Of a stretch of 64,000 nt of DNA, positions 1-64,000 are shown piece by piece. Origin of the DNA: Coraliomargarita sp. GTDB taxonomy: Bacteria > Verrucomicrobiota > Verrucomicrobiia > Opitutales > Coraliomargaritaceae. The stretch spans positions 2,560,001 to 2,624,000 of the forward strand of contig OZ244160.1 in NCBI GenBank assembly GCA_965216325.1. The letters are read 5' to 3'. The notes under the pieces are model-generated. The model worked only from the letters and a program-made list of their open reading frames with translations, ran no database searches and was not told the origin of the DNA. Positions within the stretch are counted from its first letter, which is position 1, and the number at the start of each line of letters is the position of its first letter. The position numbers were made by a program, and so were the translations under genes.

Positions 1-102
1 CTGACCTTCAGTGACGTAGTCGCCGTCGTTTACGTGCCAAGCGGCAAGGATGCCACTGCTGATGGATTCGCCCATCGCGGGAATTGATACTTCGGTAGCC
101 AT
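1..102 (-). CDS. sucB: 2-oxoglutarate dehydrogenase E2 (dihydrolipoamide succinyltransferase), 5' part only; runs off the window edge
   Basis: Manual translation from ATG at 102 gives [34 protein letters not shown], a lipoyl-domain start; lies directly downstream of sucA. Confidence 0.88.
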
Positions 103-156
103 TTTAGGTGTGAGAAGGTTTGAAGGTTAAAAAGTGTGAAGGTTTTTGTGTAGTGA

Positions 157-2895
<2,739 letters not shown>

Positions 2896-3080
2896 GTCAG
2901 GAGAGTGTGTAGCAAAGTCGTGAAGCTAGGCTTTTGTTATTAGAAATACAAATATAGTGTGTCCGATCATGAGGGTTATTCGATTTTCTTATTCTGCGAC
3001 GATGTTGCGCGACGGAATGAATCTTGATATCAAGGTGCATATGGCTTGTGTTTTATGCTTAAGTGTTGATTGCTAGGGGG

Positions 3081-3293
3081 ATGGATAAGGAATTGTTACG
3101 CTTGGATTTAGAGCGAATTACCCAAAAACGCGCGTTGAAAGAAGGCGAATCGCTTGTCGATGTGCTCAAGCGACTGGACGAATTGGCGCGAACGTCTGCA
3201 ATTCCGGACCGTCTGGAGCACTATTTGAGCAAGCGTAGCTACGAAAAAGCTTTGGCATGGCTGGATGACCCAGATCAGCCGCACCAGATCTAG
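3081..3293 (+). CDS. Small hypothetical protein
   Basis: ATG at 3081 after GGGG; ~70 aa predicted helical protein (RLEHYLSKRSYEKAL). Confidence 0.6.
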   Translation: MDKELLRLDLERITQKRALKEGESLVDVLKRLDELARTSAIPDRLEHYLSKRSYEKALAWLDDPDQPHQI

Positions 3294-3761
3294 CTGTGAT
3301 TTGCTTTAGTGTGTCAGCTGAAGTGGTCGTGGCTGATTTATCTGCAGCACTTTGGGGTCTTAGGTGCTGTCTGTCGGTGCCTGTTTAGGCGAATACGTAT
3401 GTCACCTTCTGGGCTTTCGTTAGCAGTGATGCGTATCGATGAGCTTGAAGTCGTCTTTAGTTTCGTGCGGGAAACGGGGGATGTATTATGCTCTCTTGTT
3501 TGGTAGACTGAGAGTTGTGTGTAGGTTGGCTCCTCAGGTAGGGGAAGGGCAGCGCTCGTTTGGGCCTCAATGATATACTTTTCTGTGTCTGCGATGACGC
3601 CTAGGGGAGTGCTGCATCGGTTGATGAATTCGCAAGTGGACGCTGGAATTGTTTGGCACGCTTCTACTGTTGGTGAGTTTTCTGACGTGTTTGTGGTTTC
3701 TTGTTCTTTTGGGCGGACGCTTTAGGGTAGAGCTTTTGGGGTTGAGCTAGCGTTTAGGGGC

Positions 3762-5015
3762 TTAGTCTACGCCGATTTCGTTGGCGAGCGCGGTGCGTAG
3801 ATCGGCTTCGAGTTTGGCAGTTTTTACCCATTCGAGGGCTTGGACGGGTTGGCTCCGCGCCCAGTATTGAATAGAGTTTTCCAATGCGGAGACACGAGCG
3901 TCGGGGTTGCTGAGTGTATTGACCCACTCGGCAACCGCCTCGGGTTCGTAGTCGATCATGGTTTCGGCAAAGCCTGCAATCGCGGCGTCGCGTCTTGGTC
4001 CGTCGTTTTGTTGGCTGAGCCATTCGGAGGCTGCGACCGAGTCGCTCTTCGTCCATTCCTCCATAACAATTTGCGTGCTAACCGGTTGCTTCAGGGGGTC
4101 ATCGGTCGCTTGAAAAGCTAGCCAATTCATGGTTTCCGTTGGGTTGTGCTGGGTGCGGGTTTGGAGGTAAGCTTCGATGGCCTCAGGTGTGTCGATACTG
4201 GTTTGTATATCGCGCAGGTAGCTGGCGCTGCCCTCTGGATCGATTTCGGCGAAGTTGCGGATACTTTCTATGAAGAGTTCGCGGGTGCCCTGATAGGTGG
4301 ATTCTTTGAAGGCCCAATCGGCTACGGCCTCGGGGCTCTGGGCGAGGGCAGCATTCACGAACTCAGACGCGGCGGTGCTGCGAATTGTGCCGGGGGGGAG
4401 TTCTTCAACCCACTTGCGTGCAGCCACTGGGTTGGTCGCGGCCCAGCTACTCACCAGTGCGCGGGCGGCGGTGGCTTTGCTGCCGTCGTTGGCCATGCCC
4501 TCGATCCATAAGGCAGCATTGTCCGGGTCTTGCTGTGCCCAGAGGGTCATACCACTTTCGATGGTGGCGTGTCGTGCCAGACCTTGGGCATTGCTCTCGA
4601 GCCAAAGCAGGGTGCCTTCGGAGTCTTTGGCGGCCCAGACTGCGACGATTTCGAGCATGCCGCGCAGGCGGTCCTGACTCATTGACTGCACTTGGAGCCA
4701 AGCCATTGCGGCTACGGGATCGGCGGCAGCGCGCTCGCGTGCCTCAGCGATAAAGGGATCTTCAGGAATTGTGATGCCCACATGGGCTTCGACAAGTTCG
4801 TCGGGGATGATGACTTCGCGTTGGCGGCGATTGTCGATGGGCTCTTCGACGGCTTCGGGCTCTTCCATTGGCTTGAGCTGGCCGTCGCGCACGAGTTGCC
4901 ACGCTTTTTGAAAGTCCTGCCAGCCTTGCATTATTTTGTCCTGATAGGGGCGCAGCGCTAGCACACTCAGTCCGAGGATGACGAGCAGGTAGAGAGCTTG
5001 GTGGCTGCGTTTCAT
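3762..5015 (-). CDS. Membrane-anchored alpha-helical repeat protein of unknown function
   Basis: N-terminal hydrophobic segment followed by repeated W-A-x-x-D/N-P-x-x-A-x-x-W units. Confidence 0.75.
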   Translation of the reverse strand: MKRSHQALYLLVILGLSVLALRPYQDKIMQGWQDFQKAWQLVRDGQLKPMEEPEAVEEPIDNRRQREVIIPDELVEAHVGITIPEDPFIAEARERAAADPVAAMAWLQVQSMSQDRLRGMLEIVAVWAAKDSEGTLLWLESNAQGLARHATIESGMTLWAQQDPDNAALWIEGMANDGSKATAARALVSSWAATNPVAARKWVEELPPGTIRSTAASEFVNAALAQSPEAVADWAFKESTYQGTRELFIESIRNFAEIDPEGSASYLRDIQTSIDTPEAIEAYLQTRTQHNPTETMNWLAFQATDDPLKQPVSTQIVMEEWTKSDSVAASEWLSQQNDGPRRDAAIAGFAETMIDYEPEAVAEWVNTLSNPDARVSALENSIQYWARSQPVQALEWVKTAKLEADLRTALANEIGVD

Positions 5016-5107
5016 TGCTGAAAGTTAGAGTGAATGGAAAGTGGAGGGAAACGCTCTGTCGTTTCCACATTTATGTCGGATGGCAACGACGGAGCGTTGC
5101 CATCCAG

Positions 5108-5905
5108 TTAACTCAAATTAAAGAAAGCTTTGGTGTTTGCGGTGACTTGGGCTGCGAGTTCCTCCTCGCTGACGGCAAGGGCGTCGGCACAGCGGCGGGC
5201 GATGTCGGCGACGAAGGCCGGCTCGTTGGGTTTGCCGCGATGCGGTTCGGGCGTGAGGTAGGGACAATCGGTTTCCAGCATCAGGCGCTCGATCCCTTGA
5301 CTGCGGAGTGCCTCGCGGATCTCGGGTGCATTCTTGTACGTGACGATGCCGGTAAAGGAGCCGCGGCCACCGCGCTCGTTGATTTTAGCGATTTCTTCGG
5401 GACCGTAGCTGAAGCAGTGAAAGACGATGCGCGACCAATCCACGCCGGATTCGTCTACCATGCGGAAGGTATCGTCGAACGCGTTGCGGCTATGAATGAT
5501 GATCGGCACGTCGAGTTCGCTGGCGATGGAGAGCTGCTGGCGGAAGGCGGCTTCTTGATGGAGCATGAGTTCGCCGGCTTCGACGGGATCCTTGGGTAGG
5601 TGAAAATAGTCGAGGCCTATTTCACCGAGTGCAATCGGTGTATTGGGCGGCATGAAGAAAGTGGAGAGTTGTGCGACGGCATCGTTCCACTCGGTGTCGA
5701 CGTAGCAGGGATGCAGGCCGACGGTGTAGTCGATCTTGTCGGGGTGGGCGGCACTCATTTCGCGATAGGGCACCCAGTCTTTGAGGCCGGTGCCTACGGT
5801 GATGAAGCGCTGCACGCCTGCAGCTGCGGCACGCTCAAGCACGGGCTCGAGTTCGCCCTTGGTTTTGTAGCCGAGTAGGTGACAGTGGCTGTCGATCAAT
5901 TCCAT
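5108..5905 (-). CDS. tatD: TatD family metal-dependent DNase/hydrolase
   Basis: IDSHCHL, GLHP, GEIGLDY, IIHSR, FHCF and [12 protein letters not shown] motifs. Confidence 0.92.
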
Positions 5906-5973
5906 ATGCAAGCAACTAGGTGAATTCTGTTTCAGGGGGAAGGCAAAACCTGCGCTGGGTTGCGCGCAGTATT

Positions 5974-6074
5974 CATAATCGTAATCTTGCTCTTAATCCT
6001 AATCTCAACGGTTCTACGGCGTCAGAATATCAATAAATCGGAGATTAGGATTGCGATTATGGGTAGATTAAGAG
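5974..6074. repeat. Degenerate 6-bp-period (TAATCN) inverted repeat
   Basis: cataatcgtaatcttgctcttaatcctaatctc ... gagattaggattgcgattatg...gattaagag. Confidence 0.75.
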
Positions 6075-6196
6075 CCCGAAGTTCGTGTTCCAGTGACTCT
6101 GAATGATTCACACGAAAATTCTTGAGAATAAAAAGTGCCCCTCCATGTTCTGACAGCTTTAGCAAATACTACCACTCGAAGCTTAATTAGGATTTT

Positions 6197-7123
6197 ATGG
6201 AAGACGTCATCATTCTTGGAACCGGTTGTGCCGGACTTACTGCAGCAATTTACACTAGCCGTGCGCAGTTGAACCCGCTTGTTTTGGAGGGTTCACAGCC
6301 TGGCGGTCAGCTGACAACGACCTCGGAAGTGGAGAACTTTCCTGGCTTTCCAGAAGGTATCGACGGCTTCACCATGATGGATAATCTGCGCAAGCAGGCT
6401 GCGCGCTTCGGTGCGCGCTATGAGCACGCTAAGATCGACAAGGTCGAAATTGACGGTGATGTGAAGAAGCTTTACTCGGGGGACAAGGTCTTTGAAGCGA
6501 AGACTGTAATCGTCGCAACGGGTGCACGTCCGCGTTTGCTCGGCATTCCTGGGGAGCAGGAAATGTTCGGTGGCAAGGGTGTGACGACTTGTGCAACTTG
6601 TGATGGTGCCTTCTACCGCGACATGGAAGTGGTGGTTGTTGGCGGTGGTGACTCTGCTTGTGAAGAGGCGCTGTTCCTGACCCGTTTCTGCTCGAAGGTG
6701 ACCTTGATTCACCGTCGTGATGAGCTGCGTGCGTCGCAGATCATGGCAGACCGTGCAGTGAACCACGAGAAGATCGAAATGGCGTGGAACTCCTTGCCGC
6801 AGGAGATTCTTGCGGACGAGAAGGGCTTCACTCGTGCGATCCTTGTGAAGGATGCGATCACTGGCGAAGAGCGCGAGATCCCATGTAAGGGTGCGTTTAT
6901 CGCAATTGGCCACATCCCAAATACTGACTTCGTTGATGGCGTGCTAGATCGTGATGACGATGGCTACATCGTTCCGGAGGCAGGCAGCCAAGTGAAGACC
7001 AAATTCGAAGGCTTCTACGCTGCGGGCGACTGTGTTGACCACGTCTATCGTCAAGCGATCACTGCAGCTGGCATGGGTTGCCAAGCTGCGATCGAAGCGG
7101 AGCGTTGGCTCGCCGAACAGTAG
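6197..7123 (+). CDS. trxB: Thioredoxin-disulfide reductase
   Basis: [22 protein letters not shown] active site, GGGDSA and [12 protein letters not shown]. Confidence 0.97.
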
Positions 7124-7209
7124 TTCGGGTGTGAGGGAATGAATGTTGAAAGTAGGAACGTCTTAGATTACCTTCACACTTTCATACATTTAACCTTCAT
7201 ACTTTCCCT

Positions 7210-7848
7210 ATGGATCTCTCGGACCGCAGAAAAGAATATACCAAGCACGCACTGACCCGGGCCGACTTGTTGGAGGACCCGATGGAGCAGTTCAAACTGT
7301 GGTTTGCTCAGGCGGAGGAACTGGAGTTGGACGAGCCCAATGCCATGTGCGTTGCTTCGGTGGGCGCTGGTGGGCAACCGTCGACACGGATCGTATTACT
7401 AAAAGGGATCTCTGAGGGCGGCTTTGTCTTTTATACCAATTATGAGAGTCGCAAGGCTTCTGAGCTGGAGGGGAACCCGAAGGTGGCTGCGAATTTCTTT
7501 TGGCTACCGTTGCAGCGTCAGGTCAATATTACCGGTCAGGTTGAGCGTGTGTCCAAGGCTGAGTCCTTGAAATATTTCTTAACACGCCCTCTGGGTAGTC
7601 GACTCGGTGCGTGGACCTCACCGCAAAGTAAGGTGATTACATCGCGCCAGATTCTAGAAGCGAAGTTGGAGCAGATGAAGCGTAAGTTTGCCGATGGCAA
7701 AGTGCCGCTGCCGGATGATTGGGGCGGCTATCGGATTGTGCCGGAAACCATTGAGTTTTGGCAAGGCGGTGCGAGCCGTTTGCATGACCGCTTCATGTAT
7801 TCTAAAAATGAAGCTGGCATTTGGGGTGCTGAGCGTTTGGCTCCATAA
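7210..7848 (+). CDS. pdxH: Pyridoxamine 5'-phosphate oxidase
   Basis: [21 protein letters not shown] and RLHDR motifs. Confidence 0.96.
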
Positions 7849-7854
7849 GCATCA

Positions 7855-8682
7855 ATGCGAGTAGACTGTCACATGCACACTCCTCTTTGCGGCCATGCTA
7901 ATGGCGCGCCGATTGAGTATGCCATGATGGCCTTAGAGCGTGAGATCGATCTGATTACCTTTACCTGTCACATTCCGATGGAGTGGGAGGCCTTTGGGCA
8001 GGAGGGAATTCGGATGCGGCTCGATCAGCTAGATGATTATCGCCGTATCATTGCGGACACTGCGAAGCGCGCTAAAGGCTTTGGCGTTGAAGTGCTTTGT
8101 GGAATCGAGGCGGAAGTCTTTCCTGACGAGGCGCAGATGGAGCCGATGGATAAGATCCTTGCGGACTACGAGTGGGATTTTGTGCTTGGTTCGTTACATG
8201 CGCAGTGCCCAAGCTATCGCATTTGGTTGAAGGACAATAAGGTCAAAACGGATGCGTTGGCGATCGATTGCTACTTTCGTCACTTGATCGATGGTGTGCA
8301 GAGTGGTCGCTATGATAGCATGTCGCATCCTGATGTGATCCGCACCTATGGCGTAGTGAGTGAGTTTAAACCTGAGGAGCACGAAGAAGTGATTCGTGAG
8401 TTTCTTCAAGCGATCGTCGCTCAGGACATCTGCATGGAGGTCAACACCAGTGGTCTGGATAAGGGGGCCTTTGAGGTGCATCCCGATCCGCTAATTCTCG
8501 ATTGGGCAAGTGAACTGGGAGTGAAACTCACTATTGGGTCGGATTCGCATAACCCGATCAAGGTGGGGCGCCACTTTGAAGTCATCCTCCCGCTCTTGCG
8601 CGAGAAGGGCTTTCAGGATTTGTATTATCATCGTGGCCGCCAGCGCATTCGTATTGATCTGCCTGAGGCAATTCTGGTGTAG
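7855..8682 (+). CDS. PHP-family histidinol-phosphatase (HisJ/HisK-like)
   Basis: [34 protein letters not shown] and GSDSH motifs. Confidence 0.85.
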
Positions 8683-8696
8683 ACCGCTTGCGCTTG

Positions 8697-9572
8697 CTAG
8701 GCGACTTCGATCAGCACCTTCTCGACCGGTGTATTGGTGATTCGCTTTAGAATCGCCTCTGCAAATTCGTATTGAGAGTACACGGTTGTGGCGAGTTGGC
8801 TCTGCGTTGCGGCGCAGATGTTCCAATCGCGGCTGCTGGAAAGGTTGCGTTGGTTGAGTGCGCAGGTAACTGCAGGCACACTGGGATTGAAGGCGATACT
8901 CTCGGCGCTGCGGCCGCCATAGGTTTTACCATCGGTGCAGGTAATCGCAAAGCCAGCGTAGGCTTCGCTGTAGGGGACGTAGCTGCGCTCGGCGGCGTTG
9001 ATTGCACGTTGATGGAGGTCGCCTTGGTCGGGGCGAACGCTGACGAGTTGCTTGCTGCTGCTGTCGAGGAGTCCGTGACCTGGCTTGCGCGATGCTCCAA
9101 ATGCGTTGGGGAGTAAGTCCTCTAATCCATAGGAGGCTCCGCCAAATTCGATGGCGAGTTGCTCGATCTCGGAGAGTTCATTGAGAAACTGGCGGCAGTG
9201 TCCACAGGGAGTTTCGGATACGAAGAGGCGCTCAATTGAGGGCTCACCATGCATCCATGCATTTAATATAGCGGACTGCTCGGCGTGAAGGCTTGCGGAC
9301 AGTGGTGCGCCGGAGAATTCCAGATTGGCTCCCAGGTAGATCCGTCCGGAGCTGCCGAGTGCCACGGCACCGACGTGAAAGCCAGAGACTGGTGTGTCGG
9401 CGAAGCATTTTGCTAGCTCCAGCAGTTGTGGTGCAAGTTGTTCAGGCGTGCATTCAGTGTTACGAAGGTAGCCGCAGAAATTCGGGCTCTTGAGCTCCTT
9501 TAGTAGTTGGGGACGCTCGGAAGCGTCTACGTTTGCCAGAGCGGTTTCGAGATCGTGCGAGTCGAGGGGCAT
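8697..9572 (-). CDS. cdd: Cytidine deaminase, two-domain (homodimeric) type
   Basis: GANLE, HAEQSA and PCGHCRQF Zn motif, followed by a second domain (SYVPYS). Confidence 0.9.
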   Translation of the reverse strand: MPLDSHDLETALANVDASERPQLLKELKSPNFCGYLRNTECTPEQLAPQLLELAKCFADTPVSGFHVGAVALGSSGRIYLGANLEFSGAPLSASLHAEQSAILNAWMHGEPSIERLFVSETPCGHCRQFLNELSEIEQLAIEFGGASYGLEDLLPNAFGASRKPGHGLLDSSSKQLVSVRPDQGDLHQRAINAAERSYVPYSEAYAGFAITCTDGKTYGGRSAESIAFNPSVPAVTCALNQRNLSSSRDWNICAATQSQLATTVYSQYEFAEAILKRITNTPVEKVLIEVA

Positions 9573-9590
9573 GGGTTTGTTGAGCGCCGT

Positions 9591-10037
9591 TTATTTAATG
9601 AAGCGGATCGTGAACGGATATTGGTAGTGGTTTCCGTCGCTGGCTTTGATCGCTGCAATCACAGTATATACAATGCTCAGTAGCATGATGACCGGAATCA
9701 GGAAGAATCCGATTACGATGAAGACCATGAGGAAGGCGGCGATCAGGTAAATGAGCACCGAGAGTTGAAAGTTGACGGCTTCTTTGCCGCAGTTGTCGAT
9801 GAAGGGGTGCTCTTCGCGCTTAAGCAGCCAGATGACTAGTGGGCCGAGAAAGCCCGGGATGCCGAGAAACTGAACCAGTGCGAGCAGATGGCAAAGCATG
9901 CCCATGGTGCGGGCGTTGGAATCGGTTTCGATCGCTGTGCTGCTGGTGTCTGATGCGTTGTCTGCGGGTATCGCAGGTGCGGGCGGTGGCGTCTGGCCAT
10001 ATTGACTATTTGGGTCGGGGCGAAGGTCGTCTGTCAT
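9591..10037 (-). CDS. DUF4870-like membrane protein
   Basis: MLCHL, GPLVIWLLK, GKEAVNFQLS and YQYPFTIRFIK pattern; about 3 TM segments. Confidence 0.85.
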   Translation of the reverse strand: MTDDLRPDPNSQYGQTPPPAPAIPADNASDTSSTAIETDSNARTMGMLCHLLALVQFLGIPGFLGPLVIWLLKREEHPFIDNCGKEAVNFQLSVLIYLIAAFLMVFIVIGFFLIPVIMLLSIVYTVIAAIKASDGNHYQYPFTIRFIK

Positions 10038-10140
10038 AATTGGCGGTGAAAGTTAACAATGGGCGTGAAACTAACAATAATGAACTGTCAGGGCGTTACA
10101 AATGTCACGCGTCTGTCGCATTTCAAGTGGTAGCGCCGAA

Positions 10141-10239
10141 CCTCAGTCTTAATCATAATCCTACTCTTAATCTTAATCCCCCTTTCAACCGCAGATTTAG
10201 ATTAAGAGTAGGATTATGATTCGGAGTAGAGGCCTGAGG
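10141..10239. repeat. TAATCN-period inverted repeat with perfect 23-bp arms
   Basis: 10151-10173 aatcataatcctactcttaatct is the exact reverse complement of 10199-10221; outer cctcag/ctgagg pair. Confidence 0.9.
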
Positions 10240-10406
10240 GATGGGGGAGAATCAAATTTCACGCACTTTTTGGTTTACCTGTAGGCAGTTTTTCCTACCG
10301 TCCGCGCTTCTCTCGAAATCATACCCGTGGGCATGTCCGTCTCAGGGGGCTAAATACGAAGCATTTAGGTGCGTTTTCGTTGGCTGAAAAAATGCAAGAA
10401 AAATAC

Positions 10407-10461
<55 letters not shown>

Positions 10462-10468
10462 AAATTTC

Positions 10469-10843
<375 letters not shown>

Positions 10844-10881
10844 GACATTCCTAAGTTATAATTTCTAAATTTTAGATTACT

Positions 10882-11357
<476 letters not shown>

Positions 11358-11407
11358 TTCTTCGCTTCATTCCCCTTTTTTGTTCTTTTCCAGTCGAATC
11401 GTTTTTA

Positions 11408-13546
<2,139 letters not shown>

Positions 13547-13648
13547 GAAACATCTCAAAAATAGTTCCGAGGAGCGCAGCGACGACAAGACCGAGCGCGA
13601 AGCGAATCGGACCAAGACACAATAACTTAACCAAACAAATATAATATC

Positions 13649-13957
13649 ATGAGTGCACCACGTATCCGCATCCGCCTTAAGGGCTTTGACTACCGCGTAA
13701 TCGACCAGTCTGCAGCAGACATCGTAGAAACAGCTAAGCGTTCCGGCGCTCGCGTTTCCGGTCCTGTTCCTATGCCGACTCGCATCGAAAAGTTCACAGT
13801 GAACCGTTCCGTTCACGTTAATAAGAAGGCTATGGAGCAGTTCGAAGTGCGCACACATAAGCGCCTCATCGACATCGTTGAGCCAACTGCAGCAACGGTT
13901 GACGAGCTCAAGAAGCTCAACCTCCCTGCAGGTGTTGACATCTCCATCAACGTCTAA
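13649..13957 (+). CDS. rpsJ: 30S ribosomal protein S10
   Basis: [17 protein letters not shown] and [11 protein letters not shown]. Confidence 0.99.
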
Positions 13958-13979
13958 TTCGGCGCTGATCTAGTTTTTT

Positions 13980-14013
13980 AAGCCCGTGGTGCACATGCGC
14001 CGCGGGCTTTTTT
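13980..14013 (+). terminator. Rho-independent terminator after rpsJ
   Basis: aagcccgtggtgca-ca-tgcgccgcgggctt hairpin followed by a T-run. Confidence 0.85.
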
Positions 14014-14028
14014 GTGAACGCTTAGCGC

Positions 14029-14052
14029 AATTTGCTGTCTTGACAGCAAATT
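14029..14052 (+). promoter_or_regulatory. Palindromic operator overlapping the -35 box of vapBC
   Basis: AATTTGCTGTC-TT-GACAGCAAATT with perfect 11-bp arms; TTGACA at 14040-14045. Confidence 0.7.
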
Positions 14053-14073
14053 AAATGCACTCAATATGTTTAT

Positions 14074-14325
14074 ATGCGCACGACAGTTACCATAGATGCG
14101 GACACGGAGCATTTGCTGAAAGCGGAAGCAGCTCGGACGGGGCGTTCGTTTAAGGTGGTGCTCAACGAGGCAATTCGCACGGCCTTGGCGAAGCCAACTT
14201 CCGAGCCAATTCAGGTGCACCCGGTCATGGATGCGCCGTTTCCGTCTGAGTTTGAAGCTGTCAGTATGAATCGGTTGGCTGACATTCTTGATGATGAAGA
14301 GACGCTGCGGGAATTGTCGCGATGA
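14074..14325 (+). CDS. vapB: VapB-like ribbon-helix-helix antitoxin
   Basis: MRTTVTID...SFKVVLNEAIR N-terminus; ATGA overlap with the downstream PIN toxin. Confidence 0.85.
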   Translation: MRTTVTIDADTEHLLKAEAARTGRSFKVVLNEAIRTALAKPTSEPIQVHPVMDAPFPSEFEAVSMNRLADILDDEETLRELSR

Positions 14326-14753
14326 TTCTTCCTGACATTAATCTTCTCCTGTATGCCTACAATCGGCAGGCACCGCAGCACGAGTTGGCGCGTGATTGGT
14401 GGGAATCGGTGCTTAATGGGCGCGAACTGATTGGAATCCCGCACGAGGTTGCGCTCGGATTTGTGCGTATTGCGACGAATCCACGCATGGGGGCGATGGC
14501 CATCTCCCTAGTAGACGCGAGCGCGGTCGTGACCTCGTGGGGGACTGCGTCGGTTTGTCGAACGTTGCTCCCCGAGGTGGATCATGTCGCGAAGGTTTTA
14601 AAGCTCTTGCAGCGTAGCGGTGCGAGCGGGCAGTTGACTTCGGATGCGTCGCTAGCGGTTTATGCAATGGATGCGCGGGCGACCCTTTGCTCCAATGATA
14701 CGGATTTCGCGCGGTTCCCAGGGTTGGTGTGGGAGAACCCGTTGTTAAAATAA
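14322..14753 (+). CDS. vapC: VapC family PIN-domain ribonuclease toxin
   Basis: ILPDINLLLYA, FVRIATNPR, DASLA, SNDTDFARFPGL and WENPL. Confidence 0.92.
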   Translation: MILPDINLLLYAYNRQAPQHELARDWWESVLNGRELIGIPHEVALGFVRIATNPRMGAMAISLVDASAVVTSWGTASVCRTLLPEVDHVAKVLKLLQRSGASGQLTSDASLAVYAMDARATLCSNDTDFARFPGLVWENPLLK

Positions 14754-15165
14754 CTCGTAGAGCTATGAAAAAAGCAATTTAGAGGCTCGCCCGTGTTGGC
14801 GTTGTAACTGAGACTGGTGTAGGGAGGTCTCGATCAAGGTCTCATCCGACGCAGATCTAGCTTTCTTGTGCCCTTGGTTGTTTTGTGTTCAAACCGCGTT
14901 AGCTTACGGTTGAACAATCTAACAAGGGAGGGCGGATGTTGTATCGAATTGTATGGGGGGGGGGGCTTGCGGATGATATGGATCTTGGGATCAAGTATCA
15001 GGCGCAGCGCGGCGACCCTACCTGAAATTGCTGAACGATCTTTTTTGGTGTTAAAATGTTCATTATATGTTTGAGTTTCTTGCAGAATGTATCAAGCTAG
15101 GAGCTGTTCCTGTCGTCGGAACAGATTCATCACTAAACGCTAATAATTGAACTGAAAGGACACTC

Positions 15166-15546
15166 ATGAATCAGACGATACTCAGTGGAAACCTCACCGC
15201 GGACATCGAATCGCGTCAGGTGGGCGAGCAACAACTCAGCAAGTTCACCCTTGCTTGTAATGAAGGAGATCGGGTGATCTTTATGCCCGTTGAGGCGTGG
15301 AACATGCCGCATTTGGAGCAATATCTAGCCAAAGGCTCCAAGGTGTTGGTGTCCGGAGGGCTGAAGCAGGACTCTTGGGAAACCGAGGGGGGAGCAAAGC
15401 GCAGTCGCATCGTGTTGACCGCGCATCGGGTTGAGTTTCTCGACCAAGCGCCGCACGGGCAGGGCCAGAGTCAGAGTGGCCCGCCCAGCACGCGAAAGAG
15501 AGGCCCGTCGAATCTTGCCAGACCGAAGCGTCGCTCGGTGGCTTAG
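15166..15546 (+). CDS. ssb: Single-stranded DNA-binding protein paralog with a basic C-terminus
   Basis: MNQTILSGNLTAD, FTLACN, VEAW and KGSKVLVSGGLKQDSWE OB-fold pattern; aagga SD-like sequence upstream. Confidence 0.85.
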   Translation: MNQTILSGNLTADIESRQVGEQQLSKFTLACNEGDRVIFMPVEAWNMPHLEQYLAKGSKVLVSGGLKQDSWETEGGAKRSRIVLTAHRVEFLDQAPHGQGQSQSGPPSTRKRGPSNLARPKRRSVA

Positions 15547-15569
15547 TTCGGCGAGAGTTTTAGGGTTTT

Positions 15570-15602
15570 AGTCCGCGTTGTGATCATGGCGCGGGCTTTT
15601 TC
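15570..15602 (+). terminator. Putative intrinsic terminator after ssb
   Basis: agtccgcgttgtg...catggcgcgggct followed by ttttt. Confidence 0.65.
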
Positions 15603-15776
15603 TACCCCGTTCGAGTGTGGGGCAGATTTGTAAAAAACTGCTTCCAGCGGTTGTTTTTAACCAGTGTGGGGGTTAGCTGAGTGTCAGTGCATTTATAGGT
15701 TGTTTTCGGCGTGTCTGCTGGAGATTATCGGAATGCAAATCGACTCTTCAAAACACTAAACTCTGCTAGACCTCTT

Positions 15777-17297
15777 ATGATCCAAAAGATCGCTCACTCT
15801 GTGCAATTGCTGGGCCTCGTCGCGCTGGGCGCGATTGCTTCGGCCGCTGACTCGTTTGAATACACAACGGAGATTCCTGAGGGAATCCTCACGCCGGATA
15901 CCGTCGAGACCTCGATCGGCACATTGACCTTTACCGATGGCGTGCCATCGCGCGAGACGGCTGACAAGGCCTACGACTTCATGGACACTGCCCGTGCTGC
16001 GGATGCGTTCCTTAAAGGGATGCCAGCGGCGTCGCTGGCAGGATTGCTTGAAGGCTCCCGCTCGCTGGGTGCCGTGGAAGCGCACCAAGTCGTGATCATG
16101 GATGGTTTGATGGATCCCAAGTCGTTGTTTCTGACGGCAAATACGTCTACGATCTATGTATTACCTGATCTGGATCTAAAGCGTGATGGTCCAACTGTTG
16201 TGGAGTCGCCGAAGGGCTTATTGGGCGCTGCCAACGACGGCTACTTTCGGTTCGTCGAGAACATTACTGGCGGGAAATATCTGTTTTTGCCTCCAGGCTA
16301 TGAGGGTGAGGTTCCTGAGGGCTACATCGTCTTGCGTCCAGAGACCTATACACTCTGGCTCTTTCTTCGTAAGTCGCCTAAGAGCAAAGCTCCGGAAGAT
16401 GTGGCTGAAGGCGCTCAGTTTATTCGCGATGGCTTGAAGGTATATCCTCTGTCAAAGGCGGACAACCCACCAGCCATGGAATGGATCAGTGGCACTGGTA
16501 AAGCCTACAACACCATCCACTATAACAATGCCGAGTTCTACAGTCATATGAACGAGGTCATTCAGTATGAAGCGCAAGGACTCCTTACTCCGGAGATTCG
16601 TGGTCTCTTTGCATCGCTGGGCATTGAAAAGGGCAAGCCCTTCAATCCGGATGAGCGCATGAAGGGCATTCTCGCCGATGGTGTTGCGATTGGCAATGCA
16701 CAGGCACGCGCGATTGTTTGGTATCCGCGCATCGACATGAATATGGGCGGTGTGCAGATCTACCCCGATACGGACAGTGCGTGGAATATGGGTTATCCTG
16801 AGCGCAATACTGCGTTTAGCGGTGCGGACGGTGCGACGATGAACACTGATGCGCGTGTCAGTTTCCACTATCCCTACACGGGTGTGACTCCGGCGATGGC
16901 GACGCCCCGCGAGGGCACAGGTTCGGACTATGGCATCGCTTTTCTTGATGGCGACAAACAGCCTTTTGATGGCGCTCAGACTTATAAAATTACGCTGCCA
17001 GCGGATGCACCGATTGCAAATTTCTGGGCAGTGACGATCTACGATACGCAGACTCGGTCCATGCTGCAGACGGATCAAAAAGCGGCCGGTATCGACAGCT
17101 TGCAAGATGGGCTTCGTTACAACCGCGACGGCTCCATTGATATCTACTTCGCGCCAAAGGCGCCTCCGGGGTATCAAAACAACTGGGTGCAGACTGTGCC
17201 GGGCAAGAGCTGGTTCACCATCTTGCGTATGTATAGCCCGCTTGAAGAATGGATCGACCAGTCCTGGCGTCCAAGTGAAGTGATTCGCCTGGATTAA
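15777..17297 (+). CDS. Exported DUF1254/DUF1214 domain protein
   Basis: Signal peptide (ASA-AD), LTANTSTIY, DLKRDGPTVVE, FWAVTIYD, DGSIDIYFAP and WFTILRMYSP. Confidence 0.88.
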   Translation: MIQKIAHSVQLLGLVALGAIASAADSFEYTTEIPEGILTPDTVETSIGTLTFTDGVPSRETADKAYDFMDTARAADAFLKGMPAASLAGLLEGSRSLGAVEAHQVVIMDGLMDPKSLFLTANTSTIYVLPDLDLKRDGPTVVESPKGLLGAANDGYFRFVENITGGKYLFLPPGYEGEVPEGYIVLRPETYTLWLFLRKSPKSKAPEDVAEGAQFIRDGLKVYPLSKADNPPAMEWISGTGKAYNTIHYNNAEFYSHMNEVIQYEAQGLLTPEIRGLFASLGIEKGKPFNPDERMKGILADGVAIGNAQARAIVWYPRIDMNMGGVQIYPDTDSAWNMGYPERNTAFSGADGATMNTDARVSFHYPYTGVTPAMATPREGTGSDYGIAFLDGDKQPFDGAQTYKITLPADAPIANFWAVTIYDTQTRSMLQTDQKAAGIDSLQDGLRYNRDGSIDIYFAPKAPPGYQNNWVQTVPGKSWFTILRMYSPLEEWIDQSWRPSEVIRLD

Positions 17298-17567
17298 CCG
17301 TGTTGTTTCCCATTTGGGCTGTATTTGCTGAGCGGTCAGTTTCCGGATTCCGCAGCTCGATGCGGCGGCCAAGGCCCTGATGGCTCACGCCTTCGGCGAG
17401 GGAGCTGCTCCTAATTCGAGCGAGCTACAGGTCCTTTGGGAAGTGTGCGTCGCTTCACGTAATTGCTGTTATCATCGCGACGTGTTGCGGCTCAATCCCA
17501 AGGCGAAGTAAAGGCTGCTAGTTGCGATGCATTCTTGCTATTAAATAATTTCAGGTAGAATGATTTG

Positions 17568-18017
17568 ATGAAGATCTTATACTACTTGGCGCTCTATGTC
17601 GTTTCAGCTCTGCTATCCGCAGAAGAGGGCGTATTTTGGGACTATAATTTCGATGGTCACGAAGATCGTCGGATATGGCGGGAAAGCGATGGACGGCTTG
17701 GGTATTACGACATCTATCTTTATAGCGAAAAAACAAAGTCATTTGAGAAGCACGCTGTGCTTAGTGGTCTTCATAATCCGATTCCGAATCAGGAGACTCG
17801 GCAGATCGAGTGCTTTTGGCCGGGTGGGCATGCGGGGATGATCTACCGCATGCAGCTATATGCTTGGGATGGAGATGAGCTGAGCTTGGAAAAGGCGATT
17901 ACTCAAGATCACATTAAGGTCGGAGAGGTTTGGGAATATATTAAAGTCACGGTTGTGGTAGCTGATGGGATGCCTCGCATCGAATTGATTGAGCATATCG
18001 AGCCGGGGATTAAATGA
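17568..18017 (+). CDS. Predicted secreted hypothetical protein
   Basis: Signal peptide and a DYNFDGHED Ca-binding-like loop. Confidence 0.7.
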   Translation: MKILYYLALYVVSALLSAEEGVFWDYNFDGHEDRRIWRESDGRLGYYDIYLYSEKTKSFEKHAVLSGLHNPIPNQETRQIECFWPGGHAGMIYRMQLYAWDGDELSLEKAITQDHIKVGEVWEYIKVTVVVADGMPRIELIEHIEPGIK

Positions 18018-18155
18018 CTGTGAGGCTTCAGGTATATAAAATGGCGCGCAGACTTGAGTAATCCAAGACAGGTGCTGTATTAGAGCTTCTGTAATTTGAG
18101 ATGAATCTACCAACCTGGTCTCATTGCCTTTTATACTACTGCCAGCTAGCCTCTA

Positions 18156-21100
18156 ATGCGTCATTCTATCTTCTACTTGCTCTGTTCCCTTTTTTTTCAG
18201 TCTGCTCTCATTGCTGAGAATCCTTATGGGGTGAATCCGTATCGAAAGGCCGCACTCGCATACGATCTATATCATGCGGAATCGGATGTTCGGGGAATGG
18301 ATGAGATTATTCAGCGTATTCAAGAGTTTGTCGCAGAGCAGTATGCAACTGCGGGGCTTGAGGAACCCGATGATCTGGCGCGAGATGAAAGCCTTGCAGC
18401 CTTCGTGCGAGAGCATTTTGACGCAGAACAGTATAGTTCAGTCATCATCAATGAATATAAGAGTGGTTTTACCGAGGGCGAATTGAAGCAGCTCGTGGAG
18501 TTTTTTGACACCGAATTGGGAGGCAAGTATGCCAAAGTTGCGAGCAAAGCGGATCGTAACAAAGAGCGTCTGTTTCGTCGCGACTTTAATAAGTTATCTC
18601 GAGACTTATGGCAACTAATGGGGCAAGTGGCTCAGGATTCTGGACAGAAGTTTGCTTCGCCAAACGCAGGATATACTACGGAAGACCTTGTTGGTGAGTG
18701 GCGTGAAGAGGGCTACGACGGCGATTATTATATCAGTGATTTCAGGGCTGATGGAACGATGGTATTCACCCATTACGATACAGATGGCAACGAGGATCCT
18801 TTCTTTGAAGGCACTTGGGAGCTTTCGGGGGATGTGATATCCTACACAAGCTCTGATGAGCGCGAACCGTGGAAGCACCAGTCCATCTGGCGCTACAATG
18901 GCAGGAAAATACTCTATGAGAATAGCTACCCGAAAACAGAACGCACTGAATTAGGTTCGATGCGCAGGATTAAAAAGGAGGTTTCTGCTGATGAGGCGGA
19001 GCCGGAAGTAATCGCTGAAACTGTAGGCGAAGCTGTTTATAAAACCGAGGATCTCATTGGCCGATGGCAAGAGGAATGGAAAAATGGCGTTTCCGTTGTG
19101 TCTGATTTTAAAGCCGACGGAACGATGTTGGTCACTTGGTATGATGAGGGTGAAGAACTCGCCAAACAAGAAAGACTCTGGGCATTCGTTAATAATGTCA
19201 TGATATTCCGCATGAGCCCTGATGATGACGATCCGGTGCGCGAAACTGTGCTTCGTATTGAGGGCGGGCGTATGACCTATCGGGATGTCAATGGTGATAC
19301 CGCAGGCATGGTGCGACTGGACGATGAGCCTGCACAGCAACTCGAGAAAGAGTTAGTTTTTTATACGGCAGAGGATCTTGTTGGAGTCTGGCGTAAGAAT
19401 TTTAGTGGTCGTGTCGTAGATATGGACTTTCGCGCTGATGGCACTCTAATCGTCAGTTCGTATCTTGATCAAGGCGGTGGAGAACGCTCTAATTCACCTG
19501 TATTTTGGGAACTGGTGGACAACGTTATCGTAGTGCGGACAAGTCCTGACGATCCAGAACCTCGAAAATCGACCTTGCTGAGTATTGATGATGAGCAGAT
19601 GACTCAACTCTTTGCGAGCGGTGCGACCGTGGTCAGGTTTCGAGTAGAGGATGAACATGCGCAGGAGCTGGAGGAAGATATTGAGACCACTAGCGAGGCG
19701 AGGGTAGTAAATGGCCAATATATACCATCCAAAGCGGTGCAGGAAAAGATGCAAAGCGAGTGGTCATTGAACATAGATCGTCAAATTAAATTTGATATGG
19801 CTATGAAAAAATTGAATCAACGCGCACTAGACTGGAAGCCAGTGGTGCAAAACCGAAAAGTAGGATTTAAAGATAGCGTCAATTCTATTGTCATCGAATG
19901 TAAATACGATTCGGTATATAAATTTGACGAATCAGGTCTAGCAGCAGTCTTACTGGGTGAAGGCTGGGGTTTTATTAACTCTCTCGGTGAGCTAGTGATT
20001 GATGCACAATATCAGCGAGTTGATAGTTTTGGCGGAAATGATCTGACACGCGTAAAGAGAGGCGACAAGTATGGCCTAATTAACCAGAGAGGTGAAGAGG
20101 TGTTGCCTCTGAAATACACAACTATACGCGACTTTGGAGAGAAAGAGTATGCGGTCGTAGAAACGTCGTGGGGATCCTCGTCCACAGGTTTGATTAGTAA
20201 GGCAGGTGTTGAAGTTATACCTTGCTTATATGATGATATCAAAACTCTAGAGGTGGCCTCAGACCATGAGCACACTAACATATGGCTCTGCTATAAGAAA
20301 AGTTCAGAAGGAAATTATAACATCAAACTTTATGATGTTAACAAAAAGCTTTTCGTTGGCTCTAAATACCAAGAAATCAAGGTGCGGTCAGATCATAACG
20401 AAGTTGAGTTATGGCCAGCATTTAAAGATAAAAAATGGGGTTATATAGACCGCAGTGGGCAAGAAGTCATTCCATGTATCTATGATCGTTTTTATTTTGA
20501 TGGGAATACTCATTTTGATAAATCAGGCATGATAAAGCTGAGAAGGCAGGGGCAATGGCACTTTGTTGATCACACAGGTAAGGAAGTTTTGGTGGAAAGT
20601 CATCTAGTGGTGTTAAATTTCGATCCGGCTTATAATTTAGCAAGGTTTCGCAGTGCTAGCACTGAATTGTGGGGGGTTATCAACTTAGAGGGGGATGTTG
20701 TTATAGCTGCTGATTATCATAATCTCTCATCATTTATAGACGGCCTTAGTATAGCAAGGAATCGTAATTACAAATATGGGATGATTGATCCTAATGGACG
20801 GGTAATGATTCCTTTTGTTTATGATAGTTTGACTGCTTTCGGAGATGATGGCTTAGCCGTAGCTTCAAAAAATGATAAATACGGCATTATCAATAAGCAG
20901 GGGGAAACAGTGGTCCCATTTGCTTATGATTGGTTGAGTAGCGGATATGGTGGCACAATATTTGACAGTAACGGCCTCACCTCTGCGAAACTCGGTGAAA
21001 AATGGGGCATGATCAACAGGGCAGGTAATCAAATCATCCCAATAAAATATACAAAAGTTGTAGAAGAAAGCGATTCTCGCTATGGCGTGCTAATCGATAA

Positions 21101-21590
21101 AAAATGGGGAATGGTTGGTTCAAGAGGGAATGAGTTGCTTCCTTGCGTGTATGACTATCCTTTCGATTCTAGTGATTCACGCGTAGATGTTTTCGTGAAA
21201 AATGGGAAAAAAGGTCTATTATATAAAGATGGGACTTTATTTCAGCGAGCTGTTTATGATGATATCCGTCTTTATGAAACTGAGGATGCAATTCGGGTAG
21301 TCTATAAAGGGAAGGATGGGTTTATAGATTTCAAAGGGAATCTGTTGCTTCCTATTGTGTATGATTTGGCATATTCTAATGACATAGGTTACGTGGTGCG
21401 AAAAAACGGCAAGTGGGGCTTAGTCGATAAATCACACAAGACTATTATACCCTGTAAATACGATCCGGATTTTGTGACGTTTGAGAAGTTAGAATCTGGA
21501 CTCTATAAATTTAGACTGAGAGATGAGGGCTATAACACTGTTAAAAGCGGTTTCATGGACGAATTAGGTAATTCTACCTTTGAGTATTGA
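18156..21590 (+). CDS. Secreted multidomain protein: DUF2059-like domain, three lipocalin-like repeats and WG (KWG) repeats
   Basis: FTEGELKQLVEFFDTELGGKY; three YxxEDL(V/I)GxW...DF(R/K)ADGT repeats; many K(W/Y)GxIxxxGxxxIPxxYD repeats. Confidence 0.85.
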   Translation: MRHSIFYLLCSLFFQSALIAENPYGVNPYRKAALAYDLYHAESDVRGMDEIIQRIQEFVAEQYATAGLEEPDDLARDESLAAFVREHFDAEQYSSVIINEYKSGFTEGELKQLVEFFDTELGGKYAKVASKADRNKERLFRRDFNKLSRDLWQLMGQVAQDSGQKFASPNAGYTTEDLVGEWREEGYDGDYYISDFRADGTMVFTHYDTDGNEDPFFEGTWELSGDVISYTSSDEREPWKHQSIWRYNGRKILYENSYPKTERTELGSMRRIKKEVSADEAEPEVIAETVGEAVYKTEDLIGRWQEEWKNGVSVVSDFKADGTMLVTWYDEGEELAKQERLWAFVNNVMIFRMSPDDDDPVRETVLRIEGGRMTYRDVNGDTAGMVRLDDEPAQQLEKELVFYTAEDLVGVWRKNFSGRVVDMDFRADGTLIVSSYLDQGGGERSNSPVFWELVDNVIVVRTSPDDPEPRKSTLLSIDDEQMTQLFASGATVVRFRVEDEHAQELEEDIETTSEARVVNGQYIPSKAVQEKMQSEWSLNIDRQIKFDMAMKKLNQRALDWKPVVQNRKVGFKDSVNSIVIECKYDSVYKFDESGLAAVLLGEGWGFINSLGELVIDAQYQRVDSFGGNDLTRVKRGDKYGLINQRGEEVLPLKYTTIRDFGEKEYAVVETSWGSSSTGLISKAGVEVIPCLYDDIKTLEVASDHEHTNIWLCYKKSSEGNYNIKLYDVNKKLFVGSKYQEIKVRSDHNEVELWPAFKDKKWGYIDRSGQEVIPCIYDRFYFDGNTHFDKSGMIKLRRQGQWHFVDHTGKEVLVESHLVVLNFDPAYNLARFRSASTELWGVINLEGDVVIAADYHNLSSFIDGLSIARNRNYKYGMIDPNGRVMIPFVYDSLTAFGDDGLAVASKNDKYGIINKQGETVVPFAYDWLSSGYGGTIFDSNGLTSAKLGEKWGMINRAGNQIIPIKYTKVVEESDSRYGVLIDKKWGMVGSRGNELLPCVYDYPFDSSDSRVDVFVKNGKKGLLYKDGTLFQRAVYDDIRLYETEDAIRVVYKGKDGFIDFKGNLLLPIVYDLAYSNDIGYVVRKNGKWGLVDKSHKTIIPCKYDPDFVTFEKLESGLYKFRLRDEGYNTVKSGFMDELGNSTFEY

Positions 21591-21672
21591 TGAGGAGCGG
21601 CTAAAGAATGACATAGGAGGAGTTGTTATTGGTTAGTAATCGCTAAACCTGCTTCGCGTCGAAAATTGCCGA

Positions 21673-21727
<55 letters not shown>

Positions 21728-21809
21728 TCAGAGCGATCAATCACATTTTAAACCACTAACGCAGGTCTATATAAACGGGATCACACGGTTCCACCTGCCA
21801 ATTAGTATT

Positions 21810-22454
<645 letters not shown>

Positions 22455-22492
22455 GTTCGCCAACGCAAAAACGCAGAAAGGACATTATCATA

Positions 22493-23131
<639 letters not shown>

Positions 23132-23134
23132 GCC

Positions 23135-23425
23135 ATGATCATTCCAGACAAAATTCTCCGCGAATTCCGCATCACAGAGAAGACTGCGACACTCGCGGCC
23201 AATCTGAACCAATACACCTTCGAAGTTGCACCTGAAGCGAACCGCAAGGAGATCGCACGTGCCGTTGAAAAGCTCTTCAGCGTCGAAGTGGTTAAGGTAA
23301 ACACACTCGTTAAAAAGCCTAAGGTGAAGGCAGACCGCTCACGTCGTGGTCGTCCGGGCACTAAGGGTGGTCACAAGAAGGCGATCGTTACTCTCAAGGA
23401 GGGTGACAAGATCGAACTCGTCTAA
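23135..23425 (+). CDS. rplW: 50S ribosomal protein L23
   Basis: ITEKT, YTFEV and KKAIVTL; operon position. Confidence 0.97.
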   Translation: MIIPDKILREFRITEKTATLAANLNQYTFEVAPEANRKEIARAVEKLFSVEVVKVNTLVKKPKVKADRSRRGRPGTKGGHKKAIVTLKEGDKIELV

Positions 23426-23446
23426 GTTAAAAGGAGATAAGACATC

Positions 23447-24292
<846 letters not shown>

Positions 24293-24309
24293 TTCAACGA
24301 ATTTAAACT

Positions 24310-24567
<258 letters not shown>

Positions 24568-24616
24568 TTCAGAAATTCCGTTTCTGTATTCTTCTTTCGT
24601 TCTTTCATAATAACTT

Positions 24617-24991
24617 ATGCACTTTTCGCCCGCACCTCGCATCTCATGCTTGGTTGCCTGGCTCATCCTGGGAGTCCTAACCTGCAGCAGCGGGGTGCGG
24701 GCGGAGGTGCCTAATTTCGTCAAGGAGTCAGTCTACAGCCCGAATGCGGCACCTGTAGCCAAAGTCCTACCGTCCTATGCAGCTGATATCGTCATCCTCG
24801 ATGGCGGCTTGGAGCAGGGACTACGACGCGGCATGGTCTGCTCGGTCTCACGCGGACTCCAAACCATTGGCGAAATTATTATTATCGAATCCAGAAGCGA
24901 CCGGTCCGCAGGACTTATCCTCGAACTGGTCGAAGATGCAACAATCACTGCGGGAGACATCGCCCGCCTAAAGACAATTCAAACCAGCTAA
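24617..24991 (+). CDS. Predicted secreted small beta-rich protein embedded in the S10 operon
   Basis: 124 aa; hydrophobic signal ending VRA-E; VILDGG..QGL..GM...IGEI...I.AGD pattern; ends 5 nt before rplV. Confidence 0.7.
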   Translation: MHFSPAPRISCLVAWLILGVLTCSSGVRAEVPNFVKESVYSPNAAPVAKVLPSYAADIVILDGGLEQGLRRGMVCSVSRGLQTIGEIIIIESRSDRSAGLILELVEDATITAGDIARLKTIQTS

Positions 24992-24996
24992 ATATC

Positions 24997-25332
<336 letters not shown>

Positions 25333-25353
25333 GCCTTAACCAACGAATTTAAT

Positions 25354-25986
<633 letters not shown>

Positions 25987-26024
25987 ACCACTACTTAAAC
26001 GATAACATTTAACTAGAGCGAACA

Positions 26025-26444
<420 letters not shown>

Positions 26445-26469
26445 TCGCAAATCAAAAGGAGTCATACAA

Positions 26470-26674
<205 letters not shown>

Positions 26675-26691
26675 CACTAGCCCGTATAGAT

Positions 26692-26970
<279 letters not shown>

Positions 26971-26999
26971 TTTAATCCTAATTCAAGGAGACATTTAAA

Positions 27000-27362
<363 letters not shown>

Positions 27363-27364
27363 TC

Positions 27365-27607
27365 ATGGCACAAGCAATTAAACGCGAACAAGAAGTAGTC
27401 GTTATCAGCGGCGCCCACAAGGGCAAGCGCGGTAAGGTCCTCGAAGTTAAAGCTGGTGAAAAGGTTCTCGTCGAAGGCGTGAACATGGTCACTAAGTTCG
27501 AGCGCAAGACTCAAGAGAACCCAGAAGGCGGTTCCGTAGAGAAGGAAGCACCGATCCATTACTCCAATGTAATGCTCGCTGAAAAATTCGACGCGAAGAA
27601 GAAGTAA
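27365..27607 (+). CDS. rplX: 50S ribosomal protein L24 (short form)
   Basis: VISGAHKGKRGKV, VEGVN and EAPIHYSNV. Confidence 0.96.
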   Translation: MAQAIKREQEVVVISGAHKGKRGKVLEVKAGEKVLVEGVNMVTKFERKTQENPEGGSVEKEAPIHYSNVMLAEKFDAKKK

Positions 27608-27708
27608 GAAACAAAACTTGCCAGACATGGGAAAAACCCCATGTTCACGCACTTTTTTCCACCAAAATCCAAAACGACACGTCGGGTCGGAAATCCGGCT
27701 GTAAGCAA

Positions 27709-28293
27709 ATGGAACAAGCACTCCTACAAAAACATTATCAAGAAAAGGTCATCGCCGCTCTTAAAGAGAAGTTCGGCTATGACAACGCGCACATTGTGCC
27801 TGCAGTGACCAAGATCGTGGTCAACTCAGGTTTCGATGCAGGTTCTGACAAAAATCACGTAAAATACGTGAATGAAGAAGTGAGCAAGATCACTGGTCAG
27901 CGCACTGTTACCACTAAGGCAAAGCTTAGCATCTCGAACTTCAAGCTTCGTGAAGGTCAGCCAATCGGTTGCAAGGTTACACTTCGTGGCCGCGCAATGT
28001 ATGACTTCATGCTTCGCCTCATCAATGTTGCACTTCCTTGCATCCGTGACTTCCGCGGTGTGCCAACCAAGTTCGACGGTAATGGTAACTACACACTTGG
28101 TGTTTCCGACCACACGATCTTCCCGGAAGTCAGTGCTGAAGGTAACACCGCTACAATTGGTATGGATATCACTTTCGTGACATCTGCAAGCACCGATGAC
28201 GAGGGCCGCGAGCTTCTTCGTCTCTTCGGTATGCCATTCCGCAAGTCCAGTTCCGAGGTTGCTGCTGAAGAAGCTGCTGCCGCTGAAGCATAA
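27709..28293 (+). CDS. rplE: 50S ribosomal protein L5
   Basis: SISNFKLREG, GCKVTLRG and RDFRG. Confidence 0.99.
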   Translation: MEQALLQKHYQEKVIAALKEKFGYDNAHIVPAVTKIVVNSGFDAGSDKNHVKYVNEEVSKITGQRTVTTKAKLSISNFKLREGQPIGCKVTLRGRAMYDFMLRLINVALPCIRDFRGVPTKFDGNGNYTLGVSDHTIFPEVSAEGNTATIGMDITFVTSASTDDEGRELLRLFGMPFRKSSSEVAAEEAAAAEA

Positions 28294-28311
28294 ATCTAAA
28301 CATTTTATCTC

Positions 28312-28617
28312 ATGGCTAAAATATCAGCAATCCACCGCAACCTTAAGCGCGAGCGCCTGATCGCTAAGTATGCTGCAAAGCGTAAAGAGCTGAAGGCTAT
28401 CCTGGCCAACCCTGAAACTTCTGACGAAGAGTTCTACAAGGCACAGGCAAAGCTTACTAAGCTTCCTAAGAACAGCTCGCCGATCCGTGCCCGCAACCGT
28501 TGCTCCGTCACCGGTCGTCCACGTGCTTACATCCGCAAGTTCGGTCTTTCTCGTATCACATTCCGTGAACTCGCCTCTCAAGGCAAGATCCCGGGTGTGA
28601 CTAAGTCTTCCTGGTAA
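28312..28617 (+). CDS. rpsN: 30S ribosomal protein S14 (long, zinc-independent form)
   Basis: [11 protein letters not shown] and IPGVTKSSW; only one Cys. Confidence 0.98.
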
Positions 28618-28724
28618 ACAATTTCGGAGGCCAGAGGTCGGAAGCCAGAAGTCAGACACTTAAAACCTACAAGTGACTGAAATCGAACTTTCAACTAACA
28701 GCTTCCAACCATCAACTCATTCAA

Positions 28725-29149
<425 letters not shown>

Positions 29150-29167
29150 AGAAAGGAACCTTATACA

Positions 29168-29704
<537 letters not shown>

Positions 29705-29723
29705 TAAATAGGAGAGACATTAC

Positions 29724-30077
<354 letters not shown>

Positions 30078-30090
30078 GGAAAGACATCAT

Positions 30091-30645
<555 letters not shown>

Positions 30646-30653
30646 TCCGACAA

Positions 30654-31121
30654 ATGAATCTCGAAAACATTCCAACTGTTAAAGGCGCAACTCACGCACC
30701 GAAGCGTCTCGGTCGTGGTGAGGGTAGCGGTCACGGTAAGACTTGCGGTCGCGGCCACAAGGGACAGAAGTCCCGCTCCGGTGGTGGTATCCGTGTAGGT
30801 TTCGAAGGTGGTCAAATGCCACTTTACCGTAAGCTTCCACGCCGTGGTTTTAACAACAAGAACTTCAAGACAAGTTACCAAACCGTCAACGTTGACGAGC
30901 TTGCAAAGCTCGCAGGTGACGAAGTAACACGTGAAACACTGCTCGCTGCCGGTCTTATCCGCGACAACGATCAGGGCGTGAAGCTTCTTGGTGATGGCGA
31001 AGTGAGCAAGGCATACACAGTCTCCGTCTGCAAAGTATCCGGTTCTGCAAAGAGCAAGATCGAAGCTGCAGGTGGTAAGATCGTTGAAGCAGCTCCGGCC
31101 GAAGAAGCCGCTGCTGAGTAA
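30654..31121 (+). CDS. rplO: 50S ribosomal protein L15
   Basis: GRGEGSGHGKT and GFEGGQMPL. Confidence 0.99.
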   Translation: MNLENIPTVKGATHAPKRLGRGEGSGHGKTCGRGHKGQKSRSGGGIRVGFEGGQMPLYRKLPRRGFNNKNFKTSYQTVNVDELAKLAGDEVTRETLLAAGLIRDNDQGVKLLGDGEVSKAYTVSVCKVSGSAKSKIEAAGGKIVEAAPAEEAAAE

Positions 31122-31169
31122 TCTGCCTTCTTATTTGCTCAATTTGAGCTAGCCCTAAGATCACCACTG

Positions 31170-32684
<1,515 letters not shown>

Positions 32685-32752
32685 TTGAGCTCAGTTTAAA
32701 TTTCCGAAGCATCTTAATTCAGAAACGCTTCGACAAAATTTGTTCTTTGTAA

Positions 32753-33541
32753 ATGGCTGTCTCTTCCAAATCTCTGAAATACATTCGTTCCGACGAAGAA
32801 ATTCAGTCGATTCGTGAAGCCTGCCAAGTGGCTGCAACTGTGTTGCAACGCTTGGTGGATTCTGTGGAAGCGGGCATGACCACCTACGATCTCGACCAAC
32901 TTGGTCGCAAACACATCGAGTCGCTCGGTGCGGAAAGTGCTTGTTACAACTACCGCTCCGGCCACAACGTGTTCCCAGCCTATACCTGCATTTCAGTGAA
33001 CGACGAAATCGTTCACGGTATTGGTAGCCTCAAGCGTGTGATTAATGAGGGGGACGCGGTATCTATCGATGTGGTTGTGCGCTACAAGGGGTTTATCGGC
33101 GATAATGCAAAAACGGTGCTGATCGAGCCCGTCGCCGAAGAAACAGCCAAGATGGTCAAAGCGACTCAAGAAGCATTGAACTATGCCATCACCTTTGCCA
33201 AAGCCGGCAATCGGGTGGGGGATATCTCCAATGCGGTTGAGCGCTTCATCAAACGTCACAACTACGGCATCGTCCGTGAGTTCGTCGGCCACGGGGTTGG
33301 ACGGACCATGCACGAAGCACCGCAGATTCCGAACTTCGGCCGTCGTGGTAGTGGAGCGTTACTCAAGCCGGGCATGGCGCTCGCGATTGAGCCGATGATC
33401 AATCTCGGCACCCATGCGGTCGAGATGCTAGACGATGGATGGACGGCAGTCACACGCGACGGGAAGCCTTCCGCTCATTTTGAACACACCGTTCTGGTAA
33501 CGAACGCGGAACCAGAAATCTTAACAATTCCCAAAATTTAA
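32753..33541 (+). CDS. map: Methionine aminopeptidase type I
   Basis: CISVNDEIVHG, GHGVG, IEPMIN and SAHFEHT. Confidence 0.97.
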   Translation: MAVSSKSLKYIRSDEEIQSIREACQVAATVLQRLVDSVEAGMTTYDLDQLGRKHIESLGAESACYNYRSGHNVFPAYTCISVNDEIVHGIGSLKRVINEGDAVSIDVVVRYKGFIGDNAKTVLIEPVAEETAKMVKATQEALNYAITFAKAGNRVGDISNAVERFIKRHNYGIVREFVGHGVGRTMHEAPQIPNFGRRGSGALLKPGMALAIEPMINLGTHAVEMLDDGWTAVTRDGKPSAHFEHTVLVTNAEPEILTIPKI

Positions 33542-33559
33542 CTTTCCAAAAGGAATTTA

Positions 33560-33597
<38 letters not shown>

Positions 33598-33617
33598 CTA
33601 TTAACGTATTTTTTATT

Positions 33618-33980
33618 ATGCCACGTATCTTAGGAGTCGACATCCCTGCTAACAAGAAGCTCGAATACTCGCTTCGCTATGTCTACGGCATTGGCCCGAC
33701 ACGCGCGAAGACAATCGTCGCCGAAGCCGGCTTCGATCCAGATCGCCGTGCTGGTGACCTGAGTGAAGAAGAGCTCAACAAGCTCGCAACTATTGTTGCA
33801 GACAAGCAATACGTCGTTGAAGGTGACCTCCGTCGTGAGATCACTGCCAACCTTAAGCGCCTGATCGCTGTTCGCAGCTGGCGTGGAATGCGTCACGCAC
33901 GTGGCCTTCCGGTTCGTGGCCAACGCACTAAGACTAATGCTCGCACGCGCAAGGGCGCTGTGAAGCCAATCCGCAAGTAA
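33618..33980 (+). CDS. rpsM: 30S ribosomal protein S13
   Basis: YGIG and LPVRGQRTKTNARTRKG. Confidence 0.99.
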   Translation: MPRILGVDIPANKKLEYSLRYVYGIGPTRAKTIVAEAGFDPDRRAGDLSEEELNKLATIVADKQYVVEGDLRREITANLKRLIAVRSWRGMRHARGLPVRGQRTKTNARTRKGAVKPIRK

Positions 33981-34022
33981 TTCGCGAAATCGCGTAAAAA
34001 CATTTAGAAAAGGACATTTGCA

Positions 34023-34532
34023 ATGAGCGAAGAGCAAGCAAACCCATCCGCAGAAGAAGAAAAGGTCGACGCAGTAGCCGCTGCTGAAGCACCCGAAGCA
34101 CCTGTAAAGAAGGAAGAAACCGCAGAGGATCTCCTTAAGAGCGATCTTGACGGTGTTAAGATCCGTCGTGCTAAGGGCAGCAAGAACATTACCTCCGGTA
34201 TTGTGAATGTGCTCGCTACTTTCAACAACACTAAGGTGACCTTCACCGATGCACGCGGCAATGTGATCTCCTGGTCCAGCGCAGGTAAGTGCAACTTCCG
34301 CGGTTCCCGCAAGTCCACTGCATACGCAGCTCAGGTCGTAACACAAGACGCAGGCCGCGTCGCTGTTTCCCACGGCATGAAGGAAGTCGTCGTTAAGCTG
34401 AAGGGTCCAGGTATGGGCCGCGACTCCGCTGTTCGTGCACTCCAATCTTTAGGCATGGTCGTGACTGAAATCGTTGACGTCACACCCGTTCCACACAACG
34501 GCTGCCGTGCTCCAAAACGTCGTCGTGTCTAA
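34023..34532 (+). CDS. rpsK: 30S ribosomal protein S11 with an acidic N-terminal extension
   Basis: TFNNT, GSRKST and [11 protein letters not shown]. Confidence 0.98.
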
Positions 34533-34593
34533 GGTGTAATCTGCCACCTGGACGCACTCAATACTCCGCAGAACAAAACCAGAATAGAATACC

Positions 34594-35202
<609 letters not shown>

Positions 35203-35278
35203 TCAGTTAGTTAGGGTTGACCTCAGGTTAATTCTACTAGACGAATTTATAATTTCTTAAACCCGTTAACAAAGAAAT

Positions 35279-36285
<1,007 letters not shown>

Positions 36286-36302
36286 TTAACCTACCCGAAA
36301 GC

Positions 36303-36879
<577 letters not shown>

Positions 36880-36908
36880 TTCTTCTGACTTTAAGAAAGA
36901 CTTGAATA

Positions 36909-36940
36909 AGCGTCTCGGAGTAATCCGGGGCGTTTTTTTT
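36909..36940 (+). terminator. Intrinsic terminator ending the alpha operon
   Basis: gcgtctcgga-gtaa-tccggggcgt followed by a T-run. Confidence 0.88.
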
Positions 36941-37251
36941 CGGTCCAGTTGGGAACCGGTATCCGGACTACTGGAAGTTGGTGAAATTGATGTGGGCAGA
37001 GGCGGAAATTGGTTTCAAACGGGTTAAATGAGCCTGTCATTTGCATTTTTGAATGGCTCTGTTTACATATGTTTTAGCTAACTATCTGACATGCATCATG
37101 TTACTCCTTACGGCACTAAAATTGCCGTTTTTATCGCATATTTACTCGAAATTACCCTGAATCGCGTTAGGGTAGATTTCGTTATTTTAAATCGTGGCTG
37201 CGAGCGATTCGCGCCTGTAGTCGCAACACACTAACCCACAACCACACGTAT

Positions 37252-38856
37252 ATGAAAATCACCCAAAAGCTCCTCGGAGTATCTGCAGTTGCAGGGATGA
37301 TCTTCGTCGGTGCCACGCAGCTTACAGCGCAGCGCGAAGTCGATGAAGGTAAGAACTTCACAGTCTCAGATTCTCCTGAAACGACGGTATTCAATCTTCA
37401 GAATCCGTCTACCAATCGTCACATCCACGATCTGGATCGTGATGAGCCGAAGCCTGCGCCAGCTGAGCCAGCACCAGTCGTCGATTGCGATCCAGGTGTT
37501 GTCTCCAGTAGTGTCGACAAGTATGCAGTCAGTCTCGACAAGTCTGCGCCTGCTACAGTTGCGCTGAATGAGCCTTACACATACTCTTACACGGCCACTG
37601 CGAAGCAGGACCTGAAGAAGGTTGTGGTTGAGGAGCAAATCCCATCCGGAACCGTTTATGTTTCCAGTGATCCGGAAGCGGACGTGAAGGGCAGCAACGT
37701 AACCTGGACACTTTACAACCTTGAGGATGGCCAAAGTGTGCCACTCACATTGGTTGTAAAGCCAACGACTGTTGCCGACCTGAGCAACTGCGCCACCATC
37801 ACTGCATATCCAGAAGCTTGCACCACAACAACTGTTGGTCAGCCTAAGCTCGCGATCACTAAGACCACTCCAGAGGAGCGTGTCCTGATCGGTTCTGGAG
37901 TGCCTTGGGATATCACTGTTACCAACGTGGGTGATTTCTGCGCATACGACGTCGTTGTTACAGATACGCTTCCATCTGGTGTGACACACGAAAGTGGTGA
38001 GAAGACACTTACTACTGAGATTGGCACACTTGCTCCGGGTGAAAGCCGTGATATCTCTGTCGACACCACTGCTGCGGCAACTGGTCAACACTGCAATGTT
38101 GCGCGTGCGGATTCCTCCAATGCAGGTTCCGCTCAAGACGACGCATGTGTCACCATCGTTGAAGCTGGTCTTGATATCGTCAAGGACGGTCAAGACATGC
38201 AGTTCCTCGACAAGACGGCAACTTACACCATCAAGGTCACTAACACCGGTGACGTTGCTCTCGATGACGTAGTCGTAACTGACACTGCTCCAGCTGGCAC
38301 TGAAATCGCTTCTGCACCAGGTGCTGACGTTAGCGGCAACACAGCTACATGGACAACTGCGCTTGCAGCTGGTCAGTCCAAGACATTCGACCTCAAGCTT
38401 GTTGGTCGTGAGCCTGGCGTTCTTTGCAACGAAGCAACTGCTGCCTCCGACAACTACGGCTTGAGTGATACGGACGATGCTTGCACCGAGTGGAAGGGCT
38501 ACCCAGCGCTTCTCCTTGAGGTAATCGATAGCCATGACCCACTGCTTGTTGGCGAAGAAACAACCTATGTGATCCAAGTAACTAACCAGGGCACCGCACC
38601 TGACACCAACATCGACATGAAGGCAGTCGTTCCTGCTGGCCTCGAGTTGGTATCCGCTTCTGGTGACACTAAGGGTAGCATCTCTGGTAACACAGTTACC
38701 TTCGCTCCATATCCGAAGCTCGAAGCTAAGGAAGTTATCCAGTTCCGTGTGATTGCTAAGGCAACCGCAACGGGTGACAAGCGCTTCAAGGCTTATATGA
38801 CCTCCGACCTCCTCAAGGATCCAGTTCCAGAAGAGGAAGCAACCCAGGTCTACTAA
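37252..38856 (+). CDS. Exported cysteine-rich DUF11-repeat protein (OmcB-like)
   Basis: Signal peptide; repeated I.VTN.GD....DVVVTDT.P.G units; paired Cys residues; WKGYPALLLEVIDSHDP. Confidence 0.85.
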   Translation: MKITQKLLGVSAVAGMIFVGATQLTAQREVDEGKNFTVSDSPETTVFNLQNPSTNRHIHDLDRDEPKPAPAEPAPVVDCDPGVVSSSVDKYAVSLDKSAPATVALNEPYTYSYTATAKQDLKKVVVEEQIPSGTVYVSSDPEADVKGSNVTWTLYNLEDGQSVPLTLVVKPTTVADLSNCATITAYPEACTTTTVGQPKLAITKTTPEERVLIGSGVPWDITVTNVGDFCAYDVVVTDTLPSGVTHESGEKTLTTEIGTLAPGESRDISVDTTAAATGQHCNVARADSSNAGSAQDDACVTIVEAGLDIVKDGQDMQFLDKTATYTIKVTNTGDVALDDVVVTDTAPAGTEIASAPGADVSGNTATWTTALAAGQSKTFDLKLVGREPGVLCNEATAASDNYGLSDTDDACTEWKGYPALLLEVIDSHDPLLVGEETTYVIQVTNQGTAPDTNIDMKAVVPAGLELVSASGDTKGSISGNTVTFAPYPKLEAKEVIQFRVIAKATATGDKRFKAYMTSDLLKDPVPEEEATQVY

Positions 38857-38878
38857 GACTCAGCAGTCTCAAACTTTC

Positions 38879-38911
38879 AGAGGTGTCCGCAGTGCGGGCA
38901 CCTCTTTTTTT
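38879..38911 (+). terminator. Intrinsic terminator; stem-loop targeted by the group IIC intron
   Basis: agaggtgtccgc-agt-gcgggcacctct followed by a T-run, 2 nt before the intron 5' end. Confidence 0.9.
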
Positions 38912-38913
38912 GT

Positions 38914-40827
38914 GTGCGCCCGGCAGGGCGCACTTACTCGACAGTGATTATTAATGGAAATTGATGAAAGTCTGTTACTCGCCCGGCAAGGGGAAGAGTT
39001 AGCCGAAGGGCAACTGCGGCATCGCGAGGTGTTCGTGGGAAGGAAGCCTATGGCAAAGCACTGGCCTGACGAACAGGAATCGCATAAGAGGCGTTTGCGT
39101 TGGATGAGGAGGCACAGAACTTCAAAGTCCGAAACTTGCCCGGAAAGCGCAGGCGTATATGCGGCAGGCATAAGTGTGACGGTAAGTGCGCATTACCCGG
39201 GGAGGTCTCTGAACATGCTACTGGCTACCAGTGTCGCGAGGCACTGGGATGTGTTTAGAGAAGTCAGCCGAGATCATAGTAGCCTGCACAGGTCGCGGGC
39301 GAAGGATCGAACCGAAGAACGACAACAAGGACTGAGACCATGAGCGAGAGCAGGGAAGCAGAAGCTGGCGGCACCACCCGTCAGACCCGCGTGGAAGGAA
39401 CCGGACGGCATCTGGGGCGAGTCCATGCGGGCGCATCAAGCGCGCCATCGGCCTTGGAGAACCGAGTTGCTCACCAATACGACCTGATTCGACAGGTGAC
39501 CGAGCGCGGCAATATCAAAGCCGCGTGGAAGAAAGTGCGCCGCAACGGCGGCAGAGCGGGCATCGACGAGCGCGACATGGAAGCCAGCCTGGCGTATCTA
39601 AATGCGCACTGGGAGCAGATCGAATCGCAGTTGCTGACCGGGAGGTATCGTCCCCCGGCAGTGCTGCGTCTGGAGATCAAAAAGCCGGGCGGGGGCACCC
39701 GCAAGCTGGGCGTTCCCACGATCGTTGACCGTGTGCTGCAACAAGCGGCCTTGCAGATACTCAGCCCGATCTTCGACCCCCTGTTCAGCGAACACAGCTA
39801 CGGGTTCCGCCCCGGACGCAGCGCAGGACAAGCGGTCGAACAGGCGCAAAAGTATCAGCACGAAGGCAAGAACTGGGTCGTGGATATGGACTTGAAGGCC
39901 TTCTTCGACGAAGTGAACCACGACCTGCTGATGGCGCGGGTGCGCCGTCATGTGAAAGACAAAGCCATGCTCAAACTGATCCGCTCCTGGCTTAAAGCTG
40001 GAGTGATGATCGGCGGGCTGGTTCAACCCACGGAGAAAGGCACGCCTCAGGGTGGGCCGCTCTCTCCACTGCTGTCCAACATCATGTTGGACGATCTGGA
40101 TAAGGAACTGGAGAAGCGCGGCCATAGCTTCTGCCGCTACGCGGACGACTGTAACATTTACGTCGCCACGCAGCGCAGCGGCGAGCGTGTGCTCGCTTCG
40201 ATCACGAACTATTTGGAGACCAAACTGAAGCTGAAGGTCAACCACCTCAAAAGCGCGGTGGATCGTCCGAGCCGCCGGATCTTCCTCGGCTACAGCTTCA
40301 CTGGGGGCAAGCATAGCCGCATTCGCGTGCCCAAACAGACGACTCAAAAGATGAAGTCCAAGCTGCGGAAACTCTGCCGCAAAGGGCGCGGGCGCAACCT
40401 GCGCCGCTTCATCGCTGAGACGCTCAATCCAGTGCTACGCGGCTGGACGAACTACTTCCGCCTGAGTCAGACGAAAACCTTCGCCGGGGAACTGGACGAA
40501 TGGTTACGACATCGCTTGCGGTGCATCCTCTGGCGACAGTGGAAACGTCCCCACACCCGCTACAGGAAGCTGGTGCAGCTTGGGCTCAGCCCCGAATGTG
40601 CACGCAAAAGCAGCTACAACGGACGCGGGGCGTGGTTTAACAGCGGAGCCTCTCACATGAACCAAGCCCTCCCACGCAAAGCCTTCACGCAAATGAAGCT
40701 CCTATCTGTCTATGATTTGCTCGAATTGATGAGAGCCGAAATCCTTCTTCGGAACCGCCGTGATACGTGAACCGTACGTCCGGTGGTGTGAGAGCTTGGA
40801 GCGGGCAACCGCTCCCGGCTACTCGAT
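38914..40827 (+). mobile_element. Group II intron, class C (IIC), apparently full length
   Basis: 5' GTGCGCCCGGCA; domain I closing stem gcgcacttac/gtaagtgcgc; domain V GAACCGCCG...CGGTGGTGTGAGAG with CGC triad; domain VI hairpin ending CTACTCGAT; located after a terminator. Confidence 0.93.
39340..40770 (+). CDS. ltrA: Group II intron reverse transcriptase/maturase, no endonuclease domain
   Basis: RKLGVPTIVDR, SYGFRPGRS, DLKAFFD, GTPQGGPLSPLL, RYADD, FLGY and LRGWTNYF. Confidence 0.96.
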   Translation: MSESREAEAGGTTRQTRVEGTGRHLGRVHAGASSAPSALENRVAHQYDLIRQVTERGNIKAAWKKVRRNGGRAGIDERDMEASLAYLNAHWEQIESQLLTGRYRPPAVLRLEIKKPGGGTRKLGVPTIVDRVLQQAALQILSPIFDPLFSEHSYGFRPGRSAGQAVEQAQKYQHEGKNWVVDMDLKAFFDEVNHDLLMARVRRHVKDKAMLKLIRSWLKAGVMIGGLVQPTEKGTPQGGPLSPLLSNIMLDDLDKELEKRGHSFCRYADDCNIYVATQRSGERVLASITNYLETKLKLKVNHLKSAVDRPSRRIFLGYSFTGGKHSRIRVPKQTTQKMKSKLRKLCRKGRGRNLRRFIAETLNPVLRGWTNYFRLSQTKTFAGELDEWLRHRLRCILWRQWKRPHTRYRKLVQLGLSPECARKSSYNGRGAWFNSGASHMNQALPRKAFTQMKLLSVYDLLELMRAEILLRNRRDT

Positions 40828-40846
40828 GCGCCGTTCGAAGGAAATC

Positions 40847-41248
40847 CTACCAATCGCAGTCGTCGGGAATCTCTTCCGGGCCGAGTAATTTCTCAATATC
40901 GCGGCGATCCTTCTTAGTCGGGCGACCTCCGCCTTCATGTTTGAACAGACGTGCGTTGGCGCGTTGTTCAAGTGCTGCGTCGATGGCTTCTTGTGGTGTC
41001 CGGTCTTCGGAGAACTCAGGCACGCGCGGTGCGCCGACGCGTTTCTCGGTCAGTCCGACCACGTGCAAGGTGCGCGTCATCGCTTTGGTGCGTGCGATGA
41101 CCGTGTCGCCAATTCGCACTTTGGCGGAGGGCTTGGCGATGACATTGTTCACCCGGACTGCCGAGCCTCGGCAAGCCTCAGCGGCATCGCTGCGCGTCTT
41201 ATACAGACGCACCGCCCAAAGCCATTTATCCAAGCGAACAGATTCCAT
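40847..41248 (-). CDS. hslR: S4-domain RNA-binding protein (Hsp15)
   Basis: RLDKWLWAVRLYKTRS and GRPTKKDRR. Confidence 0.92.
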   Translation of the reverse strand: MESVRLDKWLWAVRLYKTRSDAAEACRGSAVRVNNVIAKPSAKVRIGDTVIARTKAMTRTLHVVGLTEKRVGAPRVPEFSEDRTPQEAIDAALEQRANARLFKHEGGGRPTKKDRRDIEKLLGPEEIPDDCDW

Positions 41249-41261
41249 TTCTTCGAAAGGG

Positions 41262-41330
41262 GAACATCGAACATTTAACGTCGAACTAAGAATTCACGAT
41301 TCGACGTTGGAAGTTCGATTTTCAACGTTC
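41262..41330. repeat. Degenerate 7-bp-period inverted repeat (AACATCG/CGATGTT family)
   Basis: gaacatcgaacatttaacgtcgaa ... ttcgacgttggaagttcgattttcaacgttc. Confidence 0.65.
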
Positions 41331-42479
41331 CTTAAGGGCAGCTTTCATCTTCTCTAAGCCTTCAATTAGACGGCTTTGCGGGCAGCCAAAGTTTAGACGT
41401 ACGTGCTGGTGTCCGTCGAAGGGAATGCCATCGGAGAGGCCTACGCCGTGGTCTTCAAAGAATTTCACCGGGTTGTCCAACTCCAGCTTGCTGACGTCGA
41501 ACCAGGCTAGGTAGGTGGATTCCATCGGACGGAAGGTGATATCCGGCATTTGTTCTTTGATGAACTTGAAGAGTAACTCGTAGTTGCTTTTCAAATATGC
41601 GAGGAGCGCCTGACGCCATGGCTCACCGTGGTTGTAAGCAGCCTCGCAACCAGCATAGCCAAAGCAGTTTACCTCGGTGATGATGCCGCGGATGGTCTTC
41701 TGGAATTGTAGACGCAACTTGCTGTCTTCAATTACCGAGAATGCACAGGCTAGGCCAGGTAGGTTGTAAGTCTTGCTTGGAGCCATGAGCGTGACAGTGC
41801 GCTTCGCGATCTGCTCACTCAGTGTCGCGGTGACGATGTGCTTTGCGTCATCATCGAACACGAGGTCGCAGTGGATCTCGTCTGAGATCAGGATTAGATC
41901 GTGGCGCTCGCAGAAGTCAGCCATCTTGGTCAACTCTTCGCGCGTGTAGACACGGCCGACCGGATTGTGGGGGCTGCATAGCACGAAGACCTTGGTGTTT
42001 GGCTTTACCAACGCTTCCATCGCCTCGAAGTCGAGTGTCCAGACATCGTCTTCGTTCAGGCAAAGCGGTGCCTTGATCAGTTCGCGATTCGCGTAGTCGG
42101 GTGCGCTGAGGAAGGGCGGATAGACCGGGGTTGCGGTCATGACCGAATCACCGGGCTCAGTAAAGGCGTGGCAGCAGAGGTTGATGGCCGGCACGAGGCC
42201 AGGGAGGAAGTTGAGCCAGCTAGCCTTGGCTTCGTAGTTGTGTTGACGCTGCAGGTAATTGAGCACTGCTTCGACGGGTGCGTCGAAGGGAACGGTGTAG
42301 CCAAATACGCCGTGGTCGAGACGGGCTTGCAGCGCGTTCAGGATCTCAGGCGCAGAGGTGAAATCCATATCAGCGACCCAGAGCGGTAGGATGTCTTTGC
42401 CCTTATACTTGTCCCACTTGAGAGAGCCATAGCCCGTGCGGTCCGGGCAGCTGTTGAAATTGTAAACGGTGTCGGTCAT
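41322..42479 (-). CDS. MalY/PatB family PLP-dependent C-S lyase/aminotransferase
   Basis: LWVADMDF, CSPHNPVGRV, SDEIH, APSKTYNLPG and RLNFGCP. Confidence 0.93.
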   Translation of the reverse strand: MTDTVYNFNSCPDRTGYGSLKWDKYKGKDILPLWVADMDFTSAPEILNALQARLDHGVFGYTVPFDAPVEAVLNYLQRQHNYEAKASWLNFLPGLVPAINLCCHAFTEPGDSVMTATPVYPPFLSAPDYANRELIKAPLCLNEDDVWTLDFEAMEALVKPNTKVFVLCSPHNPVGRVYTREELTKMADFCERHDLILISDEIHCDLVFDDDAKHIVTATLSEQIAKRTVTLMAPSKTYNLPGLACAFSVIEDSKLRLQFQKTIRGIITEVNCFGYAGCEAAYNHGEPWRQALLAYLKSNYELLFKFIKEQMPDITFRPMESTYLAWFDVSKLELDNPVKFFEDHGVGLSDGIPFDGHQHVRLNFGCPQSRLIEGLEKMKAALKER

Positions 42480-42602
42480 ATGGGCGCAAAGATCAACAAG
42501 CAGTCTCGCGCCTGCAAATCATTTTGAGCTTTTGTTATTCACATCATTCGTAGATGACATGGGCGTTTATCAGGAGCACGGAAGTGCTATGATGATAAAC
42601 TT

Positions 42603-43691
42603 ATGCAAAACCCCACATCATCTACACGGACAACTAAGAACGCACTGGGCACAGTAATCAAGCTTGGCATTGACGTGCATGCGAGCACCTACGTGGTGGT
42701 CATGAAGATCGATAGCAGCGCCCCTTCACGCGCGAAGCGCATGAAGCCTGATATCTTCCTTCGATGGATTAAGCAGCTGAGCACTCAGTGCGAGCAGTTG
42801 CAAAGTTGCTACGAGGCCGGTCCTTTTGGTTACAGCCTGCACCGCAAGCTCAAGGCGATGGGCGTGAACAACCACGTAATCCGCCCGATCAACTGGGACA
42901 CTCATGGTAAGAAGGTAAAGACCGACGCGCGTGATGCGTTGCAAATGGTCTTGAGTCTGGACGGCTATCTGCGGGGCAATGACCGCAGCTTCAGTGTCGT
43001 GCGTGTGCCCAGCGAGCAAGAAGAGCGTCACCGCAGCCTAACCCGGCAGCGTGAAAGCTTCGTCAAAGAACGTGGCCGTGCGGCCAAGCGTGGTAAGAGT
43101 CTGGGACTGTATTACGATCAACCCTTACCCAGCGGCTGGTGGAAGCCGCGCAAATGGATGCAGCTACTCGAACAGCTCGACGATTTTTTGATCAGCCTGC
43201 TGGAGCCACTGCGGTTAAACTGCCTGCACTTTAGCGAGCTAATCAGCAACATCGAAGAACGTATCGAAGCGCTCGAGCCGGAACGGGTGCTGCCTAAAGG
43301 CATGGGGGTGGTCCTCTATGAACAGATCGAACGTGAGGTCTGCAACTGGAAGCGATTCAACAACCGCAAGGCGGTCAGTTCCTTTACCGGACTGTGCCCA
43401 AGCGAAGACACTAGTGCAAATCGGCGTTTCCAGGGCTCGATCAACAAACACGGCAGTCCCCGCCTGCGGCATATGCTACAAGAGTGCGCCTGGTTATTGA
43501 TCCGGTGGAATCCCGGCTACAGTGGGGTGCGTAAATGGCAGGCCAAGCTCAGCGACGAGACCACCAGTAAGGCGACCCGCAAGAAAATTGCCGTGGCCAT
43601 CGCCCGGCAGTTCGCCGTGGACTGGTGGCGCATACGCACTGGCCAATGCAGTCTCGAAGACTTCGGACTGATAAGCAGACAAAACCCATAA
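42603..43691 (+). CDS. IS110 family DEDD transposase/recombinase
   Basis: LGIDVH, CYEAG and KTDARDA (DEDD); C-terminal TGLCPSEDTSA...INKHGSPRLR with the conserved serine; IAVAIAR. Confidence 0.94.
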   Translation: MQNPTSSTRTTKNALGTVIKLGIDVHASTYVVVMKIDSSAPSRAKRMKPDIFLRWIKQLSTQCEQLQSCYEAGPFGYSLHRKLKAMGVNNHVIRPINWDTHGKKVKTDARDALQMVLSLDGYLRGNDRSFSVVRVPSEQEERHRSLTRQRESFVKERGRAAKRGKSLGLYYDQPLPSGWWKPRKWMQLLEQLDDFLISLLEPLRLNCLHFSELISNIEERIEALEPERVLPKGMGVVLYEQIEREVCNWKRFNNRKAVSSFTGLCPSEDTSANRRFQGSINKHGSPRLRHMLQECAWLLIRWNPGYSGVRKWQAKLSDETTSKATRKKIAVAIARQFAVDWWRIRTGQCSLEDFGLISRQNP

Positions 43692-43756
43692 GTCCGAACC
43701 AACGCTAAAGGCCTTCACCCTCTGATTTTAACGTTCTTTTGCAGTTTTCCTTTGTG

Positions 43757-43902
43757 CGGAGTGAGTCTGACCAAGCCCCTGTTGCCAACACAACGATTTT
43801 GTAGAATAGGCCACTTCGCCACCAAGCTTTTGAATGACCCAATGGATAGGTCATAGTGTGCTCTTCTGAGAAACACTCAGAAACACGGATAGCAGGTTAT
43901 CC
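43757..43902 (+). ncRNA. Candidate bridge/seek RNA core with two internal loops
   Basis: Two stem-internal loop-hairpin modules folded by eye; loop strands match the element's junction sequences (see findings). Confidence 0.62.
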
Positions 43903-44103
43903 CGGATCATCGAAACTCCGAGGCCATGCGCGGTGGACGCTCAAAGACGATTGCAATCAAAACAAACCACTTATCTTATGTAAAAACACTCACACGCTTC
44001 TACACTCTTGACAGAAACGAACATAGCAGGGGCTTTGCTTGCGAAGCCCGCAGTTTGTTCGATAGATCTAGCAAGCGCGTTCGGCTTGCTTTGTGCGGGC
44101 GTA

Positions 44104-44133
44104 GTGCGCACCGAGACGGTGCTGCGCTACCAA
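44104..44133 (-). repeat. GTAG-type REP-like palindrome, copy 1
   Basis: 30/30 identical to the reverse complement of 54287-54316; internal hairpin gcaccg-aga-cggtgc. Confidence 0.85.
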
Positions 44134-44187
44134 CTTTTCCGCGAATAGGCTTCTAACTTCCAACTTCTCCCTTCTAACTTCTTAAGC

Positions 44188-44865
44188 ATGAAAGCACGCA
44201 ACAAACTGGCCGAATCCACCACTCCTGACGGTGCGCCGATGGCGCTCTATGAGCATGACGGTCATTATTCGATCAGTTTTCAGGGGCAGGAACTGATGCA
44301 CTCGGATGCTTCGGCCTCTGAACTTCGTTTGGGGGAATTGGGCATTGAGCAATTGGATCCTGAGGGTGCCCCTCGCGTGTTGATTGGCGGACTCGGCTTA
44401 GGTTTTACGCTCCAGTCGACGCTGGCAGGACTTGGATCGGAGGCTCGGGTCGATGTCGCGGAGCTGGTGCCGAAGGTTGTCGAATGGAACCGTGAGTATT
44501 TACAGAGCTTGAATGGGGCACTTGTCGATGACCCGCGCGTGAATATGATTGTGGGCGACGCCGTTGCGTTGATTCGCAAAGCCCCCCCAAATACCTACGA
44601 CGCCTTGATTCTCGACGTAGACAATGGTCCGACGGGAATGGTAAAGCCCAGCAATAGCTCGCTCTATTCCGCCAAGGGACTCTATGCTGTCAAGACGGCG
44701 CTCAAGCCTGGTGGCCGCGTAGTCTTTTGGTCGGCAGGCGAAGACCAATATTTCAAAGCACGCCTCGGCCGAGTCGGCTTTCGCGTCGGTGTGGTTCCGG
44801 CCAAGGTCCACGAGCGTGCGAAACGTGCTGCTTACCGAATCTATATTGGGGATAAAAAGGGCTGA
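44188..44865 (+). CDS. Spermidine synthase-like SAM-dependent transferase
   Basis: VLIGGLGLGFT, AEL and DALILDVDNGP. Confidence 0.85.
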   Translation: MKARNKLAESTTPDGAPMALYEHDGHYSISFQGQELMHSDASASELRLGELGIEQLDPEGAPRVLIGGLGLGFTLQSTLAGLGSEARVDVAELVPKVVEWNREYLQSLNGALVDDPRVNMIVGDAVALIRKAPPNTYDALILDVDNGPTGMVKPSNSSLYSAKGLYAVKTALKPGGRVVFWSAGEDQYFKARLGRVGFRVGVVPAKVHERAKRAAYRIYIGDKKG

Positions 44866-44866
44866 A

Positions 44867-44972
44867 GAACATCGAATAGTGAATTGTGAGCAGGACGATG
44901 ACAGCTCAACGCCTGATCGTCTTTAGAGAGCTTATTTAAGGTTCAATGTTCAGTGTTGAACGTTCGATGTTC
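44867..44972. repeat. AACATCG-family inverted repeat between convergent genes
   Basis: GAACATCGAA (44867) / TTCGATGTTC (44963), plus the 7-bp-period run gttcaatgttcagtgttgaacgttcgatgttc. Confidence 0.65.
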
Positions 44973-44994
44973 AAGCTGCGGGCACCCGCAGCGC

Positions 44995-45573
44995 TTAGCC
45001 CCACTGAGGTGGGTTCTGTAGCTCGGGCTTGAGCACACCGATGCAAGGTAGTTGGCGGTAGCGCTCTGCGAAATCTAGGCCGTAGCCGACGACGAATTCA
45101 TCGGGAATCTCGAAGCCGACATAGTCCGCATTAAAGTTGATCTTGCGTGGTGTCTGTTTGTCGAGCAGCACGCAGGTCTTGAGGCTGGCGGGATTCATCT
45201 GCGCAATTACTTCAGTGATCTTTGCGAGAGTGTGACCGGTGTCGAGGACGTCATCAATGACGAGCACGTCGATGCCTTCGAGGTTGAGGCGGACGCGATC
45301 AATGATTTCCGGATCTTTGACTGGTTGGGTTTCGTCCCAGTAACTGGCTACCCGAATACAGTCGAGCTGTACGGGAAGGTTCATCTGCCGGATTAGATCC
45401 GCGACGAAGATGATGGCGCCGTTGATGATGGCGATGACTGCCAGTTCACGTCCATCGTAGTCTGCTGTGATCTGCGCGCCGAGTTCTTTGAGGCGGTGTT
45501 GGAGTTGTTCCTCGCTGACGAGGATGTTATCCAGATCTTCAGATGGGCAGGGCGTGTGGTCGTTGGGTGGCAT
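44995..45573 (-). CDS. hpt: Hypoxanthine phosphoribosyltransferase
   Basis: [18 protein letters not shown] and [14 protein letters not shown]. Confidence 0.95.
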
Positions 45574-45691
45574 TCAGAGGTTTAGATGGCGTAAAAATGG
45601 TTTGGATTCAAGAGTAAGTTAAGCTGCATGGAGCTTCTTAATGGTCCGATCAGTTAACTGTCGGTCTTGTCGTCGCCTTGCTCCACGGAAG

Positions 45692-45744
45692 TAATCCTAC
45701 TCTGAATCTTACTCTACTCTGAATCGGGCTGATTAGGATTAAGG
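45692..45744. repeat. Third TAATCN-family repeat
   Basis: taatcctactctgaatcttactc...gattaggattaagg. Confidence 0.6.
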
Positions 45745-45753
45745 CTGATCGGC

Positions 45754-47115
<1,362 letters not shown>

Positions 47116-47136
47116 GGCAGGCACCCTAGGGGTGCC

Positions 47137-47230
47137 GGAGTGAAAGTGAAGGTGAAAGTGAGAGTGGTTTAGTCGTCGGACTGGAGGCAGTGATGGAAGT
47201 CACTTTTACCCTCACTCTCACCTGCACTCC
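47137..47230. repeat. 6-bp-period (GTGAAA) degenerate inverted repeat
   Basis: ggagtgaaagtgaaggtgaaagtgagagtg ... cacttttaccctcactctcacctgcactcc. Confidence 0.7.
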
Positions 47231-47340
47231 GTTTTTTGACGCGAGCGCCGAAAAAACGGATGCTTTACAAGGCTGTCACAGTTGCTAGCGTCCCACGTTT
47301 GGATTTTTCCGCTCTGCGGGCCTGATTACACACGAATTTC

Positions 47341-48669
47341 ATGAAACAACGCACCATTCTTAGGGAGGTTTCCATCAAAGGGAAATCCTTGCACACTGGC
47401 GAAGAGGTCAATTTGACGCTGAAGCCGGCACCGGAAAATCACGGCATCGTGTTCAAGCGCATTGACCTTTACGGCAAGCCAGAGCTCAAGCCAGTCGTGG
47501 ATTTGGTGGAAGATCTGGTCCGCAGCACGACGATCGCTGACGGTCATGCCAAGGTGCATACGGTCGAGCACGTGCTCAGTGCGCTCAACGGCTGTGGCGT
47601 CGATAACGTCCTGATTGAAATGGATGCCAGCGAGCCGCCGATTTTGGACGGTTCTGCCAAGCACTTTGTTAATTTGGTCCAGCAGGCTGAGCCAGTTGAG
47701 CAAGACGCCGAGCGTGAGTATTTCGAGCTGGATGAGCCGATTTCGGTAACTCGTGGTAGCAGTTCCATCATTGCGCTGCCGCATGATGGTTTCCGTATTA
47801 CCTGCACCTCGGCCGATGACCGCGGCATCCACACCCAGCACCTAATGCTGGATATCGATCCGGAAACTTATGTGGCTCAGGTCGCACCGGCGCGCACATT
47901 CACGATTTACGAAGACATCGAGGAGCTGCTGAAGCTTGGCAAGATCAAGGGCGGTAGCCTCGACAGCGCGATCGTCATCAAGGGCGACAAGATCGTGTCC
48001 AAGGAGCCGCTACGCTTTAAGGACGAATTCGTGCGCCATAAGATGCTCGATATCGTTGGCGACATCGTCCTCGCAGGCATGCCAATCAAGGCTCACATCA
48101 TCGGTGTGCGTCCGGGGCACGCCCTGAACGCGGAGCTTTCCAAGAAGCTACGTCAGAAGATCCTTGAAAAGGCCAAGGGCAAGAAGGCGGCAGCGAAAAA
48201 GCCACTGCCAGTCGAGTCTCACGAGAAGACCATCGACATTCGTGGGGTGCTGAACCTGCTGCCACACCGCTATCCGTTCGTAATGATCGACCGCGTGGTG
48301 GAGATCGTCAGCGACGACGAGCTGGTTGCGCTCAAGAATGTGACCATCAACGAGCCGTATTTCCAAGGTCACTATCCGGGCCGCCCGGTGATGCCGGGAG
48401 TCTTGCAAGTCGAGGCAATGGCACAAGCCGCTGGTGTCCTCTTGCTGCGTAAGCTTCCAGCTGACGACAACAAGATTGCGTTCTTTATGAGCGTGGATAA
48501 GGTCAAGTTCCGGCAAGCGGTTGAGCCGGGTGACTCGATTGAAATTCGCGTCAAGCTCGTCAAGATTCGTGGTAACAAGATTGCCACTGCGACCGGTGAG
48601 TGTAAGGTAAATGGAAAGACCTGCTCCAGCGCAGAGCTGATGTTTATGTTGGCGGACGCGACCGATTAA
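47341..48669 (+). CDS. lpxC/fabZ: Bifunctional LpxC / FabZ
   Basis: TVEHVLSAL and HKMLD (LpxC); LPHRYPF and GHYP..PVMPGVL..EAMAQ (FabZ). Confidence 0.96.
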
Positions 48670-48688
48670 TTTTATCTACTTTCGAGTC

Positions 48689-49465
48689 ATGGCTACAGAG
48701 ATCCACCCCACCGCGATTATTGAATCGGGTGCCGAATTGGACGATGGTGTCGTTGTCGGCCCCTACGCCTACATCGGCGCGCATGTAAAGATCGCCAAAG
48801 GCACAGAGGTGATGCACCACGCGACTGTTGATGGTGCGACCACGATGGGCACGGACAACGAAGTCCACCCGTATGCGTATGTCGGTGGTAAGACACACGA
48901 TCTGAAGTATCAGGGCGGCATTCAGCGTTTGGAGATCGGTAACAGCAATGTTTTCCGCGAGTTCACCACGATTCACTGTGCGACTCACGATGATACACTG
49001 ACTAAGCTTGGGGACAACAACCTTATTCTTTCCTATAGTCACGTGGCACACGAGTGCATCATCGGCAACCACTTGATCATGAGCAGCCATGCGGCGCTTG
49101 GTGGTCACGTTGAAGTGGGCAACCACGTCAATGTTGGCTGGGGCGCAGGTGTGCACCAATTCTGCCGTTTGGGTGACCACGCGATGGTTGGTGCGGCGTC
49201 CAAGGTGGTGCAAGATGTACCGCCATTTATGATCAGTGATGGCAACCCCGCAGCAGCGCGCACGATCAACAAGGTGGGCCTTGAGCGTTCCGGTTACAGC
49301 AAAGATGAGATCGCGCTCGCGCGACGTGTCTTTAAAGCCTTCTACAAGGATGGGCTGAATCGCACGCAAGCGATCGATGCTCTCAGGGAGTCGACCGACA
49401 TCGAACACCGTGTGGTGAAAACCTTCTTGGACTTCACCGCGGGTAGTCAGCGTGGGCTGAGCTAA
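48689..49465 (+). CDS. lpxA: Acyl-ACP--UDP-N-acetylglucosamine O-acyltransferase
   Basis: IHPTAII, hexapeptide repeats, HVAHEC, HQFCR and QDVPPF. Confidence 0.96.
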
Positions 49466-49548
49466 TGCTGTGCTCGGTGCGCACTAATAGCTGATCCAGT
49501 GTCGCAACATAAGTAGCCGTCTTCCGATCTAAGGCTAGAATCGGAAGT

Positions 49549-49938
49549 ATGAAACCAGGTCTAAAAAATCCACTGCTCAGAGTGACGAATCTGTTGCTCT
49601 ACCTATCGTTCTGCGGACTCGTTGGCACGGGCGCCTTACTCACATGGAAGCTCGTTCCGGGCTCACGCGGCGGCCATGGCCTGCGTGTCTTTGAGATGAG
49701 TCGGCATGAGTGGGGAGATATTCACTTTTGGTGTGGTGTTGTGATGCTCGCCGCAACGGTGGTGCACATGTTGCTGAATTGGGCATGGCTCAAGAAGATC
49801 GCGACCTCTGGGCACATGTGGCGTTTAGTGCTTGGGCTGGCGTTTGGCCTAGCGATCATTCTGGGCATCTATTTTGCGCCGATGACGGATGCTTCAGGCA
49901 AGGAGCATGTCCACGAAGTAGAGGAACATGGGCATTAA
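49549..49938 (+). CDS. DUF4405-like membrane protein with a His-rich tail
   Basis: About 3 TM segments; RHEWGDIHFW and HMLLNWAW; C-terminus EHVHEVEEHGH. Confidence 0.75.
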   Translation: MKPGLKNPLLRVTNLLLYLSFCGLVGTGALLTWKLVPGSRGGHGLRVFEMSRHEWGDIHFWCGVVMLAATVVHMLLNWAWLKKIATSGHMWRLVLGLAFGLAIILGIYFAPMTDASGKEHVHEVEEHGH

Positions 49939-50039
49939 GTGGCGCTTCCGGGAGGGGGGCGATGTGCACAATTCAGCTCGGTCTTGGCATCTGATGCAGA
50001 ATCTGCTTTATTAACTAGCGTTGGAGAAAATCCAATCGA

Positions 50040-52280
50040 ATGAAACAGACAGACGACCAATCAAAGTGGATTGAGGTGCTTGCCGATTTCCTCAAGCGAA
50101 CGCCTGCGGTGGAGGCCGTGCGTCTCAACGAAGACCAACGCTCGCTGGAGATTGCAACGCTCGGTGAGGTGGATTTACAGGCCTTGAGGGATCAGCTCGT
50201 TGAGACCCTCAATCAAGTTTCGCAGCAAGCCACTGGTGAGGGCAGTCCGAGGGCGGAGCCGGGCTGGACCCTTCGCTCCGAGGAGGATGGCTCCTTTGAG
50301 TTACAACGTCCAACGTGCTTGACCGCCCCGCGCTTATGGCGGTGGCGTCGGATTGATTGGCCAGACGATGCACCGGAGGCGGAAGAACATGATGACTGGC
50401 GTGTGCTTGCTGGCCTTGCGGGCTTATGTGCATTGTTTGGAATTGCTGGTTGGGTCTTAAGTTCGGTCGCGGAGATACCCCTGTGGCTGCCAGTTGTGCT
50501 GTATGCAGTCTCTATGCTGGCGGGCGGATGGGATGCGATTGGCGATGTCAAAGAAGGCCTGCCGAAAGGGGAGTTGGACATCCATTTTCTGATGCTCGCA
50601 GTTGCGATTGGCGCGGCTTCGATCGGTGCTTGGGCTGAGGGTGCGCTCCTGCTTTTCCTGTTTTCGTTTTCGGCTGCCTTGGAGGCCTTTGCGATGCATC
50701 GTACGCGCAGCGAAATTGAAACATTGTTTAGTGCGGCACCGAAACAAGCACTCATCGTCGATAGTGCAGGTGAAGAGGTCGACACGCCAGTGGATCAGGT
50801 TGCTCAGGGAATGACCGTTCGCATTAAGCCCGGAAATCAATTCCCGGTAGATGCGGTGGTCCTGAGTGGTCAGAGTGCTGCGGATGAATCGAACCTGACC
50901 GGTGAGGCCAATCCTGTGGAGAAGCTCGTCGGTGATGAAGTCTATGCTGGCACGGTTAACCTCTGGGGCACCGTGGACACACGCGTGCTGCGTCCAGCCA
51001 GTGAGAGCTCGCTGAGTAAGATCATTCGCCTCATCAAGGAGGCCCAGCACTTGAAGGCGCCCAGTCAGCGTTTCACGGATCGTTTTGGAACCGGCTATAC
51101 CATTGGTATTCTGAGTCTGACTGCGGCCATGTTCCTTATCTGGTGGCTGGGCTTTGGGATTCAGCCATTCACCAACTCAGAGATGGGCTTTTCTGCCTTC
51201 TACCGTGCTATGACGCTCTTGGTGGTAGCGAGCCCTTGTGCCTTGGTTCTGTCGATTCCGTCTGCGATTTTGGCGGCGATTGCATGGGGCGCGCGTCATG
51301 GAGTGCTGTTTCGCGGAGGAGCGGCGATTGAAAAATTAGCGCATGTCGACTTGGTCGCGTTGGATAAAACAGGCACACTGACAACTGGTGAGATGGAGGT
51401 TGCGAAAGTGGAAAGCTTTCCTCCTGGACGGGAACGCGAGGCGACCGAACTCGCTTATTCGTTAGAGGCGCATGGAACGCACCCGATCGGGCGCGCCATC
51501 AAGAAGTATGGTCAATCCTTGGGCTTGAGTCCGCGTGAGATCAAGGACTTCCGAGCGATGTCCGGTAAGGGCCTGCAAGGTCGCGATGGTGATACGCTCT
51601 GTTTGTTGGGGCGGCGTGAGTTATTGGAGAGTGGTCCGCTGGCAGAATGGGCGCGCTCTTTGCCGGAGCCTGAACCTGAGTATACCGAGAACTGGGTGAT
51701 TAAGGACGACTTGATTGGTCGTATCTTGTTGCGAGATCAAATACGCGAGGAATCCAAGCCGATTCTCGAGCGGTTGAAGCGACTGGGCCTGCGCTGTGTC
51801 ATGCTGACGGGCGACCGTCGCGGCTCCGCTGAATCCGTGGGGCTTGAGCTCGGGGTTGACGAAATTAAGTCGGGCCTGACTCCAGAGGATAAGGTTGCGG
51901 CAATTAGATCGTATTCTGAATCTGGATACAAAGTTGCGATGGTTGGCGACGGCGTGAACGACGCTCCGAGTCTGGCTGCTGCCTATGTTTCGGTTGGAAT
52001 GGGGGCGCGTGGAAGTGACGCTGCTTTAGAGCAAAGCGAGGTTGTTTTGATGAATGATCGAATTGATCACTTCCTCAGTGCGATTGAATTGAGCTCGCGG
52101 GCACGGACTGTGATCAGGCAGAACCTAGTCATCGCACTTGGGACGGTTGTGCTCATGGCCTTGGCTGCGATTCTGGGGTGGATCCCACTGAGTGTCGGTG
52201 TATTTGCTCACGAAGGCAGCACGGTCCTCGTCTGTATGAACAGTTTGCGCTTATTGTTCGCGCGTGGATCAAGGGACTGA
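50040..52280 (+). CDS. Heavy-metal translocating P1B-type ATPase (P1B-4-like)
   Basis: TGE, SPC, DKTGT, HP, GDGVND and HEGST. Confidence 0.95.
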   Translation: MKQTDDQSKWIEVLADFLKRTPAVEAVRLNEDQRSLEIATLGEVDLQALRDQLVETLNQVSQQATGEGSPRAEPGWTLRSEEDGSFELQRPTCLTAPRLWRWRRIDWPDDAPEAEEHDDWRVLAGLAGLCALFGIAGWVLSSVAEIPLWLPVVLYAVSMLAGGWDAIGDVKEGLPKGELDIHFLMLAVAIGAASIGAWAEGALLLFLFSFSAALEAFAMHRTRSEIETLFSAAPKQALIVDSAGEEVDTPVDQVAQGMTVRIKPGNQFPVDAVVLSGQSAADESNLTGEANPVEKLVGDEVYAGTVNLWGTVDTRVLRPASESSLSKIIRLIKEAQHLKAPSQRFTDRFGTGYTIGILSLTAAMFLIWWLGFGIQPFTNSEMGFSAFYRAMTLLVVASPCALVLSIPSAILAAIAWGARHGVLFRGGAAIEKLAHVDLVALDKTGTLTTGEMEVAKVESFPPGREREATELAYSLEAHGTHPIGRAIKKYGQSLGLSPREIKDFRAMSGKGLQGRDGDTLCLLGRRELLESGPLAEWARSLPEPEPEYTENWVIKDDLIGRILLRDQIREESKPILERLKRLGLRCVMLTGDRRGSAESVGLELGVDEIKSGLTPEDKVAAIRSYSESGYKVAMVGDGVNDAPSLAAAYVSVGMGARGSDAALEQSEVVLMNDRIDHFLSAIELSSRARTVIRQNLVIALGTVVLMALAAILGWIPLSVGVFAHEGSTVLVCMNSLRLLFARGSRD

Positions 52281-52335
52281 TCGTTGCGCTAACCAGCTTT
52301 GCGAGTGCGTAGTCTCTGCGCTGCAGGTGCTGGCG

Positions 52336-52884
52336 CTAAGCCGCGTGTTCGATACTTGCGGCTAGGTTTTGCACCGCAAAGGCATGCTTTGCCAGAGCAC
52401 TGGTCTCGGTAATGCCTTCTGTTTGCTCGAGCATCGATACGAGCACGAATTGTCGATCATTGAGGTAGATCGGCATGGTGAAGATGATCAGCTGGAGTGG
52501 GGTGTCAGAGCCCTCTTGTTCGATGGTGCATTGTTGCACGTCGACTTTGCCTTTGAGGCTGTTGAGCACCGCATTCACGCCGCCACATAGCTGGCAATTG
52601 ATCGATGTGCCGCAGCCGCCGGAACCTTCGTCCGCATGCACACATTTGAGTGCTTCTCCGGGGCGCATTGCATAGAGTTCTGCAGGATCTTTAGTTCCAA
52701 GCATTTCAATGCAGGCTGTGTTGGCATACACGATTTGTCGTTGTGGATTGAGTAACATGACCAACTTGCTGGTCTGCTTTACTTGCTCCTGTAGGGCAGG
52801 ATTCTCCATCAGCGTGCACATCTGCGCATGCAACTCATCCCAAGTTGCGCGTTCTGCTGGGGCATGTTCGGTGCGTTCGTCCAT
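52336..52884 (-). CDS. Stand-alone PAS-like domain protein with a Cys cluster
   Basis: LLNPQRQIVYAN; RPGEALKCVHA..GGCGTS..CQLCG. Confidence 0.75.
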   Translation of the reverse strand: MDERTEHAPAERATWDELHAQMCTLMENPALQEQVKQTSKLVMLLNPQRQIVYANTACIEMLGTKDPAELYAMRPGEALKCVHADEGSGGCGTSINCQLCGGVNAVLNSLKGKVDVQQCTIEQEGSDTPLQLIIFTMPIYLNDRQFVLVSMLEQTEGITETSALAKHAFAVQNLAASIEHAA

Positions 52885-52946
52885 CCTATGGTTAACGGAC
52901 TTTAACCAAGTAAGCGGACTTGTCCATCGTTTATACTTTTACCGGT

Positions 52947-54158
52947 CTACGGTATTAGCATACCTGCGATGGCTGCGCTGGAGAAATTGGCGAGACTGCC
53001 CGCGAGCACGGCCTTGAGCCCGAGTTGCGCGATCTGACTGCGGCGTTCGGGGACTAGGCTGCCGAGGCCACCCAGCAGAATCGCGATGGAGGAGAAGTTG
53101 GCAAAGCCGCACAGAGCGAAGGTGAGGATTGCTTGAGTGCGTGTGCTGAGTGAGTCAGAGACTTGCGTAAACTCGGCAAAGGCGACGAATTCATTGAGCA
53201 CGAGCTTCTGGCCAATAAAAGAGCCACCCATGCTTGCTTGGTCCCAAGGAATGCCGATCAGCCAGGCGATCGGACTGAAGGCATAGCCCAGTAGCAATTG
53301 AAGGCTCAGTGTATCATTGCCAAACCAGGTTCCGATCCAGCCGAGTAAGCCATTGATGAGTGCGATCAAACCGACGAATGCGATGAGCATCGCACCGACA
53401 TTGAGTGCGAGTCGCAGGCCATCACCTGCGCCATGTGCTGCTGCGTCGAAGACATTGACCGGTGCGCCTTCTTTGTCTTCCGCGAGCTTGCTGTTATCTG
53501 GAGAGGCGGTTTCCGGTATGAGTAACTTTGCAAACAGCAAACCCGATGGAGCGGCCATGAAACAGGCCGCGATTAGATATTCGAGTTTCACCCCCATGGC
53601 TGCGTAGCCCGCCATGACACTGCCAGCGATTGAGGCAAGGCCACCGACCATCACGGCGAAAAACTCAGACTGAGTCATTCGTGGCAAGTAGGGCTTAATT
53701 GCTAAGGGGGCTTCCGTCTGTCCCACAAAAATGTTGGCAGTTGCGCTGAGCGATTCGGCGCGACTGGTGCCGAGCAGTTTGCGAATGGCACCGCCAATGA
53801 TCGACACGATCAACGGCATGACTCGGAGATAGTAGAGCACCGAGATCAGCGAAGAGAAGAAGACGATGACCGGCAGCACCTTAAAGGCAAAGATGAAGCC
53901 GAGACTGGATCCAGAGTTACTGAGATCGCCGAAGAGAAATTCAATGCCGTCGTCACCAAAGCCAATGATTGCGGCGACGAGTTCGGAGAGTTTGCCGAGG
54001 GCCATCTTGCCGACGGGCACGAACAGCACCAGTGCGCCGAAGCTAAATTGAATCGCAATGGCAGCTGCAATGGTTCGCCAGTTGATATCCTTGCGAGACG
54101 ATGAGCAAAGCCACGCAAAGGCGACCAGTGCACAATATCCCAGTAGGCTGATGAACAT
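52947..54158 (-). CDS. NupC/NupG family (CNT) nucleoside transporter
   Basis: [19 protein letters not shown] and [11 protein letters not shown]. Confidence 0.95.
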
Positions 54159-54286
54159 GCTGCGCAGTGTGTCGCCTTACGATGGGAATGCAAGTCACAT
54201 GAGATTGCGACTTGTAGGAGCGGTGAGCGCTATGACTTGAATGCTGTAGCGATTAATCTACAGAGCCAGATAGGGCTTAGCTTTGA

Positions 54287-54715
54287 TTGGTAGCGCAGCA
54301 CCGTCTCGGTGCGCACCACGTTGTGAAAGTATAAATGTCAGGCCTCGAATGCGGTGCCATTTCGACAGGCTCAAGGCCCTGAGTTTATCGAAGGGCGAGA
54401 CGCACTGAATGTTACTACCTTAAGGCAAATTTAAGAATTCTCAGAGACAAATAGCACCTCCCCAGCCATGGGGAGGTGCCTGCGCAAGCAGACGGAGGGG
54501 TATGACCGAAGAAAGGCCTATAATACCAGTCTTCAATTATTTCTGGTAGGACGAATGCTATTGTTGGGTAGGGAGGCATGCCCTCATGCCTATGAAAGTC
54601 GGAGGGGACCTCCCTACCTTTTTAAGGGGAAAAGTTACAGTATGGTATAACACAGCAACCAACCACCTCCCCCTTCGACAAGCTCAGGGGACTCCTCCTA
54701 ACCAAGGAAGAGAGT
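54287..54715. repeat. Cluster of palindromic intergenic repeats (REP-like)
   Basis: REP copy 2 at 54287-54316; ttcgacaggctca...tgagtttatcgaa at 54361-54392; cccttcgacaagctcaggg at 54671; GGTAGGGAGG...CCTCCCTACC at 54567-54618; cctcccca-gcca-tggggagg at 54457. Confidence 0.75.
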
Positions 54716-54803
54716 TTTAAACAGTCTATACCGCAATAGAACATCCAGCCCATAATTATCCTTAAGGTAGTGCCATTCGAGACGCACCTGCGCTGTTGCC
54801 TGT

Positions 54804-57617
54804 TCACTCTGATTGGAAGCTATACGCCTCGAACGCAGCCTTATCGACGGACTTCTCGATGCCGTCAGGAAAGAGCGGAGCAAAGTCATCGTAGTCTTCA
54901 CGCACATCGGGGTTCGGTGGCCAGAAGACCCCGGATTTGATTTGGCCGATGATGGCTGCGGCGCAGGCGCGGGCTGAGTCTAGATGGTTTTGCGTGAAGT
55001 CTTCCCAGCGCGCGAGGCCGCTTTTATCGAGAGTCTTTGCCAAGTTGAAGTAGGCGACCGAGGGACGTGTTGCGCCACTTTGCTGTTGCGATAAGACATA
55101 GAGTGGCAGCTGTAGATCGACCCAACGATAGGTTTTACCCTCGTGGTCGAAGAAGGCTGCATCGGGCAAGTGGGCCGGTGGTGCTTTTTTTGCGACTGTT
55201 TTGAGGTGGGCCTCTTGAGGGGTCTTTGCGCTGTCGGCAGTTTTGTAGTCAATCAGTTCGAGGCGGTCCCCACGTTGGTCGATGCGATCAATACGTCCAC
55301 GAATCGGCATGCCTGCAATGTCTAGGTTGAACTCAGACTCTGTAGCCAAAATTTGGATACTTCCGTTGGCTTTGATGTCTTCGAACTGATGTTCGGCGAA
55401 GGCATTGAGACGGTGGAGCGCTGCTTCTTTCTGAATGCGCAGTGCGAAGGAGAGTTGCTTTCCGTAGCGATGCTGCATCAGGCGCTCGGCGATGGCGTGC
55501 AATGTCTTGATCAGCTCTTGTGGACTTTTGGCCGTTTGCACTTGCTCGCTACTCAACAGATCGAGGGTGTCGTGAACGAGGTTACCAAAGGTGGCCGGTG
55601 TGAGTTCGCGTGAGGAGACATCGACTGGGCGCATATGCAGTATATGACGCAGGAAGAAACGGAAGGGGCACTCCAGATAGTTCTTGAGTGCGCTCACTGA
55701 TAGTTGCTCCGGAAGCGTAATGCCTGGAGGGGGGCTGAGCTTCCACGGGGCGGCATGTGTCTGACTGCTGTGAGTCTTATCGCTTGCGCTGAACAGCGCA
55801 CGAGTGCGTGGCAGCAGGCTGTCTGGTGGCCCGAGAAAAAGTAAGCGAGATGGCTTCAGTGGCGTTGCATCGGCAGCTGTCTGCGGCACGAGTATATCGA
55901 TGCGTCCGTTTGCTTGGGCGCGGCGGCGACACAATGCTTCGATCAAATACGCGTCACGGGCAAAGCGCTGTGCATTGGTGCGGAGACCAAGCGCTTCGCG
56001 CATGGTCTCCGGTAAGAAGGCATCGCCGACAACGGCCTCGGGCACGCTGCCTTCATTCATGCCGGCGAGAATTAGATGCGGTGCTTCGTTCCAGAGCAGT
56101 TCCAGCCAGCCGAGTAAGTCGTGTGCGTTCGATGGACGGTCGGGGTAGACCTTACTGGTCTTGAGTGCTTGAGCGAAGGTGCTGCGTGCAAAGTCTTGGG
56201 GGAGCTGTTGAAAACTGGCTTCGGTTGCGGCAGTCTGCTCAAGGAGTTTACGGACTGCTTTGGCACGCTCGGCAAAGGGGATCGAGTTCTCTGAACCGTT
56301 CTGAAGATTTCGATCGGCGTAGATGCGTTGCAGGGTGCCCGCCAGATGCGCGCTGAGTTGCTTGCCACGTAGCTGTTCGCGTAAGGACTGAATTTTGGTG
56401 AGCGCGACATTAAGCGATACCCAGTAATCGCCCTTGGCGGTGAAAGAGAGTAGGCCGTCGAGGTCTGCCGCTAGGTGTTGTTCGAAAGTCTTATCGAGTT
56501 TTTTGAGTAGCTCAGCAGTACTGGCTTCGGACTTGAGCCATGTCGTAAGGTCCGGATGCTGGAACAAACTGCGAAGTGTATGGATGCTTGGGCTGCTTGT
56601 GGTTGCGAGATCGCAGAGGCATTCAGCAAGTCGGCCGACGCTAGCGTTGTGAAGCGCTTCGCCTTCGGGGTCGTAGTAGGGGATGCCTGCTGCGCGAAAG
56701 CTCTCGGCGATCACCGGGTTCAGCTCTGTATTACTGAGTCCGATCAAGACCGATTCAGGCTCGGCGCCAGCGGTGAGTTGAGCGACCTTGGCGGCGGTTT
56801 GCTTGAAATCTTTTTGAGTGCTGAGTTGGCAGTTCCAAGCTTCGAGGTCGAGTGGCTTCTGTTGCCAGACCTCCGTGAGTGGCCGCCCCCATGTGTCGAA
56901 CTGCTCGGTTTGCTCGGCATAGATCCAGACTTCGATGGGGATTTGTGCATCGATCCGCTGAAGGGCTTGAAGGGGCAGGGCTTGTGGATCCGGGGTGGCG
57001 GCGAGAATGATGCGCTCAATGCCTGCAGGTGCACGGTATGTTTGGGCAGCCTCACGGCGGGCCTGCTTTGGGTCACGCAACTGTCTACTGTGCAGTTGGT
57101 CCAGATAGAGTCCTTCGAGGCGGGCGAGTTGATTCCAGCGCTCGCTTTCGAGTGCGACCTCGGCCGCTCGCTTCGCCGCTTCGTCGATGCTGAGGCCCTC
57201 TTCGCCGAGTTCGTTGCGCAGCTGGATCAGGCGATGGGCCATGCCGAGTTGCCAGCTGAGTGAGGGTTCCGGTGCAACCGGAAAGAGCGCCTGAAAACGG
57301 TCAAAGCTGATCTTGCTTAAGACTTCGACCCAGGCGGCGGTGCATTGACTTTCATTGGCAATGTTTTCGTCGGTCGCCTTTAGTGCTTCGGTGAGTAATA
57401 GGTCCGGGGTGACGATTTGCGGGGGCAGTAGACCACGCCCATCGTTTGCGAGCTCGAGCGCGAGTCCTTCGCGTAAGCGACGGCCGGACTGTCCAGTTGG
57501 CACGATAACCATTAGGCTACCTAGGTCGACAATTGGCCCGTGACCAAAGCTGAGGAGGCGCTCAGTAACCTGAGGGAGTAGGGGGGCGTTCCAGTCGAGT
57601 AGCGTCGTTGTAGGCAT
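54804..57617 (-). CDS. AddB/RexB-like protein with a C-terminal PD-(D/E)XK nuclease domain
   Basis: VPTGQSGRRLRE, LSVSAL..YLECPFRFF, RGRIDRID, IDYKT and QLPLY; start set at MPTTTLLDW. Confidence 0.85.
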   Translation of the reverse strand: MPTTTLLDWNAPLLPQVTERLLSFGHGPIVDLGSLMVIVPTGQSGRRLREGLALELANDGRGLLPPQIVTPDLLLTEALKATDENIANESQCTAAWVEVLSKISFDRFQALFPVAPEPSLSWQLGMAHRLIQLRNELGEEGLSIDEAAKRAAEVALESERWNQLARLEGLYLDQLHSRQLRDPKQARREAAQTYRAPAGIERIILAATPDPQALPLQALQRIDAQIPIEVWIYAEQTEQFDTWGRPLTEVWQQKPLDLEAWNCQLSTQKDFKQTAAKVAQLTAGAEPESVLIGLSNTELNPVIAESFRAAGIPYYDPEGEALHNASVGRLAECLCDLATTSSPSIHTLRSLFQHPDLTTWLKSEASTAELLKKLDKTFEQHLAADLDGLLSFTAKGDYWVSLNVALTKIQSLREQLRGKQLSAHLAGTLQRIYADRNLQNGSENSIPFAERAKAVRKLLEQTAATEASFQQLPQDFARSTFAQALKTSKVYPDRPSNAHDLLGWLELLWNEAPHLILAGMNEGSVPEAVVGDAFLPETMREALGLRTNAQRFARDAYLIEALCRRRAQANGRIDILVPQTAADATPLKPSRLLFLGPPDSLLPRTRALFSASDKTHSSQTHAAPWKLSPPPGITLPEQLSVSALKNYLECPFRFFLRHILHMRPVDVSSRELTPATFGNLVHDTLDLLSSEQVQTAKSPQELIKTLHAIAERLMQHRYGKQLSFALRIQKEAALHRLNAFAEHQFEDIKANGSIQILATESEFNLDIAGMPIRGRIDRIDQRGDRLELIDYKTADSAKTPQEAHLKTVAKKAPPAHLPDAAFFDHEGKTYRWVDLQLPLYVLSQQQSGATRPSVAYFNLAKTLDKSGLARWEDFTQNHLDSARACAAAIIGQIKSGVFWPPNPDVREDYDDFAPLFPDGIEKSVDKAAFEAYSFQSE

Positions 57618-57622
57618 TTCGA

Positions 57623-57997
57623 CTAACGAAATAGTCCGATGACAGATTGTGCAATCTGCCAGTTGAGAAGAATTTCTGCGGCCAGATAGTGGTGCAGTCC
57701 AACGATGCACCAGTATGTGCGCTGAAAGCTGCGCTTCGAGGTCTTGTGGCGCAGCCAACGCTGTGCGACGAAGGCCGCTGGCCAGCCGCCGAGCAGCTCG
57801 AGTGTATGCAGTGAGGATTCGGGGGTGCGCCAGCCATTGCTCCGTGCGCGTCGTTTATCATGCCAATAGAGTAGCACGGTAATCACTGAGACCGTGCCAA
57901 GGTAGACGGTGACGATCTGCCAATTGGTTCGCGTGGTCAGTTTTACTAGCGCGACAGCTGGCAGAATTAAGAGAGGGAAAAAGAAACGAGTGGGCAT
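57623..57997 (-). CDS. DUF1294 family membrane protein
   Basis: YWHDKRRA...WRTPESSLH.LELLGGWPAA...RHKTSK. Confidence 0.9.
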   Translation of the reverse strand: MPTRFFFPLLILPAVALVKLTTRTNWQIVTVYLGTVSVITVLLYWHDKRRARSNGWRTPESSLHTLELLGGWPAAFVAQRWLRHKTSKRSFQRTYWCIVGLHHYLAAEILLNWQIAQSVIGLFR

Positions 57998-58035
57998 TGA
58001 GTTCACTTGTAGAGCTCCCGAGTAAAGCACCTACG

Positions 58036-58533
58036 TCATTCGATCTGAAAGGACTTTTCTAAGAGCAGTCGATCGCCTGAATACACTTGGAAGGTCCAGG
58101 TGCCGGTAACGATTTCCCATGGATAATCGAAGGTGTAGCAGGTTAAGGTGGGCTCACCGGAGATGACTTCAGCGGGGAAGGTTTCCTGGCGTTGGTTTTT
58201 GCCTGTTTTGGGATTCGTCAGCCCCGCAGGTGGATAGATGATGACTTCGTTCAGTTCGATGACTTCGTCGGTGTCGCTGTTGATGACATATTCAATGCCG
58301 AAGCTGACACCCGGTTCTGCGGGCACACGTGTCGTTTTCTTCAACCATCGCACACCGTCGACAAATGCGGATTCACCGGTAATGGCATCTGGGTTTTCGA
58401 AGGTTTCGGTATGGCCGAATGTGCACAGGCCGTAGTTCGTGACGTAGGCTTTGCGCGGTTTGAGGTGAAAGAAACCACAGCTCGCAATGCATACGACTAG
58501 GATCGTCAGACATTGAAAGCAGCGTTGGTGCAT
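58036..58533 (-). CDS. DUF3859-like exported protein
   Basis: VPAEPGVSFGIEY, YTFDYPWEIVTGTWTF and LLEKSF. Confidence 0.75.
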   Translation of the reverse strand: MHQRCFQCLTILVVCIASCGFFHLKPRKAYVTNYGLCTFGHTETFENPDAITGESAFVDGVRWLKKTTRVPAEPGVSFGIEYVINSDTDEVIELNEVIIYPPAGLTNPKTGKNQRQETFPAEVISGEPTLTCYTFDYPWEIVTGTWTFQVYSGDRLLLEKSFQIE

Positions 58534-58561
58534 GGGATAGAAGTTTACGATTCGGAGCGGC

Positions 58562-58867
58562 TTATAGATCGGCTAATATCGCGCGTAGCTCTTCCGCCGG
58601 ATCATCGTGGTGTTGCACGACTGCAAGCTCTAGAGCGTTTTCTAAAATAGGCTTGGCGGTCTCGGTTTGCCCGTCGGCGAGCAGTGCCTTGCCGAGGAGA
58701 ATACGTGCGAGCATCCAGTCGTCTCGTGAGTCTGCGCAGCGCTGTAAGTGTGGAATCGCCGCATTGGTATCTCCCTCATCATAGAGTGCTTGCCCGAGGC
58801 TGAAGCGGAAGAGCATGTTGTCGGGCTTGGCCTCGACTTTAGGGAGAAAGATTTCGGATTTTTTCAC
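58562..58867 (-). CDS. Small TPR-repeat protein
   Basis: RFSLGQAL and ARILLGKAL TPR-like helices. Confidence 0.8.
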   Translation of the reverse strand: MKKSEIFLPKVEAKPDNMLFRFSLGQALYDEGDTNAAIPHLQRCADSRDDWMLARILLGKALLADGQTETAKPILENALELAVVQHHDDPAEELRAILADL

Positions 58868-58879
58868 GGTAAATTGGGT

Positions 58880-59599
58880 TTAATCGACGATGCCAACGAT
58901 GATGGTGATGTTGTCCGGGCCCTTATTCTGGTTCGCGGCATCAACCAGTTGTTGGCAGATGACTACAGGGTCGTCACCTGTTTTGAGAAAGTCGTGTATG
59001 GCGTCGGCACTTAGAACTTTATTCAGCCCATCGGTGCAGAACAGAATACGGTCTCCGGGTTCAATGCGCACGCGCGTTGTATCCACACGTAGTTCCGCAT
59101 CGTTCTGGCCAATACAGCGAGTGAGGGTGTGCGGATATTCAGGCGGCATCGTTACGCGGGCACTCTCTCCGATACGGTCAATCAATTCCTGAGCCATCGT
59201 GTGGTCGCTGGTGATCTTCTCGAGTGTGTTGCTGTGTTGAATGTAGGCAGCCGAGTCACCCACGTGAGCAATGTAGAGGCTGTCCTCCACCAGTTGGCCG
59301 ATGGTCAGGGTGCTGCCGGAGCCCGTGAACGGGTGTGCTTCCATGCTTTCGCGCACGATGATGCGGTTGATCTCGATGACTAGGTCAGCAAGATTGGGCC
59401 GTGCGTTGAGCGAACCGATAGTTTCGAAAGTCTTTTGCAGTAGTTGCACGATCCGTGCGCTGGTTTCGGCACCGCCGGGAAGTCCACCCAGTCCATCGGC
59501 GACAGCGTAGACCTGATGCGCTTCATCGATGAGGTAGGCATCTTCATTGGTTGGGCGCACAAGTCCCGGGTCGGTTAGGCCTGCGAGGCGGATATGCAT
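58880..59599 (-). CDS. PP2C family Ser/Thr protein phosphatase
   Basis: R.TNED, VADGLGG, HVGDS, CTDGL and GPDNIT. Confidence 0.93.
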   Translation of the reverse strand: MHIRLAGLTDPGLVRPTNEDAYLIDEAHQVYAVADGLGGLPGGAETSARIVQLLQKTFETIGSLNARPNLADLVIEINRIIVRESMEAHPFTGSGSTLTIGQLVEDSLYIAHVGDSAAYIQHSNTLEKITSDHTMAQELIDRIGESARVTMPPEYPHTLTRCIGQNDAELRVDTTRVRIEPGDRILFCTDGLNKVLSADAIHDFLKTGDDPVVICQQLVDAANQNKGPDNITIIVGIVD

Positions 59600-59637
59600 A
59601 CTCAGAGTGTGACGATTCGAAGGATTCTGTGAAGTCG

Positions 59638-61713
59638 TTAAAACGCGAAATTTGTAAAGACCTCATCGCGATTATAGCGATCGAAACGCTGGTAGTCCGG
59701 CGTATGCAGTGCATTGAGGAAACGCCCTCCATAGGTCTTGGTGAGAATACGTGAATCGAGCACCACGATGTTGCCTTTGTCTTCGTCGCGGCGGATCAGG
59801 CGCCCGATACCTTGGCGGAAGCGCACCAGTGCTTCCGGCACGGCTAGGTCGGCAAAGGGATTGCCGCCTTGGGCGCTAATGGATTCGCTGCGTGCTTCGC
59901 TCACTGGGTGACCCGGGTTTTCGAAGGGCAGTCGGGCGATGATGACCTGTGAGAGTGCGGGGCCGGGCACATCGACGCCGGTCCAGAAACTGTCGGTGCC
60001 AAACAGGATGCCGTTGCCGGCTTCGGCAAAGCGCTGTGTGAGCTCGCTGCGGGCATGACCATGGCCTTGAGCAAAGAGTGGACGCTTGATCTTTTGGAAG
60101 AAGGTTTCGGTGCGCTCGCGCACTTGGCGAAGGTCGAAGTGACTGGTGAAGAGTACTAGGCTGCCGCCTTCAACGCGTCGGCTACACCAGCAGATCATGT
60201 TAGCCAGATAGTCCAGATCCAGCCGACCTTTGCTAGGCTCGGGGGCAGGGGAGTCGGTTGCGATCAGAACGCGGCAGTTTTCTTTGTAGTTGAATGGTGA
60301 ATACTCGACCTGTGTCTCGGCGGCTTGCGCGCCGACTTTCTCTTGAAAGCTGTCGATGGTTTGGCCGTCAGAAAGTGTCGCACTCGTCAGCACTGCAGCG
60401 GTCTTGCGGCTAAAAAGTGCTTCGCGTAGGTAGGGGGAGACATCCAGTGGCGCACTGCGGAGGGTGACGATTTGGCCTTTCTTGCCACTGCGCTCCAGCC
60501 AGTGCACATGGTCGTCTTCGGCGAGCCGAATGAATCCGTTGATCGTATCCTGATAGCCAAGCATGCGGCGGCGGTGGTCGCGCAGCTCGTCTTGGGCGCG
60601 CTCGTCGTCGGTGTCCTGAATGATCTTACCCAGGCGCTCCGCGACTTCTTTGAGGGGGCCGGAGAGAATATTCTCGCAGAAGTCCGGCTCGTGGATACGG
60701 CGAATACTTTGCTTGGTGAGGAAGAGCTCTTTCAGCGAGGCAAAGAACTCGCCTGCGCCGGCGATGGCATTTTCGACCGCCGCGAAGTCCCATTGCATGC
60801 CATGCTTTTTCAGTGCGCCGCGCCCGGTGCGTGGGTTGAATAGACGCTTGAGCGCGCGATCGACTGCATAGGAGCTGACGTGAATGCCGAAATGGTCAGT
60901 CGCAATGGCCGGGATGCGATGGGCCTCATCGAGCACGACAAAGTCGTCGGCCAGGAGGATGCCACGTGCATCGCCTTTTGGAGGCATGCCGGCGTTGATG
61001 AGTGAAAACAGCAGGCTGTGATTCACGATCACGCAGTTGGCACTCATCAGCTGCTTGCGGGCACGCTGATAGAAACAGATCGACGAATCACAATTCTTGC
61101 GCGAGCAGGTCGAACTGTCCGCGTTGACGACATCCCACACGTCGGGGAGGGGAGGTGGGGAAAGTTCCTGAATCACGCCCTGCTTGGTCTCGGCGGACCA
61201 TTTGGCGAGGCGGATCAGGTCTCGTTTACCCTCGTCAGGGAGCAACTCGGTCTGTGCCGACTTGGCGTCCTTGAGTGCATTGCTCAGTCGGGTGGTGCAG
61301 CAGTAGTTGCCCTTGCCGAGCATCAGTGCGGTTTTGAAATATGCGTAGCGACCGAGTTCGGGCACCGCTTTGAACAAGTCCTCGCAGATCTTGAGATCCT
61401 TATTCCGGATCTGCTCCTGCAGCGTGATCGTATGGCTGGAAATGATGAATGGGCGTTCGCTATCGACGGCATGGATGATGCCGGGAATCAGATAGGCCAA
61501 GCTCTTGCCGACTCCGGTGCCCGCCTCGAAGAGTAGTGGCTGATCGCCCTCCAATGAGCTGGCGACCGAGAGCGCCATGGCGGCTTGCTGCGGACGGTAG
61601 TCGAGCCCGAGGACGGTTTGCAGGTGGCCGCCCTCCTTGAAGACCGCATCGACCAACTCCACAAGGTAGCCTGCCTTGCGTGGGGAGCCGGTGTTTTCGA
61701 TGAGACCTATCAT
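59638..61713 (-). CDS. DinG/YoaA family ATP-dependent helicase
   Basis: EAGTGVGKS, Fe-S Cys residues, DEAH, LFTS, FWTGVDVPG and QGIGRLIR. Confidence 0.94.
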   Translation of the reverse strand: MIGLIENTGSPRKAGYLVELVDAVFKEGGHLQTVLGLDYRPQQAAMALSVASSLEGDQPLLFEAGTGVGKSLAYLIPGIIHAVDSERPFIISSHTITLQEQIRNKDLKICEDLFKAVPELGRYAYFKTALMLGKGNYCCTTRLSNALKDAKSAQTELLPDEGKRDLIRLAKWSAETKQGVIQELSPPPLPDVWDVVNADSSTCSRKNCDSSICFYQRARKQLMSANCVIVNHSLLFSLINAGMPPKGDARGILLADDFVVLDEAHRIPAIATDHFGIHVSSYAVDRALKRLFNPRTGRGALKKHGMQWDFAAVENAIAGAGEFFASLKELFLTKQSIRRIHEPDFCENILSGPLKEVAERLGKIIQDTDDERAQDELRDHRRRMLGYQDTINGFIRLAEDDHVHWLERSGKKGQIVTLRSAPLDVSPYLREALFSRKTAAVLTSATLSDGQTIDSFQEKVGAQAAETQVEYSPFNYKENCRVLIATDSPAPEPSKGRLDLDYLANMICWCSRRVEGGSLVLFTSHFDLRQVRERTETFFQKIKRPLFAQGHGHARSELTQRFAEAGNGILFGTDSFWTGVDVPGPALSQVIIARLPFENPGHPVSEARSESISAQGGNPFADLAVPEALVRFRQGIGRLIRRDEDKGNIVVLDSRILTKTYGGRFLNALHTPDYQRFDRYNRDEVFTNFAF

Positions 61714-61864
61714 CCTGTGGAGTGTGCGTGAAAGTGAGCGTGTGCGCGATGAGTTGAGTGTAGTAAACAGATGAACAGTTCTTTAGGGACTTGGGAAGTC
61801 TGGAAGCTGAAAAAGGCAGAACTTTCGCAGTAACTTGCTGGAAGTCGCAGTTGCTGCAAATAGA

Positions 61865-61893
61865 GAAGCCCAGCTCCGGGGGAGCTGGGCTTC
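61865..61893 (-). terminator. Hairpin/terminator downstream of amtB
   Basis: gaagcccagctcc-ggg-ggagctgggcttc, perfect 13-bp stem. Confidence 0.75.
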
Positions 61894-61917
61894 AGGTTTG
61901 TTTGGGTGCTATCCTAG

Positions 61918-63306
<1,389 letters not shown>

Positions 63307-63325
63307 TTTGTTATTCTCTAGTTTG

Positions 63326-64000
63326 TTAGGAATTTGCGGCATCGGCGGTTGGAAAGAATCCCTCGTCGGCCATACTTTCAAGAAGGTGTTGGGTGGTGGT
63401 GTCGCTCTCTCCATAGTTCTTTAGGTCTTCAATGCACAGTGCGGTGCGCTGGCTGAGACCGATAGCGTTACGAAGCGTGCGCACTAGTTTGCTGTGCGAG
63501 AACTCTGCACGTGAATCGATTAGGTGTTGGATCGCACCTTCGGTAATCGACGACACGAGTAGGAACGGGTGGGCGGTGCGCAAGCTAGCAAGTAGTGCGT
63601 TGCAGATCGAAGGAATGTCTTCCGCACGCTCATCGAGTGAAGGCAGGACGGTGGCCGGGCGCTTGGCACGGATAGTTTGCACCACCTTGGCGACGCCTTC
63701 TTTAAACAGGGCCTCACTGCCATCGTGATGCGCGAGGATAATGCGCAGGTGCGGGTTGCGTAGGTTTTCGAGATATTCCAGAAAGAGGCTGACTTCCAAT
63801 GCAGAGGTTTCGTCTAAATCGTCGGTTTGCCCAATATAGCAATAGGCAGGTGTCTTTGCCTTTGCTGCGGCGCGTTCGACCTTTTCCAGGATGTCCGAGG
63901 ACAAGTCGTCGCTGGTGATGACATGCAGTGGTGTGCGGTCTGCGTTGACTTGGTAGTTTAATTCACGTGCAGCGAGTTCGAATTCCGCGCCTTCGCCTCC
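63326..64000 (-). CDS. Degenerate sigma54-activator-like AAA+ domain protein, 3' part (5' end outside the window)
   Basis: Frame open to the window edge: GGEGAEFELAAREL...LPSLDERAEDIP. Confidence 0.6.
   Translation of the reverse strand, partial: GGEGAEFELAARELNYQVNADRTPLHVITSDDLSSDILEKVERAAAKAKTPAYCYIGQTDDLDETSALEVSLFLEYLENLRNPHLRIILAHHDGSEALFKEGVAKVVQTIRAKRPATVLPSLDERAEDIPSICNALLASLRTAHPFLLVSSITEGAIQHLIDSRAEFSHSKLVRTLRNAIGLSQRTALCIEDLKNYGESDTTTQHLLESMADEGFFPTADAANS

Follow-up and report, generated by a model that had tools for sequence, protein, structure and literature searches.

An IS1111-type IS110-family insertion sequence in Coraliomargarita sp. with a probable bridge/seek-type guide RNA downstream of its recombinase

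Here, we describe an insertion sequence in the window, the whole 64,000-nucleotide stretch of Coraliomargarita sp. contig OZ244160.1 that was analysed. It very probably belongs to the IS110 family as an element of the IS1111 type, encoding a bridge/seek-type guide RNA downstream of its recombinase; this classification, the ends of the element, a dinucleotide AG core, and the RNA's target-binding loop are put forward as one joint claim (Table 1). The mechanism is a known one, that of the IS1111-group bridge/seek RNA elements, and is not new. A first-pass annotation of this DNA had arrived at the same class with a downstream guide RNA, which holds, and had drawn the left end, the core, and the donor junction in places that are revised below.

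Table 1. Features of the insertion sequence and its insertion site (positions in the window)
Feature	Position	Strand	Basis or remark
Left AG core copy (target-derived)	42552..42553	+	Junction GTAG/ATGAC in 8/9 copies, GAAG/ATGAC in 1/9
Insertion sequence proper	42554..44027	+	1474 bp; 1476 bp when one core is counted
ATGAC tip of the left end, beyond the sub-terminal repeat; candidate right-donor (RD) site	42554..42558	+	Complementary to RNA 43850-54
Putative left sub-terminal inverted repeat (ATG..CGTTT..TCAGGAG)	42559..42576	+	Position equivalent to ATGGG...GTCAGG in relatives
DEDD+Ser recombinase/transposase ORF, 362 aa	42603..43691	+	Pfam/NCBIfam matches; invariant residues
Target-binding arm: outer stem, internal loop, inner hairpin (43781-85/43792-96)	43756..43819	+	Every fold; compensatory changes in stem
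Right-target guide AAGCCCCU, complement of core + right flank top strand AGGGGCTT (44028-35)	43773..43780	+	Exact inverted repeat; covaries with right flank in relatives
Left-target guide UUGUAG, same as top strand of left flank + core, (T/C)GTAG	43799..43804	+	Copies and empty sites; covaries with left flank in relatives
Proposed right-donor guide GUCAU	43850..43854	+	Same columns as L103 GUCAUCU; better paired than shuffles
Donor-module inner hairpin UGUG/CACG + UUCUGAG-AAACA-CUCAGAA	43857..43887	+	Fold; covariation
Left-donor guide AUAGCAG (candidate), identical to right-end tip + core (44023-29)	43889..43895	+	Conservation in A3
Putative right sub-terminal inverted repeat (CTCTTGACAGAAACG..CAT), with TTGACA at 44008-13	44005..44022	+	CTTGAC conserved at same right-end distance in relatives
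Right AG core copy	44028..44029	+	Copy junctions and empty sites
REP-like hairpin GGGCTTTGCTTGCGAAGCCC, right half of target	44030..44049	+	Empty sites

The IS110 family combines an N-terminal RuvC-like DEDD domain (PF01548) with a C-terminal PF02371 domain bearing a conserved serine, and both are present in the product of the open reading frame, as the first-pass annotation had read it. PF02371 (Transposase_20) matched at E=4.9e-14 and PF01548 (DEDD_Tnp_IS110) at 29.2 bits, where the cut-off is 29; the score for NF033542 of NCBIfam, "IS110 family RNA-guided transposase," was 137.8 bits, slightly below its 140-bit cut-off. Residues D24, E71, D108, D111, and S271 are invariant in an alignment with nine relatives. 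Transposases of the IS1111 group are about 330 to 350 aa long and share a GL-P----S(t)G motif, occasionally with TA (PMC11187229). The GL-P----S(A/G) motif of the 362-aa recombinase is GLCPSEDTSA, with SA rather than SG, and relatives at 45-48% have SG. A search of solved structures with the single sequence found nothing, and ISCro4 (9t56, E=5e-6) and IS621 (8wt6, E=0.0026) were reached only with a profile of relatives, the DEDD and Ser motifs aligning to those of ISCro4.

Nine copies of the element were found in the 3.06-Mb genome, eight of them identical and one distinguished by a single SNP at position 43884, within the donor-module inner hairpin; the insertion sequence is recently active and recently expanded. 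Public assemblies of this organism contain a unitig that corresponds to 42552-44036; it has approximately 7 to 10 times the depth of its flanks, and its start agrees with the left end derived from the copies. All nine copies share their sequence from 42550/42552 on and diverge only upstream of there, with unrelated left flanks and a REP common to all on the right. These nine copies occupy the same REP position, and nothing but AG is common to their two junctions and the empty site; relatives in other genomes have the left end AG/ATGACATGG as well. In keeping with the IS110 family, the element lacks long terminal inverted repeats, any duplication is no longer than the short shared core, and insertion is site-specific. 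As in the IS1111 group, the longer non-coding region follows the transposase gene: the left end is 49 nt ahead of the start codon and the right end 336 nt past the stop codon, close to the 340 nt of non-coding DNA estimated previously.

These boundaries bear directly on the geometry proposed in the first-pass annotation, in which the element spans about 42575 to 44026, the core is a 3- to 4-nt (C)AGG at 42571 and 44027, and GUGCUCUU (43858-65) serves as left-end guide by pairing with AGGAGCAC (42572-79). CAGG is indeed present at both places, and the proposed pairing comprises seven Watson-Crick pairs and one G.U pair. Against this, the 17 to 21 nt to the left of 42571 are common to all nine copies and lie beside unrelated flanks; the copies set the left end at 42554, some 17 bases further out, so that this CAGG is internal and sits within the putative left sub-terminal inverted repeat. 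The DNA partner of GUGCUCUU thereby falls 19 to 26 nt inside the element, and GUGCUCUU itself overlaps the stem of a covarying hairpin. Since the left junction reads GTAG/ATGAC, the core is AG and not CAGG or AGG, and the empty sites (GTAGGGGCTT) and the left end shared with relatives point the same way. The annotation had itself named differing ends in other copies or empty sites as the outcome that would count against its specific model, to which we now give hardly any credence. An alternative TAG core (42551/44024), also raised there, was rejected, because in the empty sites GTAGGGGCTT CAG is absent between TAG and GGGG.

The empty sites read GTAGGGGC, of the form nCGTA/GGGGCTT, and 34 unoccupied GTAGGGGCTT sites are present in the genome. 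The insertion site is therefore (T/C)GT-AG-GGGCTT, at the 5' foot of one REP-like hairpin variant, and replaces the preferred target gtagaatAGGggctt predicted before. Each of the nine insertions occupies a REP of the GGGCTT variant, and the genome also contains sites of the variants GTAGGGGCGT (37), GTAGGGGCGC (55), GTAGGGCCTT (14), and GTAGGGGCTC (8). Such a spread, limited to one REP sequence variant, fits an RNA-guided choice of site.

From the ends defined by the copies, the donor (circle) junction is predicted to read ...CATAGC-AG-ATGACAT... in place of the acatagCAGGagcac suggested earlier. Among the assembled contigs of same-organism public runs, neither a circle-junction contig nor a joint across the element was found, and the predicted 17-nt junction motif had no match in the assembled genome, as is expected of a transient circle. 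No RNA run containing the element sequence is listed among public sequencing runs. A scan of 42480-44100 for sigma-70-type promoters found none. We note in passing that the junction would place TTGACA (44008-13) 17 nt from TGACAT; a junction promoter of this kind is speculation, the -10 consensus being matched at three of six positions only.

On either side of this junction, the tips are followed by putative sub-terminal inverted repeats, which in the IS1111 group measure 7 to 17 bp and are set back from the tips. In the window copy, ATG..CGTTT..TCA(G/A)GAG occurs at both ends with an indel, as a weak and gapped repeat, which by itself did not exceed chance (580/1000 and 93/200 shuffles; local alignment at chance level). 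In relatives, ATGGG...GTCA(G/A)G is found at the same offsets, and a few of these repeats are individually significant.

Within the approximately 336 nt that follow the stop codon, a bridge/seek-type structure of about 150 to 190 nt is encoded on the same strand as the recombinase. Its first module, with outer stem, internal loop, and inner hairpin as sketched in the first-pass annotation, appeared in every fold. Folding energy was not better than chance in three folds (z = +1.09, -1.24, and -0.38), and the thermodynamic fold of the donor module differed among the three runs, so that the structure of this module is not settled by folding. In two of the folds, an alternative hairpin AUGACC/GGUCAU (43834-39/43849-54) was seen, whose 5' arm is missing from most relatives. 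An Rfam scan of 42000-44600 gave no match at E<=1. A covariance model yielded 70 matches in 69 of 75 sources. In the alignment of the relatives' RNAs, 91.1% of cells were paired, compared with 69.9% in shuffles and at most 49.6% in slid controls, although fitting the A4 alignment to the structure of the model inflates these pairing counts. Compensatory changes were detected in 24 of the 25 RNA stem pairs. The donor-module hairpin (helix 6) was 94.5% paired, with compensatory change in seven of its eight pairs. By comparison, the module-2 outer stem GGAUAG/UUAUCC, part of the original proposal, fared poorly across the family (56.1% of cells paired versus 53.6% in shuffles, with 15/500 shuffles equal to or above the observed value).

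Both target guides lie in the internal loop of the first arm and overlap on the AG core. On the right side, the exactness of the 9-nt inverted repeat AAGCCCCTG (43773-81)/CAGGGGCTT (44027-35) and its reading as a target-loop guide were borne out. On the left side, a guide had been placed at 43801-10; its first four bases, GUAG (43801-04), belong to the left-target guide, which begins two bases earlier, and the remainder does not. UUGUAG matches the top strand of the left target and core, and it would therefore pair with the bottom strand. Two guides in an internal loop that address opposite target strands, overlap at the core, and covary with the target are the hallmark of bridge/seek RNAs, and the top-strand match precedes the bottom-strand match, the guide order reported for IS1111 seekRNAs (PMC11187229).

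The covariation expected by the first-pass annotation was found in about 60 relatives, mostly Verrucomicrobiota, in which the target-guide columns of the RNA vary together with the flanks. For the right guide, contiguous complementarity starting at the core averaged 6.41, compared with 4.29 for shuffled flanks (39 distinct pairs; 0/5000 as high), and the left-target guide scored 4.24 versus 3.17 (0/5000). At least 7 contiguous nucleotides were matched in 23 of the 39 guide/right-flank pairs; the other 16 had at most 6, five of them at most 2 (examples are L016, L018, L014, and L108), and may represent off-target insertions, mis-set ends, or register errors. Relatives with quite different flanks have matching guides, such as AGGATGGGCGT, AGGGCGGGAGT, and AGGAGGGGAG. 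This weighs against an origin of the AAGCCCC match by capture of the REP 3' arm (ending ...GAAGCCC) or by chance resemblance to it, a reading in which it is not a guide. In favour of that reading, the REP is palindromic and its 3' arm resembles the reverse complement of its own 5' arm, yet the same columns match non-palindromic flanks in relatives far above shuffled flanks, and the left guide also matches sequence beyond the hairpin; capture is thus very improbable. We likewise consider it highly unlikely that the downstream RNA is an independent selfish sRNA module that rides with the transposase and is unnecessary for transposition. The precedent is Ssr9 of ISPpu9, another IS110-family element in REP sequences, whose downstream sRNA is described as dispensable for transposition and as having solo copies (PMC12288879). 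Here, all ten matches of the RNA model in the genome lie inside insertion sequence copies, nine times this element and once a second, related one; the same search returned no solo copy, and across relatives the loop of the RNA changes together with the insertion site.

For the second module, we lean toward an assignment of AUAGCAG and GUCAU as donor guides. AUAGCAG would combine the tip AGC with two bases of the inverted repeat and the core; the identity of AUAGCAGG (43889-96) with 44023-30, already recorded in the first-pass annotation, was confirmed. Among the A3 sequences, GATAGCAGG is invariant in 20/20 and the full block GGATAGCAGG is present in 19/20, L018 having AGATAGCAGG. Most relatives have ATAGCAGG at two places, one in the RNA and the other at the right end. 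The left-end guide is most likely GUCAU, pairing with the tip ATGAC. In the same columns, L103 has GUCAUCU, a perfect 7-nt complement of AG+ATGAC. Across 22 distinct combinations, the RDG block formed on average 4.09 of 5 Watson-Crick pairs with the left-end tip, compared with 3.54 after shuffling (0/5000). Pair b3-LE3 was present in all 22 combinations (17 C-G and 5 U-A), as was b4-LE2, while LE1 was paired in only 13/22 and both core bases in 5/22. Because the family shows hardly any variation in its donor ends, covariation of the donor guides rests on few events among related sequences.

It is unlikely that the first arm (~43756-43819) alone guides the element, that the protein recognises the ends via the sub-terminal repeats, and that the second module is a precursor, scaffold, or processing element in which AUAGCAG and GUCAU are not guides. 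A short seekRNA of 82 nt with target matches only was enough to move ISEc11, an IS1111-type element (PMC11187229); moreover, GUCAU in the window stops short of the core, the RDG columns are imperfectly paired in many relatives, and the module-2 outer stem is poorly conserved. Other observations speak against an RNA that has no donor guides: GGAUAGCAGG, which equals the right-end tip plus core, is the most conserved non-coding block (19/20 A3 sequences; its last 9 nt in 20/20) and adjoins a strongly covarying hairpin on the 3' side, and the RDG columns track changes at the left end (LE3 G to A; LE1 A to T or G). In addition, IS1111 bridge RNAs are reported by Durrant et al. (PMC11208160) to have nucleotides that bind the donor, often in a multiloop.

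In the donor-guide reading that we favour, what the RNA would read at the circle junction CATAGC-AG-ATGACAT is limited to the short tips that lie between the sub-terminal inverted repeats. It is tempting to speculate that donor recognition in this mostly verrucomicrobial clade is hybrid, the RNA reading the tips (3 to 5 nt per side plus the AG core) and the protein reading the sub-terminal repeats, a suggestion that we regard as tentative and rather doubtful. The candidate in the window reads GUCAU-AG, in which CU would be needed to complement the core, and is thus without core pairing. The dinucleotide 3' of the right-donor guide is core-complementary (CU, CA) in some cases, and core-identical (AG, as here) or otherwise non-complementary (AA, GA, GG) in others. 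This hints that the right-donor guide need not pair with the core, or that another contact takes the place of this pairing. If true, this would mean that the mechanism really differs from that of IS621, and it could explain why a short seekRNA suffices in some IS1111 elements. Transcription of the RNA, its ends, its binding to the protein, a circular intermediate, and a need for the second module are assumed by analogy with IS621, ISEc11, and ISPa11.

Our analysis is of value for annotation, in that the actual ends, core, and target of this recently expanded insertion sequence are now fixed. In its clade, mostly Verrucomicrobiota, donor tips and the AG core are constant and at least 25 distinct target sites are predicted, and this combination offers a natural re-targeting series for the study of IS1111-type bridge RNAs or the choice of orthologues.

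Among known systems, the IS1111 seekRNA elements ISEc11, ISPa11, and ISKpn4 (Siddiquee et al. 2024, PMC11187229) resemble the element in several ways: they share a long non-coding region that follows the transposase gene, a top-strand match that lies 5' of the bottom-strand match and overlaps it in the target, a motif of the GL-P----S(G/A) form, and, less certainly, short tips outside sub-terminal repeats. It departs from the group in the length of its recombinase (362 aa versus 330-350 aa), in having A instead of G after the serine, and in its weak, gapped inverted repeat, and from these three elements in host lineage, its relatives being mostly Verrucomicrobiota. Like ISPa11, it inserts into REPs, which in the case of ISPa11 start with GTAGG (review table), and like ISEc11 and ISXne4, it has close relatives that were naturally re-aimed at new sites. 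With ISPpu9 and ISPpu10 of Pseudomonas putida, it has in common multiple copies in REPs and an RNA gene downstream of the transposase gene (PMC12288879); it differs from ISPpu9, whose Ssr9 is presented as dispensable and with solo copies, in that no solo RNA copies were found and the loop tracks the target. The proteins of IS621 and ISCro4 (PMC11208160; 8wt6, 9t56) are related to the recombinase at the profile level only. They likewise pair a DEDD+Ser recombinase with an RNA of a target and a donor module (the latter putative in our element), in which left guides equal the top strand, right guides complement it, and one dinucleotide core is common to all. Our element differs from IS621 and ISCro4 in carrying the RNA at the right and not the left end, in the reversed guide order, in its AG instead of CT core, in a donor module that is probably part of a multiloop, and in a proposed right-donor guide without core pairing.

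The recombinase matched both Pfam IS110-family transposase domains (PF02371, E=4.9e-14; PF01548, 29.2 bits against a cut-off of 29) and scored just below the cut-off of 140 for NCBIfam NF033542 "IS110 family RNA-guided transposase" (137.8 bits). D24, E71, D108, D111, and S271, the latter within GLCPSEDTSA, were invariant in an alignment with eight relatives (44-71% identity). A single-sequence search against solved structures gave no match, while a profile of the same alignment retrieved the recombinases of ISCro4 (9t56, E=5e-6) and IS621 (8wt6, E=0.0026), with the GIDV, CxEA, KTDAxDA, and GLxPxxxxSG motifs matching in the ISCro4 alignment. Domains, invariant residues, and profile matches therefore bear out the intact DEDD+Ser recombinase proposed in the first-pass annotation, which recognized the class correctly but misplaced the ends of the element.

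Features of the IS element and its surroundings (window coordinates)
Feature	Position	Strand	Remark
Protein with RVT_1 and group II intron maturase domains	39340-40770	+	476 aa
Class I/II aminotransferase gene	41322-42479	-	IS 72 nt upstream of its start
AG cores	42552-53 and 44028-29		common to both junctions and empty site
IS element	42554-44027	+	nine copies and empty sites
Recombinase ORF	42603-43691	+	362 aa
Outer stem of target arm	43756-69 with 43807-19		identical in every fold
Predicted right-target guide AAGCCCCU	43773-80		5' strand of loop
Predicted left-target guide UUGUAG	43799-804		3' strand of loop
GUCAU-AG, with candidate right-donor guide	43850-56		just 5' of helix-6 hairpin
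Candidate donor guide AUAGCAG	43889-95		identical to 44023-29
Spermidine-synthase-like gene	44188-44865	+	IS 158 nt upstream

The genome (one contig, 3.06 Mb) contains nine full copies of the IS, eight of them identical across 1478 bp and the ninth with one SNP (equivalent to 43884 C>A). When all nine were aligned with their flanks, the common sequence started at GTAG:ATGACATGG... (window 42550-42553; colons mark junctions), and the flanks further upstream were unrelated. The left junction of the ninth copy is GAAG, not GTAG, and thus T at 42551 derives from the target. On the right side, the common sequence continues into GGGGCTTTGCTTGCGAAGCCC, a palindromic repeat scattered over the genome; its 14-nt pattern, with up to two mismatches, has 179 matches genome-wide, and (C/T)GTA precedes almost all of those resembling a repeated extragenic palindrome (REP). 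Empty sites read ...(C/T)GT-AG-GGGCTT... and occupied sites ...GT-AG:ATGAC...CATAGC:AG-GGGCTT.... AG comprises the only bases common to both junctions and the empty site, which therefore delimits the element with one AG core on each side. Comparison of genomic copies with empty REP sites, as first suggested, hence fixed the ends, and it overturned the initially proposed 3-4 nt (C)AGG core, whose left CAGG at 42571 sits 17 nt inside the element, as well as the alternative TAG core, which the empty sites exclude. Assembled public runs from this organism contain a high-depth unitig spanning 42552-44036 (depth 278 versus 40 in X3, and 3488 versus 353 in X4), in agreement with these ends, yet not independent of the genome assembly.

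A 2501-nt contig in the assembly of another public run (X1, record 1) links the left flank of the IS copy at 2070236-2071713 to the window's right flank via the element; either the assembler crossed the repeat in this way or IS copies rearranged with each other in that culture. The copy at 1552474-1553951 adjoins an array of five tandem units (C1:1554243-1555406; about 290 bp per unit), all bearing left-flank sequence and a version of the REP target with a long loop, and one IS copy is located at the array's end. In the window, the IS lies between divergent genes (gaps 42479-42553 and 44030-44187), upstream of both, and therefore may affect the promoters of the aminotransferase and spermidine-synthase-like genes. 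Sequence from within the maturase ORF (around 40320) has at least 12 identically flanked occurrences in the genome, suggesting that the region about 2 kb upstream of the IS contains a multi-copy group II intron.

A protein search found the recombinase in 12 of 101 same-family genomes, both counts including the window's own genome. Scanning species-representative genomes yielded 304 relatives; the best 79 loci, which were kept, belong mostly to Verrucomicrobiota, the closest (72% match) coming from a record of Thalassobacterium sedimentorum. In almost all relatives, the left end reads AG:(A/T)T(G/A)ACATGGG, and the right end reads ...CCCATAGC:AG. In one of them (L014/L064), the left-end motif AGATGACATGG occurs twice, about 200 nt apart, upstream of the recombinase gene (positions 1221 and 1420 of the L014 locus), which could represent a left end on its own or one insertion nested in another.

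The first module of the RNA region, the target arm, was recovered as originally described: every fold contained the outer stem, an internal loop, and the inner hairpin UGUUG-CCAACA-CAACG. Folding energies were no better than those of shuffles, so the structure must rest on comparison. The consensus of 20 aligned RNA regions comprised the target arm and a second hairpin. A covariance model of homologs, likewise proposed at first pass, was built on this alignment and run on 75 sources, namely the window and 74 of 89 relatives' loci (the other 15 were same records or extra copies from same assemblies). It gave 70 matches in 69 of the 75 sources, missing L038, L044, L058, L061, L062, and L068. Paired cells amounted to 91.1%, versus 69.9% in shuffles and at most 49.6% in slid controls, and 24 of 25 pairs showed compensatory change, figures biased towards structure because the alignment was fitted to the model. 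The downstream RNA might be a selfish RNA like Ssr9, as described for ISPpu9 (PMC12288879); this is unlikely because all 10 matches to the RNA model in the genome fall within IS copies. The region 42000-44600 matched no Rfam family, a promoter scan of 42480-44100 found no sigma-70-type promoter, and a search of public sequencing runs listed no RNA run containing the sequence.

In the target loop, AAGCCCCU is the exact reverse complement of AGGGGCTT (44028-35). Eight pairs of the 9-nt match noted earlier thus involve core and flank, but the ninth (G43781 with C44027) involves a base of the element, not of the target. UUGUAG corresponds to (T/C)GTAG on the top strand; with C in the flank, U would face bottom-strand G. 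From these matches, we predict that the two strands are the right- and left-target guides, in the nomenclature given for IS621 (PMC11208160), overlapping on the core.

Guide-target covariation was assessed with loop columns from the covariance-model alignment and flanks set by the conserved end motifs; 64 unique rows yielded 39 distinct right-guide/right-flank pairs after removal of rows whose right flank was shorter than 9 nt or whose guide had at least three gaps. Contiguous complementarity from the core averaged 6.41 nt for the right guide versus 4.29 (sd 0.2) with shuffled flanks, and 4.24 versus 3.17 for the left guide (45 distinct pairs), values reached in 0/5000 shuffles each, although kinship among relatives inflates both tests. 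At least 7 nt matched in 23 of the 39 right pairs, at most 6 nt in 16, and at most 2 nt in 5. In all, 25 distinct sites are predicted from the guides. Unrelated sequences are among those that pair perfectly or nearly so (ACGCCCAUCCU/AGGATGGGCGT, ACUCCCGCCCU/AGGGCGGGAGT, CUCCCCUCCU/AGGAGGGGAG, and the window's own pair), and the left guides UUAG, GGUAG, UUGAAG, and CAAAG each match their own flank. Such matching of very different flanks by the same columns is the pattern expected of a guide, and it rules out AAGCCCC as a mere captured arm of the palindromic repeat. At a few loci (L016/L076, L018/L071, L108, and L095), the right-target guide fits the observed flank poorly (0-5 contiguous nt), possibly because insertion was off target, the copies have decayed, or the right ends were mis-set. 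Outside the window (C1:2769548-2770841), the genome also harbors L033, a second, related element present in one copy, whose recombinase is 46% identical and whose tips and AG core are the same. The target guide of L033, CUCCCCUCCU, matches that element's own, different flank within another palindrome-like repeat (CCCCTCCTCGTCAAG:GAGGGG).

All nine insertions occurred in the GGGCTT variant of the repeat. Unoccupied sites number 34 for GTAGGGGCTT, 37 for GTAGGGGCGT, 55 for GTAGGGGCGC, 14 for GTAGGGCCTT, and 8 for GTAGGGGCTC. Were insertion blind to positions +5/+6, the chance of all nine falling in the CTT class would be about (43/157)^9, or ~1e-5, by simple arithmetic assuming independent insertion events.

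Conservation within the non-coding region is highest in the block GGAUAGCAGG, which is present in 19 of the 20 aligned sequences, its last 9 nt (GAUAGCAGG) being invariant in all 20, and which lies directly 3' of a strongly covarying hairpin (helix 6: 94.5% paired, 7/8 pairs compensatory). Downstream of the gene, most loci contain ATAGCAGG in exactly two places, namely the RNA and the right end; the window's AUAGCAG reproduces this identity to right end and core, as initially observed. The partner donor guide should complement AG+ATGAC. Just 5' of the helix-6 hairpin, where the window has GUCAU-AG, L103 carries GUCAUCU, a perfect 7-mer, and the 45-48% relatives AUCAACU. Across 22 distinct combinations of guide block (b1-b5) and left-end tip (LE1-LE5), b3-LE3 (17 C-G, 5 U-A) and b4-LE2 always paired, b1-LE5 in 17, b2-LE4 in 16 plus one wobble, and b5-LE1 in 13, including A-T with TTGAC/TTAAC ends and C-G with the GTGAC end. 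The mean was 4.09 of 5 Watson-Crick pairs versus 3.54 in shuffles (0/5000). Because these columns pair with the left-end tips above shuffles, we consider GUCAU, with moderate confidence, the most likely right-donor guide. The next two bases pair with both core bases in 5/22 combinations; the window has AG, the core itself. The left-end pairing GUGCUCUU/AGGAGCAC put forward previously was rejected, since its DNA lies well inside the left end and its RNA falls partly in the covarying stem. The outer stem GGAUAG/UUAUCC could form in this sub-lineage but is not a conserved feature (56.1% versus 53.6%; 15/500 shuffles as high).

Comparative support is thus good for the target loop and moderate for the donor loop. 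For the donor part, a live rival is that the target matches alone guide and the second module is unneeded, since an 82-nt short seekRNA sufficed for movement of ISEc11, as reported in PMC11187229. From characterized systems, we infer that the RNA is transcribed and binds the protein, as well as its ends, formation of the circle, and a requirement for the second module.

The element is a recently active, REP-targeted member of the known IS1111-type/IS110 class. The guide matching the top strand lies 5' of the one matching the bottom strand, the order described for IS1111-type seekRNAs (PMC11187229). Relatives carry ATGGG...GTCA(G/A)G inverted at both ends, 5 nt in from the left tip and 3 nt in from the right; the window's weaker gapped repeat, ATG..CGTTT..TCA(G/A)GAG, is on its own not above chance. 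The candidate donor guides span the tips, which lie outside these repeats, and on the right also take in two adjacent bases (AT) of the repeat, in agreement with the description of inverted repeats flanking the programmable donor sequence (PMC11208160). Likewise, the long-range stem around the donor module in the 45-48% relatives (columns 88-93 with 199-204) fits the multiloop in which, according to the same source, IS1111 donor-binding nucleotides often lie.
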